A stretch of 64,000 nucleotides of DNA from Bythopirellula sp. (GTDB lineage: Bacteria > Planctomycetota > Planctomycetia > Pirellulales > Lacipirellulaceae): contig OZ244170.1 in NCBI GenBank assembly GCA_965216565.1, forward strand, positions 4,768,001-4,832,000. The letters run 5' to 3'. The notes beneath the pieces were generated by a model. It was given only the letters and a program-made list of their open reading frames with translations. It was not told where the DNA came from and did no database searches. Made by a program: the position numbers and the translations under genes. How positions within the stretch are numbered: position 1 is the first letter of the stretch; each line of letters starts with the position of its first letter. Positions 1 to 64,000 of the stretch are shown here, one piece after another.

Positions 1-1518
1 GGAGACAGTTTCGAATCGAACTTATTCCGAGCACGACAGATGGCTCAGTTTTACCTCGTCTGGGGACAGTCTGAGAGCCAAATGCTGCCCTACGCCTTCC
101 CGTACTTGAATATGATCTTACGGGCAGGAAACGAGGAAAGGATACCACCGGCTAGTCCCAACCTGATATGGGCCAAGCAGCAAGCCGCCAATTACCTGGT
201 GGGGACGAATGATTTCAAGAATACAGGCAAGGCACTGGAGATTATTCGACAAGGTTCTCCGGATGGAGAAATCGCTGAGCCTCTCCTGCCCTTGTATCTT
301 CGCATACTTCCATCCCGGGGAGACCCCGAGTCGTTGCTGGAATCGATCGACATGCTTGCCAAGCTCTACGAGCAAGGCAGGCTCGACAAATCGCAGCAAC
401 TTCTATTGGCTAAGCTCTACGAACGGACCCATCGTTGGGAACAGGGCAAGGACCTGATGCTCAACACGCTGAGCCGATATGGGACGGACGAGGAAGTTTG
501 GTCTACGTACATCAGTTTGTTGATCAAGCAAGGTGAGTATTCGACCGCCAAGGCGCGTATTAATCGATTTTCGGACATCACAAAGAATCGCGGGCTGATT
601 GCCAATTTGAGTGCTTCGCTTGCCTACGAGCAAGGAGATCAATCAGGCGTTCAACGCGCGCTACGTTCGATTCTTCCGTCGAAGTTGTCGGGTGCTTTGA
701 GTGATGCGGAACTCGGAGCGATCCGATCTGTGGCAGGCATGGCCATGAAGTATGGGGAGTACGAGTTTGCAGAAAAATTGCTTCGCCTGTACGTCACGCG
801 CAAAAATCCTGAGGGTATCTTCGAACTCATCTCAGTCCTTGCCTTTCATGGCAACGCAGAAGAGGCATTGCAATACATGGAGAAGGCGGTCTCGGCTGAA
901 CCCATGCAGGTGGCAAGAATTGCGATGCAAGCGCTTAGAACTCGCCGCAATGAACTCGATCAAGCAGTGCTCGATCGACTATGGGGCCTAGTCCAAAAAG
1001 TTGTTGCTGAGGATCCAGAAGACCCAGTCCGCGTCATGATGAAGGGCGAAGGATTCGAGACTCTTGAGAAGTATGAAGAAGCAATCGCAGCCTACGACTC
1101 AGCAATCGAGAACTCAGATATTTCGCCGCAACAGAGAGCGATTGCCAGCAATAATCTTTCCTACTTGCTTGCTCAAAAGGGGCAGAGGCTTGAGGATGCG
1201 GAGCGTCTGATTAGCGATGCCGTCGATATATTGGGTCCCTTAGCCGACATCTTGGATACTCGCGCCGTTGTTAGAATAGCCAGGGAAAAATACGACGAGG
1301 CCATTGAGGACATGGAGCTAGCATTAGCTATCGACCCCACCGCCTCGAAGTACTACCACATGGCCCGTGCACAGGCCCTTGCCGGCAACGAAGACAAGGC
1401 CGTCGAAGCCTGGAACCAAGCCAATGAAATGGATATCTCCAAGGAGGATCTGCCGAAATTGGAGCAACCGGGTTACGACGCAACAGAACGGCTAATCAAG
1501 AAGATTCAAGCTCAATAG
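1..1518 (+). CDS. Large tetratricopeptide-repeat (TPR) protein, 5'-partial
   Basis: The frame is open from base 1 with no stop before the ATG at 40. Helical TPR-like repeats include ASNNLSYLLA, ILDTRAVV and YYHMARAQALAG. Confidence 0.85.
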   Translation, partial: GDSFESNLFRARQMAQFYLVWGQSESQMLPYAFPYLNMILRAGNEERIPPASPNLIWAKQQAANYLVGTNDFKNTGKALEIIRQGSPDGEIAEPLLPLYLRILPSRGDPESLLESIDMLAKLYEQGRLDKSQQLLLAKLYERTHRWEQGKDLMLNTLSRYGTDEEVWSTYISLLIKQGEYSTAKARINRFSDITKNRGLIANLSASLAYEQGDQSGVQRALRSILPSKLSGALSDAELGAIRSVAGMAMKYGEYEFAEKLLRLYVTRKNPEGIFELISVLAFHGNAEEALQYMEKAVSAEPMQVARIAMQALRTRRNELDQAVLDRLWGLVQKVVAEDPEDPVRVMMKGEGFETLEKYEEAIAAYDSAIENSDISPQQRAIASNNLSYLLAQKGQRLEDAERLISDAVDILGPLADILDTRAVVRIAREKYDEAIEDMELALAIDPTASKYYHMARAQALAGNEDKAVEAWNQANEMDISKEDLPKLEQPGYDATERLIKKIQAQ

Positions 1519-1719
1519 ACTCGTGTTTCTCGCGGCTATTACAGTCTGTTCGCAATTGGGTTCGATTTGAACTAGAATTTCAACTTGCCAGCAATCATGC
1601 TCCATTTTGGGGGCGCTACCGGTTGCGGCTCTGGATTCGACGGAATCGGAACCGCGTAGAATTCGTAGTGCCAGGCAAGTCTTAGCAACGTAACGCTCTC
1701 GTTAGGGAATCACAGACCC

Positions 1720-2964
1720 ATGAAAAGTTCGATCCTGCCGCTATTTCAGGCAAACCTAAGGTCCCTATTTCTGATTGGTTTTGCAGTAAGTCTTTGCACT
1801 GCAGATCTTTTCGCTCAGTTGCCGGCGCAAGATCCCGCTGCACTGAGGGCGACCTATGGCCGAGGAGTGCATGCCTATTTCAGAGGGCAATCTTTGCAAG
1901 CCGACAGGTTGCTTTCTGAGGTCGTCCATTCGGGATCCACCGACCCCCGAGTATTTTATTTCCGAGCCATGGCACGCATGCGTTCGGGCCGTACTTATGA
2001 AGCAGAGAGCGATATGCAAATCGGTGCCGCTCTGGAAGCCAGAAATCCCGGTCTAGGAAGCACGATCAGTAAGTCGTTGGAAAGAGTTCAAGGCACGCAC
2101 CGCAGAAAACTGGAGCAATATCGGCGTCAAGCTCGTGTGCAGCGAGTCGACGATCAGCGGCAACAATCGACCACTCGCTACGAACAACTCAGAGACCGTG
2201 AACCAACCGTGCTTCGTCGCGAAGTCGATGTCCCCTTAGAGCAACTTACCGGCCCAGGGCTACCGACGCCTGCCGTCACGCCAGGACCGGCGTCTTCTAC
2301 GCCGCCTGCAGGCCAGAAAGCTCCCGCTGCAGATCAGCAGTTTGACGACGACCCATTCGGCTCGAAAGAGCCTCAAAGTTCGGAGGCCGGTTCGGAGGCC
2401 GTCGAAGAGGAAGGCGATCCGTTCGGTACCTTCGAAACTCCCGCCGAAGAAGCCGAAGAAGAATCAGAAGGGAATATCTTTGACGAACCAGAGTCAGCCC
2501 CGGCAGAAGATGACGACGATCCCTTTGCCACGAACGAAATCGAATCGGCAGATCCCTTTGGCAATAGTAACGCCGTAAGAACCGAAGAATTCGAAGCTGA
2601 AGTCGCGACTTCCGGAAAAGTGAAGCCCAGCAAGTTGATGGGAATCTTAGGCCGCGTGGTCGGCAGCGCCATGCCGTGGCAGGGTGTCGAAATACCACAG
2701 ATGCCAATTCCGGGCGTCGGGCCTACCCCCGAAATCCGTGTTGCTCAGGTTCCTGAGAGCGACGAGATTGCCCTGGGGCCATTTGAGGACGACACGAACG
2801 TAATATCCGCTTCTGCGACTGAGCCCGCCTCTGCAACCGAGCCCGATCCATTTGGAGAGTCGAGCCAGTTAGAACTGGAAGATCAAGACTCCTCCATCCA
2901 GGAAGCGAGCTTCGAAGATGTCGAAGAAACCGAAGAGTTTGACGATCCGTTTGGAGATTTTTAA
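1720..2964 (+). CDS. Secreted hypothetical protein with an N-terminal TPR-like domain and an acidic disordered tail carrying DPF repeats
   Basis: Signal peptide (..TADLFA/Q), YGRGVHAYF..DPRVFYFRA helical domain, and repeated DDDPF/GDPF/ADPF motifs. Confidence 0.8.
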   Translation: MKSSILPLFQANLRSLFLIGFAVSLCTADLFAQLPAQDPAALRATYGRGVHAYFRGQSLQADRLLSEVVHSGSTDPRVFYFRAMARMRSGRTYEAESDMQIGAALEARNPGLGSTISKSLERVQGTHRRKLEQYRRQARVQRVDDQRQQSTTRYEQLRDREPTVLRREVDVPLEQLTGPGLPTPAVTPGPASSTPPAGQKAPAADQQFDDDPFGSKEPQSSEAGSEAVEEEGDPFGTFETPAEEAEEESEGNIFDEPESAPAEDDDDPFATNEIESADPFGNSNAVRTEEFEAEVATSGKVKPSKLMGILGRVVGSAMPWQGVEIPQMPIPGVGPTPEIRVAQVPESDEIALGPFEDDTNVISASATEPASATEPDPFGESSQLELEDQDSSIQEASFEDVEETEEFDDPFGDF

Positions 2965-3024
2965 TTTTTCCCTAAGCGTTCCGAGAATCTCTATCTATTC
3001 TCACTCAACGTTTCTACGAGAATC

Positions 3025-3642
3025 ATGGACAGATTGCTGCTGATAATCTTAATGGGGCTCACCGTTCTCGGCTGCGATTCCCCGCGAGCCTCACTCCCTC
3101 CCAGACGCATTGATACGACAACGCCCGAAGGCCAGTTCGATTGGATCATGCAACGTCTCGAGCGGGTCGTGCTCGATTTCAGCTCAGGGGAACGGTCTGG
3201 ATTGAGGATTGGTAAGCGAACCCTGGATCACGAGCTGTTCCCTCCCAACGACGAGATTTCCTACTACACAGCCAAAGTGACTGTCTCATCCGAGAAGGGC
3301 TACGTGCCGGAGAAACCTTTGCCGCTGATCGACAAAGAAGAAATCAAAGAGAAGCGCCGTCGGGCGATGAGAAGATTCAATAAACAAGCAGGTCTGGAAG
3401 ACGAGGAAGAAGAGTTCTTCGATCCCATCAAGAAAAGATTTGATACAGAAATGGAAGACATCGCGGCACGCCGTGGCGGGCCGATTCAGAGCAGTGTGGA
3501 TATTGAAACGCCTGTCTTAACGGACGTGGCCGTCTATGAGCTGGCCTACCAAGACGACCGTTGGCAATTGCAGACCGAATTGGAAACCGAGTACGAGCAA
3601 CTCTGGTTCGAGTACGCCCTGGGCCCCGAGGCGAGTGACTAG
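3025..3642 (+). CDS. Hypothetical lipoprotein
   Basis: 205-aa ORF with a hydrophobic N-terminus ending in the lipobox LTVLGC. Confidence 0.75.
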   Translation: MDRLLLIILMGLTVLGCDSPRASLPPRRIDTTTPEGQFDWIMQRLERVVLDFSSGERSGLRIGKRTLDHELFPPNDEISYYTAKVTVSSEKGYVPEKPLPLIDKEEIKEKRRRAMRRFNKQAGLEDEEEEFFDPIKKRFDTEMEDIAARRGGPIQSSVDIETPVLTDVAVYELAYQDDRWQLQTELETEYEQLWFEYALGPEASD

Positions 3643-3653
3643 CGGCCGTTCGC

Positions 3654-4679
3654 CTAACGCCCGTTGGTAGACGCAGTTTCTAAGTTACCTTGTCGGAATG
3701 CCTCTGCCATGGCCTTTGGCACTTCGGCTCGTGCCAAGAAGACAGCCGCTCGATTTTCGGCAACCTTGGCTTTCATTTCCTGTTCGTGAGCAATGGCATT
3801 AGCACGTCGTTGCTCAGCCAAGGCCTGGGCCTTGCGTGTATCTGCCTCCGCTTGATCTGCTTGCAGTCGGGCACCAATGTTTTCTCCGATATCGATGTCG
3901 GCAATATCGATCGAAACAATTTCAAATGCCGTGTGTGCGTCTAAGCCACGTTCAAGCACAGCTTTGGAGATGCGGTCAGGATTTTCCATCACCGCAAGAT
4001 GATCTTCTGCGGATCCGATCGAAGTGATAATGCCTTCGCCAACCCGGGCAATGATCGTCTCTTCGGTGGCCCCGCCGATGAGTTGCGATAAGTTGGTGCG
4101 GACAGTCACCCGAGCACGAATTCTAAGCTCTACACCATTTCGGGCGACAGCGCTCAGGGTTGTCTTAGGAGATTTTTCTGGGTCGGGACAATCAATTACT
4201 TTTGGATAGACGCTTGTGCGAACGGCATCTAGCACATCGCGGCCAGCCAAATCGATTGCGGCAGCACGGTCGAAGTCGAGGTCGATGTCTGCACGCTGGG
4301 CGGCGATGATGGCATTGATAATCCGAGGAACGTCACCACCAGCCAAATAATGCGCTTCAAGACGACGTGTCGTTATACCCGTGTTGGGATCCGTGCCAAC
4401 GCCGGCCTGCATCGCCATAATTTTCCCCTCGACGATCGTACTCGGCCTGACTTGCCGCAGGCCCATCCAGATGAGTTCGAGCCAGCCGACTCGGGCGTTC
4501 GACATGTAGGCTTGTAGCCAAAGGGTGAAATACTTCAGAAGAAATACAGCCATCACAATCAAACACATGATCGCAACAGCACCAAAGAACAATCCGGCAA
4601 TCCAGCCGTAGTTCAGTTCAGCAAACAGAATCTGGGGAGTCAGATTGGCGAAGTCTGATAGCTGGATGGACGAAATCAT
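3654..4679 (-). CDS. floA: Flotillin-like protein FloA (YqfA/UPF0365)
   Basis: N-terminal TM helix plus the family motifs [36 protein letters not shown] and [29 protein letters not shown]. Confidence 0.95.
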
Positions 4680-4983
4680 TTATGTTTCCTCGTTACCCGA
4701 TGCATCTGCCGGGAAGGCGGAATTGTGACAGCAGTCGTCTAAGGACACTACTATCATAGTGAAATTCTCAGCGCGGCAACACCTTCAATCGCCTCCGAGC
4801 AAATCGACACTTGCCATCGCCGGCGTCAAGGCCAAGGATGGTAGTGAGATTCACAGATAATCGACGGGCAAATGTTGGAGAATAGCCTGAAATCGAGTCG
4901 TGTTTTCAAGCTGAAGTATCTCTCAATCTCAGTATCTCTCAATCTCTGTACGATATCACCAAGCAATGAAGGGAATTATTATC

Positions 4984-5601
4984 ATGAGAACCGCCCTAGG
5001 ATCTTGCACGTTGTTGTCCGCGATCTTGTGCCTACCGCAGGTGTCGGTTGGCGAGATGTTCGTCATCGACAATTCGCATACCTCAGTCATTTTTGGAGTG
5101 AGCCATTTCGGCTACAGCTACACATACGGTCGATTCAATAAGGTCAAAGGTGGTTTTAATCTCGATAAGGGAAATCCAGCCGCCAGTCAGTTCCAGATTG
5201 TGATCGATGCTACTAGTATTGATAGCAACGATCAAAAGCGAGACGAGCACCTCAAGGGCCCCGACTTTTTTAATGTGAAACAGTTCCCGGTCATCAACTT
5301 TCAGAGTACCGGAATCAACATCGAGTCGAGTGAAAAAGGCCAGATGTACAACATAGCGGGCAAACTCACCATGCACGGCGTTACGAGAGACGTGGTGCTA
5401 CCTGTGGAGAAACTCGGTGAAGGCAAGGGACCCTATGGGAAATACCGTAGTGGTTTTTTGTGTCAAACTAAGCTCAAACGTAGTGATTTTGGAATGACAA
5501 ACATGGTTCCCAGCATTGGCGACGAGATTGCCGTTACGGTGAGCTTCGAAGGAATTCGCCAAGAGGCTCCTGCTGCCGCTCAGTCAGCCATTCCTCAGTA
5601 A
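4984..5601 (+). CDS. YceI family lipid/polyisoprenoid-binding protein
   Basis: Signal peptide; IDNSHTSVIF, GRF, RDEHLKGPDFF, GKLTMHGVT and KRSDFGM motifs. Alternative start at 4966. Confidence 0.92.
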   Translation: MRTALGSCTLLSAILCLPQVSVGEMFVIDNSHTSVIFGVSHFGYSYTYGRFNKVKGGFNLDKGNPAASQFQIVIDATSIDSNDQKRDEHLKGPDFFNVKQFPVINFQSTGINIESSEKGQMYNIAGKLTMHGVTRDVVLPVEKLGEGKGPYGKYRSGFLCQTKLKRSDFGMTNMVPSIGDEIAVTVSFEGIRQEAPAAAQSAIPQ

Positions 5602-5616
5602 ACAAGCGAGGAAGCT

Positions 5617-6591
5617 TTGATTGATATACCGACCGTCTTCTGGGGCGGCGTCGTGCCCGCGATTGTGGCAGGCGGATGCGTTGCGTTGATTTGGAAATAC
5701 CGATCCCACGCGTCCGCGGCCTGGCTCGTTGGGCTGTCCGCTGGCTACCTCGCGGGGCACCTGGGGCTCGACTTTGCTGCGCAGATTGAACTCGACCGAG
5801 GTTTTGGTGGGTTGAAGATCGCGCTGCTGAAAGTGTTTCAACCCGCTGAGGCGCGAGATTGGTTGCCGGCGCTAGTCGTCACAGCAACGGCCATAGAACT
5901 TCTTGCTCTGGTAGATATCAAAGCCGCCAAGGTTGCCTGGGTGTTGCGTATTACGTTGTGTCTATTCTTGCCATGGGTATTGCTTCGCGGCAGCGTTTAT
6001 CTTCCCAACCAACAACTCGATTTTGGGTTCGAGACAGGAGCGTGGAGTGCAGTCGAAGCCACAACCTGGCTGGGTGGCACTGCGATGTTGCTGTTTGCGC
6101 TTTGGAGTTCGGCAAAGATGGTCGTGGACGGGTCTCTGTGCCGACTCCGGGGCTCGTTGGCAACTCTAGTGGGATTGGGGGCGACGGGGACGATCGCGCT
6201 TTCGGGTTCACTTACGACGGGACAATTGCTGGGAACCCTAACAGCGTCTTTGGTAGGCTGTGGGATAGCCGCAGGCGCGTTGAAAGTGCCCCGTGGCCCG
6301 GAGGTCGCAGCAGGGCCGATAGTTGCAATATTTGGAGGAGTCTTGGTAATTGCCAAGTTCTTACTCTCGCCCGAACTTGCTGCTAGTTCTTCGGTACTGC
6401 TGGTGTTAGCCATGGCCGCTGCGATCGGCTGGGTTGGCCCTGCGAATGTGGCTGCCAAGCGCACTCAGTTCGCTCTACGCGCATTGATCTGCGTTCTCTG
6501 TTTGACGCTAGTCGTTGTGCCAGCAGCAAGAGAATTCGCCGCTTCCCAGGCTGCGGAGGAATCGAACCCCTACCAGAGTTTTGAACCTTAG
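5617..6591 (+). CDS. Hypothetical integral membrane protein
   Basis: 324-aa ORF with about 10 hydrophobic segments, 15 nt downstream of yceI. Confidence 0.75.
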   Translation: MIDIPTVFWGGVVPAIVAGGCVALIWKYRSHASAAWLVGLSAGYLAGHLGLDFAAQIELDRGFGGLKIALLKVFQPAEARDWLPALVVTATAIELLALVDIKAAKVAWVLRITLCLFLPWVLLRGSVYLPNQQLDFGFETGAWSAVEATTWLGGTAMLLFALWSSAKMVVDGSLCRLRGSLATLVGLGATGTIALSGSLTTGQLLGTLTASLVGCGIAAGALKVPRGPEVAAGPIVAIFGGVLVIAKFLLSPELAASSSVLLVLAMAAAIGWVGPANVAAKRTQFALRALICVLCLTLVVVPAAREFAASQAAEESNPYQSFEP

Positions 6592-6622
6592 AGCTTAAAC
6601 TGCTTGGGGACTTGAGAATGAC

Positions 6623-7432
6623 CTAGAGGTCGAGGGCATCATCGCCAGCGGACTCGTCGGTGTCAGATTCTTCTGCTGCGAAATCCTCTTCCTCGTCTTG
6701 TGCCTCTTCGCTGGTAGGATCGTCTTCGACGGGACTGGACTCAGCCATATCTCCAGCAGCTGATTTGAGTTCAGGGAACAGTGCAGCATCGATCTCAGGA
6801 AGCATCAGTCTTGCAAAATCAACTGCTACGTTATCATCGACCGTCAATTCTTCCGTCGTGACTTGGCTTGTGAAATAGAGTTTGTAGAGAGCAGGCTCAA
6901 CCATTGTAAAGTAGAAGCGAGCGTTATCGGGTGCTTCCCACTTTTTAGTGTCTGGGTGATTCCACGCCCAATAGACCCGCAATGTTTGGCGAACTGTGGC
7001 GTCTTCTTTTTGGTACTTGCTGGTGAAGAAATCAGCGGTCCGATCGTCTGCGTACGATACCGAATGCTGGAGTTTCTCGCTTTGAGATCGAAAACCGGCG
7101 CTCGGATAGCAGATGTCAGGAGTATGTCGAATGATATCGCGAGAGTGGCCAACAATCAGCCATAGGTTCACTGTTTCGTTTGTCACACTGTTCTTGTAGT
7201 TCCTGCTCACGAAACTTACTGCACCGGAACGCTCTTGAACTTCCTTTTCAACGGGCATGTCGACGCCGGTCCAGTCGCCAATTTTCTTGGGAACTCCTGC
7301 GAATCGTTTGCCTAGTTCTGCAGCTTCAACACCGGGCTCTCCCCAGCGATCTTTTAGGTAGACGCCTTCGACGACCGTCACCACAGAAATTAGTACGGCA
7401 GTGATAGCCGCGGCTACATAGAGATTTTTCAT
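6623..7432 (-). CDS. Exosortase-associated EpsI family protein (DUF3485-like)
   Basis: N-terminal anchor, P..IGDW.G.D, SRNY, HTPDICYPSAGF and VYWAW..W.AP motifs; lies near the exosortase gene. Start set at MKNLY (7432). Confidence 0.8.
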   Translation of the reverse strand: MKNLYVAAAITAVLISVVTVVEGVYLKDRWGEPGVEAAELGKRFAGVPKKIGDWTGVDMPVEKEVQERSGAVSFVSRNYKNSVTNETVNLWLIVGHSRDIIRHTPDICYPSAGFRSQSEKLQHSVSYADDRTADFFTSKYQKEDATVRQTLRVYWAWNHPDTKKWEAPDNARFYFTMVEPALYKLYFTSQVTTEELTVDDNVAVDFARLMLPEIDAALFPELKSAAGDMAESSPVEDDPTSEEAQDEEEDFAAEESDTDESAGDDALDL

Positions 7433-7657
7433 AGTCAGGACCAAGTGTCTAGAATCGGCGGAGTATGGGGGCCCGGAGTAGATCGAGTGGGCCCGCGTGG
7501 GCGAGATGGAGATCACCGCCCACTAATCTCACGGTAGGCGCGAAGTCCCCGAGTGTCAACACTCAGGGACGTCCGCAGTTGCTGGCTGCAAAGAGAAGCC
7601 GAATTCTAGCCCTGGAGGCATATTCAGCGTTTCAGCTAGGAGCACGAGTCAAATGCC

Positions 7658-7685
7658 TAGTCGGAGGCACACTTGCCTCCGGATA
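7658..7685. repeat. REP-like palindrome, TAGCCGGAGGC family, copy 1
   Basis: TAGTCGGAGGCACACTTGCCTCCGGATA, matching the copies at 38756 and 60549. Confidence 0.75.
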
Positions 7686-7728
7686 CCAGTCGACCGTTCA
7701 AAGGTCCGCTGCCCAGCTATCTAGGTGC

Positions 7729-8484
7729 TTAGTTAGCTAAAGCCACGGTAGTAGCCGATCGATAGCCGGGGCGGCGAATGCCCCTTCGCTGTGAAGGAGT
7801 GGGCCGCATCGTCTGCGACAGCTTTTGTAAGCTTGCCGGCAGGGAGGGAGGTCCCGAGGCAGGCAGCTGCGGCGTAGTTGCGGCAGGCTGCTTTACGGTC
7901 TTGGGAGCACGCATCCTTTGGTTGATATCGCTGAACGGATCAAAATCATCCAACGGCTCTTCTTCAGGCAGCGGAGCATCTTCTGCCGGTGCTTCTGCTT
8001 CTGGCAAATCAAAGCCATCCAGTCCACCGGGCTGCGCCACAGGTTGCTGAGGTTCTGCAGCAGGGATTTCTCCTGGAACGGGACCGCCCAAGTCTTGGCC
8101 GGCTCCACCTAGAGGATCAGAGATGATCGCCCCGCCATCGCTCTTGGGCTTCTTCTTTCTAGATTCGGGAGTCTCGGCTCCGCGTAGCGCTTCCTTTTCA
8201 GGAATTGGAGTTTCGTAGGGTTCCAGCATCAATTGCTCTTGTTTTTCTTCCTCTTCTTGAGTGGATTGTTTGGAATCGATCACATCTCCCGGCCAGGGAC
8301 GCCATCGCGTTTGCGAGTGGCCCCAAGGTCCCTGAGGACGGCAAGTACCGTCCGCTGCACAAGGGCAGGGAGTAGCAGGCTGGCAGTCCAGGGCGTTGAC
8401 CTCAGTTTCACATGCCAGACCCAGCAGTGTTACGAAGAAGCCAATCAAAATAACGTTTTTGAATTTCCCCAATAGGCGAGACAT
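7729..8484 (-). CDS. Secreted Pro/acid-rich hypothetical protein with a Cys cluster and WGHSQTRWRPWP motif
   Basis: RBS GGGAGG precedes the ATG at 8484. Signal peptide, C-x5-CxC-x5-C segment, then a low-complexity tail. Confidence 0.7.
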   Translation of the reverse strand: MSRLLGKFKNVILIGFFVTLLGLACETEVNALDCQPATPCPCAADGTCRPQGPWGHSQTRWRPWPGDVIDSKQSTQEEEEKQEQLMLEPYETPIPEKEALRGAETPESRKKKPKSDGGAIISDPLGGAGQDLGGPVPGEIPAAEPQQPVAQPGGLDGFDLPEAEAPAEDAPLPEEEPLDDFDPFSDINQRMRAPKTVKQPAATTPQLPASGPPSLPASLQKLSQTMRPTPSQRRGIRRPGYRSATTVALAN

Positions 8485-8602
8485 CGCTGCTAGCCCTCCC
8501 TTTGAATCAATGTTTATCACGATCTATTTAGTTCCACTCTTCGTGCGACTCCGAAATTAGCAGGCCCCTAAATCGAGACCTCCGCAAGAGTCAGCAACAG
8601 GC

Positions 8603-9667
8603 TTAAAATGTGTTACCCAATCCGAATCGAACGATACGGTTACCCATGGAGGTGCCCAGGGATACGAATCCGAAGATGGACTCGAAGGGTCGAATCAGGT
8701 TTGCAACCGCCGCTGTGGCACGGTTGTACTTGTTTTCTGCAATGAAAAGTCGATCGCCGGGCAACATCTGGTAATTGGTTGCGGTGGATGCTCCCCGCGT
8801 AATTTCCTGCCAGTCGACGGGTAGTATCTGCTCGCATCCCATTCCGTTCGGTGCAGGTCGGGCAATCCAAAGTCTTGTAGAGGAGACTTGTGAGATTCCT
8901 CCGATGGCTGCCACTGCGTCGAGAACAGTTTCGTTACCGGTGATTGGGGCTCGAACAACATTGTCGCCGAAGCCGCCACCCTGTGTCACGATGTAATAGA
9001 CTTTGCTGTTATAAGCCAACACATCGACAAACACCTCGGGATCTTCGAGTTCGAGGGATAGCTGTTCCTCGATCGCCTCGCGAGCTTCTTCTAAAGTCTT
9101 GCCCGCAACATAAACCGAGCCATAAGTGGCCAGGTTGACCCGTCCATCAGGACCGACCAGGTGCTGCCCTGTGACTGCTTGGGCCCCAGAGGATTGAACT
9201 AGCGAAACTGAGACATCCACCTCGGATAGAATCTGAGATAAGTAAGAACGGATTTCGTCCTCCGCTTCTTCAATGGTCAAATCAACAATCTCGATGCGGC
9301 CGTAACGAGGGCCCAAGTTCACACTGCCATCGGCATCCACCGAGAAGGCATCGTCAATCGGATATTCTGGAAAGGCACCCGAGACACGTACGAGCATCAC
9401 ATCGAAGGTCTCGATCCGATGGGGAGACTTGGGAACCAGCTTGACGCCCTCGATCAACAGAATGTCTGGTGGTTCGACGACGTATCGCGGTAGCGTGACC
9501 TTGTCCAATTCACGAGGCACCAAGCTCTCAGCCGGCGGCCCTGGTGGATTGGCGGGATAGGGGGACCTCGGTTCCAGGAAGGACGTGCATCCCGTGGTTG
9601 CCACTACGAGGGCAAGTATCGAAAATGCCGTGGCCAGTTTTTTACAAGTTGTGATAAGCGGCTTCAT
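8603..9667 (-). CDS. Polysaccharide biosynthesis/export outer-membrane lipoprotein (Wza-like)
   Basis: Lipobox-like ATTGC, YVVEPPDIL, two Poly_export repeats (VDADGSVNLG, VGPDGRVNL..YGSVYVAG), SLBB (TVLDAVA..GG) and YQMLPGDRLF. Confidence 0.9.
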   Translation of the reverse strand: MKPLITTCKKLATAFSILALVVATTGCTSFLEPRSPYPANPPGPPAESLVPRELDKVTLPRYVVEPPDILLIEGVKLVPKSPHRIETFDVMLVRVSGAFPEYPIDDAFSVDADGSVNLGPRYGRIEIVDLTIEEAEDEIRSYLSQILSEVDVSVSLVQSSGAQAVTGQHLVGPDGRVNLATYGSVYVAGKTLEEAREAIEEQLSLELEDPEVFVDVLAYNSKVYYIVTQGGGFGDNVVRAPITGNETVLDAVAAIGGISQVSSTRLWIARPAPNGMGCEQILPVDWQEITRGASTATNYQMLPGDRLFIAENKYNRATAAVANLIRPFESIFGFVSLGTSMGNRIVRFGLGNTF

Positions 9668-10367
9668 TGTCGCGTCTCGTTTCGTGGAATCGAGGTTTAC
9701 CTGTGACTCTCCAGCGCAGGAATTGCAAACCGGCAATCTCGCCCTGAGAGTCATAGTCCTTGTAATCGGTAAAGTTTGACATCGACTTTGGGCTGTCTGC
9801 CGGGAAAGCGGAATTTCCTGCAATCAGTGCTCTTTGCCCGCTAGCATTGCCTGCTAAGAACCACGCAGATTCGCTTCGCGTATGCATATTGCGATGCGAA
9901 CATTCGCCGGATTCCCAGCCGCAGCGGACGGGCATTGCTGACGCCGGAGCAGGTTGAATGATCCCGACTACAGAGGAGCGGTTTGAATCGAGCGGAATTA
10001 GCCCTGGGCGGCTGGACGCAACCCTATTGATTCAGGGACTTTGCGGCGTTTTGTTTAGCGTCCGACTCATTGACAGATACTTCATCTAAGCATATTCTCA
10101 ATTAGATCAGATCGCTTCTGCGAGCGGCCCCTAAGAGATTAGCTTGCCTAGGCTACCAATGGCATGGTCCGCTGTGTCGACGCGACGATAACCTGCTGAA
10201 TTCCAGGCTTCGGCCCTTTTCACAAGATGCGAGCAGGAATAACGGAACATTTTCGCTACCGCTGGCATCTAAGTCCTGCGGAAGCCAAGTATTCAGATAG
10301 CAAAGTTGAGATAGACGTCCATCACGGTATTTCGGCTGTTTTCAGCAGAGATTGAATAGAACGAATC

Positions 10368-11306
10368 ATGGATTTATCAGGCTCTCCGCAAGCAGGTGCA
10401 TTTCAAACGGGTGAAGAGATTCGGGATCTCGACGATACCGAAGCGACCTATGCGTGGGTAGTATTCGGTGCGTTAGTGGCGCTGCTGGTCTACTGCTACC
10501 TTAATATGCTCTCGTATACGGCGGTTTCTTGGAAGAATCCGCTTTACTCGCATGGTTATTTGGTACCCGCGTTTGCGGGATTCCTGTTTTATGTTCGCTT
10601 TAAACCGTTAAAGAACATCGAGGTTAGCGAACGGTGGATTGGCGTTGCCATTATTGTGGTTAGTCTCGGAGTTCGCCTTTGGGCTTCGAACTACGATTTC
10701 AACCCCTTCGACCGCTTGAGCTTTGTGGCCGCATTGATCGGTGTCTGTCAGTTGGTCGGTGGAACCTCAATGGTGAGTTGGGCATGGCCGGCCGTGGCTT
10801 TCTTGCTATTTATGTTTCCGATGCCTTCGGTCGTCGAGCACTCGGTCTTGTTGTTCCTGCAAAAGTTGGCTGCGATAACCAGCACTTGGGTTTTGCAATT
10901 GCTAGGCGCACCCGCTTTGAGAGATGGGAATCGCATCATGATCGATCGAGTCCCCTTAGAGGTAGCGGATGCTTGTAGTGGTTTACGGATGAGTACCATC
11001 TTTGGTGCGATGTCGTTTGCGATGGCGGTTTTGATCAAACGACCCTGGTGGGATCGATTTGTGATCCTGCTCAGTGCTATTCCCATCGCCCTCGCGACTA
11101 ACGTAATCCGCATCACGATCACAGCCCTGATATTCATGATGTTTCCCGATAGCGATTTGATTCACCAAGCAGTTCACGACTGGGCGGGGCTGGCGATGAT
11201 GCCGATTGCCCTGGGCTTGTTGTGGATAGAGCTACAAATACTGGAACTGATTACTGTCCCGATTGAAATGGATGACTACGTGGCTTTTGGAACAGCTCAA
11301 GCCTAG
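10368..11306 (+). CDS. Exosortase/archaeosortase family protein
   Basis: Multi-TM protein with YSHGYLVP and the catalytic-triad motifs VADACSGLR (Cys), NVIRI (Arg) and HDWAG (His). Confidence 0.92.
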   Translation: MDLSGSPQAGAFQTGEEIRDLDDTEATYAWVVFGALVALLVYCYLNMLSYTAVSWKNPLYSHGYLVPAFAGFLFYVRFKPLKNIEVSERWIGVAIIVVSLGVRLWASNYDFNPFDRLSFVAALIGVCQLVGGTSMVSWAWPAVAFLLFMFPMPSVVEHSVLLFLQKLAAITSTWVLQLLGAPALRDGNRIMIDRVPLEVADACSGLRMSTIFGAMSFAMAVLIKRPWWDRFVILLSAIPIALATNVIRITITALIFMMFPDSDLIHQAVHDWAGLAMMPIALGLLWIELQILELITVPIEMDDYVAFGTAQA

Positions 11307-11698
11307 TGCTTTGGCATCATGGAAGAACCACAAAGCACTCGAATTCGACGGGCGCAGGTAATCTCTCACGGACGACGAGGCGTTGCAAGAATGCAACATC
11401 GAGGTTGAGGCTTTTCACCGTAATACGGAAAACCTCGGCCCTTTTATAGGCTGATATACGGCGCAGCAAGGCTGCTCGATCGTTTGGCCCACAACTTGCT
11501 TCGAATACGGCGTAGAGTGCCAGACTCATCGGTTCGATGGTGTTGTCTCAACAGTATCGCCGCCTGTGTACTCTAACCGTTGGCATTTGTGCCGAGAGAA
11601 GTCAGGCCTAATAGCCCGGGTGGATCCCCGACTAGGGAATTCAAGTTCGAGCTGTTAGTGCCAAGGCGTTATCCGATCGATTTAGACAGAGGTATTCG

Positions 11699-14122
11699 AT
11701 GACGAATCAAGATTCTGGTATAGGTCGCAGTGACGTAATGTATCCTGCTGTACTAAGTAATGGCGACGCATCCAATGCGATGGTCCCTGCCCAACCGTAT
11801 CCAGCGATGCCCATGCCTGGGTTTGGTGGCGCTGGACCCCGTGGGCCTGAGATTGTTACAGGTAGTATCAATCAAACTTGGTTCCTCAATTCACTCCGAC
11901 GAAAATGGCTGCCTGCGTTGCTGCTAGGTTCACTGGCATCGCTGTGCATGTTCGGCTTTCTTTGGTGGTTGTTCCCCGAGTCTTCCTCAGTGACTGCCTA
12001 CCTGCGTGTGAAGGCCGTTGAGCCGGAAACACTGTTCGACCAAAAGAAGGTCATCAACCCCAAAGAGTACGAGATCTTCCAGCAAACGCAGTTGGCGTTG
12101 TTCAAATCGCACTTTGTGTTGAATGCCGCTTTAAACCGCAGCGAGATCTCTCAGCTCGATGCGGTTGTAAAAGAACAGCCCTACGAGCTGAAATGGCTTT
12201 CCGACGAAATTCGCGTCTCCTTCCCCGGTGAAGGTGAAATTATGGAGGTTCGCTTCGATGGCGAAGAGGACCCCGAGGAGATTATGAAGATCGTCGACGC
12301 GGTTATCGAATCTTACACTTTCGAAGTGATTCACAAGGAGCGTACACGCTCCAGCGAAACACGCGAGAGCATGGAAAAGCTGCACAAACAGTTGAAGGAA
12401 GAGTTGGAAGAGAAGCACGATCGCTACTTGACGTTGTCCAAAGAGTTGGATTCCTCGACAGGTGCCACCGAAAGTGCCGTGCTGAGTATGTTGGCCAGCG
12501 ATGTGCGTATGATCCAACAGCAGATCATCGAGAAGAAGCAAGAGCTGATTGACTTGGAAGTCACCAAACAGTTGGCCGCTCAAAATGCTAACAGCCCGAC
12601 GGCTTTGGAAGCTGCCATTCAGGAACAGTTGGATCAAGATCCTATGTTTCAGAATTTCCAGCAGGAAGAATATGCATACACCCAGCAGCTAATGCAGCTT
12701 CAGGCGATCACCAAAGGTAATCGCAAGTCGCCCGAGCTCAAGCGTCTGCAATCTCAGTTGAGCTCTCTACGGTCGCAAATTCAGGAGTACCGTATTACGA
12801 AAACAGCCGAGCTTCGTGATCGGCTCAAGAATGCTCCGAACGAGATGCTGCAAAGCGTGATGATGGAGTACATGCTACGTCGGCAGTCCGTCGGCAACGA
12901 TATCGCTGAGCTCGAAGCGAAGTACGAAGACAAGATGGCCGAAGTAGAACGAAAAGGCCAAACCTCCGGTAAGCTCGCGATCTTGAATACGGAAATTGAG
13001 CAGCTTTCGGAAGTAGCCCAGACTATGGAATTGAAGATTCGTGGCTGGTCACTCGACGAAAAAGCTGGCCAAGACCGTGTACGGATTCTTCAAAAGGCAA
13101 CGCCTCAGGAGAAGATCAACACCATCGAGCGATACACCATCGTCACGATCGGTGCTCTGACAGCCTTCTGTGTCACTTGTTTCGGAATCGCTTTGTTAGA
13201 ATTCCAACGTCGCCGGCTTAATGGCCCGACCGACATCGATGAAGGCTTAGGAATTCGCGTTCTTGGTGTCCTGCCATCGGTTTCATCGCGGAAAGCGATG
13301 GTGCCAGGCAGCCCGATTGCAGCTCAGCTCTCTGAGTCGATCGACAGCGTCCGAGCCGCATTGATGCATGATTCCACATTTCAGGCACGGCAAGTGGTAC
13401 TGATCACTAGCCCGGCTTCGATGGAAGGCTGCACAACAGTCGCTAGCCACTTGGCACTAAGTCTCACTCGGGCTGGCCGTCGGACTTTGCTGATTGATGG
13501 TGACTTGCGAGAGCCGGCTCTGCATAAGCTCTTCGGCATGCCATTGGAAGATGGTGTGAGTGAAGTCTTGCGTTCGGATATTGATGTAACGGACGCCATT
13601 CGGCCCACGAGCACCGAAGGCCTATGGCTGATGACCGCTGGTCAGTGCGATATGGGTGCTATCCACGCATTGGCGACGGAACAACTGCAGCCGATTTTCG
13701 AGAAGCTACGTGCTGAGTTCGATTTTGTGATTATCGATGGTGCCCCGCTACTGGGTATGTCCGATTCGATATCGATCGGCCAGCATGTTGACGGAGCGAT
13801 CTTGACGCTACTCCGCGATCAGACCGAGATTCGCAAAGTGCTTCAATCCTCCGAGTTACTGAAAGCGATGGGTATCCGACTCTTCGGAGCGGTTGTCAAC
13901 GGCGTGCGACAAAAGGCGGACCGCCGCGTGGCTCGTCTGCATCGTTCCGCAGCCAGACCCCCTCGTCCGCAGCTTCCAGAAAAGGCCGAGACTCCGGCTA
14001 AAGCTCAGCAACCTGTAGCGGCTCGCACTCCAGCAGCCCCTCAGCAACCTGAGGTCAGCGATGAGCTGGAAATTGATGTGTCGGACATCGAAGAAATCGA
14101 CGTAAAAGATTTCGAACTGTAG
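11699..14122 (+). CDS. Polysaccharide co-polymerase / Wzc-type tyrosine autokinase homolog with a degenerate kinase domain
   Basis: Two TM helices flank a periplasmic coiled coil. The C-terminal CpsD/CapB-like domain has LLIDGDLR and VIIDGAP, but Walker A reads EGCTT. Confidence 0.9.
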   Translation: MTNQDSGIGRSDVMYPAVLSNGDASNAMVPAQPYPAMPMPGFGGAGPRGPEIVTGSINQTWFLNSLRRKWLPALLLGSLASLCMFGFLWWLFPESSSVTAYLRVKAVEPETLFDQKKVINPKEYEIFQQTQLALFKSHFVLNAALNRSEISQLDAVVKEQPYELKWLSDEIRVSFPGEGEIMEVRFDGEEDPEEIMKIVDAVIESYTFEVIHKERTRSSETRESMEKLHKQLKEELEEKHDRYLTLSKELDSSTGATESAVLSMLASDVRMIQQQIIEKKQELIDLEVTKQLAAQNANSPTALEAAIQEQLDQDPMFQNFQQEEYAYTQQLMQLQAITKGNRKSPELKRLQSQLSSLRSQIQEYRITKTAELRDRLKNAPNEMLQSVMMEYMLRRQSVGNDIAELEAKYEDKMAEVERKGQTSGKLAILNTEIEQLSEVAQTMELKIRGWSLDEKAGQDRVRILQKATPQEKINTIERYTIVTIGALTAFCVTCFGIALLEFQRRRLNGPTDIDEGLGIRVLGVLPSVSSRKAMVPGSPIAAQLSESIDSVRAALMHDSTFQARQVVLITSPASMEGCTTVASHLALSLTRAGRRTLLIDGDLREPALHKLFGMPLEDGVSEVLRSDIDVTDAIRPTSTEGLWLMTAGQCDMGAIHALATEQLQPIFEKLRAEFDFVIIDGAPLLGMSDSISIGQHVDGAILTLLRDQTEIRKVLQSSELLKAMGIRLFGAVVNGVRQKADRRVARLHRSAARPPRPQLPEKAETPAKAQQPVAARTPAAPQQPEVSDELEIDVSDIEEIDVKDFEL

Positions 14123-14155
14123 TCCGTTTCACGAGCAATACTTCGTAGCAATTCC

Positions 14156-14189
14156 AAGCACCGAGCCATTTTGGCTCGGTGCTTTTTTT
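14156..14189 (+). terminator. Rho-independent terminator after the wzc-like gene
   Basis: AAGCACCGAGCCA-ttt-TGGCTCGGTGCTT followed by a T run. Confidence 0.9.
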
Positions 14190-14329
14190 GCTTCTAGCGG
14201 AAGCCTGGACTGTTTCTGGTCCTGACAGGGCTCCGCCAAGAAAACTGAACGGCTAGATAGCTTCCAGCCAAGCCACTACGATCAGGAGTGCTGCGACAAG
14301 TCCTTCGAAACGACTCGAGTCTCCCCGCC

Positions 14330-16633
14330 ATGCTGTACCAACTAGGGCACAAGATCCACGAATACCGCTGGCTGGTCATCGCAGCGTGGATTGTGGCAGT
14401 GGTGTTGCTCAAGCAATCTTCTCCTCCCTGGGGAGAAGTTGCCATGGATGGCGACCTGGAATATTTGCCGTCTCATACGACAACCGTCCAGGCAGCCCAA
14501 CTCATTACTCAGGCTTTTCCCCGCGACAATAGCAAGAGCCAAATCGTCCTGGTGTTTGCGCGCGATTCGCAACCGTTGACTCCTGAAGATCGTCAGTTCG
14601 CACTCGATATCGGTCGGGCAATCGAAGAGATCCCCGATATCGGAGTGGTCGACGTTTGGACGGAAAAAACTCCTGTCGTCGGTAACCAGCTACCTAGCCA
14701 AGATGGTCGCGCGGTACGGATTGTCGTTCGGCTATCCAACGAATTTATGGCGACCGACAACATTCGTGTATTGGACAAGGTTGAACAAGTTGTCGAACAG
14801 CAGAGGGAACAGGCGCCTGCAGGGGTGCGAGTTGGCATCACCGGCTCCGCCGCCATCGGGGGCGATATGCTTACCGCCGCGGCGCAGAGCGTTTCCAGTA
14901 CGCATTACACGACGATAGCTTTGGTGACCATCGCTCTGCTGCTCATCTATCGCTCGGCCTGGTTGGCTTTGGTGCCGTTGTTGACGATTGGAATAGCTGC
15001 CACGGCATCGTTGAATTTGCTCGCCCTCGTGGCTAGTCTATCGCAAAGTGCGCCCGACTTTCTGCCAATCGTCCGCGTGTTTACGACCACTAAGATTTTT
15101 GTCATCGTCTTGCTCTTTGGCGCGGGAACAGACTACTGCTTGTTTCTGACCGCCAGATATCGGGAATTGCGTTCCCAGGGATTGGACCAATCTCAAGCCA
15201 TTGCGTCGGCAGTATCAGGCGTGGGGATCGCCTTGCTGGCAAGTGCCCTAACAACCATCGTTGGTTTGGCCATGATGGGCTTTGCCGAGTTTGGAAAGTT
15301 CACCTACAGTGGCCCGGCGATTGCCATTTGTCTCGCCATTACGCTGTTGGCTTGTTTGACCCTGGTTCCGGCTTTGCTCTCGACTCGCCTCGGCACAGCG
15401 GTGGCTGGCCAAGGTATGGGGGAAATGCCGGGTCGCTGGCAAAGTGTGTGGGAACGACTAGCCGATTTCATTATGCGACAGCCGCGGAAGATTCTGTTAA
15501 TTAGTTTCCTCGTCGCTGCGCCGTTGGCCATCTATGGCAACACGGTAGATGTGACTTACGATTTGCTCGGTGAACTTGACCCCTCCCGAGTCAGTCGCCG
15601 AGGAACGGCCCTGCTGCAGCGCCACTTTCCCGAAGGAGAAATTGGTCCTTTGGTGGTCCTGGCTCATAGTGCGCAGGGCGATCTCGATTCCAAGGAGGGG
15701 CAATTCCGTATCGCTGAATTGGTGAAGCCTCTGGATGATTTGCCAGAGATCGCGCAAGTTCGCAGCCTCTACCGTCCAACAGGCAAAGCGCCAGGAGCCG
15801 TGAGCGTATTTTCTGCCGAGGGAATCCAATTGCTTGCCGCGCAAGGCAGTCCACTCACGAAAGCGGCGTTCGTCTCGCAAGAAGGTCCGTACTCCGGTCG
15901 CGTCACTCGGCTGTTCCTGGTCCCCAAAGCCGCTCCTTTTTCGCAGGAAGCGATGCGGGTGTGCGATCGAGTTGAAGAAGTACTCGAAAGTCTCAGCCAG
16001 GATCCCGATTCGCCCTGGCATGGAGCCGAATTCGAACTGGCGGGCACCTCGGCCGGTTTGCGTGATTTGCGAAATGTGACTGTCGCCGATCGTAAGCTCA
16101 TCCAGATATTGGTGGCGGGAGCTGTGTTTCTGGTGATCCTCGTGCTACTTAAACGGCCACTCGTCTGTGTCTATCTGATCTTTACTGTCCTGCTGAGCTA
16201 CTTTGTCACCATGGGAATTGCGGGGCTTGTGTTCGAATTCTTGCGAGGACCGGCCTATGTGGGACTCGACTGGAAAGTACCCCTGTTCTTGTTTGTCATC
16301 CTGGTGGCAGTCGGGCAAGATTACAATATTTATCTGGTAAGCCGAGTTCTGGAAGAACAAGACCGACATGGGCTCCGTGACGGACTGCGCAGAGCGATTG
16401 TTCAGACGGGCGGCATTATCACCAGTTGCGGTATCATCATGGCAGGTACTTTTGTTTCCATGACGACTGCCGAATTACACGGGATGGTGGAACTGGGGTT
16501 TGCTCTGTCGCTGGGGATTCTGCTCGATACGTTTATCGTGCGCACGATTTTAGTGCCCGCTTTTCTAAGCCTATTGGTGCCAGGCTCAGCGAGCCCTGAT
16601 GCCGAGAGTTCTACGGCAAATGTTAAGGCGTAA
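14330..16633 (+). CDS. MMPL family (RND superfamily) transporter
   Basis: Two repeats with GITGSAAI, GAGTDYCLFL, VAVGQDYNIYLVSR and LLDTFIVRTILVPA. Alternative GTG start at 14288. Confidence 0.92.
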   Translation: MLYQLGHKIHEYRWLVIAAWIVAVVLLKQSSPPWGEVAMDGDLEYLPSHTTTVQAAQLITQAFPRDNSKSQIVLVFARDSQPLTPEDRQFALDIGRAIEEIPDIGVVDVWTEKTPVVGNQLPSQDGRAVRIVVRLSNEFMATDNIRVLDKVEQVVEQQREQAPAGVRVGITGSAAIGGDMLTAAAQSVSSTHYTTIALVTIALLLIYRSAWLALVPLLTIGIAATASLNLLALVASLSQSAPDFLPIVRVFTTTKIFVIVLLFGAGTDYCLFLTARYRELRSQGLDQSQAIASAVSGVGIALLASALTTIVGLAMMGFAEFGKFTYSGPAIAICLAITLLACLTLVPALLSTRLGTAVAGQGMGEMPGRWQSVWERLADFIMRQPRKILLISFLVAAPLAIYGNTVDVTYDLLGELDPSRVSRRGTALLQRHFPEGEIGPLVVLAHSAQGDLDSKEGQFRIAELVKPLDDLPEIAQVRSLYRPTGKAPGAVSVFSAEGIQLLAAQGSPLTKAAFVSQEGPYSGRVTRLFLVPKAAPFSQEAMRVCDRVEEVLESLSQDPDSPWHGAEFELAGTSAGLRDLRNVTVADRKLIQILVAGAVFLVILVLLKRPLVCVYLIFTVLLSYFVTMGIAGLVFEFLRGPAYVGLDWKVPLFLFVILVAVGQDYNIYLVSRVLEEQDRHGLRDGLRRAIVQTGGIITSCGIIMAGTFVSMTTAELHGMVELGFALSLGILLDTFIVRTILVPAFLSLLVPGSASPDAESSTANVKA

Positions 16634-16988
16634 CGCGCTTGTCGATTGTCTCGCGCGGTGCTTAGAGAAACTGATGATTCCTCATGGATTTGGCCGTCGT
16701 TCTTGCGTGGCATCGGGTATTGTTGTTTTGTTCAGCAAGTGATTCCACCTGTTGAAGACTCATGCAAAAAGCACTTATCACTATTCGGTCCAGCAAGAGT
16801 TCCTCAGCAGAATCGAGCTGGGCACTTCGTCTTCGAACAGCATCCGACGCGACTTCTCGACTCAGACGATCACTTTCGCACATGAACCTGCCCCTGCGGC
16901 ACGTGTCACCTAGTGTAGAAGCAGATGCGCTGCGCCGGCCCTTGGGTCACGCAGCCAGTCATAGACAAGTGATACGAGGAGAATGCGG

Positions 16989-17396
16989 ATGACCACCAAT
17001 AACGACAACTGGCTGGGGCAGCACGCGATGCCGATGAATAAGCCTAACTCGAATAGACGTGCTCAGCTGTCGAATAAGCTGAATAACTTTATTCAGCAAG
17101 GCATAGCCAACGAATCAAACGATCAAGCCCAAACCGTCGCGGCCAATCTCACGCCGCTAGACGACCGAGGACAACTGGGCAAATCGGCACAGATAGAAGT
17201 CAGTCACTTCGATGGAAGAGAAATTTCATTTCACCACCCTCTTCCACTCGCTTCCCGGCGGGCCTTTGTTTCCATCGAAGACGAACGGTTTGGCAGCTGG
17301 GAAGCGCTAGTGGAGCTTGGCTGGTGTCGCTTCAATCGCATGGGAAATTATACAAGCGGAGGTCGGTTCGTTCGGCCAGCCGCTAAGACAGCCTAG
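16989..17396 (+). CDS. Small hypothetical protein, possibly a PilZ-like beta-barrel
   Basis: RBS GAGGAG upstream. The C-terminal ISFHH..L.WCRF..GNYTSGGRF pattern resembles planctomycete PilZ-like proteins. Confidence 0.65.
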   Translation: MTTNNDNWLGQHAMPMNKPNSNRRAQLSNKLNNFIQQGIANESNDQAQTVAANLTPLDDRGQLGKSAQIEVSHFDGREISFHHPLPLASRRAFVSIEDERFGSWEALVELGWCRFNRMGNYTSGGRFVRPAAKTA

Positions 17397-17456
17397 TATG
17401 CAATCGGTCCGCGCGAGTGCGTCGCTCACGCGGGTCGGGTTTCTCCTCCCTCCCTA

Positions 17457-17492
17457 AGCGGCGGCCGCCTTCGGGCGGCCTCGCTGTTTATT
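17457..17492 (+). terminator. GC-rich hairpin with a cUUCGg tetraloop, probable terminator
   Basis: GGCCGCC-TTCG-GGCGGCC, extended by AGCG/CGCT and followed by GTTTATT. Confidence 0.65.
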
Positions 17493-17664
17493 CTGCTTCC
17501 TCAAATTGCGACCCCATTCTATTGGGACACTACCCTTCGAGGAAAAACTTGACCTCGTTTCTTGAGGTCTGCTAGTCTACAGCTTTCCAGGGTGGCAGTG
17601 TTCGGAACCATTGCCGTCCAATTTCTACGTGTCTCTCTAGGCTAGTGAATATGAGGAGAGAAGA

Positions 17665-18693
17665 ATGTCAAAGATTCAGGTAGTTGTCTGTAGTTCGATG
17701 GTGGTACTCTGGGGCTTTGGGTTTTCTGGTGAGGTCAGATCACAGGACCGTTTGGGAGAGTTCGTCTCAGAGTCCAGGCCGCCGACGGAACTTACAGTAG
17801 AAGATCGCATCGAATCGGTACTCGACGCTCAATTGAAATCGCCACTAGATTTCACAGAGCTGCCACTGAAAGAAATCCTCAGCATTTTGCAAGAGGATTA
17901 TGACATTCCGATCATCCTGGACCTAGCAGCACTAGATGAATTGGCGATTTCGCCGGATACAGAAACAACGATTAACTTCAGGAATATTTCGCTGAGGAAC
18001 GCTCTGGATCTGTTGCTGCGACAACCGGGCTTGGAAGACTTAACGTTCTATATTAATCACGAAGTAGTATTGGTAACCACCAAAGATCAAGCCAACAGCT
18101 TCCTAACAACAAAAGTGTATCGAGTAGACGATCTGGGCGTTTATTTGCCCGTGCCCAAGGGAGCAAGTGCTTGGACCGCCTATAGCCCACTCATGGACAC
18201 GGCCACTAGTTGTGTTGAGAAATCGAGTTGGCAGGAGAATGGTAAGGGAGATGGCGAAATCCAGCTAGTGGCACCAGGTATTCTGGTGGTGAGTCAAACC
18301 CCGCGTGTTCATTCTGAGATCGAAAAGTTGTTTAAACGAATACGTAAGGTTCGCAACGAAATTTCCGCAAGTGCCGCGGACGAGGCTCAATCGAAGTTGG
18401 AAACCCAGGGCTTCCATGTCGACCAAGGTCTTGCCAAATTATCTGAGGAAGCGAAAAAGCTCATCGTGGCTTCTATAACCGAATCGGTCGATTGGAAAGA
18501 ACAGACCGAAGACAATGTATGGGTTCGTTTCGTAGGGAATCGGATCTTAGTCCGTCACCGGGCTGATGTCTTGCAGCAAGTTCAGGAAGTGATCGGTAAA
18601 ATGGGTTTAGCTGCTCCCCATGCATGTGTTGGAACTGGTGGCGGTGGATTCGGTGGCGGTGGATTCGGTGGAGGGGGAGGCGGTTTTTTCTAA
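17665..18693 (+). CDS. Secreted protein with secretin-N/STN-like domains and a Gly-rich GGGGF C-terminal tail
   Basis: RBS GAGGAG, signal peptide, LDFTELPLKEIL, ISLRNALDLLL, TKVYRVDDL and LVVSQTPRVH; ends in (GGGGF)n. Confidence 0.8.
   Translation: MSKIQVVVCSSMVVLWGFGFSGEVRSQDRLGEFVSESRPPTELTVEDRIESVLDAQLKSPLDFTELPLKEILSILQEDYDIPIILDLAALDELAISPDTETTINFRNISLRNALDLLLRQPGLEDLTFYINHEVVLVTTKDQANSFLTTKVYRVDDLGVYLPVPKGASAWTAYSPLMDTATSCVEKSSWQENGKGDGEIQLVAPGILVVSQTPRVHSEIEKLFKRIRKVRNEISASAADEAQSKLETQGFHVDQGLAKLSEEAKKLIVASITESVDWKEQTEDNVWVRFVGNRILVRHRADVLQQVQEVIGKMGLAAPHACVGTGGGGFGGGGFGGGGGGFF
18637..18690 (+). repeat. Coding tandem repeat (GGTGGCGGTGGATTC)x2 plus a degenerate third unit
   Basis: Read directly; encodes GGGGFGGGGFGGGGGGFF. 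Confidence 0.9.
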
Positions 18694-18749
18694 ATCGCCT
18701 TGCGGACTCACACCTTGCCCATTTTGACCATCAAAGCGATGATGGCGTG

Positions 18750-19637
18750 ATGAAGCTTGGTTCCACGTTGATTGTCGACACCTTTGCTGAAGCGTTCCGG
18801 ATGCGCTATGCGCGGCTGATTGTGACAGCGACGGACGATTACTGGCTCGACGCGGCACTGCGCGAGTTCACTGGCTATGGTTCGTCGGTCATAGGCTGCG
18901 ATTCGGAAGTGGGCATCGAGCATTATCTCGAGAGCGCGGAGAGCCCCGATGGTCGGCCAGGCGCCGCTGTGTTGGCTTTCGGTTTCTCGACGGATGCGTT
19001 GGGCAAGGCTGTTCCCAATCGGGTGGGGCAATGTTTGATGACTTGTCCCACCACCGCAGTCTACAACGGCTTGCCTGAATCTGAGGAGGCGCTTCCGCTG
19101 GGCAAGCATCTTCGCTACTTCGGCGATGGATTTCAAAAGAGTAAAGTCATCGACGAGCGCCGCTACTGGCGAGTGCCGGTGATGGATGGTGAGTTTGTCG
19201 TTGAAGAAACAGTGGGCGTGGCCAAGGGCGTGGCTGGAGGGAATATCATTATTCAAGGAACCTCCGCCGAAGGGGCACTTGCCGCCGCTCGCCGCGCGAC
19301 CGATGCCATCGCTCCGCTTCAGGGAGTAATCGCACCGTTCCCGGGCGGTGTGGTCCGCAGCGGAAGCAAAGTGGGATCGAAATACAAAGCGCTCGTCGCC
19401 TCGACCAACGATGCATTCTGCCCCAGTCTGCGCAGCCAGGTAGAAACAGAATTGGTGGAAGACGCTCAATGTGCCTATGAGATTGTGATTGATGGCACTA
19501 GCGAAGAGGCGGTGGCCAGCGCGATGCAGGTTGCGATCGAAGCCGCTGCGGGTGAGGGTGTGCCAGCCATTTCGGCAGGCAACTACGGGGGCAAGCTCGG
19601 TAAGTTTCATTTTCATTTGCGGGAGTTGGTTTCTTGA
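18750..19637 (+). CDS. fhcD: Formylmethanofuran--tetrahydromethanopterin N-formyltransferase (Ftr/FhcD)
   Basis: DTFAEAF, SVIGCDSE.GIE, SPDGRPG, RVGQCLMTCPTTAV, FGDGFQKS, PFPGGVVRSGSKVGS and SAGNYGGKLG. Confidence 0.96.
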   Translation: MKLGSTLIVDTFAEAFRMRYARLIVTATDDYWLDAALREFTGYGSSVIGCDSEVGIEHYLESAESPDGRPGAAVLAFGFSTDALGKAVPNRVGQCLMTCPTTAVYNGLPESEEALPLGKHLRYFGDGFQKSKVIDERRYWRVPVMDGEFVVEETVGVAKGVAGGNIIIQGTSAEGALAAARRATDAIAPLQGVIAPFPGGVVRSGSKVGSKYKALVASTNDAFCPSLRSQVETELVEDAQCAYEIVIDGTSEEAVASAMQVAIEAAAGEGVPAISAGNYGGKLGKFHFHLRELVS

Positions 19638-20869
19638 ACTCGCGCAACACAATTACCCTCCTCGGTCTTCTAGCTGGGGTGAGCTTTGCATTCCTCCTCC
19701 CAACTTCGTTATCGATCGCCGACGAACCCTTGGATGGTCGTGACGGACGGCCCCTCTCTCTGGAGAACTTTCGCCCGAAGTCTTCTCTCGAATTGCCAAG
19801 CCATACTCCCACGCAAGCTAAGTTTTCGGCAGTCGATGTGCATGTTCATGCACGCTACAAAATGCGACCCGTACCCGCCTTGCTCGATGCGTATGTGAAA
19901 TTAATGGACGCGCAAAACATCGCGGTTTCGGTGAGCCTGGATGGGAATCTAGGCGAAGCTCTCGAAGAACATAAAAAATTCTTATGGACCAACCATCGAG
20001 ATCGGTTCGTCATCTTTGCCAATATCGATTGGTTGGGCGACGGCGATCCGAACAAGCCTGCCACTTGGGACTGTCAACGGCCCGACTTTGGTCGTCGCAT
20101 GGCGATCGCTCTGGCAGACGCCAGAGAGCGCGGCGCGGTGGGACTCAAAATTTTCAAACGGTTGGGGCTCTATTACCGCAATCCGGATGGATCGTTCTTG
20201 AAGATCGACGATCGACGTTGGGATCCGATCTGGGAGGCTTGCGGAAAATTGCAAATGCCAGTGCTGATTCATTCGGCCGACCCAGTTGCTTTTTTCGAGC
20301 CGATCAATGCCACCAATGAACGTTGGGAGGAGCTTAGTCGTCATCCGGAATGGAGTTTTGCAGACGACAAGTTTCCTACACACGACGAATTAATTACTGC
20401 GCGAAATCAAGTCGTAGAGCGGCATCCCCAAACGAAGTTCATCGGCGCTCATGTCGCGAATTATGCGGAAAATCTGGCGGAAGTAAGTCGCTGGTTAGAT
20501 AAATATCCGAATCTCACCCTCGATATTTCGGCGCGAATTGCTGAATTGGGGCGACAACCTTTTACAGCTCGTAAATTCTTCATAAAATATCAGGATAGAA
20601 TCCTTTTCGGGACAGACGGTCCTCGCGAGCCTGGGCGGCTCAATCCGCATTGGCGGATGCTGGAAACTGCGGACGAGTATTTCACGTATGCAGAAAATCA
20701 GTATCCTCCTCAAGGTTTGTGGAATATTTATGGCCTCGATCTACCTGACGAGGTGCTCCGCAAAGTTTATGCCGAGAATGCTGCAAACTTGATTCCTGGA
20801 GTGCGAGAACGTCTGAATCGCTTTGCCAGTAAGGCTACGGAGCATCCGCCCTCGAATGCCAAGCAATAA
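19634..20869 (+). CDS. Exported amidohydrolase family protein (Amidohydro_2-like)
   Basis: Signal peptide; DVHVH, GLK, IH and AH metal-site motifs and ILFGTD. TTG start overlaps the fhcD stop. Confidence 0.88.
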   Translation: MNSRNTITLLGLLAGVSFAFLLPTSLSIADEPLDGRDGRPLSLENFRPKSSLELPSHTPTQAKFSAVDVHVHARYKMRPVPALLDAYVKLMDAQNIAVSVSLDGNLGEALEEHKKFLWTNHRDRFVIFANIDWLGDGDPNKPATWDCQRPDFGRRMAIALADARERGAVGLKIFKRLGLYYRNPDGSFLKIDDRRWDPIWEACGKLQMPVLIHSADPVAFFEPINATNERWEELSRHPEWSFADDKFPTHDELITARNQVVERHPQTKFIGAHVANYAENLAEVSRWLDKYPNLTLDISARIAELGRQPFTARKFFIKYQDRILFGTDGPREPGRLNPHWRMLETADEYFTYAENQYPPQGLWNIYGLDLPDEVLRKVYAENAANLIPGVRERLNRFASKATEHPPSNAKQ

Positions 20870-21008
20870 ATAATATCGCTGATCTATTCTCTCATCCCCT
20901 CTCACGTCTGACCAAACTGTTGCACAACAGTGCATGCCGAGGTTAAACTTGCTGCGCTAGGCTTGTTTCGTTGCCTGGCACTTATTGAGCCACCGCAGGA
21001 TTTTTTCG

Positions 21009-22667
21009 ATGATGCCCCCCGAAGCCGAAGCAGAACCAACAAACCCAATCCCCTCCGACTCTCAGGTTGAAACGACTGCTGCAGAGACATCTGTAGCACC
21101 AGAATCATCAACCGAACCCCCGCCAGCCGAGGCCGCGGTTGCGGCAACTCCGTTGCAGGATGTGGCGCAAGAGTCTCCCGAGCTTCGAGCCTCTGCCGAA
21201 GCCGAATCGAGTTCGCCCACAGATTCGGGAGCAAGCGATTCTTCAGAGATTGCGGCTGCTACCGGTAGCGAACATCGGCCTAGCGAGCGGTTGCAGATTG
21301 GTACCCAACGCGCAGACGATAGCGAACCTGCCGTTGCCAAACCGGTGACTCCTGGGAACGCGTCGAGTACACCTCAAGCCACCGAGCCCAAGACACCTCC
21401 CCCCCAAGTACCCAGCGTTCGACAGGAACTTCCTCCCGAACTCTTGCAAGAAGTCGAAGCAGCACTGGGAAGCGAGTCTGTGGACTCGTTGATCGAGCAG
21501 TCAGCGGCCGCCGCAGGTGGAGAAAACGAACTGGCCTCTGGGGCACGCCTACAGGCGAGCGTCGTAAAAATACACCGCGAAGATATCTTTGTGGAGTTGG
21601 GGGGACGCAACCAGGGTGTCCTACCTGCCAAGCAATTCGAAGGGAAGGACCTTCCCGAAATTGGCAGCCAAATCGAGGTCGCCGTTTCACAATTCAATGC
21701 CGAACAGGGTCTCTACGAAGTCTCCTTGCCCACAGCCGCTGTATCGGTAGGCAATTGGGACGAAGTGGAGGAAGGGCAAATCGTAGATGTCAAAGTCACC
21801 GGCCACAACAAAGGCGGCTTGGAATGCGAAGTGTCTGGGATTCGCGGCTTCATTCCTCTCGGCCAAGTTTCAATCTACCGTGTTGAGAATGTCGAGGAGT
21901 ACGTTGGCCAACGCCTGAGTTGTGTGGTGGTCGAGGCCAAGAAGAGCCGCAAGAATTTAGTCTTAAGCCACCGTGCACTCATGGAGCGAGAGCGGAAAGA
22001 AAAACGCGAACAGCTACTAAGCGAACTTGCTCCTGGCCAGATTCACGAAGGTGTGGTCAGAAGTCTACAAGACTTTGGCGCCTTTGTAGACTTGGGCGGC
22101 GTCGATGGGCTTGTCCATGTGAGTCAGCTAAGTTGGGAACGTGTGGCACATCCTAAAGATGTGCTGTCCGTTGGCCAAACGGTCAAAGTACGAATCGAAA
22201 AAGTGAACAAAGAGAGCGGTAAAATATCGCTGGCCTATCGCGATCTGGGAGCCAACCCCTGGGAAGACGTCACCTCGAAGTATCCAACCGGTGCCAAGAT
22301 AAAGGGGACGGTTTCTAAGCTGATGCAGTTTGGTGCCTTTGTAAAACTTGAACCAGGTGTAGAGGGCTTGATTCATATCTCTGAGCTTGGACATGGCCGC
22401 GTTCACCGCACGGGTGATGTACTGAGCGAGGGTCAGGAAGTCGAAGTCAAAGTGCTTTCGGTCGATGCCGAGGCTCAGCGGATCGGTTTGTCGCTCAAAG
22501 CCCTGATGCCAGCGCCCGCAAAGCCGGAAGGGAAGTCGAAAGGCAAAGACAAGGACATCCCATCTATCGACGAGATCGAATCGCGCAAACCCCGAGAGAG
22601 CGACAAGCATCTCAAAGGCGGTATTAGCACTCCCAGTGGTGGCGAGAAGTTTGGTCTGAAGTGGTAG
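21009..22667 (+). CDS. S1 RNA-binding domain protein (ribosomal protein S1 paralog, four S1 domains)
   Basis: S1 motifs IFVELGGRNQG, NKGGL..IRGFIP, DFGAFVDLGGVDGLVHVSQLSW and FGAFVKLEPGVEGLIHISEL, preceded by a long acidic/Pro N-terminus. Confidence 0.9.
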   Translation: MMPPEAEAEPTNPIPSDSQVETTAAETSVAPESSTEPPPAEAAVAATPLQDVAQESPELRASAEAESSSPTDSGASDSSEIAAATGSEHRPSERLQIGTQRADDSEPAVAKPVTPGNASSTPQATEPKTPPPQVPSVRQELPPELLQEVEAALGSESVDSLIEQSAAAAGGENELASGARLQASVVKIHREDIFVELGGRNQGVLPAKQFEGKDLPEIGSQIEVAVSQFNAEQGLYEVSLPTAAVSVGNWDEVEEGQIVDVKVTGHNKGGLECEVSGIRGFIPLGQVSIYRVENVEEYVGQRLSCVVVEAKKSRKNLVLSHRALMERERKEKREQLLSELAPGQIHEGVVRSLQDFGAFVDLGGVDGLVHVSQLSWERVAHPKDVLSVGQTVKVRIEKVNKESGKISLAYRDLGANPWEDVTSKYPTGAKIKGTVSKLMQFGAFVKLEPGVEGLIHISELGHGRVHRTGDVLSEGQEVEVKVLSVDAEAQRIGLSLKALMPAPAKPEGKSKGKDKDIPSIDEIESRKPRESDKHLKGGISTPSGGEKFGLKW

Positions 22668-22727
22668 CCATTCCACTCAGCATTACTAGCCTCGAACTTC
22701 CAGAACCCCTCACCCCCTGCCCTCTCC

Positions 22728-23690
22728 ATGTTCCACTGGGATAATGGGATTTTTCTCACGGGAGCCAACCTGGCGCTCGATGTCCGACGTCGACAAGCGC
22801 GGGGATTTATTTCGCATGCCCATGCCGATCATATTGGCCCTCACGAATTGGCGCTCTGCACGCCCGCTACTGCTCGGTTGTACCAGCATCGCCGCGGCAT
22901 GCATCGCAAAACAAAAGAGATGCCATTCTTCGAACCGTTAGAGTTTGGCCCGCTCAGACTAACGACATATCCCGCCGGCCATTGCCTAGGTTCCGCAATG
23001 TTGCTGGCCGAGGATGGCGAAAAATCGCTGCTCTACACGGGCGACTATAAATTAGGTCCTTCGGCAACCAGTCGAGAAGCTCAATTGCCACAGGCGGACA
23101 TTCTGATCATGGAATCGACGTTCGGTCGCCCCAAATACCGCATGCCGCCGCGTGAAGAGGTCATTCAGCAACTGCTAGAACTGGTCCATGAAACCTTGGA
23201 ACAAGGCCGCACTCCTGTTTTGCATGCCTATGCGTTGGGGAAGGCCCAAGAGGTGACCAAGCTCTTAACCGATCAAGGCATCTCGGTGCTGCAGCATTCG
23301 CAGACCTTTGCTGTGAGCGAAGTGTACCAGAAGTGTGGCATGGAGTTAGGGGACGTGGCCGAGTATCGGAGCAAACTTGTGCCGGGACGGGCGGTCGTCA
23401 CGCTACCCCGTGGCGTGCGGGGCTTTCGCCTGGCGGGCATCAGCGAACCTGTCAGCATTGCCGTCACCGGTTGGGCCATCGACCCGGGAACGTTGTACCG
23501 ACTTGGCGTCGATCATGCGTTGCCGCTTTCCGACCATGCCGACTTCAACCAACTGCTGCAAACGGCTGAAGAAGTTGGTGCTCGGGAAATCTACTGTACG
23601 CACGGGCCCCGCGAATTTGTCGAACATTTACGGGCGGAAGGATTCAACGCCTTCCCAGTAACCGGCAGCTACCAAACACGAATGTTCTAG
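22728..23690 (+). CDS. MBL-fold metallo-hydrolase / beta-CASP-like nuclease
   Basis: SHAHADH, AGHCLGSA, YTGDYK, MESTFG, YALGKAQE, LSDHAD and THG motifs. Confidence 0.92.
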   Translation: MFHWDNGIFLTGANLALDVRRRQARGFISHAHADHIGPHELALCTPATARLYQHRRGMHRKTKEMPFFEPLEFGPLRLTTYPAGHCLGSAMLLAEDGEKSLLYTGDYKLGPSATSREAQLPQADILIMESTFGRPKYRMPPREEVIQQLLELVHETLEQGRTPVLHAYALGKAQEVTKLLTDQGISVLQHSQTFAVSEVYQKCGMELGDVAEYRSKLVPGRAVVTLPRGVRGFRLAGISEPVSIAVTGWAIDPGTLYRLGVDHALPLSDHADFNQLLQTAEEVGAREIYCTHGPREFVEHLRAEGFNAFPVTGSYQTRMF

Positions 23691-23767
23691 GGCTTTGCGT
23701 CCTCATCAAGTTTCGGTTTGTTGCGGTATCGGGGGATGTTTGAATGAATTCATTCGCGTGAAGAGTT

Positions 23768-23799
23768 CTGTCATCCCTCGGCAGACCTCGGGATGACAG
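23768..23799. repeat. REP-like palindrome (TGTCATCCC...GGGATGACA type)
   Basis: CTGTCATCCC-N12-GGGATGACAG, a perfect 10-bp inverted repeat in an intergenic region. Confidence 0.65.
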
Positions 23800-24065
23800 G
23801 TAGGACATGACAGGTGGGTCAGAACTCAGGTCTCCAAAATCGAGTCTGCAGGCGATCTAGTTTGACGGTTACAGCGGGTGCTAGCAGAGCGAGGCGGAGG
23901 GCTGTACCGCCTGTAGTGTCCGCCTAGTGCCTTCGCTAGCACAATCGTATGGGTTTTGCTGGTTTCGCATGCTTGCGTTAGACGAATCTGAAATTGCCGA
24001 GCGCAAATTCCGTCGGGCCGAGCGCAGGGACTGTGAGCCGAATAGTATCCCAAGGAAGGGAATCG

Positions 24066-25757
24066 ATGACCCAAAAAAGCGGGACAATAGTCTCCATCTT
24101 TCGCCGCGCGCATCGATGCCTGCCATTACTCTTCGTGTTGGTAGTACTGTCCTGCTGTGCGCTGTTATTTTTTGGACATGCGTCATCAAGAGCTCCGAGC
24201 AGAACTTCCACAGTTGCACTCAAGTCCGACCGGACGGCGACCCCAGCTATTGATAAGGTTCGCCGTCCAGAGATGCAGAAGGACAGCGAGGTCCAACTGG
24301 TAGGTCTACTACCTGCGTTACCTGACGTGGATTTCGAGCCCGGCGAAGCGAATTCCAAGCAGCCCGCCAGCCAGACGGAAGAAAACCTCTATTGGGAATT
24401 CACCGTTGAGGTTTCGGCTGATGAGGTTGAGGTTTCCGCTGATAAGACCGCAGAGGAAGCTGCCGAACTGCAGAGCGATAGCTCGCCAAGTGAGACGGCC
24501 GCGTCGACGGAGCCGTTTGCCTTTCTGCTCGCACCTCAGCCAGTTCCACAAGAAGAGTTGGAAAATCATGAGCCAGAGCAACAACCCACGCTTACTACCG
24601 AGGAGCTGGCTCTTGAGTTTCCCCCCGAAGCGAATAGCGGGACAGACCTGCCAAAAGTAGCTTCCTCAAACGAACCCGAATACGTAACAACGCCGACCTT
24701 CAGCAATCCAAATGACAGCCTCGAACGAGATGTCGAGAGTGACCTCAGCATAAATCAGAGCACCAAAGAATTCGCAGAAGTAGTTACCGAAGAGCAGCAA
24801 CTGGTCGCTCTGATACTTCGGGAGTCAACCAACGCCACGACTGGCAATCTCACGAATTCTCGCGTTAATCAGCTGGCTATCGCGAAAATAGCCGAAGCGA
24901 ATGTGCTGGCAGATCGAGGTGCCACGTTCGCGGCGCGGCAACGATTGATCGAGGTCTTGCGATTGGTTTCACAATCGAAAGATGCAGCCCAAGGCAAGCG
25001 CGAGCACTCTCTGGCGCTGAGATCCGGATTGCGGGCGCTGGAGGAAGCGGAAGACTTCTCGCCGCGCGGCTCGCAACTGGAAGCTGAGCTAAACATCGAG
25101 CTTGTGGTCGATGCCCATCAGACCCCTGTGGCTGAGCAGCTCGATTTGGATCGAGAGCTTCCACGTCAAATGGTAGAGCGGTATCTGCGGTACGCTCAAA
25201 TCAAATTGTCGATGTCGGTCGCCGGCGATCCAGCTGGTTCGATGGCACTCTACGCGTTGGGCAAGGTCACCAGTCGCATGGGCAAGAGTGAAAAGTTGGC
25301 GAATCCGTTGGCTCATCAGCAGGCGGTTGCTTTTCAGCAGGCGGCCGTACTTTCGCGAAGTGATAACTACTTTGCGACACACGAGCTGGCGGTTTTACTC
25401 GCCGAGTCAGGCCATCTGGGGCAATCGCTCGAGCTGCTGGTAGGGTTAGCAAACTCGCATCAAAACCCAACGCTGTTTCGGAATTTAGCCCGGGTACAGG
25501 AGCAACTGGGGCTGCCTGAACAGGCCGCAGCAACCCGCTCGATGGCCATCGCCATGACCAGCAACAACCCGCAACAGAGCGGTCGCGTTCACTGGGTTGC
25601 CCCGCATCAGTTTGGAAGTTCCTCCGTGCCTTCTCAGTATGCAACACCCAGCAATATGGTGATGAAGCCAACTCACGATCGGCGTACTGCCCAAGTTCCA
25701 ATCAGCCGAAACGCCGTGAGAACCCCTCACCACTTACCCCCACAACAGTGGCGCTAA
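24066..25757 (+). CDS. Membrane-anchored hypothetical protein with an acidic linker and a C-terminal TPR-like region
   Basis: RBS upstream of 24066, N-terminal TM, helical C-terminus (ALYALGK, HELAVLLAESG, FRNLARVQEQLG); sits directly upstream of the second Wza. Confidence 0.78.
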   Translation: MTQKSGTIVSIFRRAHRCLPLLFVLVVLSCCALLFFGHASSRAPSRTSTVALKSDRTATPAIDKVRRPEMQKDSEVQLVGLLPALPDVDFEPGEANSKQPASQTEENLYWEFTVEVSADEVEVSADKTAEEAAELQSDSSPSETAASTEPFAFLLAPQPVPQEELENHEPEQQPTLTTEELALEFPPEANSGTDLPKVASSNEPEYVTTPTFSNPNDSLERDVESDLSINQSTKEFAEVVTEEQQLVALILRESTNATTGNLTNSRVNQLAIAKIAEANVLADRGATFAARQRLIEVLRLVSQSKDAAQGKREHSLALRSGLRALEEAEDFSPRGSQLEAELNIELVVDAHQTPVAEQLDLDRELPRQMVERYLRYAQIKLSMSVAGDPAGSMALYALGKVTSRMGKSEKLANPLAHQQAVAFQQAAVLSRSDNYFATHELAVLLAESGHLGQSLELLVGLANSHQNPTLFRNLARVQEQLGLPEQAAATRSMAIAMTSNNPQQSGRVHWVAPHQFGSSSVPSQYATPSNMVMKPTHDRRTAQVPISRNAVRTPHHLPPQQWR

Positions 25758-25778
25758 GCAACATAGGAAAGCCCACGC

Positions 25779-27023
25779 ATGCGACCCGAATCTAACGAAC
25801 AACAAAACACTGGACGACGCAAAATCGCACAGAGATGGTTGGGACTCTGTTATGCGCTGACGGTGATTTCAGCTTGTTGCCTGATACTTGCTTGCTCGCC
25901 GCGGGCGCACGCGCAAGCGCTTGGTCCTGCTGCCCCCCACAGTATTTGGGGAGTCGATAGTATGAGCGGGTTTAAGTGTGGCTGCCCTCAAGGGGAAGTC
26001 GGCTGGGAAACCCGAGGCTGCGTCGATTGGCAAGCCTACGCCCAAGGCGAGTATGTGGGCCGTGCTCGAATTCAGCACGTGCCGGAATATCGTATCCGCG
26101 TCGACGACCGTATCGCATTTGTGTTTCGACTAACGCGTGAGGAATCGGTACGTCCGTACGAATTGCAGGTGGGTGACGAGCTACGGATTGAGTCGCTCAC
26201 CGGCGATAGCCCTGCGCCTGGCGAGCAACGAGACGAAAACGACAATATCCGACGTGAATTAATTATTCAGCCAGACGGTACGATTAGTTTGCCCTTGCTG
26301 GGTCAGGTACGGGCAGCACGGATGACCATCGATGGGCTGCGCGAGCACTTGGAAGAGCGTTACAAGAAGTTCTATCGTGTCCCTGCCATCACAGTGACTC
26401 CGCTGAAGGTCAATACTCGGCTGCAAGACCTTATCGAGTCGGTCGACGCCAGGCAAGGCACTGGTGGTTTACAGTTAGAGGTGAATGTCACCCCGGCCGG
26501 AAAGCTTTATCTGCCTGGACTTGGTGCCGTTTTTGTTCAGGGTCTTACCTTGGAGGAACTCAAGGCAGAGATCGACGCCCGTTACTCGGCAACCATACCC
26601 GGCGTGGCGATTACCCCCGTGCTTACACAGCGAGCTCCTCGTTTCGTCTACGTGCTGGGTGAAGTCGCTCAACCAGGACGATTCACGTTGGAAGGTCCTA
26701 CGACACTGATGGGTGCCATCGCGCTGGCGGGCGGGTGGAACCAAGGTGCAAATCTCCGCCAGGTGGTGGTCTTTCGCCGCGGCGAAGACTGGCGATTGAT
26801 GGCCACCATGCTCGACGTGCAAGGCGCTTTGTACGGTCGTCGGCCCACGCCTGCAGACGAAATCTGGCTCAGCGATACCGATGTGGTGGTCGTGCCGAAG
26901 ACGAAAATCCAGGTCGCCGACGAAGTGATCGATCAATTCTTCAGCCGCGGACTTTATAGCCTGTTTCCGCAGTTTTCGTTTGGTCAGTTCAACTTCGACA
27001 ACTTCCGCTCGATCAGCAACTGA
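25779..27023 (+). CDS. Second polysaccharide biosynthesis/export protein (Wza-like)
   Basis: YRIRVDD, YELQVGDEL, IQPDGTISLPLLGQV, VYVLGEVAQPG, TLMGAIALAGG and DTDVVVVPK. Confidence 0.9.
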   Translation: MRPESNEQQNTGRRKIAQRWLGLCYALTVISACCLILACSPRAHAQALGPAAPHSIWGVDSMSGFKCGCPQGEVGWETRGCVDWQAYAQGEYVGRARIQHVPEYRIRVDDRIAFVFRLTREESVRPYELQVGDELRIESLTGDSPAPGEQRDENDNIRRELIIQPDGTISLPLLGQVRAARMTIDGLREHLEERYKKFYRVPAITVTPLKVNTRLQDLIESVDARQGTGGLQLEVNVTPAGKLYLPGLGAVFVQGLTLEELKAEIDARYSATIPGVAITPVLTQRAPRFVYVLGEVAQPGRFTLEGPTTLMGAIALAGGWNQGANLRQVVVFRRGEDWRLMATMLDVQGALYGRRPTPADEIWLSDTDVVVVPKTKIQVADEVIDQFFSRGLYSLFPQFSFGQFNFDNFRSISN

Positions 27024-27052
27024 CATCCGTCGACATCCGCTCGGCTTGCCAA

Positions 27053-27325
27053 TTAGATTTCGATGTGAGTCACTCCCGCCACTTCATCGAAATGCCCAAT
27101 CTTGAGCACGGTCCCGCCTGAACCAGGCATTTCAGCCACGAAAGCCGGATCACACACCATCACTGGTGGAGTCAACGCAAGCGTCAGTGCTGAGCTGACT
27201 GCCGAGGCATAGGCCGCACCAAGAGATAGCGTCACAAACCACGGCATGGCACCCGCCGCCAACTGGAGCAGATGGTCCCGCTTAATTTGCGAGAGCTGTT
27301 CCTCAAGGCGAGCGAACTGTATCAG
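27053..27325 (-). pseudogene. Probable 3' remnant of a truncated gene
   Basis: 90-codon protein-like frame (LIQFARLEEQLSQIKRDHLLQ...VCDPAFVAEMPGSGGTVLKIGHFDEVAGVTHIEI*) bounded upstream by an in-frame TGA (27326-27328), with no good start or RBS. Confidence 0.45.
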
Positions 27326-27476
27326 TCAATGAGAAACGTCCGTACTAAGAGCTTTGTTATTCCGCGCAACTGTAGTCGCCACAGGTTGGTAACCCGTAGC
27401 CGTTAACGTTTGCGATTCGGTTTGAAGGAGACGATATTGGGGAGAATCGAAACGAATCCCATAAAGGTGAATGAGC

Positions 27477-27797
27477 CTAAAAGTCCAACTCCCCGTCGAG
27501 CCATCGGAGGTAGCTTTCCGATCCAGCCGTAATCGCTACGGCAAGCACCTCCGGACAGTCGTAGGTGTGAACTTCACAGATCGCTGACTCCACTCGCGCG
27601 AATAGAGTCTCACGAGTTTTCGCCGTGCAGAGCCATTCTTGGGAACGTTCCACGTTGCCTTGCCAGCGGTAGACGCTTTCGATCGGGCCGGTGATTTGCA
27701 CGCAAGCGGCAAGCCGTTGCTCAACAAGTGCGGTGGCAATTTCCTGCGCTCGTTTTGCACTGTCGGTTGTTGTCGAGACTTGGATGAACTCACTCAT
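27477..27797 (-). CDS. cutA: Divalent-cation tolerance protein CutA
   Basis: LVEQRLAACVQ, SVYRWQG, KT and HTYDCPE..YLRW motifs. Start overlaps the upstream stop (ATGA). Confidence 0.95.
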   Translation of the reverse strand: MSEFIQVSTTTDSAKRAQEIATALVEQRLAACVQITGPIESVYRWQGNVERSQEWLCTAKTRETLFARVESAICEVHTYDCPEVLAVAITAGSESYLRWLDGELDF

Positions 27798-28975
27798 ACA
27801 TAGGCTCCGTAGAATCGATCGGCCACCTCCAAACAGTGAAACGGTAACCACTCTCGTCGCGTGTACACAGCGTGACCCCAGATGCGCAGCTTGAGGCCTT
27901 GCTCGCGGTAGTCGACTAGCAGTGTCGTGCCCTCATTATGCACGCGGGTCCCATGTCGCAGCCGCCGGAGGATATTCTCGCGGGTAAGTTCTGACTGCAG
28001 GAGTTGATTAAGCCGCAAGTCGGCAAGCAGGGTCCGTACAAAGATTGGGATGGGAATAAAGTTGGTCCCCGAGATGCCGATCTGCTGTACATAGTCGCCG
28101 TACTTGGCAAATAGCAGAGGCAGTATCCTCATCGGTACCGGTGTTTGATATTCGATTCCTTGCGGCGGCATGCGATGGTGAACGAAGTGCAATAGCATGT
28201 CGTAGCCGTCGGTGTCCCAGCCATAGCGGATCGGTGTGCCAAAGGTGACGATGTCTATCTTAAGTCGTCGCAGCGGGTGATCGGACGTGGACAATATTTC
28301 CTGAACCTCTTTCCAGGCGGGCATATCGACGTGCCGGAGGATCCAAGGTGTGAAAAAAGATCGTGCGGCCGTGAAGAAATCGGCAAGTGATTCTTCATCG
28401 GCTCCTAACAGATTCGTTAATAGCGAGAATACGTTGCCCCCATGGCTGTGACCCCAAAGTAGCACACGTGGAGTTTCGCGCGACGATTGATTCTCGCTGA
28501 ATACTTGCTCTGCATGGCGAGCAAGTACTGCGATGAGCCTAATTGCGCCGTCGGCTCGGCCAATATGATTGTTTTGGCTCGACCAATTGAAGAACCGAAC
28601 CGGAATAGTTTGCTCTGCGCCGGTAGCAAGTCCTTCTTCGAATTCGCGAGAATATCGGGGCGTGAAGTTGCCTGCTTCGCCGGCAAAAAGATTGACCGTC
28701 CCTTTGCCTAATCGGGCAATGGAGCCACTAATGCGTGGAGCGATGCGTTCTAACTCTGTCACGAATCCCAAGGAATCGCTTCCCGAGAACGTGCCATGGA
28801 CGCAATAGATCGCAGTGACCCCGGCACGACCGAAGACCTCGCCTGCCTGCCGAAGTGCCTCGTCGTACTCAGCCGACGATGGGGTTGTGGGAGATACTTC
28901 CGGGAGCAATTGGTACGGCGAAGTGGGGCGCTCGGGCCGGTACACCTGGTGTCGAAATCGGTTGCCCGTGGGCAT
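27794..28975 (-). CDS. Alpha/beta-hydrolase-fold protein
   Basis: VHGT oxyanion segment, WGHSHGG nucleophile elbow, VTFGTP and a C-terminal GH. Confidence 0.8.
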   Translation of the reverse strand: MPTGNRFRHQVYRPERPTSPYQLLPEVSPTTPSSAEYDEALRQAGEVFGRAGVTAIYCVHGTFSGSDSLGFVTELERIAPRISGSIARLGKGTVNLFAGEAGNFTPRYSREFEEGLATGAEQTIPVRFFNWSSQNNHIGRADGAIRLIAVLARHAEQVFSENQSSRETPRVLLWGHSHGGNVFSLLTNLLGADEESLADFFTAARSFFTPWILRHVDMPAWKEVQEILSTSDHPLRRLKIDIVTFGTPIRYGWDTDGYDMLLHFVHHRMPPQGIEYQTPVPMRILPLLFAKYGDYVQQIGISGTNFIPIPIFVRTLLADLRLNQLLQSELTRENILRRLRHGTRVHNEGTTLLVDYREQGLKLRIWGHAVYTRREWLPFHCLEVADRFYGAYV

Positions 28976-30374
28976 GGGGCTCGGCTCCTCGTTGGCTGGC
29001 GCCGTCGATGCGATAGGTGGCTGTGGTAAGTGGGTGAATCCCCAGGGTGCCGGTCCAAGTTTCGTAGGGGCGTCCGCTGCGTTCGTCGTCCTTGAAGAAC
29101 GCCAGGTAACTCATGGTATCCGCGGAGATGAACTCATGCTCACGCGGCGCGAAGCGTGTTTGTTCGTAAACTCTCCTCCATGTGCCGGCATTGAAGTAGG
29201 CCTGGTGCAACACGAACCCGTCGGCATGGCTGGCATCCAGCGGAACGACTTCCGCACGGTGCGTGTGTCCATAAACGATATGCCGAGCCCGCCGATTGCG
29301 GAAGTCCTGTTCGGTTAAGGCATGTTCAAAAAACGAGCCGGTCTTGGCCCCCCGTAGTTCCGCCATCCACATCGCAATCCAGCTGGCCCAACCTACGGAG
29401 AGCCGGCGACTGAATTTCAACGCCTTTTGCAGTCCGTCGACAATATCTACCGGGCACCAGGTATCGCGCCGCCGCACAAAGGGGTGGTCGAGAAACTCAT
29501 CGGCCAGTTCGTCCCAGATGCGTTTCACTTCTTTGCGAAGTGAGGGATGCGGGCAACTTCGTTCCAACAGGCCGTCAATCCAAACGGGAATCAACAGCAG
29601 CGGACGGATGTTGTCGATCTCTCGCAGGCCACGTAGGGCAGAGGCCGGTAGCTCGTCGGCGAGTTGTTCGCTCACTTGCCGCCCGAACCGATTCAGCAGT
29701 TCCACGACGATCACATCGCCCAAGCTACTGGCGTCTCGATCGCCCTCGTAATTGAAGGGGTCGTAGACATCGCCGTGACGCGCGAACACTTTGTGCTTCC
29801 GCATCACCTGCACTAGCTCATTGCTTTCCCAAGCCTCGTGTGGGAAAGGTGCGTCGGCGTACGTCGTGAGACCCATGTGGGCCACAAGTTGCCGGCGCAG
29901 GCGGTTGTAATTTTCTCCTGGCAGATGAAAGAACCAGTCGTGATTCCCTACCATATAGTGAATTTTTACCGGCACAGGTTCCAGTTGCCCTGCGGCAGCT
30001 TTGCCTTCGCGCGTCGCCGGCGGCAACGCGATTCCTTGGTTCGCCAATTGGCGGAAGTGCGAGAAGGAGGGCTCATTCACGCGGAGAATATCGCCAGTGA
30101 TCTGCGATACGGTTTCGAAGAGTGCGGCATTCTTGGTGTCGTCCCAGGGGCGTTTCTGACCCCCTAGCCATTGGGTGGAACGAACCACATCAATCACATC
30201 ACCAAGCAACACCAGGTCGACGCGATCCACAGGTCGGTAGGAACCGTCCCGCCTCTTGGAAGCGCTGCGGGCCAAATCGGCGAGCCGTTCTCGCAATAGT
30301 TCGAAGGCACCTGGAGAGATGGTCGAACCACTCGTCCCGTCGGTGAGATGTAAGTCGCTAATGATTACCAGCAT
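28869..30374 (-). CDS. Calcineurin-like metallophosphoesterase
   Basis: ISDLHL, LLGDVID, VGNHD, RHGD, YGHTH and NAGTW motifs. Confidence 0.9.
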   Translation of the reverse strand: MLVIISDLHLTDGTSGSTISPGAFELLRERLADLARSASKRRDGSYRPVDRVDLVLLGDVIDVVRSTQWLGGQKRPWDDTKNAALFETVSQITGDILRVNEPSFSHFRQLANQGIALPPATREGKAAAGQLEPVPVKIHYMVGNHDWFFHLPGENYNRLRRQLVAHMGLTTYADAPFPHEAWESNELVQVMRKHKVFARHGDVYDPFNYEGDRDASSLGDVIVVELLNRFGRQVSEQLADELPASALRGLREIDNIRPLLLIPVWIDGLLERSCPHPSLRKEVKRIWDELADEFLDHPFVRRRDTWCPVDIVDGLQKALKFSRRLSVGWASWIAMWMAELRGAKTGSFFEHALTEQDFRNRRARHIVYGHTHRAEVVPLDASHADGFVLHQAYFNAGTWRRVYEQTRFAPREHEFISADTMSYLAFFKDDERSGRPYETWTGTLGIHPLTTATYRIDGASQRGAEPHAHGQPISTPGVPARAPHFAVPIAPGSISHNPIVG

Positions 30375-30526
30375 GGCTCTGGCTCTTGTGTGAGAATAAA
30401 ACCTTTCTGCGCACTAGTGCCCCTCCGGGAGCGCGTGGCATCTTCTACGACTGTGATCGGATAGACATCAGGTAAAGGTTGAGGATTATTCGGATTGCAA
30501 CGGAATCGCCGCTTAGCCGGCGCATG

Positions 30527-30565
30527 AAAAACCACCTGCTAGCTCTGGGGGAACTAGCAGGTGGC
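30527..30565 (-). terminator. Rho-independent terminator of the 30630-30869 gene, with a C-rich loop
   Basis: Minus strand reads CCACCTGCTAG-TTCCCCCAGAG-CTAGCAGGTGG-TTTTT. Confidence 0.85.
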
Positions 30566-30629
30566 TAGGCTTGTCCGTGTCCCGCACACACTCACACGGA
30601 CGGCTTATTGGGTAAGGAAATTCAGGTGC

Positions 30630-30869
30630 TTACCAAACGTAGACACCAGTTCCGTAGTACACAGGGGCCGGAGCGGCGTAGACCACTGGGGTACGATACA
30701 CAGGGCCTGCTACTACGCGTCGTGCAACGGGGTATGGAGGCAAGACGGTTCGAGCGACAGCCCGACGAACAGGTGCTCGGCGGCGAATCACCCAGGCGTC
30801 GGCGTCTTGAGCCGCGGTGAAACTGAACATTCCGATAACTGCCAGCGAGAGTAGTACTTTCTTAAACAT
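30630..30869 (-). CDS. Small secreted Arg/Pro/Val/Tyr-rich protein (79 aa)
   Basis: RBS AAGGAG; signal peptide MFKKVLLSLAVIGMFSFTAAQDADA; mature part has PVY/PVV repeats and ends GVYVW. It has its own promoter and terminator. Confidence 0.85.
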   Translation of the reverse strand: MFKKVLLSLAVIGMFSFTAAQDADAWVIRRRAPVRRAVARTVLPPYPVARRVVAGPVYRTPVVYAAPAPVYYGTGVYVW

Positions 30870-30947
30870 GATGGGTCTCCTTTTCTTGTCCCCCAGCGGC
30901 GATTGGACGTGTGGTTTGTTGATGGGCCGCTTCTGAGTAAGAACTAA

Positions 30948-30963
30948 TGCATTCACCGTGCCA
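30948..30963 (-). promoter_or_regulatory. Sigma-54 (-24/-12) promoter
   Basis: Minus strand TGGCACGGTGAATGCA matches TGGCACG-N4-(T)TGCA with GG-N10-GC spacing, about 80 nt upstream of the start codon. Confidence 0.8.
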
Positions 30964-31125
30964 ATTGATCTAGAATGGACTGTAAATTGTTTGATAATAA
31001 TAAGTTACGGCCATTTTTGCGTCTCTGGCGATTGGGCAATTGGCTCGGAATGACACCATTATGAGCACACTTGATTCCAATAATGAGTCGTCGATTATGC
31101 GGCGCTAAGCAAGGGGTGGGGGGCC

Positions 31126-31182
31126 AAAGAAAAAGGCTCCCTGCTTTGCATTTTGGGGGGGAGGCATGCAAAACAGGAAGCC
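31126..31182 (-). terminator. Rho-independent terminator of the Gly/Tyr-rich gene, with a C-rich loop
   Basis: Minus strand GGCTTCCTGTTTTGCAT-GCCTCCCCCCCAAA-ATGCAAAGCAGGGAGCC-TTTTTCTTT; 17-bp stem with G-U pairs. Confidence 0.85.
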
Positions 31183-31209
31183 AGGGGGCAAATCTTGCTT
31201 GAGATGGCA

Positions 31210-31491
31210 TTAGAAGCCGAAGGACAGCGAGATCCCACTTCCGCCACGATAATAGCGGGAACCACCATAGTAGCCAGGTCCACCGTGGTAGTAGCTAGGG
31301 CCACCGTAGTAGCGAGCACTACGGTAGTAGCTGGGTCCACCGCGATAATAACCGCCACCGCCGTAGTAGGCTCCATAGCCGCCGCCATAGCCACCGCCGC
31401 GATAACACCGGCCCGCCTGGGCTTCTGAGCCATTGCTGACGATGAATGACGCACCAACAACTGCCAGAACGAGTAACATCTTTCGCATCAT
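31210..31491 (-). CDS. Small secreted Gly/Tyr-rich protein (93 aa)
   Basis: RBS AAGGAG; signal peptide ending EAQA; YYxGGPxY repeats; ends ISLSFGF. Confidence 0.87.
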   Translation of the reverse strand: MMRKMLLVLAVVGASFIVSNGSEAQAGRCYRGGGYGGGYGAYYGGGGYYRGGPSYYRSARYYGGPSYYHGGPGYYGGSRYYRGGSGISLSFGF

Positions 31492-31590
31492 ATCTGTCTC
31501 CTTGGAGCCAATCGGGCTCCGCTTACTTTGGGGAGGGGAATCTACGGCCAGCTGCTGTCAATTCCCTGCTCGCTAGCCAGGGGACTTAAT

Positions 31591-31606
31591 TGCACGACCC
31601 GTGCCA
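31591..31606 (-). promoter_or_regulatory. Sigma-54 (-24/-12) promoter
   Basis: Minus strand TGGCACGGGTCGTGCA, GG-N10-GC, about 100 nt upstream of the start codon. Confidence 0.8.
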
Positions 31607-31875
31607 GTCTTGTCAGAAAATCTCGTAAGACACTGATACATAGGTCTTTAGGACGAATCTGATGCCAAGCTAGCCTTGATCGGGAATATGAATAATGCCC
31701 TCGCCGTGACGACAAGTGTGGTCAATTGGGCCACGCTTCGAGAGGTGTAAACTATTGCCTGAAAAGGGTTTAAGCTTTTCTGGTTGTCGTCGTGCTATTG
31801 GATACTGAAGAGCTAACGGTGGGTGAAAGCGGTTGGAATAGGGCGAGATCAAGGAATACCAATGCCGCCAACTTT

Positions 31876-31891
31876 CGGCACGGGCTTTGCA
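31876..31891 (+). promoter_or_regulatory. Sigma-54 (-24/-12) promoter, divergent
   Basis: CGGCACGGGCTTTGCA, near-consensus YGGCACG-N4-TTGCA. Confidence 0.8.
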
Positions 31892-31901
31892 TTATTTACA
31901 A

Positions 31902-32150
31902 GCAGAGCCGACAGGCAGTGCAGATTCCATTTGAAGAGGCAAACGACGATGGGGTCGGAACACAGAAGAGGTAGCACTGGGGTCGGACACAAAGAGGCAG
32001 AAGCAGAGAGGCCCTTAACTCTATAAATGACAACAACATCTGACGACTATTCCCTCCCCATTAGTCGCTTTATGTCGCTGTCAAAAGGGTCTAAGCCACG
32101 CAGGCGAGTCAGGGTGCTAGACGGAGAACCTTGGCTCGCCTGTTGCTTTT
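31902..32150 (+). ncRNA. Candidate sigma-54-dependent structured small RNA (~250 nt)
   Basis: Bracketed by a promoter and a terminator. Contains TGGGGTCGGA(A)CACA repeats, four AGAGG motifs and a three-segment hairpin (32009-32092) with loop TTCCCTCCCCAT. No convincing CDS. Confidence 0.6.
32101..32150 (+). terminator. Terminator hairpin closing the candidate sRNA
   Basis: CAGGCGAGTCAGGGT (32101-32115) pairs with ACCTTGGCTCGCCTG (32128-32142), 15 bp with 2 G-U pairs, followed by TTGCTTTT. Confidence 0.75.
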
Positions 32151-32404
32151 GAAGTGTATTAGAATCACGCAGGTGTTCGATTCCGATACAGTCAGTTCTG
32201 CCCAGGCGTCAATTTGGCACGCTGGATGGGAGGCTCTAAAAAAAATTCTGGCTCCAAAGCTCGCGGCGTTCTGCTGTGAAAATAGGTTGGATTCCCACCT
32301 AAAATCGTGCAACTACTCTCGTGATGAGTGGTTTAATAAAATGTGCGAGCATCGCGATCCCTCAGGTCCTTCACCCTCCATTATTTCTAGGGCATCCTAA
32401 AAGC

Positions 32405-34228
32405 ATGGCTAGACCGGCATTTGAAACTCGCGGTATTCGGCCCTGGTTGGTGATTCCTTTCAATTGGGCCTTGTTCGCTGTTTTTACGTCCGGCTTCCAA
32501 TCGTCCATTGCAGCGGAACCACAAACTTCCGGTCAAAGTAACGATCACACATACGAGCAGATCATCGAGCGAATTGATCAGCTCATCGAGCAAGGTTGGC
32601 TAGACAACGACCTCAGGCCTTCTAAAGAAGCCAGCGATGCCGAGTGGTGTCGGCGAGTTTATCTTGATGTCATAGGGCGGGTACCAACAGTCAAAGAACT
32701 GCGCACCTACGTTTCGCAACGAGGGCTCGATAAACGACGCGCATTGGTCGATCGGTTGCTGGGTAGCCAGTACAGCGAGGAATACGTTCGCCATTGGACT
32801 AGCTATTGGACCAATGCATTAATTGGACGGACCGGTGGTCGCGAGCGTCGCTCGATCACCAATCGCCCGTCGATGGAAAGCTATCTCAGTGAATCACTCG
32901 CCGAGAACAAGCCTTACGACGTCCTCGTCGAGGAACTGCTGACCGCCACTGGCGGGGCCTACCCCGAAGCAGAGGACTTCAACGGAGCAGTTAACTTCTT
33001 GGTCGAAAAGATGGACGAGAACGGCGTCCAAGCCACGGCCAAGACGGCAGAAATTTTTCTCGGCACCGCAGTGCAGTGTACCCAGTGCCACAATCATCCG
33101 TTTAACGAGTACCGTCAGAATCAGTTTTGGGAACTCAATGCTTTCTTCCGTCAAACGCGCGTAGCACGCGAGCGGGACGATGACGATAACCGCCGACTTG
33201 GCAGCTTGGTGAATGTCAATTTTGCAGGCGAAGGACGAAGTTCCATATCCGACGATCGCCGCGAGATCTTCTTGGAGATGCGAAACGGCAAGCTAGTCGA
33301 TTCCGAGCAGGCCGCTCAACTCGAAGCCCCCCTTTACTACGAACTCCGTAATGGCCAGGTGCGTGTCGCTTATCCCGTGTTTGTCGACGGCACCACTCTC
33401 AAAGAAGTGCTTGAAGAGCGAGATTCCCCCTACGGCAACAGTGGCGTGCTGGATCACGTCGACCGTCGAGCGGAGCTGGCCAGGCTGGTTGTTTCCGATC
33501 GGCAATTCGATCGAGCATTGGTCAACCGCTTGTGGGCCTACTTTTTTGGGCATGGGTTTACCAAACCCTTCGACGACATGGGTCCTCACAACCCCGAGTC
33601 GCATCCCGAGTTGATCGAGGAATTGGGTTTAGCGTTTCGCAATTCAGCCTTCGACCTGAAATCCGCTATTCGCTGGATCGTACTGAGCCGCCCTTATGCT
33701 TTGACGAGCCGCTATTCCCGTGGCAACCAAGCCGACGAACCTACCGAGGGCGTTACGCCACAGTTCAGTCGCTTTTATGTACGACAGATGCAGCCCGAGC
33801 AGCTTTATGAATCGTTACTGGTGGCAACAGCTGCGGAAGCCACGGTCGATGCGGAGCGTCGCGAGGGGATGAAGGATCGCTGGTTGCGGCAGTTCTCGAC
33901 TGCATTCGGAACAGACGACAATTCTGAGTCGTCCAGTTTCAATGGCTCGATTACCCAAGTCCTAACGATGATGAATGGCGACTTGATCGAACGGGCCTGC
34001 AGCACCGGAAACGGAAGTTTTTTAGATCGCGTTGCCAATGACAGTAGCCTTTCGAATCGAGAGAAGATTCAACACTTGTACCAGGCCGGACTGTCTCGGT
34101 TGCCTTCCAAAGAAGAGACAAATCTTTGCAATCAGCTCTTGGTCTCACGTCGTGGCGACGTGGTAGGCAGTTTGCAAGACATTTGGTGGGCGGTGCTTAA
34201 TAGTAACGAGTTTATTTTGATCCATTGA
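32405..34228 (+). CDS. DUF1549/DUF1553 (PSCyt2/PSD1) domain protein
   Basis: WCRRVYLDVIGRVPT, NKPYD, FLGTAVQCTQCHNHPF, VNRLWAYFFGHG and WAVLNSNEF. Start uncertain. Confidence 0.92.
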   Translation: MARPAFETRGIRPWLVIPFNWALFAVFTSGFQSSIAAEPQTSGQSNDHTYEQIIERIDQLIEQGWLDNDLRPSKEASDAEWCRRVYLDVIGRVPTVKELRTYVSQRGLDKRRALVDRLLGSQYSEEYVRHWTSYWTNALIGRTGGRERRSITNRPSMESYLSESLAENKPYDVLVEELLTATGGAYPEAEDFNGAVNFLVEKMDENGVQATAKTAEIFLGTAVQCTQCHNHPFNEYRQNQFWELNAFFRQTRVARERDDDDNRRLGSLVNVNFAGEGRSSISDDRREIFLEMRNGKLVDSEQAAQLEAPLYYELRNGQVRVAYPVFVDGTTLKEVLEERDSPYGNSGVLDHVDRRAELARLVVSDRQFDRALVNRLWAYFFGHGFTKPFDDMGPHNPESHPELIEELGLAFRNSAFDLKSAIRWIVLSRPYALTSRYSRGNQADEPTEGVTPQFSRFYVRQMQPEQLYESLLVATAAEATVDAERREGMKDRWLRQFSTAFGTDDNSESSSFNGSITQVLTMMNGDLIERACSTGNGSFLDRVANDSSLSNREKIQHLYQAGLSRLPSKEETNLCNQLLVSRRGDVVGSLQDIWWAVLNSNEFILIH

Positions 34229-34300
34229 GTGGGTGTTCTTTGTCAGTTGTTAGTTGATCGTTGTCAGCCGTGCTGCTACGCAGCACAAGGATCCCGAGCC

Positions 34301-35566
34301 ATGAATAGTCTTATCACCCCCCGCGGCATGAACCGCCGACACTTCATTTCGCACCTGGCAGGATCAGCAGCCTTGGCATTGCCGGCGTTTAGCTTGACGC
34401 GTGCCCTCACGGCCAACGCTGCGACTCTCAAGGGCAATCATAAGTCGTGCATCTTGCTGTGGATGGGTGGCGGTCCGCCTTCGATCGACATGTGGGATAT
34501 GAAACCGGGTGCAGCGACGGGCGGGCCGTTCAAGGCCATTGGCACCACCGGCGAGGGGCAGATCAACGAGCAACTCCCCAAGGTTGCCGAGCAGATGAAG
34601 CACCTATCCATCGTCCGATCAATGAGCACCCGCGAGGCAGATCACGAGCGCGGTCGCTATTACATGCACACGGGCTATGTGCCCAATCCCAATGTGGAAC
34701 ACCCCAGCTATGGCTCGGTGGTGTCTCACGAACTGGAACATCAACTCGGCAATTTAGAGATTCCCCCCTTCGTGTCGATTGGCGGACCGAGCGAAGGGCC
34801 CGGCTTTCTCGGAATGGCTTACGCGCCATTCCAAGTTGATTCGAACGGTCGCGTTCGAGATGCCAAGGCGACCGTCTCCCAGGGCCGGATGAAGGATCGT
34901 ATGAAGGTGCTCGAAGTACTCGAAAAGCGTTTCATCCGGGAAGATCGAGGACCCGCGGCTGCGGAGCATGCAAAAGTGCTCGACAACACGCTTGCCATGA
35001 TGACGAGCCAACAAATGGCGGCCTTCAATGTGCAGCAGGAGGACCAAGGGGCGAAAGAACGATATGGCGAGAATAACTTTGGTCGTAGCTGCTTGATGGC
35101 TCGGCGACTCGTGGAAACCGGAGTTCCCTTCGTCGAAGTCAATTTCGGGGGATGGGATCTGCACCAGAATTGTTTCGATCAGCTCGGCACCAAGCTGCCA
35201 CAGCTAGACACGGCGATGAGCGCATTGGTCGATGATTTGAATCAACGGGGTCTCTTGGACGATACCATCGTGCTGTGGATGGGTGAGTTTGGCCGAACTC
35301 CCCGAATCAATGCCAATGCCGGGCGCGATCATTGGGCGCGAAGCTGGAGTGTGGTGGTTGGTGGAGGCGGCATCGCCGGTGGTCGGGTTGTGGGAGCAAC
35401 CAACGAAGACGGCACCCGAGTAACAACCGAGCCCTACAGCTCGGAGGACCTTATGGCCACGGTTTGCCAGGCAATGGGCATCTCGCTGCAGACGAACTTT
35501 ACCGCTTCCAATGGCCGTCCCATGAAAATTGCCGGCGGTGGTAAGGTGATTGCTGATTTGCTGTGA
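34301..35566 (+). CDS. DUF1501 domain protein (Tat-exported)
   Basis: MNRRHF Tat motif, ILLWMGGGP..DMWDMKP, CLMARRLVE.GV.FV, WDLH and GEFGRTP..N..GRDHW. Confidence 0.95.
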   Translation: MNSLITPRGMNRRHFISHLAGSAALALPAFSLTRALTANAATLKGNHKSCILLWMGGGPPSIDMWDMKPGAATGGPFKAIGTTGEGQINEQLPKVAEQMKHLSIVRSMSTREADHERGRYYMHTGYVPNPNVEHPSYGSVVSHELEHQLGNLEIPPFVSIGGPSEGPGFLGMAYAPFQVDSNGRVRDAKATVSQGRMKDRMKVLEVLEKRFIREDRGPAAAEHAKVLDNTLAMMTSQQMAAFNVQQEDQGAKERYGENNFGRSCLMARRLVETGVPFVEVNFGGWDLHQNCFDQLGTKLPQLDTAMSALVDDLNQRGLLDDTIVLWMGEFGRTPRINANAGRDHWARSWSVVVGGGGIAGGRVVGATNEDGTRVTTEPYSSEDLMATVCQAMGISLQTNFTASNGRPMKIAGGGKVIADLL

Positions 35567-35767
35567 TAAGCGGATTGGCTCCTATTTCAAAGTGGTTCAC
35601 ATTTACTTCGAAGTAATAGGGGCAGGCACGAGTAAACAGCGGGAGCTGAGGTTCCGTCCGTTGCCGCGCGTCGAGCCAGTGGCTACTTCTTCGACTCGTG
35701 AGATAGCGCAGTGGCCTATCTTCGTCTGATCCCTGGGTATTGAATCTCTCGTTTCCCTCATCCCGAC

Positions 35768-36424
35768 TCAATAAGAGAACATCTCTTCCATCGCCTGCGC
35801 GATGAGTTGTGGGTTTCCGAGCATGTGCGAGAGTGTGATGCTCATCAAGATGATGGCAATCAGAACAATACCGAGCGCGCGGGGATTGGAATGGACACGG
35901 AGTGGCATCAATCCGCGATTGAGTTCGCCGGCCAATTGTCTCCAGCCAGCCAAGTTCTGCTGACTCCCACTGGCTACCAGCGAGACGTTGCGCATGATTT
36001 CGAAAGTTTCGACATGGAGTTGCACCCCCAGCGTGGGGAGCGAAAGATTGTCTCCCGCCCAGCGAGCCTGAGGATCCATGGAACGGGCCGTTTCGGACAG
36101 GATGGGTCGCAACTCTTCGCCGCTGATATTGTAGATCACTAGTCGTGGGCGGCCCAACATGATCGTCAACCACAAGCTTAGCCAGTAGAGCACCAGCAGC
36201 ATGAGCAGCACATAGTTGCCAAATTCAGTAGTGGCCCGTTCGGGACGGAACAATTCGATTGGTCCGACGAGCACAAGGCCCGTGAGGGCCACGCCCAAGG
36301 CGGCTAGGTCGGCACCTCCGGTTGTGAGAAATGGTCGACGACGTGCATTGAGAATTCCCAACACCAGGCAGTAAGCCACCAGAGGTACTAAAGCAATTGC
36401 TAGGCGTAGGGGGTCGGGCACCAT
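35768..36424 (-). CDS. Hypothetical membrane protein
   Basis: 218 aa with about 4 TM segments; last gene of a three-gene minus-strand run. Confidence 0.78.
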   Translation of the reverse strand: MVPDPLRLAIALVPLVAYCLVLGILNARRRPFLTTGGADLAALGVALTGLVLVGPIELFRPERATTEFGNYVLLMLLVLYWLSLWLTIMLGRPRLVIYNISGEELRPILSETARSMDPQARWAGDNLSLPTLGVQLHVETFEIMRNVSLVASGSQQNLAGWRQLAGELNRGLMPLRVHSNPRALGIVLIAIILMSITLSHMLGNPQLIAQAMEEMFSY

Positions 36425-36466
36425 ATGGCTTTGTCTCTCGATCTCTGCTCACGAAAAGGTCGTGAG

Positions 36467-36850
36467 CTAAAAATCTCTTTCCTCGGCAGTGAGTTTTTCG
36501 GCAATTGGCGATTTCTGCAGTTGCATTGCCAACTGTTCGAGCTGCAATTCTTCGTGAAATTGTCGGGAAGCACGCCAGTCGGCAAAGCCGAGCAGCATAA
36601 TCCACGCAGTGGTAAAAACCAAGCAAAGCAAATAGGCAGTGATCGCGATTGGCGTGCGAGGCACTGCGTCGAACATCATCAGTGCCACACCCACAAATCC
36701 AACGAGCCCGTTGGCCACGAGCCGCCGCCACTTTTTTCGGATCGCGAATTGTCTTTGATACTTCGAGGAGCTAATGCGCAGCGATTGAGACTCGGAAGCA
36801 AACCAAGAGGCAAACAAGATTGCCGAAATCGAGACCAAAACGATGCCCAT
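36467..36850 (-). CDS. Small hypothetical membrane protein
   Basis: 127 aa with 3 hydrophobic segments, 2 nt downstream of the M28 gene. Confidence 0.7.
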   Translation of the reverse strand: MGIVLVSISAILFASWFASESQSLRISSSKYQRQFAIRKKWRRLVANGLVGFVGVALMMFDAVPRTPIAITAYLLCLVFTTAWIMLLGFADWRASRQFHEELQLEQLAMQLQKSPIAEKLTAEERDF

Positions 36851-36852
36851 GA

Positions 36853-37845
36853 CTATTGCTTACTCCGCAACCATTCTTGAATCACCCAACCCACCTTGCC
36901 GAGTGATTCTGCAGAGCAGCGGTTTACGGTGTCCCCAGTTGTATGCCAAAGCGAATTGGTGTGGTCCGGATAATGAAAATCGATGATATCACAAGTAGGG
37001 ATCCCGGCAATATTCCGCAGAGCCAGGTGATCGTCCCTAATGGGGCTGCTGTATCGGTCGCGAGCAATGAACTCCTCCACTCCCAAGCGTGCTGCCGTCC
37101 CCCAGATTTCTTTGACCAAGGGTCGGGTATCAGTCCAACCGATACTGTACTTTTCTAAATAGATGCTCAAATTGCGGTCACCGACCATGTCGAGCAATAC
37201 TCCAGCCTGGTATTGGTAGGGGGGCCGATTGTTGATGTAGTCGTGTGCGAAGTATTCGCTGCCGATGAAATACTTGCCGGTTCGCCCAAAGACGAATTCC
37301 TCAGCATCGAAGAATACGAAGTCCAGCCCGAAGTCGTCCGGAAGGCCTTCCACGTGGTGGGCCAGTTCCATTAGCACAGCCACGCCACTACCGCCATCGT
37401 TGGCACCGATGAAGGTGCCACGACGGAGACGAGGGTTACGTTCCTGATCGGGGTACGGTCGCGTATCGTAATGCGCACATAACAGCAGTCGCTGCTTGGC
37501 TTCGGGGCGGCACTGCACAATCAGATTGGCCACCTCAACTAATTCTCCCTTCAGAGGATGTCGCAGTGGCGGTACCGTTTGCAGATCGGCTTTCAGCTTG
37601 AGTTTTTTGAAATGCTCAAGGAGCAGTTGTTGCTGGTCGAGCATTCCTTGGGAACCGGTCATGCGGGGGCCGATCGCGCAGATTTGCTTTAGATAGTCGT
37701 AGCTGCGCTTGCCATCGAAGCGCTCAGCCTCGGGTAGCGGCTCAAGTTTCTTGGCTGCTAGGAGCGGGCTGCCGTAACCGAGTGCGAATGCTATCACTGC
37801 CAGCGTGGACAGATTTCGAGTTAGTTGGCGACAGAAGATTTTCAT
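36853..37845 (-). CDS. M28 family peptidase / glutaminyl cyclase-like exported protein
   Basis: Signal peptide; CAHYDTRP, GANDGGSGVA, FFDAEE, LDMVG, DDH and WHT motifs. Confidence 0.9.
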   Translation of the reverse strand: MKIFCRQLTRNLSTLAVIAFALGYGSPLLAAKKLEPLPEAERFDGKRSYDYLKQICAIGPRMTGSQGMLDQQQLLLEHFKKLKLKADLQTVPPLRHPLKGELVEVANLIVQCRPEAKQRLLLCAHYDTRPYPDQERNPRLRRGTFIGANDGGSGVAVLMELAHHVEGLPDDFGLDFVFFDAEEFVFGRTGKYFIGSEYFAHDYINNRPPYQYQAGVLLDMVGDRNLSIYLEKYSIGWTDTRPLVKEIWGTAARLGVEEFIARDRYSSPIRDDHLALRNIAGIPTCDIIDFHYPDHTNSLWHTTGDTVNRCSAESLGKVGWVIQEWLRSKQ

Positions 37846-38079
37846 AAGCAATCTATTCTACGAAAATCATCGCCCCCGGGCGAGTACAGCCCGGAAATGG
37901 GCCTCTCTGCTGATTGCGTGTTATATCATGCTAGCGCGGTCGGGCTTGCTATCGCAGTCGGGTTCGGCACTTGCAGTTCAGGCCAAAGATATCTTGTGGA
38001 CATGACTGATACGACCTAGAATTCGCCGCCCCACCGTTGCCCCCGTATCACAAGACCCCAAATATCCAAGGATGGACCC

Positions 38080-38706
38080 ATGTCTTCTGATAGCTCGCTG
38101 CTACCAGTCAGTTTTGTTGCCGACATCAATCAACTGCACCACGACACCGTGGCCCGTTGGCACATGCAAGAACCAGACAATACGTACGAAGGCATCTTCG
38201 CCAAGATTTGTCAGCAGCACCAATTCAATTATCTTCTCTGGCACGAAGAGGATATCGCCCGGAGCCCCGATGTTGGCGATACGCGTATCGCCGAAGTGAA
38301 ACGTGCCATTGATGGCTACAACCAACAGCGCAACGATTGGATTGAGCAAGTCGACGAAGGGTTAATCGAGATGCTCGGTTCCCTGGGAGTCAAACCGGCT
38401 GACAATGCCCGGGTGAATACCGAAACTCCCGGTAGTGCCATCGATCGACTTTCGATTATGTCGCTCCGCGTTTATCACTTGACAGAACACTTGGATCGCG
38501 TCGACGTTGACCAAGAACATCTCGAAAAAGTGCGGCAGAAACTGGCTCGTTGCCGAGAGCAACAACGTGATTTGTCTCAATCTCTAGTAGAGTTGCTCGA
38601 CGATTTGCTCTCGGGACGCAATGTTCTGAAAGTTTATCGTCAGATGAAAATGTACAACGATCCTACGATGAATCCCTATCTCTACAAGACACCACAGGCT
38701 GCTTAG
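38080..38706 (+). CDS. DUF4254 domain protein
   Basis: LWHEEDIAR, KRAID..NQQRND.IE, TETPGSAIDRLSI and KVYRQMKMYNDP.MNP motifs. Confidence 0.9.
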   Translation: MSSDSSLLPVSFVADINQLHHDTVARWHMQEPDNTYEGIFAKICQQHQFNYLLWHEEDIARSPDVGDTRIAEVKRAIDGYNQQRNDWIEQVDEGLIEMLGSLGVKPADNARVNTETPGSAIDRLSIMSLRVYHLTEHLDRVDVDQEHLEKVRQKLARCREQQRDLSQSLVELLDDLLSGRNVLKVYRQMKMYNDPTMNPYLYKTPQAA

Positions 38707-38755
38707 CCTTGAGCGTGGTTGAGCCGTGTTGTAGCGATTGATGTGAGCTTAGTGT

Positions 38756-38811
38756 TAGCCGGAGGCACACTTGCCTCCTTCGTCCCGCCGGACCGCGTGG
38801 CGGTCCGGCTA
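38756..38811. repeat. REP-like palindrome copy 2 fused to a second hairpin, between convergent genes
   Basis: TAGCCGGAGGCACACTTGCCTCC followed by GCCGGACCGC-GTG-GCGGTCCGGCTA. Confidence 0.75.
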
Positions 38812-38857
38812 TTGGCGATTTCCACTGAATAGCACTTAGCGATTCGCTCCATTTGCA

Positions 38858-39904
38858 CTACGCGGAGCGGGCTTGCCTAGGCGTACTGAGCAGATCGTTG
38901 CAGGCGTCCACCACATGATCGATCGTGATGGCACGCATCGCCGAGTCGTCGTCCATGCGTCGCTTGCCGGGCGAATTGTCGTAGCGAACTTGGATGCTGC
39001 GATTCGTGGGGCCGTACGCACTTGTCTGAGCGGCCAGCGAAGTGCCATGCAGACTAACGCTCGGAGTTCCCACAGCCACTGATAAGTGTAAGGGCCCCGT
39101 GTCGGAGCCCACGAATAGCCGGGCTCGTTTGGACAACGCAGCCAGTTGGGTCATCGTGGTCGCGGGAGCTATCCGCACACAATTGCCGCCCTCGGCAGCT
39201 ATTAGTTCGGCGAGGGGCTGTTCTTCCGGTCCACCCCAGACGGCCAATGTTTGCAGACCTTTGGCGTCCGCCACCTGACGTGCCAGTTGGCCATAGCGCT
39301 CGGCTGGCCAGCGCTTGGAAGCCCAGCCAGCACCTGGATTGACGATCATAAAATCGCCCGTTGTCAGACCTAGCTCGTTGATTGTTTGCTTTGCAAATGC
39401 GGCGTCGGCGTCCGTTTCTGGGAGGTTCCAACTGGCGACTGGATTTTCAATTCCCAAGGGACGGAGGATTTTCAGATAGCGATCGATCACATGCTCGGCC
39501 GTCCCGTCGACTAATTCATTGTGTAACCAACGGCTAATCTCGCGGCCCAGCGCGCCTGCATAGCCGATTCTTCGTCGCGCACCGCTGAGCCAAGCCGCAA
39601 CGGCACTTTTCGAGAGGCATTGCAGATCGAGAGTAGTATCAAATTTCAAAGCGCGCAGCTCGTGGCGTAGCTCTCGCACCGCTTGAGGAGACTTCCACCA
39701 ATGGCGAGGAACCCGTACCAGGTGATCCAAATCGGGATGCCCGGTGAGTAGATCGGCATTGCGACCCTCGGCAACCCATCCCAACGTCGCCTGGGGCAAC
39801 GCCTGGCGCAGCGCGCATAGCACGGGGATGCCATGGATAAGATCGCCCATTGCCGAGAGCCTGACAATTAAGATGCGGGGAGAATCGAGTTCAGCGGGTG
39901 CCAT
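38858..39904 (-). CDS. Glycosyltransferase family 9 (LPS heptosyltransferase WaaC/WaaF-like)
   Basis: ILIVRLSAMGDLIH, LDLQ..KSA, NPGAGW.SKRWP and VGSDTGPLHL motifs. Confidence 0.93.
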   Translation of the reverse strand: MAPAELDSPRILIVRLSAMGDLIHGIPVLCALRQALPQATLGWVAEGRNADLLTGHPDLDHLVRVPRHWWKSPQAVRELRHELRALKFDTTLDLQCLSKSAVAAWLSGARRRIGYAGALGREISRWLHNELVDGTAEHVIDRYLKILRPLGIENPVASWNLPETDADAAFAKQTINELGLTTGDFMIVNPGAGWASKRWPAERYGQLARQVADAKGLQTLAVWGGPEEQPLAELIAAEGGNCVRIAPATTMTQLAALSKRARLFVGSDTGPLHLSVAVGTPSVSLHGTSLAAQTSAYGPTNRSIQVRYDNSPGKRRMDDDSAMRAITIDHVVDACNDLLSTPRQARSA

Positions 39905-40112
39905 CGCACATCCTTGAAAGCAATCTTGTCTTACGGGGGTGTGGTGAAGCCGATAAGCTATCAGCGAAGCAAAAACCGAGCAATGTCACAACTACCGGTA
40001 GTGCCTGGACGCTTTCTGTAGAGTGCCTATCAAATTGTCGTTGTGCGGATCTTCGACAATGGCGATGATAGCACTGTCGTCCATCGAACTTTTTTAATCT
40101 GGGTCTAGAGAA

Positions 40113-41261
40113 ATGTCGTTTCGCATTGCCATCTTTATGGGCACGCGACCCGAGGCTATCAAAATGGCCCCCGTCGTTGCTGCTTTTCGACAGGCTGAGG
40201 GCTTCGAGCCAGTTGTGATCAATTCCGGGCAGCATCGCGAGATGATCCAGCAGGTGATCGATCTGTTTGGGATTTCGGTCGACGCGGAGCTGGATGCAAT
40301 GCAGCCCAATCAGACATTGGCGGGGCTCACCTCCCGATTGATCGAACGGATCGACAAGGTGCTAGAGGATACTAGTCCCGACCTGGTGTTAACGCAGGGC
40401 GATACGACGACCGTCTTATGTGCAACGCTGGCAAGTTTTTATCGCAAGATTCCAATCGGCCATGTTGAGGCAGGATTGCGAACGGGAAACATGCAGTCGC
40501 CATTTCCAGAGGAAGCCAATCGGCGACTTGTCAGCCCGCTCGTCTCCTTGCATTTTGCCCCGACAGAGACGGCTCGAGAGGCATTGCTTAAGGAGTGCTA
40601 CCAGGATGAACAGATCACGGTCACCGGCAACACCGTAATTGATGCCCTATTGATAGAAATCGAACGACAATCGGCCGAAGACGTCAAAGCGGCACTGCAC
40701 AAAGAACTGGTCGAAGCGATTGGTTCCGATTGGCTCGAGCGAGATTCGATTTTAGTTACTGGACATCGTCGCGAAAACTTTGGTCAAGGATTCGAGCAAA
40801 TCTGTGAGGCGCTCGACGAGCTAGCCAATCGTTTTGCGGAGATGCTGATTATTTATCCTGTACATCTGAATCCCAAGGTGCAGCAGGTTGTGCAAGAGCG
40901 GCTCGGCGATCGAGAGAACATCCGTTTGATCATGCCACAACCTTACTCGCAATTTGTGGCATTAGCGCGGCGCTGCCGATTGATTCTTACCGACTCGGGA
41001 GGCGTCCAAGAAGAAGCCCCCACATTGGGCAAGCCTGTGCTCGTGATGCGCGACACAACCGAGCGACCCGAAGGCGTGGAGGCAGGGACCGTGAAACTCG
41101 TGGGTGCCAACAAGGATTCTATTGTCGACGAGGCGACGACTCTGCTTACGGACCCTGGGGAGTATGGGCAGATGGCGAGCGTGGCTAACCCTTATGGGGA
41201 TGGGCAGGCCGCGGAGCGAATTGTCGAGGCGGTTCGGTCTTTCCTGAATAACCGGGAATAA
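40113..41261 (+). CDS. wecB: UDP-N-acetylglucosamine 2-epimerase (non-hydrolysing)
   Basis: GTRPEAIKMAP, GQHREM, QGDTTT, HVEAGLRT, HRRENFG, TDSGGVQEEAP and TERPEG. Confidence 0.97.
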   Translation: MSFRIAIFMGTRPEAIKMAPVVAAFRQAEGFEPVVINSGQHREMIQQVIDLFGISVDAELDAMQPNQTLAGLTSRLIERIDKVLEDTSPDLVLTQGDTTTVLCATLASFYRKIPIGHVEAGLRTGNMQSPFPEEANRRLVSPLVSLHFAPTETAREALLKECYQDEQITVTGNTVIDALLIEIERQSAEDVKAALHKELVEAIGSDWLERDSILVTGHRRENFGQGFEQICEALDELANRFAEMLIIYPVHLNPKVQQVVQERLGDRENIRLIMPQPYSQFVALARRCRLILTDSGGVQEEAPTLGKPVLVMRDTTERPEGVEAGTVKLVGANKDSIVDEATTLLTDPGEYGQMASVANPYGDGQAAERIVEAVRSFLNNRE

Positions 41262-41900
41262 CAGTCAAAACATGGCTTTTGTCTGCTATCAGCCAATGAG
41301 TGCCGTTTGCAACGGGGGGTGAGGGGCTGTGGAACATTTGCAACATAGCCGGGCAGTCGATCGGTTTTTTTGTTTGACAGTCACCCGAAGATTCGTAAGT
41401 ATTACGTCTGTGGGGCACCGGTAATTGATCGCGTTTTTCGACGCAATTGGCTGCCATTTCTAGGGATAGGAACAAACCTGCGACAAGTCTGCGTGCAGGA
41501 AGCCGTCGCTACGATTCGCGATTACGAATCATTCGGTCCGAAATTTGCATTCTTGGACGGGAGATTCGAGTCGATACGGCTCAAAGCGAAAATGTTGCGT
41601 TGATGCGGTTTATAACGGCAATGATGCTTGGGATAGCTCGACTATTGATCGGGTTATTCCGGATTCGTCAAAAACCATTCTCGTGGAACAGTGGTTGCGG
41701 GACCTTACTTTAGGCAGGCCCCAAGCGGAGAATGGAAGGATGGCTTGTCGTCCCGATGCAGTGAACGTTTCGGGAAGAATGTAAAGAATTTGATTGTGAA
41801 AGATAGCAAGCAGTTTCTTCACGAATTTTTGTTGGATTGATCCCAACACGGAACAGGTCTGGGCAAAGTTGCGTAGGCAGTTTGAGGAGCCTCCACTCGT

Positions 41901-43427
41901 ATGGATTACTTTTATCTCTTAGCAGTGTCTTGCATTGCAGCCGTAGTCAGTTACCCACTCACAAATTTTGTGGGGCTGATGGCGCGTAGCTGGGGGTTTG
42001 TGGATAAGCCTGACGGCCACCACAAAAGCCACAAACGAGAAGTCGCCCTGGGTGGCGGCTTGGCTGTGTTCTTAGCGGCAACCGTCACTTTCGGCGTGGA
42101 ATTTCTCTCGTCTTCCCCCCTGCAATCGGTACTTCAGCAAGAAGCCTCTTACCTGACGGGACTGCTGTTAGCGTGTGCCTGGATTGTGAGTGTCGGTCTG
42201 TACGACGACCGTTTCGGGATGCGTGGTATCTGGAAAATGGCAGGGCAGGCGATTGCTGCTCTTATCGTGATCAAATCAGGGTTGGTAATCGAAAAGTTCG
42301 CCGTCTTTGGATATATCATTCCGCTGGGCTATTTGGCGATTCCCTTCACAGCATTTTGGCTCATTGGTGCGATGAACTCGCTAAATCTGTTGGATGGAAT
42401 CGACGGCCTGGCGACGACCATAGGCATTATTCTGTGTGCCACAATCACTGCGATGGCAGTAGTATTCGACCAAGGTGCTGTGGCTGTAGTCGGAGCCGTA
42501 TTCACGGGTAGTCTGCTCGGGTTTCTTAGATTTAACTTCCCGCCGGCTAGGATCTTCTTAGGCGATGCCGGCAGCATGTTGATTGGCTTGGTGGTAGGTA
42601 CTTTGGCCATTGGTGGGTCATTCAAAGGTCCAGCGACGGTGGCTTTGGCCGCTCCGCTTGCTATTTGGGCGTTGCCAATTTTCGATTCCGTGGCAGCGAT
42701 CATGCGACGCAAACTCACCGGACGTAGTATCTACGCCACCGATCGCGGTCATCTCCATCATCGGCTGATGACGCTTTTTGGAAACAACACGCGGGTGCTG
42801 GGCGTTGTGGCAATTTGTTGTGCGGTGACCTGTGCTGGTGCTTTGATTAGCACGCTGATGGGCAGCGACGTGGCAGCCCTGATTGCGATTGTCGCCGTGC
42901 TGGGCATGTTGGTTGCCACACAAGCATTTGGCCACGTTGAATTCTTGATGTTCCTCACACGCGTGAAAACTTTTGTGATGTCCATGCTATTCCGCAGTAG
43001 TCCTCGACAATATCTCTTCCGTCTGCAAGGTTCCCGAGACTGGGATATCATGTGGCAATCGGTGATTGAATTCGCTGAGAAGCTAAACCTTGTCGAAGTG
43101 CGGTTGGATATTAACCTAGCCGCTAAGCAGGAAGGCTTTCACGCCAAATGGCATGGCACCAGCTCTTGTGAAAAACGCGAGCGCTGGGGTGCCGACATTC
43201 CGCTTTTTGCCGGTGAGCACTTGATCGGTAAACTGCAAGTCACTGGTAACAAGCCGAGCGGGATTACTTCGTGCGAGATGATGAACCAGTTTATGGACAT
43301 GATTGAACCACTGGAATCTGAGATCGTTGCTCTGGCTATGGAGAGTTCTTTAGAAGAACCCCAGCCCGTCTCAACCGACTCGCCTCCGGTTCCGCCCACC
43401 ACGACTCACGCTACCCCCGTAAGCTGA
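41901..43427 (+). CDS. Undecaprenyl-phosphate HexNAc-1-phosphate transferase (WecA/MraY family) with a C-terminal extension
   Basis: GGGLA, GLYDD, NSLNLLDGIDGLA, FNFPPARIFLGDAGS and DRGHLHHRL. Confidence 0.93.
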   Translation: MDYFYLLAVSCIAAVVSYPLTNFVGLMARSWGFVDKPDGHHKSHKREVALGGGLAVFLAATVTFGVEFLSSSPLQSVLQQEASYLTGLLLACAWIVSVGLYDDRFGMRGIWKMAGQAIAALIVIKSGLVIEKFAVFGYIIPLGYLAIPFTAFWLIGAMNSLNLLDGIDGLATTIGIILCATITAMAVVFDQGAVAVVGAVFTGSLLGFLRFNFPPARIFLGDAGSMLIGLVVGTLAIGGSFKGPATVALAAPLAIWALPIFDSVAAIMRRKLTGRSIYATDRGHLHHRLMTLFGNNTRVLGVVAICCAVTCAGALISTLMGSDVAALIAIVAVLGMLVATQAFGHVEFLMFLTRVKTFVMSMLFRSSPRQYLFRLQGSRDWDIMWQSVIEFAEKLNLVEVRLDINLAAKQEGFHAKWHGTSSCEKRERWGADIPLFAGEHLIGKLQVTGNKPSGITSCEMMNQFMDMIEPLESEIVALAMESSLEEPQPVSTDSPPVPPTTTHATPVS

Positions 43428-43574
43428 GTGAAGCTGAGAGGAACCTTTTGCTTTAGTTTGTTCTCTAAAGCTAAGTGCCTCTAGCTAAACCTTCCCGCAG
43501 AAGTATGCTTCTCCTGCCACGGCTGAGAAGCGACTGTCCCTTGTCCATGGCCATTTCGAGAGTATCTTTGCCCG

Positions 43575-45176
43575 ATGGCAAACAAATCGCCGCAAACGGA
43601 AGGTTCGGATTCCTCTGACCCAAGCGTGCGCTCCGACTCGGAGCATGCTGCGGATCAGGTGAAATCGCTCGGCAGAGCCACAGGGTCGGGCTTCTCTTGG
43701 CTGACATTGAGTTTGCTGATTGGTAAGGCCTGTATTTTTCTAGCCCAAGTTGTGCTGGGTTGGATTCTTACCGCCGAAGATTTCGGTGTGTTTGCCATTG
43801 CAGCTTCAGTGATTGGCTTCATTAAAGTCTTTCACGATGGCGGAGTCCCCCAGGTACTTGTTCAACGCGGAGAAGAAGAATTCAAGCGTTTGCAGGGAGC
43901 CGCCTTCTGGATTGCAATGACGATCAGCCTGATGGCTGGAATTGTTCTGGCATTTCTCGCACCTTGGATCGCAAGCATCTATGGAGATAGTCGTCTAACT
44001 TCGGTCCTTTGGGTGTTGGCTGTCTCATTGCCGCTGGGGGCCCCGGCCAACGTGCTACGTGCGCGTCTTCAGCTCGATTTGCGGTTTCGAATCATCTCGA
44101 TGATTTCCGCAGGCAGATTTATAATTCGCAGCGTGGCAATGGTGATTCTCGCCTTGCTTGGCTACGGGGTGATGAGTTTTGTCCTACCGCTGCTGATCGT
44201 GGCAGTTTTTGAAAACACTACTGCCTATTTGGCGACACGTTCCAAACCTTGGAAGAGTCCGGTGCTGTGGAAAGAATGGCCTGGATTGCTGGGCGATTCT
44301 TACTGGGTGGTGTTCGCAACCGTCTGCCGCGGTCTCGCCCGATACGGGGGATACCTTGTGTTGGGCCTGCTAATCGCGCAAGGACTGCTGGGCCAATACT
44401 TCTTTGGATTCCAATTAACGATTCAAATCACTTATCTGGTTGCGCTTAACCTAAGGCATGTCTTGTTCCCTGTGATGACGAAGCTGGCAGACCAGCCCGA
44501 GCGTCAGTCGCGGGCCATCCTGCGGACTATTAGCGTGCTGATGTTGGTCGCAGCTCCGACCAGCATGATTTTTGCCTCGATCGTTGAGCCACTCGAGCAA
44601 TTCGTCTGGCATGGCAAATGGGCCTCGGCGGTACCGTTGATGCAGATCTTTGCCATCCTTGCCCCGCTGATGATTATCTCGGACATCTTGCAGGCAGCAC
44701 TAAACTCTCGGGGTCAGTTTCGATTGGCCGGATATCTAACATTCTTGGAAGGTTGTTGGTTGATGTTGTCCTCTTGGATTGCTGTCTCGCTGGCTGGAGA
44801 CACCAACATCACAGGAGTTGCCGCTTGGTCAGCAGGGTTGCAGGTTATTTATATCTTGATTGTGAGTTGCTTCATGCTGAAAGGCTTTGGCATTGAACCC
44901 GCAGAATTTATAAGGGGATTTCTCAAGCCTTGGAGTGTTGCGGCCGCTAGTGTGGTAATCGCTTTAGTTACTGCCATCTACTTGCCAGCGTCGATGATGG
45001 AACTGCTTAAGATACCGCTGTTGGCAATAATTTATTTCATTAGCTTTTCGATACTGGCACAGGTGTTGTTACGCACGGACGTGCAGCACTTAGCCAATGT
45101 AGCTCCCCGCAAAATAGCCAGCGTCGTAAGAGTGTTGTTTCTCTTGCCGGCAAAAGAAGGGTCAACTGGTGGGTAA
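43575..45176 (+). CDS. Oligosaccharide flippase (Wzx)
   Basis: Multi-TM polysaccharide biosynthesis protein with LTAEDFGVFA and LGYGVMS, inside the glycan cluster. Confidence 0.9.
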   Translation: MANKSPQTEGSDSSDPSVRSDSEHAADQVKSLGRATGSGFSWLTLSLLIGKACIFLAQVVLGWILTAEDFGVFAIAASVIGFIKVFHDGGVPQVLVQRGEEEFKRLQGAAFWIAMTISLMAGIVLAFLAPWIASIYGDSRLTSVLWVLAVSLPLGAPANVLRARLQLDLRFRIISMISAGRFIIRSVAMVILALLGYGVMSFVLPLLIVAVFENTTAYLATRSKPWKSPVLWKEWPGLLGDSYWVVFATVCRGLARYGGYLVLGLLIAQGLLGQYFFGFQLTIQITYLVALNLRHVLFPVMTKLADQPERQSRAILRTISVLMLVAAPTSMIFASIVEPLEQFVWHGKWASAVPLMQIFAILAPLMIISDILQAALNSRGQFRLAGYLTFLEGCWLMLSSWIAVSLAGDTNITGVAAWSAGLQVIYILIVSCFMLKGFGIEPAEFIRGFLKPWSVAAASVVIALVTAIYLPASMMELLKIPLLAIIYFISFSILAQVLLRTDVQHLANVAPRKIASVVRVLFLLPAKEGSTGG

Positions 45177-45992
45177 GTCTTCCAGCCAACGGCGATCAGG
45201 CTCGTAGCCTGCCGCAATAAGTGCGTCGCCACAGTGTCGGTCGAATACCTCGCCCGCTTCGCGTGTGAAATGGTTTTTCCAATCGCCCGCGATCCCTTTG
45301 CGGAGAAATTTGGATTTGTCTTCACTGTTTGGTTTGCGACCGGATCGACGTGAGAAAGAGAAATCGTTTAGTATGAATTCGATCCGTTCGGAACTAGGTT
45401 CTTTGCCGTCGAGTTTGGGCATTTCGGATGATAGCGCCTGCAGGCCATCGCTGAGTAATTCTTCGTATTTGAGACAAGGCACTTTCGAGTGATCGCGGTC
45501 GAGATAGGAATTAACGTGTTCACCCCAACTACACCTGCAACCCAAGGTTCGATTGATTTGAGTCTCCAAAAACCGAGGGAAATTCTGGCGAACGGTTTGG
45601 GGGTCATCCGCGTCCAAATAGATGCTGCGCTGGTCGGCAGGCAACCAACGCTGCTCGCCACCTTTGAGAATGCGTTGGATATGATAGTACATCGAAACCA
45701 TCACATCGCGGCCATCGCGCATAACGTAAACTGAATGAGGGTACTTGTCATCGAGCAACTCATGGCCGTGGACGACCGCGGGAAATCCGACGGGTAAGAT
45801 CGAACTTTTCGGAAACGGCAATTGTAGATAGGCCGCTGTGAGCTGGCACGCCCAGGTGGTTCCGCTCTTCGGGTAGCCAACGACATACACCAGTGGAATC
45901 GCCTTGGGAAACCACATCCCAAGCCGCCATGTGACAAGATGAGAGACCGCCACGAGTCGACGGCTTAAGCCCTTGCGGTTCACCGAGAGCAT
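45162..45992 (-). CDS. PAPS-dependent sulfotransferase (Sulfotransfer_1 type)
   Basis: YPKSGTTW (5'PSB), RDGRDVMVS (3'PB), KYEEL and RKGIAGDWKNHF. Confidence 0.93.
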   Translation of the reverse strand: MLSVNRKGLSRRLVAVSHLVTWRLGMWFPKAIPLVYVVGYPKSGTTWACQLTAAYLQLPFPKSSILPVGFPAVVHGHELLDDKYPHSVYVMRDGRDVMVSMYYHIQRILKGGEQRWLPADQRSIYLDADDPQTVRQNFPRFLETQINRTLGCRCSWGEHVNSYLDRDHSKVPCLKYEELLSDGLQALSSEMPKLDGKEPSSERIEFILNDFSFSRRSGRKPNSEDKSKFLRKGIAGDWKNHFTREAGEVFDRHCGDALIAAGYEPDRRWLEDLPTS

Positions 45993-46161
45993 GAATGTGC
46001 CTTATTTGAGTCGAGGGGCCTGGAAACCAAGATCGGGGCAAACGACAAAAGTGCTAGATTTGGTAGGATAGAATATTATTTCCTCCCCAGACGCCTGGAT
46101 CCAATAACTTCACCGAGCACCCGTACTCTCAGCAAGCACCATATAGCTGCGAGATCTAACC

Positions 46162-46845
46162 ATGAGCTTAACGAAAGACGAAAATAACGAAAGCTCCGGG
46201 CTTGCAGATTCTCCAGGATCAATGGTCGGTACCGAGATGTGTCGTGTTGATGAAATCGAGATTGCAGAACCCGTGACATTTCGGGGCATCCTGCCCGACT
46301 TGCTAATCCACTCTCCTCCCCGGCATGGTAGATCCTGGCCATACTACGTTCTCCGGCTGTTCACGACGGCCTTGATATCGTCTGGCTTTCACATGATGCT
46401 TGTCTACCGAATTGGTGCTTATCTGCATCGCTTGCGTCTGTTACCACTGAGCCTCCTTGCTGAGAAAATCATCTATCACTGGTATCATTGTGTGATTCCA
46501 TGTAGCGTACGCATGGGTCCCGGAGTTTGGGTCCCCCATCCCCTGGGGATCGTGCTGAATAGCAGGGCTCGGCTTGGAGCAGGCGTGTGGTTGCGTCAAT
46601 TCACAGAGATTGTCCATGTCTGGGAAGAAGACAAAGATCGATCTGGAATTGTCGGCGATCGAGCCCAACTTAATAGTGGTGCGATTATCTTGCGCGGCGG
46701 GCTAGTGGGCCACGATTCGATTGTCGCAGCCCGGGCTGTTGTGACGAAGCCGGTTCCACCCAAGAATCTCGCGAAGGGAATTCCGGCCAGTTCTAGTCCA
46801 CTGAGGATCGAACAATTACCAGAGAAAACCCCTCGCTGGATATAG
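46162..46845 (+). CDS. CysE-like left-handed beta-helix O-acetyltransferase
   Basis: GPGVWVPHPLGIVLN, hexapeptide repeats and VVTKPVP..GIPA. Start uncertain. Confidence 0.82.
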   Translation: MSLTKDENNESSGLADSPGSMVGTEMCRVDEIEIAEPVTFRGILPDLLIHSPPRHGRSWPYYVLRLFTTALISSGFHMMLVYRIGAYLHRLRLLPLSLLAEKIIYHWYHCVIPCSVRMGPGVWVPHPLGIVLNSRARLGAGVWLRQFTEIVHVWEEDKDRSGIVGDRAQLNSGAIILRGGLVGHDSIVAARAVVTKPVPPKNLAKGIPASSSPLRIEQLPEKTPRWI

Positions 46846-46873
46846 TTTTTTTCAATCAGGCTGCGTCGATTCT

Positions 46874-47761
46874 ATGAATTTCCCGAACCTTCTCATCATT
46901 GGTGCCATGAAAGCGGGCACCACGAGCTTATACATGGACCTCACCTCCCATCCCCGGGTCTATCGTGCGGAGGATAAAGAACCACACGCGCTCTGCAGTG
47001 ATGCAGTGCTCACAGAGAGTGGCCGCGCTGCCTATGGAAATTCCTATGCCAATCTCAGCAGTCAGACGATCGTACCGGACGCCTCGACAGGGTATTCGAA
47101 ACGACCTGATCAGGAGGGTGTTGTCGATCGAGCGGTGAAGACATTGCCCGATGGATTTCGAGTGATCTACGTTGTCCGGCATCCAATTGACAGGATCATT
47201 AGCCAGCATCATCACGAATACACGGCAGGTACCGCGAGTGCAGATTTCAACGCCGAAGTCCGCAACGAATCTAAGTACTTAAACTACAGCCGCTACGCCT
47301 ATCAACTGACACCGTGGCTAGATGCCCTAGGCAGGGATCGCGTCTTAGTGTTGAAGTTTGAGGACTACATTGAGTCTCGATCAGAAACTATGGAAAAAGT
47401 CCGTCAATTTCTAGATCTCGACGACCAAGTCATACCTGAAGATCAGACGCAGGTTTACAATAAAACGGCCGGTAAACCAGTTAGAAATCGATTCTGGGAT
47501 TTAGTTTTCCATAGTCGTGCTTATCGCCTTATGGTTCGACGAGTCCTTTCACCAAGAGTCCGATTAACTCTGATGCAATGGTTTTTACCGAAAGGATCCT
47601 TACAACCGGAAGCCCCTTCGCCTGAAACCATTTCGTGGCTACGCGAACAGCTGCAACCGGACCTTACAGAATTGCAGGAAATGCTGGAATTGGGGGTGCC
47701 ACTTTGGGAAGACCTCTGCACCGATGTCCAAAATCCAACCAGTTCCGTAGCTACAACCTAG
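46874..47761 (+). CDS. PAPS-dependent sulfotransferase
   Basis: IGAMKAGTTSL, KEP, DAS.GY and RHPIDRIIS motifs. Confidence 0.92.
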   Translation: MNFPNLLIIGAMKAGTTSLYMDLTSHPRVYRAEDKEPHALCSDAVLTESGRAAYGNSYANLSSQTIVPDASTGYSKRPDQEGVVDRAVKTLPDGFRVIYVVRHPIDRIISQHHHEYTAGTASADFNAEVRNESKYLNYSRYAYQLTPWLDALGRDRVLVLKFEDYIESRSETMEKVRQFLDLDDQVIPEDQTQVYNKTAGKPVRNRFWDLVFHSRAYRLMVRRVLSPRVRLTLMQWFLPKGSLQPEAPSPETISWLREQLQPDLTELQEMLELGVPLWEDLCTDVQNPTSSVATT

Positions 47762-47847
47762 TATTAATTGTCTATCTACCCCGCGAACAATAGGTCTTCC
47801 AAACCTAGACGAGCGTGGTATGTACCGAATATAGAGATTGAAGATTC

Positions 47848-49179
47848 ATGCAAAGCATAGTTGTCATGCTGCTGGCCTTATTGGCCTTCCTACTCACTCT
47901 GATGATGTTGATGCAGGGGCTGAGTCGCAAGGTCGATCTATTCAGCGTGCGCAACTTGTATTTATTCAGCTTTCTTGTCTATCAAATCATCAGTCCAGCC
48001 TATGTGCTTTATGCTGATTACTACCCGATGTTCAAGATTAATACTCCTGAGCATGATGCGCAAACGTTCTTGGTTTATTGCTACGCTTATGTTTTTATCT
48101 TGTTGCTTAGTTACCATCGGGTAAAAATCTCTTCCTGGTTCGCCAGTAAATTATCTGGCCCACCTCGTACAATCGACGACTCCTTTTTTCTGGGGTTGGC
48201 GGTCATGCTGGTCTTCATCGCGGTTCCATTGCGGTTCTTAGGGCCCAGTGTTCCTCTGCTTTCGAAGGCGTCCGTCCAGATCTCTATTGCCATGGCTGCT
48301 GTAGCTAGCGCGATTGCTGGATGGGTTTGGGGTGGCAGAAGGTTTAACCCGATGGTGATCGCGATGATGGTATTCATCGTGGGATCCAGCTTAGGCATCG
48401 GCATGTATGGTGCTTTCGGCCGTAGACCCCTGCTCAGTATTCTTTTAGGCATGGCATGGGGCTTCTACCATCGAAGGGCTAGAGATATTAAGCCGATTCG
48501 ATTGATTTTGGGTCTGTTGCCAATCGTGCTATTTGTCGCTTTGGCTGTGAGTGCTTTCACGGCAATCCGCAACAATCGCGATACGGCTCAGTCTCAGGTC
48601 ACCGATACAGTCTCGCAGATGTCCCAGGCAAACGTCGGATCCGGAGCACAGAACATTATCACGGGACAAACTTGTGGCGCTGCCAGCTTCTGGTGCATCG
48701 AGAATTACCCCACACCGATTGAACCTCGCTATCTCTATAGCATGAAGGTCCTAGTCTGCTGGTACATTCCTTCGATCTATTGGGAAGATAAGCCGGTTCC
48801 GCTGGGCAACCATATCGCTAAATTGGCTAGAATTCCTCGTGTTAACCAGGACAAACTGACTCTACCGCCCGGTGTGATTGGGTATGCAGCTGCCGAGGGA
48901 GGATGGATTGCGATTATCGTCTATGCTCTCTTCTACGGACAGTTCTTGCGATTCTTCGATGAATTGGTGCGGCTCAATCCAAAGAACGCTTTCATCTTGC
49001 TGCCTGTTGGTTGTGCCACGGGCCAAGTATTGGGTCTGGCTCGTGGGTGCATTGCGATTTTTGCCAATCTAATGATTATGGGTTTCATTGCCACTTATGT
49101 GTTTCTCTTTGTGGCAAATAAATTCTTTGGTCGCGATTCACAGCCCAACTATTGGTACCCGTGGCCTCAGCCTCGCTAA
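47848..49179 (+). CDS. Probable polysaccharide polymerase (Wzy-like)
   Basis: About 10 TM segments with a large periplasmic loop and a GRR motif; cluster context. Confidence 0.65.
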   Translation: MQSIVVMLLALLAFLLTLMMLMQGLSRKVDLFSVRNLYLFSFLVYQIISPAYVLYADYYPMFKINTPEHDAQTFLVYCYAYVFILLLSYHRVKISSWFASKLSGPPRTIDDSFFLGLAVMLVFIAVPLRFLGPSVPLLSKASVQISIAMAAVASAIAGWVWGGRRFNPMVIAMMVFIVGSSLGIGMYGAFGRRPLLSILLGMAWGFYHRRARDIKPIRLILGLLPIVLFVALAVSAFTAIRNNRDTAQSQVTDTVSQMSQANVGSGAQNIITGQTCGAASFWCIENYPTPIEPRYLYSMKVLVCWYIPSIYWEDKPVPLGNHIAKLARIPRVNQDKLTLPPGVIGYAAAEGGWIAIIVYALFYGQFLRFFDELVRLNPKNAFILLPVGCATGQVLGLARGCIAIFANLMIMGFIATYVFLFVANKFFGRDSQPNYWYPWPQPR

Positions 49180-49209
49180 GTAAACCATTTAGAAACTCGT
49201 CCACAACCT

Positions 49210-50388
49210 ATGGCTAACCGTCTTTCAGTGTTGCACTTTATAAGACGGGTCCGCGCGGAGGACGGCGGGGTTGTGCAAACCGTTCTGGATTTGTGCCAAA
49301 CCATCGCTGCCGCGGGACATAACGTAACCTTAGCCACCACCGACGCCACCGACGTACCGCAGCAGTGGCGTGACCATGGCGCCGAGACCCCCCAGGTACT
49401 TGAGCTTGGCCCCACGACATTCGCGAATCGACTTAGCCGACATTCACTCGGCTTGATTGAGTCGAAGTTGGGTGAAATCGAGGTGGCCCACCTGCATACG
49501 CCCTGGGAATTGGCCAACGTGCAACTCGCTGACGCGTTTCGCAAGGCTAGTATTCCTTACGTTGTTACTGCCCATGGGATGTTGGACGACTGGTGCATGA
49601 TCCAGAAGCCGCTCAAAAAGAAGATTTACCTGAGTCTGTTTGCCAAGCGGCTATTTGGGAAAGCATCCGTAGTCCACTTTACCGCAGAGGCAGAGCGTGA
49701 TCAGGCACTGAAGTACGTGCCTGCCGGAGGCGGCCCCGCGATTCAAGCCTGTGCGATGGATCTTTCACCTTACGAGAATCTTCCGGGCAGGCAGCCCGCC
49801 TTGGACGCCTTTCCGCAGATCAATTCGGAGCGGCAGTCTATTCTGTTTCTAAGCCGTATCCATCCCAAGAAGGGAATTGAGATCCTGCTCCGTGCCGGCG
49901 CCGAATTGAAAGCCAGAGGCATGCCAACCCAAATACTGATTGCTGGGCCTGGCGAAGAATCCTATATCAATGAGCTCAAGTCGCTGGGCCAAGAACTCGG
50001 ACTGGAAAGAGATGTGCACTTTCTTGGCATGGTGCGAGGAGAAACCAAACTCTCCTTGTATCAGTTGGCCGACGTGTTTGTGCTGCCGACTTACCAAGAG
50101 AATTTCGGCTTAGTCTTACCCGAGGCCATGGCAAGCGGCACGGCTGTGGTGACAACGCGCGGGACCGACATCTGGCGAGAACTAGAACAAGCGGGTGCCA
50201 AAATCGTGGGGAACGAACCGAGTGACATTGCTGGTGCGATCCAGGAGTTCCTAACAGATGAAGAGCATCGCAAGGCGTCGGCAGAGCGCGGCCAACAATC
50301 TGTTGCCGAATGGCTCGGAGCGGACAACGTAGCCACGGGTTATGAAAACCTCTATCACACTGCCCTTGAGCGAGGTCCAATATCCTAG
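49210..50388 (+). CDS. Glycosyltransferase family 4
   Basis: TAHGML, FLSRIHPKKG and ENFGLVLPEAMASG. Confidence 0.93.
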   Translation: MANRLSVLHFIRRVRAEDGGVVQTVLDLCQTIAAAGHNVTLATTDATDVPQQWRDHGAETPQVLELGPTTFANRLSRHSLGLIESKLGEIEVAHLHTPWELANVQLADAFRKASIPYVVTAHGMLDDWCMIQKPLKKKIYLSLFAKRLFGKASVVHFTAEAERDQALKYVPAGGGPAIQACAMDLSPYENLPGRQPALDAFPQINSERQSILFLSRIHPKKGIEILLRAGAELKARGMPTQILIAGPGEESYINELKSLGQELGLERDVHFLGMVRGETKLSLYQLADVFVLPTYQENFGLVLPEAMASGTAVVTTRGTDIWRELEQAGAKIVGNEPSDIAGAIQEFLTDEEHRKASAERGQQSVAEWLGADNVATGYENLYHTALERGPIS

Positions 50389-50984
50389 TGAGCAATCAAC
50401 CAGCACAAGATGCCACTCCCCTCGAACAACATGTCGATGCCAAGGCGTTTCTCGACCTGAGCTCATTCAGTTCCAAGGGCTACTCCTCGGGACGTAGCAA
50501 AGTTGTTGAGTTACTCTGGTACTACTGCAGCCTGTTCGTCATGGAGAGTGGATTTTTTCCCTTCTACAAGATCAAGGTCTGGCTACTGCGACAGTTCGGT
50601 GCCCAGATTGGGACCGGGGTCGTCATCAAACCTAACGTTCGGATCAAGTATCCGTGGCGGTTGGTAGTAGGCGATCACTGTTGGATTGGGCAAGGGAGTT
50701 GGATTGATAACATCGAAGACGTGACCGTCGGCGACCATGTTTGCATTTCGCAACTTGTCTATTTCTGTACCGGCAGTCATGACCATCGGATTTCCTCCTT
50801 CGATCTCACAGCCAAGCCGATCGTAGTGCAGAATGGAGCGTGGGTGGGAGCTGGTGCCTTGGTGTTGGGTGGAATCACGGTCGAAGCGAACGCCATTGTG
50901 GCTGCCGGGAGTATCGTCACCAAAGACCCCCAGGCAGGATCGATTGTCGGTGGCAATCCGGCAAAGGTTATCGGTAAAAGGTAG
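50388..50984 (+). CDS. wcaF: WcaF-family exopolysaccharide acetyltransferase
   Basis: LLRQFGAQIG, IKYPWRL..GDHCWIG, LxTGSHD-like FCTGSHD and hexapeptide repeats. Confidence 0.9.
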   Translation: MSNQPAQDATPLEQHVDAKAFLDLSSFSSKGYSSGRSKVVELLWYYCSLFVMESGFFPFYKIKVWLLRQFGAQIGTGVVIKPNVRIKYPWRLVVGDHCWIGQGSWIDNIEDVTVGDHVCISQLVYFCTGSHDHRISSFDLTAKPIVVQNGAWVGAGALVLGGITVEANAIVAAGSIVTKDPQAGSIVGGNPAKVIGKR

Positions 50985-51068
50985 AGATGAGACTAGAATC
51001 AACTCGTTCGATGTTATAATAATTGTTCTTATTGGCCATCATTCAACAGCAAGTTAGTAGTTCCTAAA

Positions 51069-51836
51069 ATGCCATTCGACAAGATCATCAAGAGACTGAA
51101 ATACCCCCACAAGAAGACGGCCCTGAACTATTTCATGGACGATCCTCGACTGGTGTTTGGAATTCCATCGACTCCCAACAAGACGCATGTTGGCAGTTTT
51201 ATCGAACGGGCCATGGGAAAGAATATTGTGGAATCACTCCACTACTTTCTCCCCCGCGAACTAACTGACTGCCTCGATCAACATGGTGTGTGGGATACAC
51301 AGGGCTATCGGTTGATGTTGTACCTGCTGGTACGAAAACACCGGCCCGAGATCGTTGTTGAGACGGGTGTCGCACGTGGAACATCGAGCTCCTATATTCT
51401 GCAAGCCATGCGCGAAAACGGCACGGGGCATCTGTATTCCATCGACTTGCCCGCCGAAACGGTTGCCGTCGACGACGAACCCGATCGCGAAAGTCATCGC
51501 TTTACACTGGCCGATGGCCAAACACACCAGCAATACGAAGTTGGCTACATTGTGCCCGATTTTCTACGCGACCGTTGGACGCTGACCTTAGAAGATTCAC
51601 GCACTGCATTGCCGGCACTCATGGAGAAGCTGGGCACGATCGACTTTTTCTATCACGATAGTTTGCATAGCTACGACCACATGAAGTTTGAATTCGAAAC
51701 CTCATGGCCACACATCAAAGACGGCGGGCTCTTGCTATCCGACGATGTGCTGTGGAACAACGCCTTTCATGAAGTCTGCAAAGCACAGAACAGAAAGCCC
51801 TCCATCTATCGCAGCTTTGGGATGATTCAAAAATAG
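51069..51836 (+). CDS. Class I SAM-dependent methyltransferase (Methyltransf_24-like)
   Basis: VETGVARGTSS, LYSIDLP, IDFFYHDSLHSY and GGLLLSDD. Confidence 0.9.
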   Translation: MPFDKIIKRLKYPHKKTALNYFMDDPRLVFGIPSTPNKTHVGSFIERAMGKNIVESLHYFLPRELTDCLDQHGVWDTQGYRLMLYLLVRKHRPEIVVETGVARGTSSSYILQAMRENGTGHLYSIDLPAETVAVDDEPDRESHRFTLADGQTHQQYEVGYIVPDFLRDRWTLTLEDSRTALPALMEKLGTIDFFYHDSLHSYDHMKFEFETSWPHIKDGGLLLSDDVLWNNAFHEVCKAQNRKPSIYRSFGMIQK

Positions 51837-51982
51837 GTCCGCGGGAAACAGCGAATGTAGCGGTTATCCGATGCCCGGGCTGTTACGATCGGAACAAAGC
51901 TTTTCAGTGTTTTTCCAGGCTATGCCTCTAGCCCCGGTGGTTGTGGCTGGTTGGCTTGGGGGATGGTATTCTGAAGTAGATA

Positions 51983-52876
51983 ATGAGTGAACTCGATTAC
52001 CCCCAACTCCTGAAACCCATTGTTGTCATCGGCTCTCCCCGATCTGGCACGACCCTGCTTGGGAACTTGCTTGGCGCTCATCCAGCATTGGCTCACCTCG
52101 TAGAACCGCGGCTGACATGGAAATTCGGGAACGACTCGAAGTCGGATATGTTGCGGGTCGAGGACGCACGCGAAGATGTGTGCCGACACATTCGACAGAC
52201 GTTTGCTCAAAGCGTTGTCGAGCAAGGACGCGAGCGTTTGTTGGAAAAAACCCCCAGCAATTCGCTGCGAATGGAGTTTGTCGATCGAGTGTTACCTGGC
52301 TGTCAATTCGTACATATCATCCGTGACGGGGTCGAGTCGGTACTTTCAATCCGAAAATTTTGGCAAGGGCATGCCCGCGGTATTCAAAAAGGAAAAATAG
52401 GCGAACGGCTTCGCGAGATTAATTTCCGCAGAGCACCCCACTACGCAAAGGAACTCATGCGGCGGGTATTACCGGAGAGTTTCTCCGGGGTGGTTGGCCA
52501 CGCAGTGTGGGGCCCCCGTTTGCCTGGCATCGATGGTTTGTTGAAGGACCTGAGTGTCTTGGAAGTCTGCTGCTTGCAATGGCGGATGAGTGTGGAAAGT
52601 GCCTGCTACTTTGGTCGCAGCCTACCCCGAGAACGCTATATGGAATGCCGACTGGAGGACATGTCGCCTGAGCTTCTAGAGTCGGTTCTCGAGTTTTGTA
52701 ACTTGCAAGTCACCGACGAAGTCGGGGCCCGATTTCAATCGCACTTTGATTCAAAGCTTACCACCAGACGACAAGTTGAGGCTGATCCCGAGGACTTAGC
52801 GGTCATTGAGCGCTGGATTGGCCCGACACGTGCCTGGCTTGTCCAGACATCTCACGCTGAGCACTGCACCACCTAA
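51983..52876 (+). CDS. PAPS-dependent sulfotransferase (Sulfotransfer_3 type)
   Basis: IGSPRSGTTLL, LEKTP and HIIRDG..S motifs. Confidence 0.92.
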   Translation: MSELDYPQLLKPIVVIGSPRSGTTLLGNLLGAHPALAHLVEPRLTWKFGNDSKSDMLRVEDAREDVCRHIRQTFAQSVVEQGRERLLEKTPSNSLRMEFVDRVLPGCQFVHIIRDGVESVLSIRKFWQGHARGIQKGKIGERLREINFRRAPHYAKELMRRVLPESFSGVVGHAVWGPRLPGIDGLLKDLSVLEVCCLQWRMSVESACYFGRSLPRERYMECRLEDMSPELLESVLEFCNLQVTDEVGARFQSHFDSKLTTRRQVEADPEDLAVIERWIGPTRAWLVQTSHAEHCTT

Positions 52877-52942
52877 TCATCTATCCCAGACTCCTCATTG
52901 GATCTGCCGACAATTTTTTTCCATTAATCTTTCGACATTCAC

Positions 52943-54199
52943 ATGCCTTCCAAATCCAAACCAGTTTTTTTGGTCATCTCCCAAGTCTTTCCACCCGACC
53001 CGATAGCGGTTGGTCAGCATATGCGCGATGCGGCACGGGGACTTGCTGAGCGGGGGTTTGAGGTTCGGGTGCTTACTTCCGGGCGTGGCTATGACGATCC
53101 CACGGCGAAGTATCCACCCCGCGAGACGATGGACGGCGTCGATGTGATCCGACTGCCTTTGTCTTCGCTGGGTAAGAAAACGATGGCCCATCGATTAGTG
53201 GGGCAGTCTCTGTTCTTGTTGCAGACAATTTTCCGAGGTCTCTTCACTCCCCGCCTAGCTGGCATTCTAGTGAGCACCTCGCCACCCATGGCCTCAATTG
53301 CCGCCTTGATAATTCGTTTGTTCCGTAGTGCGCGTATCAAGTTTTGGGTAATGGATCTTAATCCCGACCAATTGATCGAAACGGGACGCATTAAAGAAAC
53401 GTCTCTGCCGGCTCGAATTTTTAATGCGCTCAATAGAATGATTCTCCGTGCCTCCGACGACGTGGTGGCACTCGATCGGTTTATGGCGGAACGTCTGCTT
53501 AGGAAGGTGAACGTCAAAGACAAGATATCTATCCAGCCCCCCTGGCCGCATTCCGATCACCTGGAAACAGTTGAGCATGCCGAGAATCCGTTCCGCAAAG
53601 AACACGATCTCGAAGACAAGTTTGTGGTGATGTATAGTGGCAATCACGGTCAAACGACGCCGGTCACAACCGTGCTCGACGCCGCGGTTCGCATGCAAGA
53701 TCGCAAGAGGCTTGTGTTCATGTTTATCGGCGGTGGTGTGGGCAAACGTGATGTCGAGGCCACCATTGCCAAGCACAACCCGACGAACATTATCGATCTG
53801 CCCTACCAGCCGATCGATCGCATCAAATACAGCCTTTCGGCCGCGGATGTCCATTTGGTTACCATGGAAGAATGCGTGGTGGGCGTGATTCATCCTTGCA
53901 AAATCTACGGAGCCATGGAAATCGGCAGGCCCATTCTTTCCGTGGGTCCCGAGGAATATCATGTCTCAGACGTCATGCAGGGAAGAGACATCGGTTGGCA
54001 CGTTCCTCATGGAGATGTCGACAAACTGATAGAAACGTTGGACATGATTCTTGCCCTGCCGCAGGAGAAACTCCGCGAAATGGGTAATCGGGCGGCTAAA
54101 ATTGTGCAAGAGAACTACCAACAACAAGCCATGATCGAAGAGTTCACCGACATCATGGTGCGCAACGTGCCTGGTGCTCCTATAGAAAGTAACGAGTGA
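52943..54199 (+). CDS. Glycosyltransferase family 4 (WcaI/WbuB-like)
   Basis: ISQVFPPD, TSPP, DLNPD, MYSGNHG and HPCKIYG. Confidence 0.9.
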   Translation: MPSKSKPVFLVISQVFPPDPIAVGQHMRDAARGLAERGFEVRVLTSGRGYDDPTAKYPPRETMDGVDVIRLPLSSLGKKTMAHRLVGQSLFLLQTIFRGLFTPRLAGILVSTSPPMASIAALIIRLFRSARIKFWVMDLNPDQLIETGRIKETSLPARIFNALNRMILRASDDVVALDRFMAERLLRKVNVKDKISIQPPWPHSDHLETVEHAENPFRKEHDLEDKFVVMYSGNHGQTTPVTTVLDAAVRMQDRKRLVFMFIGGGVGKRDVEATIAKHNPTNIIDLPYQPIDRIKYSLSAADVHLVTMEECVVGVIHPCKIYGAMEIGRPILSVGPEEYHVSDVMQGRDIGWHVPHGDVDKLIETLDMILALPQEKLREMGNRAAKIVQENYQQQAMIEEFTDIMVRNVPGAPIESNE

Positions 54200-54624
54200 A
54201 CATGCCGAAGTTTCGTGTTGATCATATTGGCGTCGCTGTTCGCGATATGGACCAGGCCCTAGCGTTATACACCGATACGTTCGGGTACAAGTTGGTACGT
54301 GGCCCCTTCGATGATCCGGAGCAACAAGCTCAAGTCGCATTCATCGAAACTGCCGCACCGGACGATCCTGCGTTGGAATTGGTAGCTCCGCTGGCCGAGG
54401 GATCCCAAGTCGAGCGTGTGCTCGCCAAGGGGCTCAGCCTATACCATATTTGCTATGAAGTCCCAGACATTGAGCTAGCCATCGAGCACCTGCGAGCTCA
54501 GAAATGCCTCCTGGTTAGCGGTCCTACGCCGGCAGTGGCCTACGACGGCCGACCGATTGCCTGGCTCTATACACCCAACCGACAGCTTACTGAGTTAGTA
54601 GAAGCCCCCCCAGAATCGTCATGA
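54196..54624 (+). CDS. VOC family protein (methylmalonyl-CoA epimerase-like)
   Basis: DHIGVAV, Q, ELVAP, YHICYEV and ELVE, giving the H/Q/H/E metal-ligand pattern. Confidence 0.88.
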   Translation: MNMPKFRVDHIGVAVRDMDQALALYTDTFGYKLVRGPFDDPEQQAQVAFIETAAPDDPALELVAPLAEGSQVERVLAKGLSLYHICYEVPDIELAIEHLRAQKCLLVSGPTPAVAYDGRPIAWLYTPNRQLTELVEAPPESS

Positions 54625-56510
54625 GTTTGCCCGCCGAAAAGCGCAAAGAAATCGACCAGGCCATTGCAGATTCGCAAGTGGGCCGAGCACTGGCGTTGCT
54701 CAAGGGGCTGTGGCGAACGGAGCCATCGCTGGCCATGGCTCCCTTTATCGTGGATCGTTTTGGCAAGCTTTCCGATGCACCGCCGACCGTCTCCTGTAAT
54801 TTGTTGGTTCTACGTTCGTTTACCGTCGAGCCAGTCGTACCGCTCGCCCGGGCCGGCGCGCTCTGCTATGGCATGGATCTCTCCGTGCGAGTCGGCCAGT
54901 TCAATAGCTACGTGCAGGAAATTCTCGATCCCAACAGTACGCTGTATCAAGATCCCACCGACGTGGTGTTGCTAGCCGTTCAAACTCGTGATCTCGCGCC
55001 GGAGCTTTGGTCTAAATGGACCGATTTGGAAACTAAAGAAGCAGGGGCAATCATCGCGCGGATTATCGAGGACTATCGCACGTGGGTTGCAACGATACGC
55101 TCTCGTAGTTCCGCCCATATAGTGATTCACAATTTGGAAAAACCTCCGCTTGCTTCTGCCGGCATTCACGATGCCCAGTGTAGCAACGGTCAGCTCGCCG
55201 CCATCGAACAGATCAACGCCGGTCTTGCCACACTCTGCGGAGAGTTCACTGGTGTCCATGTGCTAGATTACGAACAACTGGTTGCCCGTCATGGCCGGGA
55301 ACGATGGCATGACGAACACAAATGGTTGACGGCGCGGCTACCAATTGCTGCCGATGCGTTGATTCACTTGGCTAATGAATGGCTGCGGTACTTGTTGCCA
55401 ATTCGTGGCAAACAGGCGAAGTGCCTGGTCTGCGATTTAGACAATACTCTCTGGGGTGGGATCATCGGCGAAGATGGCATAAACGGTATCAAGCTGGGCG
55501 GCGAGTACCCCGGAGCCGCCTACTTGCAATTACAAAGAGCCGCACGCGACCTGATCAATCGTGGTATCTTGTTGGCTGTCTGCAGCAAGAACAACGAAGC
55601 CGACGCACTGGAAGCCATCGACGAGCATCCCGAGATGCTGCTCAGGAGCAAAGACTTTTCGGCACTCAAGATCAACTGGACCGACAAAGCACAGAACTTG
55701 CGCGAGATTGCTGAGGAGCTGAATATCGGAATCGATTCCCTAGTGCTGATCGACGACAACCCCGTGGAACGCGAATTTGTTCGCGAAATGCTTCCCGAAG
55801 TAACGGTCATTGATATCGATGCCGACGCCCCCCTGGGGCATGCCACGGCTTTGCAGAGTTGCCCCTTGTTCCAGCGATTGGAGGTCTCTGCGGAAGATCG
55901 CAAACGGAGCCAGATTTATGCCGAGCAACAGGAGCGGGCCACTCTGAAATCGTCAGTCACCTCCATCGAAGACTACTACCGCTCGCTCGAGATGGTGGCG
56001 AGCTTCGGCCTGGCCGACGAGGCGAGTTGCCCTCGCGTAGCACAGTTGACACAGAAGACCAATCAACTCAATATGACAACTCGCCGATACAGCGAGCAGG
56101 ACATTCAAGCCTTCATAGCCGATCCCCAAGTGCGGGTTTATTGGGCACGTGTGGAAGATCGATTCGGCGACAATGGCATCGTCGGTGTGATGATTGTTCG
56201 CGACGAGGGCGAGCAATGGATGATCGATACGTTTCTGATGAGCTGCCGGGTCATTGGTCGCACAGTCGAAACTGCCATGTTAGGAATCCTGGCCGAACAC
56301 GCCGAGCAAAGTGGTGCACGCAAGCTATTGGGTCCCTTCGTGCCCACTGCCAAGAATGCTCCGGCTCAAGAGATCTACGCCAACAACAAATTTCAGTGTA
56401 TTGAAGAAAACGATTCAGGATCGCTGTGGGAATTGGATTTTAGCCAAGCTTCGCTAAGACCACCCGAGTGGATCGACTGCAGACAGAATAAGAGTTTAGG
56501 AGTTTCGTGA
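54621..56510 (+). CDS. fkbH: FkbH-like HAD-IIIC glyceryl transferase/phosphatase
   Basis: CDLDNTLWGG, CSKNN, IDDNPVER, QLTQKTNQ.N.TTRRY, DRFGDNG and FLMSCRVIGR. Confidence 0.93.
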   Translation: MSLPAEKRKEIDQAIADSQVGRALALLKGLWRTEPSLAMAPFIVDRFGKLSDAPPTVSCNLLVLRSFTVEPVVPLARAGALCYGMDLSVRVGQFNSYVQEILDPNSTLYQDPTDVVLLAVQTRDLAPELWSKWTDLETKEAGAIIARIIEDYRTWVATIRSRSSAHIVIHNLEKPPLASAGIHDAQCSNGQLAAIEQINAGLATLCGEFTGVHVLDYEQLVARHGRERWHDEHKWLTARLPIAADALIHLANEWLRYLLPIRGKQAKCLVCDLDNTLWGGIIGEDGINGIKLGGEYPGAAYLQLQRAARDLINRGILLAVCSKNNEADALEAIDEHPEMLLRSKDFSALKINWTDKAQNLREIAEELNIGIDSLVLIDDNPVEREFVREMLPEVTVIDIDADAPLGHATALQSCPLFQRLEVSAEDRKRSQIYAEQQERATLKSSVTSIEDYYRSLEMVASFGLADEASCPRVAQLTQKTNQLNMTTRRYSEQDIQAFIADPQVRVYWARVEDRFGDNGIVGVMIVRDEGEQWMIDTFLMSCRVIGRTVETAMLGILAEHAEQSGARKLLGPFVPTAKNAPAQEIYANNKFQCIEENDSGSLWELDFSQASLRPPEWIDCRQNKSLGVS

Positions 56511-56749
56511 TGAGTGCCGAAGTAACCGACGAAGTACGACAAACGATTGCCGAAGTGTTCTTTATCGATGCCTCGGAAGTAACCGCGGAATCGACACCAG
56601 AGACGATTGCTGCCTGGGATTCGATGGGTCACTTGAACCTGATTCTGGCACTCGAGCAAAAGTTTGGTCATACCTTCGATCCCGAGCAAATCCCCCAACT
56701 CACGTCTGTCGCAGCGATCGCAGAAGCTGTCTCTGCAAAGAACGGCTGA
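56507..56749 (+). CDS. Acyl carrier protein
   Basis: 80-aa acidic protein with the phosphopantetheine site WDSMGH..LILALE. Confidence 0.92.
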   Translation: MMSAEVTDEVRQTIAEVFFIDASEVTAESTPETIAAWDSMGHLNLILALEQKFGHTFDPEQIPQLTSVAAIAEAVSAKNG

Positions 56750-56768
56750 TTTACGAATTGGTTCGATT

Positions 56769-57866
56769 ATGGGTGCTGCTTCCGACGCCAAGATCATCGT
56801 ACGCGAGGCAACGCCTGCCGACCTAAAAGACGTCACTGCTCTCCTTTCGGCCCGCGACGGTATCGATCGCAGTCAGCAAGTGGTCGACGCTTATCTATGG
56901 GGACTCGACCCGAGTTGTACGCGGACTTGGCTCGCTTATGTTGGCAATGAACCGGTCGGGATCACCATGCTCTATCTTCGCCACATGCGGTGGCCCCAAG
57001 AAGACAACTCAAGCACGATGAAATTGGCGGGCTACTGGTCGCACCTGTATGTGATGCCGGAGTACCGCAAGCTGATGATTTATCCCCAGTTGGTGTTGGG
57101 AATGATCCGTGGCATGCGAACCGCAGAGATCGACCTAATCTTTACCGCTACACGTCAGGCCGATGTGGCCGAGGGACACCAAAAGCTGGGCTTCGCACTG
57201 GTCAGCAAAATGCCGCTCCGATTGCGACCGTTACGCCCTTTTAGGCTGCTCGCCAAGCACAAAGGAGCAGGGTTGCTGGCGCCATTTTGTGGCCCAAGCG
57301 ACGCGATTTACCAATTTTTGCTTGGCCGAGAACCAGCGCAGGATGTTCCGATCGAAGAGATTTCACTGGAATCGAGCGACGTCGAAGAAATAGTGGCACT
57401 ACTGAATTCGCCAGACAATGATTTAGTGCGTCAGGATTGGACTGTGGAACAGTTCCGACGACGATTCCGAACGACACTCGACGGCACCAAGTACCGTCTT
57501 ACAGCAATTCGCTCTGAGGGCAGGCTCGTTGCCGGATTGATAACGGCCTTAGTCGAACGTGGGAACAACATTCGCGCGGGCATCGTCTTAGATATTGCCG
57601 CTTTGCCGAGTGCTTCTTTGGAACAGGTCAACAGCCTTATTGCCGAGGCAGAGCAGCATGCCCACCGACACGAAGCCGAAGTGATGTTGGCATTGGAACG
57701 GTCTCTTTTCATTGATCAATGGGGCGATACCTATGGCAAGTACCTAGCGAACGATTCCGAGACTTATCACATGCTGGTGTATCCCAAGCCACTAGCCCAA
57801 GAACCGTTCGCGGCAGCCCAGCTTGAGAACTGGTACTTTTCCTATGCCGATCATGATGCGTTTTGA
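56769..57866 (+). CDS. GNAT-fold acyltransferase (tandem-GNAT-sized)
   Basis: VREAT..D, LYVMPEYRK and HQKLGF motifs; 365 aa; follows the ACP. Confidence 0.78.
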   Translation: MGAASDAKIIVREATPADLKDVTALLSARDGIDRSQQVVDAYLWGLDPSCTRTWLAYVGNEPVGITMLYLRHMRWPQEDNSSTMKLAGYWSHLYVMPEYRKLMIYPQLVLGMIRGMRTAEIDLIFTATRQADVAEGHQKLGFALVSKMPLRLRPLRPFRLLAKHKGAGLLAPFCGPSDAIYQFLLGREPAQDVPIEEISLESSDVEEIVALLNSPDNDLVRQDWTVEQFRRRFRTTLDGTKYRLTAIRSEGRLVAGLITALVERGNNIRAGIVLDIAALPSASLEQVNSLIAEAEQHAHRHEAEVMLALERSLFIDQWGDTYGKYLANDSETYHMLVYPKPLAQEPFAAAQLENWYFSYADHDAF

Positions 57867-57909
57867 AACCTCCATCCAGAATTGACGAAGAACCTTCCTA
57901 AGAGTACCG

Positions 57910-58767
57910 ATGCCTGACAGTCAACTAAAGCATGCCTTGTCGTTCGATATCGAGGACTGGTTCCATCTGGTGGGGATCGAGGCGGTTGCCGATCCGAATG
58001 AGTGGGATACGTTTCCGACTTTGGTCGAGGAATATACGCAGTGGATTGTCGATGCGCTGGGAGAGCACGACACGCGGGCGACGTTCTTTATCCTAGGTTG
58101 GGTTGCAGACCGATACCCTCAGCTAGCTCCAAAGATTGCTGCGGCCGGGCATGAGATTGCCTGCCATTCTTTTTGGCACACGCGAGTTGATCAACTGACC
58201 CCAGAAGAATTTCGCGAGGAGACATCTCGGACCAAGAATCTTCTTGAACAGCAAACAGGAAAACAGGTGGTTGGTTATCGAGCTCCAAGTTTCTCTATCA
58301 CTCCAGGAGCCGAATGGGCTCTCGACGAACTAATCGATATGGGTTTCACCTACGACGCCAGTTTTTTCCCAGCCCAACGTGCTCACGGGGGATATCCGTG
58401 CCCGCAGGAGGCCCACGATTTCTCAGGGACCCCCTCCGGCCGAACGATCCGTGAGCTGCCGATGAGCGTCTTGAATCTGGGGCTGACCCGATTGCCGTTC
58501 AGTGGCGGAGGCTATTTGCGGCTCTTGCCCCAGTGGCTGATTCGCCATGGATTCAACAAGTTCGAAGCGAACGGTATCCCGGTGGTCACGTACTTGCATC
58601 CCCGCGATTTCGCCGCAGATTGCCCCTCAGTGCCGATGTCTGCGTGGCGACGATTCAAGTCTTATACAGGATTGAAGACCACCAAAGACAAGCTGCAGAT
58701 GATGCTGGCAAACTTCTCATTCGACACCTGTGCTGCCGTGGCCACTGCCCCGGAGCCTGAGGCGTGA
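57910..58767 (+). CDS. Polysaccharide deacetylase (CE4, PEP-CTERM/XrtA-system type with DUF3473)
   Basis: SFDIEDWF, ATFFILG, HEIACHSFWH, GYRAPSFS, GGGYLRL and YLHP. Confidence 0.92.
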   Translation: MPDSQLKHALSFDIEDWFHLVGIEAVADPNEWDTFPTLVEEYTQWIVDALGEHDTRATFFILGWVADRYPQLAPKIAAAGHEIACHSFWHTRVDQLTPEEFREETSRTKNLLEQQTGKQVVGYRAPSFSITPGAEWALDELIDMGFTYDASFFPAQRAHGGYPCPQEAHDFSGTPSGRTIRELPMSVLNLGLTRLPFSGGGYLRLLPQWLIRHGFNKFEANGIPVVTYLHPRDFAADCPSVPMSAWRRFKSYTGLKTTKDKLQMMLANFSFDTCAAVATAPEPEA

Positions 58768-58931
58768 GGACAGCCCGCAGAATGGTTTACAACCCTTTTT
58801 ACCGAGATATAATACGAGTTTCCCTACAAACACATTACGCCCCTCTGCTGATCGCCCTCGAGAGTGATCCCGTAGTGATCCCAAAGTGATCTCGACCAGG
58901 GCGGCATCCATCTTTCGAAGGAATTCCACAC

Positions 58932-59921
58932 ATGAGTAGTAGAAACGTATTGGTTGCTGGTGGAGGCGGTTTTATCGGTGGTCACTTGGTTCGTGATCTT
59001 CTCAAGGATGGCCATAAGGTACGCTGCGTCGATATTAAGCCCCAGGACCAGTGGTATCAGGTTGCTGATGAGGCGGAGAATGTTGTCGCCGACCTCAAGG
59101 ACATCGCCAACTGCAAGACGGCCTGCGAAGGTATGGACGATGTGTACAATCTGGCAGCTGACATGGGCGGCATGGGCTTTATTGAAAACAACAAAGCCCT
59201 CTGCATGCTCTCGGTTCTGATCAATACCCACTTGCTCCAAGCATCGCAGCAATCGGACGTAGAGCGATTCTTCTACGCCTCGAGCGCTTGTGTTTACAAC
59301 GCTGACAAGCAAGTCAGCGAAGATGTTGTGCCCTTGAAGGAAGAAGACGCTTATCCCGCGATGCCGGAAGATGGCTACGGTTGGGAGAAGCTGTTCAGTG
59401 AACGCATGTGCCGCCACTTTCGCGAAGATTACGGACTCCGCACACGGGTCGCCCGCTTCCACAACGTTTATGGACCCTATGGCACCTGGGAAGGCGGACG
59501 AGAAAAAGCCCCTGCTGCGATCTGCCGCAAGGTGATCATCGCCAAGGACAAAGATGCCAAAGAAATCGAGATTTGGGGCGACGGCAAACAGACCCGTAGC
59601 TTTATGTACATTGACGACTGCGTCAAAGGCATCCGCATGATTATGGATAGCGATATTCTAGAGCCGATCAACTTGGGTTCAGACGAACTGACCACAATCG
59701 TCGGTTTGGCGGAGATGGTCGAAGAGATCGCTGGCGTTGATCTCAAACACGATCACAACCTGTCGGCCCCTAAGGGAGTGAACGGTCGCAATAGCGACAA
59801 CACGCTCATCCAAAAGCATCTCGGTTGGGCACCTGGCATTAAGCTCCGCGACGGCATGGAGCGGACCTACAATTGGATCAACGAAGAATACCAGAAGAAG
59901 TACGCTGGCCAACCAGCTTAG
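58932..59921 (+). CDS. NAD-dependent nucleotide-sugar epimerase, GDP-mannose 3,5-epimerase-like
   Basis: GGGGFIG, LAADMGGMGFI, YASSACVY, YGWEK and RFHNVYGP.GTW.GGREKAPAAICRK. Confidence 0.9.
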   Translation: MSSRNVLVAGGGGFIGGHLVRDLLKDGHKVRCVDIKPQDQWYQVADEAENVVADLKDIANCKTACEGMDDVYNLAADMGGMGFIENNKALCMLSVLINTHLLQASQQSDVERFFYASSACVYNADKQVSEDVVPLKEEDAYPAMPEDGYGWEKLFSERMCRHFREDYGLRTRVARFHNVYGPYGTWEGGREKAPAAICRKVIIAKDKDAKEIEIWGDGKQTRSFMYIDDCVKGIRMIMDSDILEPINLGSDELTTIVGLAEMVEEIAGVDLKHDHNLSAPKGVNGRNSDNTLIQKHLGWAPGIKLRDGMERTYNWINEEYQKKYAGQPA

Positions 59922-60424
59922 ACACTGGTTGCCTCGGACGTAGGGCGCGAGTTGGCAAAGATCCCCAACATCGTCTCCTGGCGGTAAGTGAAAATCTTGA
60001 TCAGATCTCGCCGGACGAAGAGTCCGTGCAGCAAGGCCCCGCCGGGCACGCCGTAGTGGACGATATCGATCACACGTGTGCCATCCTCGCAGTCCTCGAA
60101 CAAGTGTTCGTGATGCCAATGCGAGTAGGGCCCTCGCAGTTGTTGATCTACAAACCGTGTGTGGGGCTCCCAGACGCTAATCTCCGATGTCCAGCGAATT
60201 GGAATGCCGCGGACTCGGAGGCGGTAATCGATCGTGCGGCCAGCCTCCATTTCGATCGGTTCTGGCGTCAGCACATGAAAGTTTAAAATGGGCGGCGTGA
60301 TGCGTTCTAACTGCATCGCATCGGAGAAGAAGTCAAAAACCTCTTCCCGAGGTCGGGGAACAGTACATTCTGCCCGCATCAAATAGCCACGGCGGGTGGT
60401 CGCCTTCTCGATAGTGGTCGCCAT
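59918..60424 (-). CDS. SRPBCC family protein
   Basis: VFDFFSD..LERITPP, W.SEI..W.P..FVD.Q..GPY..W.HEH and IF.YR motifs. Confidence 0.9.
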   Translation of the reverse strand: MATTIEKATTRRGYLMRAECTVPRPREEVFDFFSDAMQLERITPPILNFHVLTPEPIEMEAGRTIDYRLRVRGIPIRWTSEISVWEPHTRFVDQQLRGPYSHWHHEHLFEDCEDGTRVIDIVHYGVPGGALLHGLFVRRDLIKIFTYRQETMLGIFANSRPTSEATSV

Positions 60425-60548
60425 GAGTATCCGGAATTCCTCTGCACTTGTGGGTGTCTGACCACGGTTAAGACAGAACCGGATGCCTCTGAATCAGTTA
60501 ACTACTACGAAGAACTAGTGTCCGCCAACAAGAACTAGGGTCCAACAT

Positions 60549-60578
60549 ATAGCCGGAGGCACACCTGCCTCCGGCTAT
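60549..60578. repeat. REP-like palindrome copy 3
   Basis: ATAGCCGGAGGCA-CACC-TGCCTCCGGCTAT, perfect 13-bp arms. Confidence 0.8.
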
Positions 60579-60624
60579 TTAGCTAACCGAGTCCTTAGCT
60601 GCTGGAACGTACTAGGGAATAAGC

Positions 60625-61200
60625 TTACGAAGAGGCAGGAGCCGAAGATTCTTTCTCTTTGGACTCCTCCGCAGTTTTCTTCTCATCTTTCTTTGGTACT
60701 GGCTTTGGAGCCTTCGTTTTTTCGTCTGGCTCAAACTTGCCGGCAGGCCCCTCGAGCATCACGGGTTGGAATCCGGCCTTCTGCGAAGCGGACCAGAGGG
60801 ACTTAGTCTTCAGCTGCTTCTTCTTCTGCGGAGTTACGATTGCGACGTCGGCTTTGACATCGGTCCGTACTTTGACGACACCCTTCACTGTATAAAGCTT
60901 GCTGGCGATCTTCTTGGCACAATGCTTACAGTGCATGTTGCCCACGGTAATGACGGTATCGTCTTTGCCAATCTTCAGCTTGGTTTTCGGTCTCTTCTTA
61001 TCTTTGGACTTCTTGTCATCTTTCGCATGATCATGGTCGTGATCACTGTGATCATCGTGGTCAGCTGACTCCTTGCTCGACGTGTCCGACTTCTCTTGTT
61101 TGTCAGTGGCAACTTGTTCGGCTGTTATAGTACCTGTGTTGGCAAGGGCAAAACAGAATAGGAGCGAGAGTGTGAATAGAAGTTTGCTGTTAGCGATCAT
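60625..61200 (-). CDS. Exported heavy-metal-associated (HMA) domain protein with a His/Asp-rich segment
   Basis: Signal peptide, DHDDHSDHDHDH and MHCKHC..I..L..VKGV. Confidence 0.87.
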   Translation of the reverse strand: MIANSKLLFTLSLLFCFALANTGTITAEQVATDKQEKSDTSSKESADHDDHSDHDHDHAKDDKKSKDKKRPKTKLKIGKDDTVITVGNMHCKHCAKKIASKLYTVKGVVKVRTDVKADVAIVTPQKKKQLKTKSLWSASQKAGFQPVMLEGPAGKFEPDEKTKAPKPVPKKDEKKTAEESKEKESSAPASS

Positions 61201-61264
61201 CGAATAGGTCCTTTGAAAAAATCTATTAGAAATGATTTAGTTAGTCTTTGAATTATTGGATCAA

Positions 61265-62056
61265 TCAATTCCGCAGATAGATGCCGTCGGCGTCGATCAC
61301 CATCATACCACCCTCAATGATGCGAGCGGTACCCTTGACGACGACCGTGTCTTGCGGTTCTACGTCCACGAGTTGTTTGACTTCCAGCGGAAGTACCTTG
61401 CCGCCGTCGCCCAGGAAGCGGACCATCGCCAGCATCTCTGAGGTCTCGGCAGCATGAGCAGCACAAAAGGCACACTCTTCGCCGGGAGCATGAACGTGGC
61501 CACTGGCCTCGCGCATTGCCACGGCACCGGGGTCCGCTAGGAAAAACATTGCCTCGTTTTTCGCAAATGGATAGTCGGGCTGGGTACTCTCCCAGGGATT
61601 TGTCAGGCCACCGATTTGCCCAACAACGATCACTTCCATTGCTCCGATCGCCTCGGCACCGTGACCGTGTTCTGCATGGTCGCCGTGGTCGTGCCCGGAG
61701 TGATCGTCGTGGTCGTGGCCAGCGTGGTCCTCACCGTTCCCATTGTGGCCGTCGCCGTCGTGCCCCTCGCCTTCCTGGTGTTCACCATGGTGTTCGCCAT
61801 GGTCCGTTGCTTCGCCCTCAGCGTCTTCATCGCCGTGGTCGTGGACGTGCACAGCCTCTTCGGTGCCCAGCAGAGCGTGACGGACGTCGACGACCGTCTG
61901 CAGGCCATCCTCGGGCTCCTCCAGCATGACGAAGCGGGTTTTGTGCTTCTTAATCGTCTCGGGAGAGACGCTAGCCCCCGGTTTAGTGCAACCTGTGGCG
62001 AGTAACATCACGCAGGCCGCCGAAATTGCTGTAATTAGTGCTGTGAAACGTAACAC
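61265..62056 (-). CDS. His-rich lipoprotein with a CAFC motif
   Basis: RBS AAGGAGG before the GTG at 62056; lipobox LATGC; long H/D/E/G tract; HVHAPGEECAFC. Confidence 0.82.
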   Translation of the reverse strand: MLRFTALITAISAACVMLLATGCTKPGASVSPETIKKHKTRFVMLEEPEDGLQTVVDVRHALLGTEEAVHVHDHGDEDAEGEATDHGEHHGEHQEGEGHDGDGHNGNGEDHAGHDHDDHSGHDHGDHAEHGHGAEAIGAMEVIVVGQIGGLTNPWESTQPDYPFAKNEAMFFLADPGAVAMREASGHVHAPGEECAFCAAHAAETSEMLAMVRFLGDGGKVLPLEVKQLVDVEPQDTVVVKGTARIIEGGMMVIDADGIYLRN

Positions 62057-62393
62057 GAACCCCTCCTTAGAGGTAAAAAACCTGTAGAACACTGGGACAG
62101 TGGACTTCTTATCGCTTAAGCAGAGCTATTTTCCCGAGCTTGGTCAACATCGACCCGTTTCGGCTACGTAGTATCGGGCACTTCGGTTCGCATCTCCTCG
62201 CAAAAATCAGGACATCGGACGAAATCCATCAATTTTGGTTTTTTCTCTTCAGATCCCCAAGAAGTTCTAGGCGACCGCGAAGAACTCCTTGTAGGGATCA
62301 ATTCATCGGCATCCCAGTTTGCAAGAAAGCATTGAAATTTTCTTCCCGGCTCCTGCCCGGGGCCCAAGTTTACTGCCTGAGGAGGGCAAAACC

Positions 62394-63209
62394 ATGATTA
62401 AGAAACTAGTTGTTAGCGTCGCCGCCGTAACGATTCTGTCCATGTTGGTCTTCGGATCTAGTGCGACCAGTTACATGAGCACTTCTGCAGAGCGTGTCTC
62501 GCAGGCAGTCGAAGATAGTGTCCCCATCGAATTCCAGATCGATCGGGCTCGGAAAATGGTGCGTGATCTGGAACCAGAGATTCGTCGCTCAATGCACGTG
62601 ATCGCTAAAGAAGAAGTTGAAGTAGCGAATCTTGACGAGCGGATTAAGAAGTCTGAGACGAAAAAGAGCAAAGAGAAGTCGGACATTATCCGTTTGCAAT
62701 CCGACCTGCAAACTGGCAAGAGTGTCTTCCGCTATGCGGGCCACCAGTATACAGCAGGCGAAGTGAAGCAAGATTTGTCGCGACGCTTTGCTCGTTTCAA
62801 GACGTCCGATGCCACTCTGGGTAGCTTGAGCGACATGCGTGATGCGCGTCAACGCAATCTTGATGCGGCCCGCCAGAAGCTGGCGACCATGATGAGCTCG
62901 CAACGACAGCTGCTGGTCGAAGTAGAAAACCTGCAGGCCAAGTTAAAGCTTGTTGAAGTGGCTCAGGCTTCCAGTGATCTGCAACTTGACGATAGCCAGT
63001 TGGCACGAGCCAAGGGTCTGATCGTCGATATTCGTGCCCGTTTGGATGTGGCCGCGAAGTTGGCGGATGCGGACACCAACTTCCAGGATGAAATCCAGCT
63101 GGAAGGCCCTTCTGCTGAGGACATCACGGAGCAGGTAGCCGATTACTTTCAACTCGACGTTGATAGCGACTCGAAGATTGCCGTAGCTAGCTACGTCGAC
63201 GAGAAGTAG
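62394..63209 (+). CDS. Membrane-anchored coiled-coil protein (PspA/IM30-like)
   Basis: RBS GAGGAGG, N-terminal hydrophobic helix, VPIEFQIDRAR and long heptad repeats. Confidence 0.78.
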   Translation: MIKKLVVSVAAVTILSMLVFGSSATSYMSTSAERVSQAVEDSVPIEFQIDRARKMVRDLEPEIRRSMHVIAKEEVEVANLDERIKKSETKKSKEKSDIIRLQSDLQTGKSVFRYAGHQYTAGEVKQDLSRRFARFKTSDATLGSLSDMRDARQRNLDAARQKLATMMSSQRQLLVEVENLQAKLKLVEVAQASSDLQLDDSQLARAKGLIVDIRARLDVAAKLADADTNFQDEIQLEGPSAEDITEQVADYFQLDVDSDSKIAVASYVDEK

Positions 63210-63222
63210 TGAGACGAATGCC

Positions 63223-63262
63223 CCCCTCATCTGTCCCCTCCCCCGAAGACGGGGGAGGGGGA
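63223..63262. repeat. CCCCTCA..CCCTC-type palindromic element
   Basis: CCCCTCATCTG-TCCCCTCCCCCG-AAGA-CGGGGGAGGGG; related half-elements at 22706-22727 and 41314-41326 (reverse). Confidence 0.6.
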
Positions 63263-63358
63263 TATTGGGGCTACCGTTTTCTTCAATAACGTTCCCTTCT
63301 CGGGCCCTTCTCGGGAAAATTAGAACTCTGGCCACCCTTTGTCTTTCGCAGGTGCACT

Positions 63359-64000
63359 ATGTTCCCATCTTGGAGAATGAAAATCTGGGACGCACGTCGA
63401 GCCTTGAAAGCTGGACGTTGGGACGAAGCAACTGCCCTATTGCAACAAGAATCTGTGCGTGATTTTCTTCCCGCCAAGCGACTCTCTCAAGAGGTAGCTA
63501 CACTTCTTGCGGAGCGTGCCCAGCAGCGGATCGAGGCCAACGAAAGTTCAGCCGGTTGGCAGGACATGCGTCTCGCTGCTCAACTAGGGGGAAGTGAACA
63601 GCAGCTAGGCGAGATTCGCCAGGCCTATGCCGAACGTTGCCTCCAGCGTGTGAGACACTACCTTGCCTGTGGAGAAACAACGATGGCCAGCGAGCAAATC
63701 AACAAGCTCCAACGACGTCACCTGGGCGGTCAAGAACGACGAGCCTGGAAGCTGATCATCGGGCTAATTTCTCGATCCAAGCAACTCGCCCGCCATGGCA
63801 AAGTGCGTGCTGCCGACGAAAACCTGCAGCGAGCCAAGCTACTATTGCCCGACCCAGAAGATTCCCTCGCCGACGAAATCTCGCAACGTCAGGAACGATT
63901 GCGAGCCGATGGCGATCGAATCTCCCAAATCAACACCGCCCTGCACGAGGCCCTCGGAGAAGAGAACTGGACTACGGTTCTCACCCTAGCCGAGTCGCTG
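63359..64000 (+). CDS. Helical hypothetical protein, 3'-partial (absent from the ORF track because it lacks a stop)
   Basis: ATG at 63359 opens 214 codons running to the window end: MFPSWRMKIWDARRALKAGRWDEATALLQ...SAGWQDMRLAAQLGG... Confidence 0.8.
   Translation, partial: MFPSWRMKIWDARRALKAGRWDEATALLQQESVRDFLPAKRLSQEVATLLAERAQQRIEANESSAGWQDMRLAAQLGGSEQQLGEIRQAYAERCLQRVRHYLACGETTMASEQINKLQRRHLGGQERRAWKLIIGLISRSKQLARHGKVRAADENLQRAKLLLPDPEDSLADEISQRQERLRADGDRISQINTALHEALGEENWTTVLTLAESL

Follow-up and report, generated by a model that had tools for sequence, protein, structure and literature searches.

Two complementary RNA genes, which recur across the order Pirellulales and have previously gone uncatalogued, appear from their sequences to be real features of these genomes. 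The first, a gene headed by a sigma-54 site and referred to here as the window RNA, would in our estimation with moderate probability act as a multi-site sponge for the product of the second, a small RNA (sRNA) predicted to repress translation. The DNA analysed, called the window throughout, is a stretch of 64,000 nucleotides of Bythopirellula sp. (Lacipirellulaceae, Pirellulales; GCA_965216565.1, contig OZ244170.1, positions 4,768,001-4,832,000 of the forward strand), a bacterium with a genome of 5.2 Mb.

Three sigma-54 sites had been claimed for this region in an initial annotation, and both their coordinates and their GG-N10-GC spacing hold, with a simple consensus score of 8 out of 9 for each site. 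The -24/-12 promoter of the window RNA lies on the plus strand (31875..31891) and is recognised by its conservation as well as by its score. The other two are found on the minus strand: one at 31591..31607, identified by spacing and consensus score, belongs to a gene for a 93-aa protein, and one at 30948..30964, identified by spacing, consensus score and homologue loci, to a gene for a 79-aa protein. The pattern YGGCAC-N6-TGCW matches the 64-kb window at these three sites and nowhere else. For this pattern, the claim that the window holds no comparable site elsewhere is correct; for the consensus score it is not, as two extra sites, an intergenic one at 11484-11500 and one at 32131-32147 within the terminator of the window RNA, also score 8 of 9. 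The same genome contains another three-site sigma-54 cluster at C1 1.049 Mb. Genome-wide, the bare pattern occurs at about background frequency (91 matches against 76-86 for seven other spacings). Intergenic sites with a score of 8 or 9 out of 9, however, number 52, where four controls with shifted spacing give 11-20, and about 35 real sigma-54 promoters are therefore expected in the genome.

The rpoN gene, on whose presence the annotation had made its reading depend, is encoded in this genome. The sigma-54 activator domain is matched 19 times genome-wide, 16 times strongly, and none of the 19 matches falls inside the window, in keeping with the earlier remark that no enhancer-binding ATPase is encoded there. 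Each of the three units does possess a terminator of its own, the three hairpins being more stable than shuffled sequences (z -5.3, -3.5 and -4.7). Control of the window's units by sigma-54 in trans is supported by these sequence features. Other genes headed by sigma-54 sites presumably encode GroES-, GroEL- and DnaK-like, small heat-shock and general-stress proteins, names that were given by eye from the sequences. A stress study of Rhodopirellula mentions that a sigma-54 promoter has been proposed for genes of the general stress response (PMC2754498).

The window RNA is predicted to be a non-coding transcript of about 250 nt (31902..32150, plus strand), the ends of which are inferred from promoter and terminator. 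Its 5' half is conserved in sequence and rich in repeated purine-rich words. A hairpin with a C-rich loop resembling an anti-Shine-Dalgarno sequence is located at 32044..32067 (+), and a long 3' hairpin with a U-rich tail, similar to an intrinsic terminator, at 32093..32150 (+; z -4.7); the folding of the RNA as a whole has a z of -3.0. Changes on both sides of the stem are seen in 6/6 pairs of the C-loop hairpin and 8/14 pairs of the 3' hairpin, hence in 14/20 pairs together, a figure that is inflated by kinship and was reached in 0 of 500 shuffles. The homologues analysed are 43 non-redundant sequences, which remain from 58 with a located terminator after removal of nine duplicates, four near-duplicates, one sequence with a run of N and one too diverged. 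A small protein-coding gene at this position was rejected, an in-frame ATG being present in only 7 of the 43. Rfam gives no gathering-level match in the window and only chance-level matches for the RNA region, and a plasmid search returned no match.

A covariance model built from 23 copies of the window RNA matches 51 of 61 relatives; in two cases the match is to the opposite strand of the partner or to a fragment, and the remaining matches include training sequences. Downstream, the RNA is constantly accompanied by a DUF1549/DUF1553 gene (32405..34228, +), which is given here as genomic context and not as a gene under the RNA's control. The DNA upstream of its orthologues, at least 900 nt in each case, provided 73 loci, at least nine of which represent the same genome twice. 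A sigma-54 site scoring 7-9 of 9 precedes the orthologue in 59 of the 73 (duplicates included). The sigma-54 site, a stretch that pairs with the core of the partner described below and a palindrome occur all together in 54 loci, none of them occurs in 13, and six are mixed. Judged on this synteny, which the initial annotation had suggested examining across Pirellulales, the window RNA is kept across most of the order.

The palindrome is a tandem pair of 17-bp elements of the TGT-N11-ACA type (36 bp, 32155..32190, unstranded) behind the terminator, and is a candidate downstream enhancer or operator. It lies just outside the coordinates of the initial annotation, which missed it. With the window site excluded from training, it scores 31.3 bits and is unique in the genome, where the next best site reaches 17.7; in 39 of 42 loci a gap of 5-7 nt separates it from the terminator upstream, and it co-occurs with the sigma-54 promoter across the 73 loci, as scored with a matrix trained on the positives. 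We take its form to be consistent with the sites of Fis-type activators. Between the palindrome and the DUF1549 gene there is no conserved second sigma-54 promoter, and for this reason the palindrome may be a downstream enhancer of the window RNA; an operator of the DUF1549 operon is the candidate alternative. If the palindrome acted as a hairpin in RNA, pairing should exceed that of column shuffles; 484 of 714 cells are paired against 468 +/- 8 (39/1000 as high), and because this signal is weak, a DNA site is the preferred reading. No strong palindrome site was found upstream of the 16 activator genes, nor an autoregulatory one upstream of the activator gene C1:4412906 in 50 orthologues.

When the genome is scanned with the conserved block of the window RNA, a single further intergenic copy emerges, at C1:4663440, with a terminator on the other strand. 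The predicted partner gene, of the sigma-70 type, spans C1:4663309-4663477 (genome G000), 136 kb from the window RNA, and adjoins a suhB-like (inositol-monophosphatase) gene. That the window RNA points to this second RNA gene had escaped the initial annotation. The transcribed strand of the partner carries a 24-nt core, GGCCUCUUCUCUGUUCCGGCCCCG. A 19-nt match served to select forty partner loci; one more locus retrieved in this way was a sponge locus. The core is identical and runs into an intrinsic terminator in 40/40, a sigma-70-like promoter of the TGGACA type with 16-17-nt spacing is present in 34/40, and the inositol-monophosphatase gene in 36/40. An unbiased search of 301 genomes of the order found the core, with at most one mismatch, in 198, and a reversed control pattern matched once. 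Resolved by family, it is present in all 52 Lacipirellulaceae, in none of 52 genomes of one other family, and in 31/52 and 27/51 genomes of two families where it is patchy. A phylum-wide draw recovered it in 3/3 further genomes of the order, 1/25 others of the class and 1/272 of the remainder (two mismatches), and a relaxed pattern found it in 0/5 genomes that lack the core. Matches of the partner to Rfam are at chance level only, and three 19-nt strings did not occur in the literature searched. An identity as 6S RNA was rejected: the genome has no RF00013 match, and the predicted lengths of 99-202 nt differ from the conserved rod of about 180 nt.

Of 34 partner copies predicted at full length, 26 are expected to fold with the 5' end over the seed, even though the 5' sequences are unrelated. 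Opening it would cost a median of 10.2 kcal/mol, against 2.1 once the 5' part is removed, and one copy, L139, consists of hardly more than seed and terminator. These folding predictions lead us to infer a conserved, self-locked precursor, which, because its 5' end folds over the seed, probably needs processing or strand displacement.

The conserved words of the window RNA are reverse complements of the partner's 24-nt core, and four regions, all on the plus strand, are complementary to it. The main antisense site (31950..31973) is identical to the perfect complement at 19 of 24 positions. A second, split site (31979..31998), a conserved alignment block, pairs with both ends of the core while the middle is looped out, and two short additional complements to the 5' part of the core are located at 31933..31940 and 32007..32013. 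The predicted duplex of window RNA and core has an energy of -41.1 kcal/mol, compared with -25.2 +/- 2.7 for 100 shuffles, the best of which reaches -31.4; the duplexes of all 43 homologues are at or below -34.9 kcal/mol, with a median of -42.3. Twenty of the 30 most enriched 6-mers in the homologues are exact or wobble pieces of the core complement, and the other ten derive from the terminator, the C-loop or the flank. Each RNA contains on average 3.9 exact stretches of at least 7 nt, while shuffles contain 0.58, a count in which a mismatched site is counted twice and five short homologues have none. Sense-strand matches to the core total six across the 43 homologues. The earlier description of this predicted transcript as a regulatory RNA is supported.

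Other measures of pairing are less telling. Among 79 substitutions in the main site, 26 keep the pairing (C>U 19, A>G 7) and 53 break it, and this wobble bias is weak as evidence for pairing. Compensatory changes between the two RNAs were not seen, the sole core variant still being wobble-paired; none is visible because the core barely varies. Co-folding of the full-length RNAs yields a gain of -12.8, against a shuffle mean of -3.7 and a best of -16.9 among 100 shuffles, and it stays within the tail of the shuffles because the 5' end of the partner covers its own seed. Four genomes of a small-genome clade lack the core, and their DUF1549 loci are devoid of promoter, RNA and palindrome, while rpoN is retained; this co-loss amounts to one event among incomplete genomes. 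Hfq was not found in the Bythopirellula genome, and RNase III is present.

Candidate messenger targets of the partner were sought in gene leaders, with starts from a simple caller of our own (4222 genes), and the leader statistics thus carry start-site errors. The 8-mer GGAACAGA, a complement of the core, occurs 15 times in the 35 nt upstream of 3785 start codons where 3.5 occurrences are expected (rank 17), its reverse complement does not occur in the same leaders, and 32 genes have related words. Of five candidates followed in orthologues, two keep the site well: pilM and a gene for a 457-aa secreted protein. The pilM cluster begins with pilM itself, and over the ribosome-binding site of this gene a 9-mer, exact or with wobble, is present in 32 of 50 orthologues (50 of the 58 gene-bearing genomes were read), compared with 23 of 3785 genes at large, a background of 0.6%. 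It is kept in 26/30 orthologues within the family and 6/20 outside, with unconserved flanks. At the ribosome-binding site of the 457-aa gene, the motif is present in 19 of 22 readable loci (of 24) compared with 114/3785 genes (3%) for this looser pattern, and the protein itself is only 35-49% identical across the genus. The remaining three candidates, pilT (10/50), the sigma-54 activator gene C1:4412906 (10/50) and an Rrf2 gene (1/19), find no support as conserved targets. As a target class, the 38 sigma-54-headed genes show only a weak shift (mean -16.4 vs -14.7 kcal/mol, p 0.04).

The reading we favour, and which we rate as somewhat probable, is that the window RNA is a sigma-54-induced sponge that sequesters the partner and so lifts a predicted block on pilM and surface-protein messages. 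Promoter, terminator, conservation, complementarity and target-like motifs are read from the sequence, and the steps of the mechanism are inferred. The partner would be made from its sigma-70-type promoter as a precursor whose 5' end is folded over its own seed. Once free, the seed would pair with GGAACAGAG-type sites at ribosome-binding sites and repress translation. An enhancer-binding ATPase, possibly bound at the palindrome past the terminator, would switch the window RNA on, and this RNA could outcompete the mRNA sites through its longer duplex, which would also invade the base of the partner's terminator stem. The resulting duplex may be degraded by RNase III. A more ambitious version assumes an order-wide, Hfq-independent two-RNA switch in which a self-locked, ultraconserved sRNA gates translation of the operon for type IV pilus assembly as well as that of further surface proteins, and in which the multi-site sponge, with an enhancer behind its own terminator, both neutralises the sRNA and, by opening the partner's terminator, antiterminates the gene that follows; as a complete package, this is unlikely.

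Antitermination could also be the principal function, since the predicted duplex with the window RNA extends into the terminator base of the partner. The partner would then be the attenuator leader of a gene for a 246-aa protein, and the window RNA would open the terminator base in trans and allow read-through, an action that could coexist with sponging. Downstream of the partner, the conserved 246-aa gene is found in the same orientation in 35 of 40 loci, and its start lies a median of 61 nt past the U-run and 21-48 nt past it in 13 of the 35, so that little room is left for a separate promoter. The modelled protein has a galactose-mutarotase-like fold (pLDDT 92.7, TM about 0.56-0.58). Moreover, the last 5 nt of the core, which form the 5' arm of the terminator base, are invariant, and the three G of the main site that face this arm are unchanged in 43/43 homologues. 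However, no homologue of the 246-aa gene was found past the partner in 5/40 loci, and binding would presumably have to occur within about 40 nt of transcription. Antitermination does not explain why the complement is kept at pilM and the 457-aa gene, or why so many short sites fail to reach the terminator arm, and as the main function it is a rather improbable substitute for sponging.

The direction of control might instead be reversed: the window RNA would use its C-rich loop mainly to bind mRNAs itself, and the role of the partner would be to set a threshold or to destroy the window RNA. The exposed loop and its covarying stem would suit such a role, and a matching G-rich word stands upstream of the start codon in 34 genes. 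Yet this word peaks at the ordinary Shine-Dalgarno position and is probably a mere variant of the ribosome-binding site, and the loop is found in only 22 of the 43 homologues, all of which have the antisense sites. We hold this reversal to be quite doubtful.

Protein sponges of the CsrB/CsrC, RsmX/Y/Z and CrcZ types have a repeated purine-rich motif, located partly in loops, and an activator-dependent promoter. The window RNA resembles CsrB, RsmZ and CrcZ in its length of about 250 nt and its short purine-rich repeats, which also lie partly in loops. Its GGA repeats could accordingly titrate a CsrA paralogue, in which case the site at pilM would be a CsrA site. The genome encodes 12 CsrA paralogues that could bind the GGA of the motifs, GGAAC is frequent in hairpin loops, terminator loops included, and the GGA of the targets overlaps the ribosome-binding site. 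When the CsrA motif and its distribution are taken for comparison from PMC13443453, the likeness to CsrB and RsmZ weakens: the window RNA has just three GGA and one ANGGA, and in the homologues A is the rarest base two positions 5' of GGA (37/218), while AC follows GGA in 73. The most repeated word contains no GGA, and several homologues have lost the GGA of the main site and kept the remainder. Membership in the CsrB/RsmZ family was rejected, as the RNA has neither many ANGGA in loops nor an Rfam match. Its repeats are complementary to another RNA gene, and the invariance of that complement would be left unexplained by CsrA binding, to which we give very little credence.

The two small genes to the left of the window RNA are real open reading frames, and both predicted N-termini resemble signal peptides when read by eye from the sequence, in line with the two secreted proteins of the initial annotation. 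The 79-aa protein (30630..30869, minus strand, terminator at 30527..30564) is rich in Arg, Pro and Val and belongs to a family-restricted group. The 93-aa protein (31210..31491, minus strand, terminator at 31128..31182) is rich in Gly, Tyr and Arg and ends in a short strand-like segment with a terminal Phe. In both kinds of protein, a short strand-like segment and a terminal aromatic residue close the C-terminus, an arrangement that to us recalls outer-membrane sorting signals. Pfam and NCBIfam offer no family for either protein, and an atlas search gave matches below 0.9 for both (best 0.89 for the 93-aa protein), which are leads only.

Homologues of the 79-aa protein are found in 19 of 61 genomes, all in part of one family, and a sigma-54 site scoring at least 7 of 9 is present at 13 of their 23 loci. 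Usually a gene for a Gly/Tyr-rich protein, with a sigma-54 site of its own, stands in tandem with them, also in other genera. RNA-like pairing is found at most 1.5 kb upstream in 4 of the 23 loci, and directly upstream of the window RNA an unrelated gene lies in 5/9 genus loci. The initial annotation had envisaged a co-induced programme that couples the small proteins to the RNA; sigma-54 control in trans is supported, and a fixed functional coupling is not, the RNA being order-wide and the protein pair confined to 19/61 genomes, frequently unlinked and with mRNAs that are not predicted targets. That the three units form one co-induced module for surface or stress functions, with the RNA at the service of the two proteins, is scarcely credible, despite their common promoter type, their adjacency in G000, 4/9 other genus loci and two genomes of another genus, and the possibility that a single enhancer could in principle serve all three promoters, because most RNA-bearing genomes lack the proteins, which are often unlinked where present, and their leaders rank only 854 and 1014 of 4222 as partner targets. 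The two mini-proteins would rather be separately transcribed members of the sigma-54 regulon that are located here in some lineages.

The literature searched, which lies mostly outside subscription journals, contained no account of RNAs that form a circuit by base pairing in Pirellulales; supplementary sRNA catalogues could list either RNA. In the Vibrio case a sponge acts on the sigma-54 RNAs, whereas the sigma-54 RNA described here is the predicted sponge and not the target. That Vibrio sponge type is represented by QrrX of Vibrio cholerae, which is described as activated by a LysR-type regulator, as dependent on Hfq and as promoting the RNase E decay of Qrr1-4 (PMC9732341). QrrX and the window RNA are alike in that a sponge has its own transcription activator, and QrrX controls a lifestyle switch by inactivating sRNAs (PMC9732341). 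CrfA of Caulobacter crescentus is described as one sponge that acts through Hfq-mediated pairing on four sibling sRNAs, SisA-D (PMC12559287). Like CrfA, the window RNA is transcribed on its own, would be induced by a condition and is predicted to mask the mRNA-binding site of an abundant repressing sRNA, thereby releasing its regulon (PMC12559287). Unlike CrfA, it has a sigma-54 promoter, several sites for a single partner and a duplex of about 20 bp in a genome where Hfq was not found; the sequence relationship between the two was assessed through Rfam.

Among RpoN-dependent sRNAs, CJnc230 of Campylobacter jejuni arises by processing of an mRNA and exerts direct repression on its mRNA targets, a sponge role not being part of the abstract (PMC11187230). 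As proposed here, an RpoN-dependent sRNA is accompanied by a second sRNA, CJnc170, the two having opposing effects on a surface appendage (PMC11187230). Like the window RNA, the Rhodopirellula-1 RNA motif was predicted in planctomycetes, but it is listed as cis-regulatory and as also occurring in Proteobacteria, and the few alignment rows compared by eye contain neither the core nor its complement (PMC2864571).

Members of the Pirellulales commonly colonise surfaces in water and sediments (PMC8303584), and the circuit, if true, would offer an initial way into the question of how pili and surface proteins are turned on and off in planctomycetes. The circuit proposed here, with its inducible promoter, candidate enhancer, sponge, partner with a 24-nt seed that barely changes across the order, and named candidate targets, was derived from sequence alone. 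CrfA and QrrX were both discovered by Hfq pull-downs (PMC12559287, PMC9732341). A deeply conserved multi-site sponge that works without Hfq would, if true, extend the class of RNA sponges to which these two belong.

The partner of the sigma-54 RNA, a second, predicted small RNA gene carrying a 24-nt core complementary to it, is located on the forward strand of the Bythopirellula genome (G000:C1:4663309-4663477; L105:1435-1603 in the fetched locus), with its own promoter and terminator. The promoter is of the sigma-70 type, the core is almost without variation and is followed on its 3' side by the terminator, and the 5' end of the RNA is predicted to be self-occluding. The distribution of the partner is order-wide. 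On its 3' side lies a conserved gene on the same strand (G000:C1:4663547-4664287; L105:1673-2410), encoding a protein of 246 aa with an invariant C-terminal PL motif. Searches of Pfam and NCBIfam returned no match for this protein, for which modelling predicts a galactose-mutarotase-like beta-sandwich.

The number of sites in homologues of the sigma-54 RNA differs widely from family to family. At L041:479-1003 and in L047 the homologues are enlarged: their lengths are 480-525 nt, and they contain 8-12 stretches of complementarity. In locus L081, the RNA is present in two tandem copies, each with a 9-of-9 promoter on the simple consensus scale; the DUF1549 orthologue lies downstream of them, at distances of approximately 740 and 980 nt. 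The C-rich word of the window RNA's loop recurs in the leader of the 93-aa gene (window 31533-31541, minus strand). Across the genome, no 8-mers rank higher than this word and its complement in the interval 36-100 nt ahead of genes, and the word is probably a repeat element.

A sigma-54 activator gene at G000:C1:4412906-4414282 is kept in 55 of 61 relatives and had no match, at the cut-off used, in the one genome searched from the family in which neither RNA occurs; on distribution alone, its product is a candidate for the activator. At C1:1.044-1.056 Mb, sigma-54 sites again cluster densely in a second island, where several of them score 8-9 of 9; the island also contains an activator gene, at 1052898, and a small heat-shock-like gene. 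Within the window, a sigma-54-like site (8 of 9; 11484-11500, plus strand) precedes the 807-aa gene at 11699 by 215 nt.

Two further genes, both on the minus strand, encode small secreted Gly/Arg/His/Tyr-rich proteins: one at C1:3872698-3873045 has a 9-of-9 sigma-54 site, and the product of the other, at C1:4423561-4423785, has a C-terminus like that of the 79-aa family. The genome also encodes 12 CsrA paralogues at 12 loci, three of which are long fusions (246-266 aa); the paralogue at C1:2169969 has a sigma-54 site.

What the first reader, a model, noticed from the sequence alone, without database searches (positions are those of the whole stretch)
31876..32150. Unannotated sigma-54-driven structured non-coding RNA candidate (~250 nt)
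Seen: a near-consensus -24/-12 element (CGGCACGGGCTTTGCA) points into a region with no credible protein, which closes with a 15-bp hairpin plus U-rich tail (32101-32150). The 5' half is purine-rich, with two direct repeats (TGGGGTCGGAACACAGAAGAGG 31950-31971; TGGGGTCGGACACAAAGAGG 31978-31997) and AGAGG four times. The 3' half folds as a three-segment rod: 32009-16/32085-92, 32028-39/32072-83 and 32044-49/32062-67, topped by the loop UUCCCUCCCCAU. G-U pairs in the stems suggest selection on RNA rather than DNA. Known: repeated GGA-type motifs typify CsrA/RsmA-sequestering RNAs, and C-rich loops typify sRNAs that pair with ribosome-binding sites. Inference: a regulatory RNA combining both modules, which I cannot match to a family I know.
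Basis: partly seen in the sequence, partly recalled or inferred. Interest (0 to 1): 0.88.

Follow-up and report, generated by a model that had tools for sequence, protein, structure and literature searches.

The report
Sigma-54-driven decoy RNA of Pirellulales
A conserved non-coding RNA of about 250 bases, preceded by a sigma-54 promoter, carries repeated sites that match the active end of a second small RNA encoded elsewhere in the genome, so it probably acts as a switchable sponge for that RNA.

Summary
Window 31902-32153 (+) is a real, structured, non-coding RNA gene ("RNA1"). It has no Rfam match. It occurs once per genome and was found only in this planctomycete order, whose named records are labelled Pirellulales. 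All 49 homologues examined carry a TGGCAC-N5-TTGCA (-24/-12) box directly upstream. The helices covary.

The purine-rich repeats are instead decoy sites. GGGGYYGGAACAGAGAAGAG(GC) is the complement of an invariant 23-nt seed (GCCUCUUCUCUGUUCCGGCCCCG) that sits just before the terminator of a second, unlinked small RNA ("RNA2"). RNA2 lies at G000:C1 about 4663309-4663477, has a sigma-70-like promoter and also has no Rfam match. RNA2 is strongly matched in 126 of 151 order genomes, and 61 of 62 genomes with RNA1 have it. Predicted RNA1:RNA2 duplexes are -44 to -55 kcal/mol in five genomes.

Two further features are conserved. A tandem palindrome (TGT-N11-ACA twice) lies directly behind the RNA1 terminator and is probably the activator's enhancer. 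RNA1 also sits upstream of one DUF1549/DUF1553-DUF1501 operon in 20 of 23 loci.

Best reading: a sigma-54-induced sponge or partner of RNA2. No expression data were available.

The parts
31877..31892 (+). Sigma-54 type promoter CGGCACGGGCTTTGCA (GG at 31878-79, GC at 31889-90). The predicted start is near 31902.
   Evidence: Sequence. 49 of 49 homologues have at least 8 of 11 matches to TGGCAC-N5-TTGCA directly upstream of the RNA, most of them 10-11 of 11. Conservation starts abruptly at this box, with nothing conserved upstream. The genome has one rpoN match and 16 strong Sigma54_activat matches.
31902..32153 (+). RNA1, the predicted transcript of about 250 nt. Family lengths are 215-301 nt, median 251.
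   Evidence: CM R1 hit at 31900-32153, 187 bits. Fold z-score is -3.29. Covariation is shown. It is a single copy in the genome.
31933..31941 (+). Extra GAAGAGGCA half-site, which matches the 5' half of the RNA2 seed.
   Evidence: AAGAG, AGAGG and GAGGC occur 2.1-2.4 times per RNA against 0.4-0.5 expected.
31950..31971 (+). Repeat 1, the full decoy site UGGGGUCGGAACACAGAAGAGG. It is the complement of the RNA2 seed: 13 contiguous pairs, one mismatch, then 9 pairs in this genome.
   Evidence: core alignment A7; duplex -43.9 kcal/mol; shuffled seeds -28.7 +/- 3.5.
31978..31999 (+). Repeat 2, a split decoy site: UGGGGUCGG, a linker, then AAGAGGCA.
   Evidence: GGGGYCGG and RAGAGG are invariant in 39 of 39 rows of A7.
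32005..32013 (+). Fourth AGAGGCC copy. It overlaps the 5' strand of the outer rod helix.
32009..32092 (+). Three-segment rod hairpin with the loop UUCCCUCCCCAU (32050-32061).
   Evidence: 24 pairs, 92.5% of cells paired, 6 pairs with changes on both sides, slid registers 53% or less. The C-rich loop is invariant in the 10 closest relatives but missing from several clades.
32101..32151 (+). Intrinsic terminator: stem 32101-32115 with 32128-32142, then a U-rich tail.
   Evidence: In helix 7 of A5, 94.8% of cells are paired and 11 of 15 pairs change on both sides.
32156..32191 (.). Tandem DNA palindrome TGTATTAGAATCACGCA-GG-TGTTCGATTCCGATACA (two TGT-N11-ACA units). It is a candidate activator (bEBP) enhancer or operator.
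   Evidence: It is the only site scoring above 22 bits in the 5.2-Mb genome; none scored above 22 bits in a shuffled genome (its maximum was 18.3). 25 of 27 members outside the matrix's training set score above 18 bits at 0-2 nt after the RNA end. 0 of 49 upstream regions and 0 of 47 control regions exceed 12 bits.
32406..35566 (+). Linked operon: a PSCyt2(DUF1549)/PSD1(DUF1553) gene (ORF 32321-34228, likely start 32406) followed by a DUF1501 gene (34229-35566).
   Evidence: Pfam. The same gene order occurs downstream on the same strand in 20 of 23 loci with enough flank. DUF1501 orthologues are 57-75% identical across the order.

Best explanation
RNA1 (window 31902-32153, + strand) is a stand-alone small RNA. 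It is transcribed from a sigma-54 promoter when an unidentified enhancer-binding activator is switched on, and it ends at its own strong terminator.

Its conserved single-stranded purine-rich boxes are decoy sites for the invariant pyrimidine-rich 23-nt seed of a second small RNA, RNA2. There is one full site (GGGGYYGGAACAGAGAAGAG), one split site (GGGGYCGG, linker, GAAGAGGCA) and further GAAGAGGC half-sites. RNA2 is about 120-170 nt, has a sigma-70-like promoter, and carries the seed directly 5' of its terminator. In this genome it lies 136 kb away.

Once made, RNA1 pairs with RNA2 and so sequesters it or triggers its decay. That would change RNA2's control of its own, still unknown, targets. 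The tandem TGT-N11-ACA palindrome just behind the RNA1 terminator is most likely where the activator binds, which would place the whole RNA gene inside the activation loop.

Shown by computation: conservation, the promoter motif, structure covariation, complementarity, co-occurrence and the uniqueness of the palindrome. Inferred: transcription itself, sigma-54 dependence, which RNA regulates which, and the enhancer role.
For: 1. Independent gene.
- The -24/-12 box is present in 49 of 49 members.
- The terminator covaries.
- Conservation begins at the promoter and ends after the palindrome.
- In G011 the downstream neighbour is a glycosyltransferase and the best DUF1501 match is only 41% identical, yet RNA1 is intact at 259.7 bits.
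- In L068 the downstream gene is convergent.
- Family f19 has RNA1 core hits, but no DUF1501 orthologue was found there at E<=1e-100.

2. Partner RNA.
- The core model R2 finds, in most genomes, a second locus that matches repeat 1 only.
- On the opposite strand of that locus, 8 of 8 genomes inspected show three things: TGGACA/T-N16-17-TATCAT/TATGAT/TAAGAT, the seed, and a GC hairpin followed by U6-7.
- 23 consecutive seed positions are invariant in the 8 genomes.

3. Pairing.
- Duplex energies are -43.9, -51.4, -52.1, -54.9 and -52.1 kcal/mol in five same-genome pairs. Shuffled-seed means are -28 to -33; z is -4.4 to -7.1.
- The own seed against 300 random genome segments gives a mean of -24.9 and a minimum of -38.2.
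- The longest contiguous pairing with the invariant seed has a median of 15 (range 9-23) over 49 RNA1s. Shuffled seeds give median 8 (max 13); the reversed seed gives median 10 (max 13).
- The only variable positions inside GGGGYYGG are C/U, in 39 of 39 rows. Both letters pair with the G of the seed.

4. Co-occurrence.
- RNA2 scores at least 46.9 bits in 126 of 151 order genomes.
- 61 of the 62 genomes with an R1 hit have such an RNA2 match. The exception, G254, has only a weak one.
- Family f14 lacks both RNAs: 0 of 12 and 0 strong of 12.
- Neither RNA was found outside the order in 150 phylum genomes. The 1 and 2 hits there are bare terminators.

5. Enhancer.
- See the palindrome entry under parts.
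- No similar element lies upstream of the promoter.
- No second sigma-54 box lies downstream: 0 of 49 reach 9 of 11 matches on the same strand.
Against: - No transcript data exist. No RNA holder was listed, so neither RNA is shown to be made.
- Both partners are nearly invariant, so true compensatory changes between RNA1 and RNA2 could not be observed.
- In this genome the full site has a mismatch (13 + 9 pairs), and some members reach only 9-11 contiguous pairs, which overlaps the controls.
- The GGGG part of each site is also used in intramolecular helices, so it may not be free.
- Strong synteny with one operon (20 of 23 loci) would also fit a cis-acting role.
- The direction of control (RNA1 sponges RNA2, or the reverse) is not decided by any result.
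- Hfq was not found in this 94% complete genome, so any chaperone is unknown.
- Putting the enhancer downstream is unusual. The palindrome could instead be an operator for the operon.
- The main covariation figures come from an alignment fitted to the model's own structure.
Confidence: 0.6

Rival explanations
1. The pairing is the same but the direction is reversed. RNA1 would be the regulator that acts on mRNAs or other targets. RNA2, made from a housekeeping-type promoter, would be a constitutive antagonist or buffer that sets a threshold for RNA1.
For: The complementarity and co-occurrence are symmetric. RNA1 has extra modules, namely the C-rich loop hairpin and the long rod, which a pure sponge would not need. 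No mRNA target of RNA2 could be found by perfect matches: 31 hits of 11 nt or more, against 25 for a reversed control.
Against: RNA1 carries several copies of the site (a mean of 5.8 stretches of 7 bp or more, against 3.2 for shuffled seeds). That is the layout of a decoy. RNA2 has one invariant 23-nt seed next to its terminator, which is the layout of a seed-bearing regulator. The C-rich loop is missing in several clades.
Confidence: 0.17
2. RNA1 is a cis-acting leader of the DUF1549/DUF1553-DUF1501 operon, either a riboswitch or a protein-dependent attenuator. The sigma-54 promoter would drive the operon, and the hairpin would be a conditional terminator.
For: RNA1 lies on the same strand, directly upstream of the orthologous operon, in 20 of 23 loci, and also in diverged variants from other families (7 of 12 loci checked). 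No other conserved promoter was recognised between terminator and gene apart from an A/T tract. The conserved core is flanked by covarying helices, as in riboswitches.
Against: RNA1, its promoter, its terminator and the palindrome are all kept where the operon is not downstream (L008/G011, L068). The terminator stem has 15-19 GC-rich pairs, and I saw no conserved alternative pairing (by eye only; no systematic test). Family f14 has the orthologous DUF1501 in 12 of 12 genomes but no RNA1. A cis reading does not explain the unlinked complementary RNA2.
Confidence: 0.12
3. RNA1 is a protein sponge. It would titrate CsrA or another RNA-binding protein that recognises the bipartite GGGGYCGG...GAAGAGG boxes. 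RNA2's locus would resemble it only by chance or through shared ancestry.
For: The genome has 12 CsrA-family matches. Two GGAAC motifs about 20 nt apart are conserved in many members. In some clades one of them sits in a hairpin loop. The boxes are repeated.
Against: A GGA lies in a predicted loop in only 15 of 49 members, and the GGA count is 2-10. No Csr/Rsm family matched in Rfam. The second locus carries the motif on the strand opposite to its promoter and terminator, so RNA2 holds the complement, not the motif.
Confidence: 0.08

Closest known systems
CrfA, the sponge of the SisA-D sRNAs in Caulobacter crescentus (PMC12559287; abstract and passages read)
   Same: A stand-alone, signal-induced small RNA whose job is to pair with and inactivate other small RNAs by masking their mRNA-binding site.
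   Different: There is no sequence or structure likeness. CrfA works with Hfq, which was not found here. CrfA is induced by carbon starvation; I saw nothing on its sigma factor. It has four sibling partners, whereas here there is usually one RNA2. All of the present case is prediction.
QrrX sponge and the Qrr sRNAs of Vibrio (mentioned in the discussion of PMC12559287; the original paper was not read)
   Same: A pair of sRNAs in which one is a sponge for the other, with a sigma-54/bEBP input into the circuit.
   Different: In Vibrio the sigma-54-dependent partner is the regulator (Qrr; LuxO/sigma-54 known to me from a reference title and from recall). Here the sigma-54-dependent partner is the multi-site decoy.
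GlmY/GlmZ of Enterobacteriaceae (PMC3045617, passages read; PMC4152352 and PMC7073468, listing abstracts only)
   Same: A sigma-54-dependent sRNA gene activated by a bEBP (GlrR) that binds TGT...ACA dyads (consensus TGTCN10GACA) in several copies. GlmY acts as a decoy.
   Different: The GlrR sites and IHF sites lie upstream of glmY. Here the dyads (TGT-N11-ACA, two copies) lie downstream of the terminator and nothing upstream is conserved. GlmY decoys a protein (RapZ), not an RNA.
CsrB/RsmY/RsmZ and CrcZ protein-sponge sRNAs (recalled; CrcZ's CbrB/sigma-54 dependence is also recalled)
   Same: Repeated short single-stranded motifs on a structured sRNA. CrcZ is also sigma-54-driven.
   Different: The defining GGA-in-loop (Csr/Rsm) or A-rich CA (CrcZ) motifs are not the repeated element here. 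The repeated element is the complement of another RNA's seed.

Membership tests
Sigma-54-dependent promoter | GG and GC doublets 10 nt apart within TGGCAC-N5-TTGCW, at a fixed distance from the transcript | tested here: met
   Window 31877-31892 matches 10 of 11 positions. 49 of 49 homologues match at least 8 of 11.
Sigma-54-dependent promoter | The organism encodes RpoN and enhancer-binding proteins | tested here: met
   One Sigma54_DBD match. There are 19 Sigma54_activat matches, 16 of them at E<=1e-45.
Sigma-54-dependent promoter | Activator binding sites (enhancer) near the promoter | tested here: inconclusive
   Nothing is conserved upstream. A unique tandem dyad lies about 255-290 bp downstream. 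Its binding protein is unknown.
Sigma-54-dependent promoter | Transcription lost in an rpoN mutant | not testable with these tools
   No expression data are available.
Base-pairing sponge/decoy sRNA | Own promoter and terminator, and non-coding | tested here: met
   The window's 41-aa ORF start (ATG at 32027) reads GTG in one and GAG in five of the six relatives in A2, and the alignment has 1-2 nt gaps inside the ORF.
Base-pairing sponge/decoy sRNA | Extended complementarity to the seed of another conserved sRNA, preferably in several copies | tested here: met
Base-pairing sponge/decoy sRNA | Partner and sponge occur together across genomes | tested here: met
   61 of 62 genomes with an R1 hit have a strong RNA2 match. 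Families f14 and f26 lack both. Detection of RNA1 is incomplete.
Base-pairing sponge/decoy sRNA | Physical interaction and an effect on the partner's level or targets | not testable with these tools
   This needs EMSA, RIL-seq or genetics.
Csr/Rsm-type CsrA-sequestering sRNA | Many GGA motifs, mostly in hairpin loops | tested here: not met
   There are 2-10 GGA per RNA. A GGA lies in a predicted loop of the 5' domain in 15 of 49 members.
Csr/Rsm-type CsrA-sequestering sRNA | Match to a CsrB/CsrC/RsmX/Y/Z model | tested here: not met
   No Rfam match at gathering score in the window or at E<=10 in 31300-32500.
Csr/Rsm-type CsrA-sequestering sRNA | CsrA present in the organism | tested here: met
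   12 PF02599 matches over the cut-off.
Riboswitch or attenuator leader | Always directly upstream of the regulated genes | tested here: inconclusive
   20 of 23 loci fit. Intact copies exist without the operon downstream.
Riboswitch or attenuator leader | A conserved alternative (antiterminator) pairing that competes with the terminator | not tested
   I inspected the alignments only by eye and noticed none. No systematic search was run.

The most novel reading that the evidence does not exclude
The sigma-54 activator binds the tandem palindrome behind the terminator, so the enhancer lies downstream and the complete sRNA gene sits inside the DNA loop. The RNA1/RNA2 pair would then be the post-transcriptional switch for the adjacent, highly conserved DUF1549/DUF1553-DUF1501 operon. 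That would be a first functional handle on a gene-pair family present in many paralogous copies in these genomes (e.g. 14 DUF1501 matches at E<=1e-60 in one genome) and of unknown role.
Probability: 0.25. Interest if true: 0.8.

Novelty: new member of a known kind. Interest (0 to 1): 0.66.

Why it matters
I found no paper characterising a small RNA in a planctomycete. The searches were made, over open-access full text only, and Rfam 15 has no match for either RNA.

This finding gives a concrete, testable circuit that is conserved across an order:
- a sigma-54/bEBP input;
- a multi-site decoy RNA;
- an invariant-seed partner RNA;
- a unique 36-bp protein-binding palindrome that could be used to fish out the regulator.

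It also offers two new RNA families for Rfam, and a regulatory clue to one very conserved DUF1549/DUF1553-DUF1501 operon. If the palindrome is the enhancer, this would be a natural case of a sigma-54 enhancer placed behind the gene it activates.

Tried and rejected
- **Known RNA family.** None at gathering score in the 64-kb window. Only chance-level rows at E<=10 (best mir-61, 22.5 bits against a cut-off of 77). None for eight RNA2 loci.
- **Small protein.** The ORFs at 31792-31974, 31823-32026 and 32027-32152 are not kept in relatives. The longest sense ORF per member is 11-84 aa, but shared frames were not tested beyond the A2 alignment.
- **CsrA sponge.** See the membership test.
- **C-rich loop targets.** GGGGAGGG precedes a long open frame in 14 of 195 occurrences (0.072), against 0.045-0.111 for six permuted controls.
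- **Targets of the GAAGAGGC boxes.** GCCTCTTC: 9 of 255 (0.035), against 0.052-0.116 for controls.
- **RNA1 pairing with the operon leader.** z ranged from -2.5 to +2.0 in 23 loci, and the unrestricted duplexes were too long to be meaningful.
- **RNA2 seed pairing with the operon leader.** -19 to -28 kcal/mol, against shuffled means of -20 to -24.
- **Perfect-match RNA2 targets.** 31 matches of 11 nt or more, against 25 for the reversed motif.
- **A second sigma-54 promoter downstream.** 0 of 49 reach 9 of 11 matches on the same strand.
- **Exact TGT-N11-ACA tandem pattern in the genome.** There is one other site, inside or at the start of a bEBP gene. About one chance match is expected (my arithmetic), and it scores below 22 bits with the family matrix, so I dropped it.
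- **The collection pattern scan.** It was too loose.
- **Expression.** No RNA holder was listed. Four same-label runs laid nothing on 31700-32900.
- **Earlier notes of this scan.** Nothing was found.
- **Hfq.** Not found with PF17209 in this 94% complete genome.
- **Cognate activator.** Not identified. No bEBP gene lies within the flanks examined.
Full report
**1. What is in the window.**

- The -24/-12 box CGGCACGGGCTTTGCA lies at 31877-31892.
- The two direct repeats lie at 31950-31971 and 31978-31997.
- There are four AGAGG copies.
- The three-segment rod is 32009-16 with 32085-92, 32028-39 with 32072-83 (10 of 12 pairs in this copy) and 32044-49 with 32062-67. Its loop is UUCCCUCCCCAU.
- A 15-16 bp hairpin at 32101-32142 is followed by a U-rich tail.

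The 254-nt stretch folds to -89.9 kcal/mol, against -74.1 +/- 4.8 for shuffles (z -3.29). The tool's simple terminator scan did not list the hairpin. Rfam 15 has no match, either at gathering score in the whole window or among rows at E<=10 around the site.

**2. It is a conserved, non-coding, structured RNA ("RNA1").**

*How the family was found.*
- BLAST found the stretch 31952-32190 in 6 of 24 genomes of the same genus and in none of 16 other families of the order. It found 13 of 119 genomes of the family.
- A covariance model built from seven sequences (R1) reached much further. It matched 62 of 151 genomes of the order, counting the window's own, always once per genome.
- It matched no genome outside the order among 150 from the phylum. 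The single hit there is a bare terminator.
- Named records holding members are labelled Pirellulales, Pirellulaceae, Bythopirellula, Bremerella, Planctomycetia or Planctomycetota.
- R1 misses diverged variants. I inspected 12 R1-negative genomes upstream of the orthologous operon. Seven have a sigma-54 box followed by the same motifs. Five have nothing: all three from family f14 and two of the three from f22.
- A sequence-only model of the core (R2) gave two-repeat matches in at least 69 of 151 genomes. That count comes from the listed rows only, and 69 further matches were not listed.

*Structure.*
- On 46 rows aligned to the model, 87.9% of cells form pairs, against 69.3% in shuffles.
- 52 of 60 pairs change on both sides.
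- The covariation score is 0.344, against 0.147 for shuffles (0 of 500 as high) and 0.088 or less in slid registers.
- That alignment is fitted to the structure.

*Coding.* The ATG of the 41-aa ORF (32027) reads GTG or GAG in the six relatives, and the alignment has 1-2 nt gaps inside the ORF.

**3. The promoter.**

All 49 members with upstream sequence have at least 8 of 11 matches to TGGCAC-N5-TTGCA directly before the RNA. Most have 10 or 11. Conservation begins abruptly at this box. The genome has one rpoN match and 16 strong activator-domain matches. I take sigma-54 dependence as very likely, but it has not been shown.

**4. What the repeats are.**

The most over-represented words are AAGAG, AGAGG, GAGGC and GGAAC, at about 2 copies per RNA against about 0.4 expected. 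The core is nCGGGGYYGGAACAGAGAAGAG, then 0-16 nt, then GGGGYCGG, then 4-8 nt, then GAAGAGGCA.

*A second locus.* When R2 was run over the order, most genomes gave a second, unlinked hit to the first repeat alone. In this genome it is G000:C1:4663416-4663443 on the minus strand. I inspected eight such loci from three families. They all have the same arrangement. On the strand opposite to the motif there is:
- a sigma-70-like promoter, TGGACA-N16-17-TATCAT, TATGAT or TAAGAT (TGGACT in one genome);
- a variable body;
- the invariant sequence GCCUCUUCUCUGUUCCGGCCCCG;
- directly fused to it, a GC-rich hairpin and six or seven U.

This is a second small RNA, "RNA2". It is about 118-169 nt long. Here it spans about 4663309-4663477 on the plus strand, 136 kb from RNA1. 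It lies between an inositol-monophosphatase-family gene and an unknown ORF.

*RNA2's seed is the complement of RNA1's repeat.*
- Predicted duplexes in five same-genome pairs are -43.9 to -54.9 kcal/mol. Shuffled seeds give -28 to -33 (z -4.4 to -7.1).
- Up to 21-23 contiguous pairs form. The median is 15 over 49 RNA1s. Shuffled and reversed controls give medians of 8 and 10, both with a maximum of 13.
- Repeat 2 and the extra GAAGAGGC copies match the two halves of the seed.
- The only variable letters within GGGGYYGG are C or U, and both pair with the seed's G.

*Distribution of RNA2.*
- A model of the seed plus terminator (R3) scores at least 46.9 bits in 126 of 151 order genomes.
- It finds nothing real in 150 other genomes of the phylum.
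- 61 of the 62 genomes with an R1 hit have a strong RNA2 match. Families f14 and f26 lack both RNAs.
- Rfam has no match for the RNA2 loci.

**5. The palindrome behind the terminator.**

Directly after the U-tail lies a 36-bp element made of two TGT-N11-ACA units (window 32156-32191).
- A matrix built from 24 members (25 of the 26 then in hand showed it; one near-duplicate was left out) finds exactly one site above 22 bits in the 5.2-Mb genome, and it is this one. A shuffled genome has none above 22 bits, with a maximum of 18.3.
- Of 27 members not used for the matrix, 25 score above 18 bits at 0-2 nt from the RNA end.
- No upstream or control region exceeds 12 bits.
- The two arms vary independently of each other. 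That speaks for a protein-binding DNA site rather than an RNA hairpin.
- No second sigma-54 box follows it.

Sigma-54 promoters need an activator bound nearby, and nothing upstream is conserved. bEBP sites are typically such dyads; the GlrR sites at glmY, for example, are TGTCN10GACA (PMC3045617, passages read). I therefore read the element as the enhancer, placed downstream. That is an inference. It could instead be an operator for the operon that follows. An A/T run of 7 nt or more lies 60-110 nt after the RNA end in 30 of 49 loci, against 4 of 48 control regions. I have no explanation for it.

**6. Neighbourhood.**

- In 20 of 23 loci with enough flank, RNA1 lies 150-600 nt upstream, on the same strand, of a DUF1549/DUF1553 gene followed by a DUF1501 gene.
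- The DUF1501 protein is 57-75% identical across the order, while paralogues are about 40-48% identical. So this is one specific orthologous operon.
- Upstream genes differ from locus to locus.

The link is not obligatory.
- G011 keeps an intact RNA1, promoter, terminator and palindrome in front of a glycosyltransferase gene. Its best DUF1501 match is only 41% identical.
- L068 has a convergent gene downstream.
- Family f19 has RNA1 core matches but no orthologue at E<=1e-100.
- Family f14 has the orthologue in 12 of 12 genomes but neither RNA.
- Neither RNA1 nor the RNA2 seed shows more than chance complementarity to the operon leader.

**7. Reading.**

The best-supported mechanism is that RNA1 is an independently transcribed, sigma-54-induced small RNA whose conserved boxes capture the seed of RNA2. 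That makes it a sponge or antagonist, as CrfA is for SisA-D in Caulobacter (PMC12559287). The opposite direction of control is possible. A cis-leader role for the operon and a protein-sponge role are weaker rivals. CsrA is abundant in the genome (12 matches), but the CsrA-type motif layout is not met.

**8. Limits.**

- No transcript evidence could be obtained; the attempts are listed under Tried and rejected.
- The genomes are samples of their groups and many are fragmented.
- Model E-values are rough.
- Detection of RNA1 is incomplete, so co-occurrence is firm only in one direction.
- Invariance of both partners prevents a true covariation test of the intermolecular pairing.
- The literature searches cover open-access full text only.

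Noticed in passing
outside the window: G000:C1 about 4663309-4663477 (+); L202:910-1078, L210:1397-1565: A second conserved small RNA (RNA2). It has a sigma-70-like promoter TGGACA-N17-TATCAT, an invariant 23-nt seed directly before its terminator, and no Rfam match. It is strongly matched in 126 of 151 genomes of the order. This became central to the explanation.
   Followed up: yes
window 32238-32247 and equivalent places in other loci: An A/T run of 7 nt or more (AAAAAAAATT here, often followed by TTCTGG) lies 60-110 nt after the RNA1 end in 30 of 49 loci, against 4 of 48 control regions. It could be a promoter element for the operon or a DNA bend. Unexplained.
   Followed up: partly
own genome, 12 places, e.g. 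L021-L028: There are twelve CsrA-family matches over the Pfam cut-off in one 5.2-Mb genome, while Hfq was not found. This is an unusually large CsrA paralogue set.
   Followed up: no
window 31210-31491 (-) and 30630-30956 (-): Two small predicted secreted proteins lie upstream of RNA1 on the other strand. One is a 93-aa protein rich in Gly and Tyr (GGYYGG-type repeats). Neither has a Pfam match.
   Followed up: no
G195, G177, G214, G193: Four genomes have two strong RNA2 matches (for example 77.2 and 67.1 bits in G195), so sibling copies of the seed-bearing RNA exist in some lineages.
   Followed up: no
L191 (family f22), about 250-300 nt after its sigma-54 box: This diverged variant appears to carry three rather than two 17-bp dyad units after its terminator-like hairpin, and a longer, different RNA body.
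   Followed up: no
G000:C1:1608754-1608789 (L149:1501-1536): The only other exact TGT-N11-ACA-N2-TGT-N11-ACA match in the genome lies at the start of a 744-aa sigma-54 activator gene. About one such match is expected by chance, and it scores low with the family matrix. It could still be worth testing as an autoregulatory site.
   Followed up: partly
window 31712-31772 (+): A sub-threshold resemblance to the Rfam algC motif (18.4 bits against a cut-off of 33.8; E 1.1) in the long intergenic region upstream of RNA1. It is probably chance.
   Followed up: no
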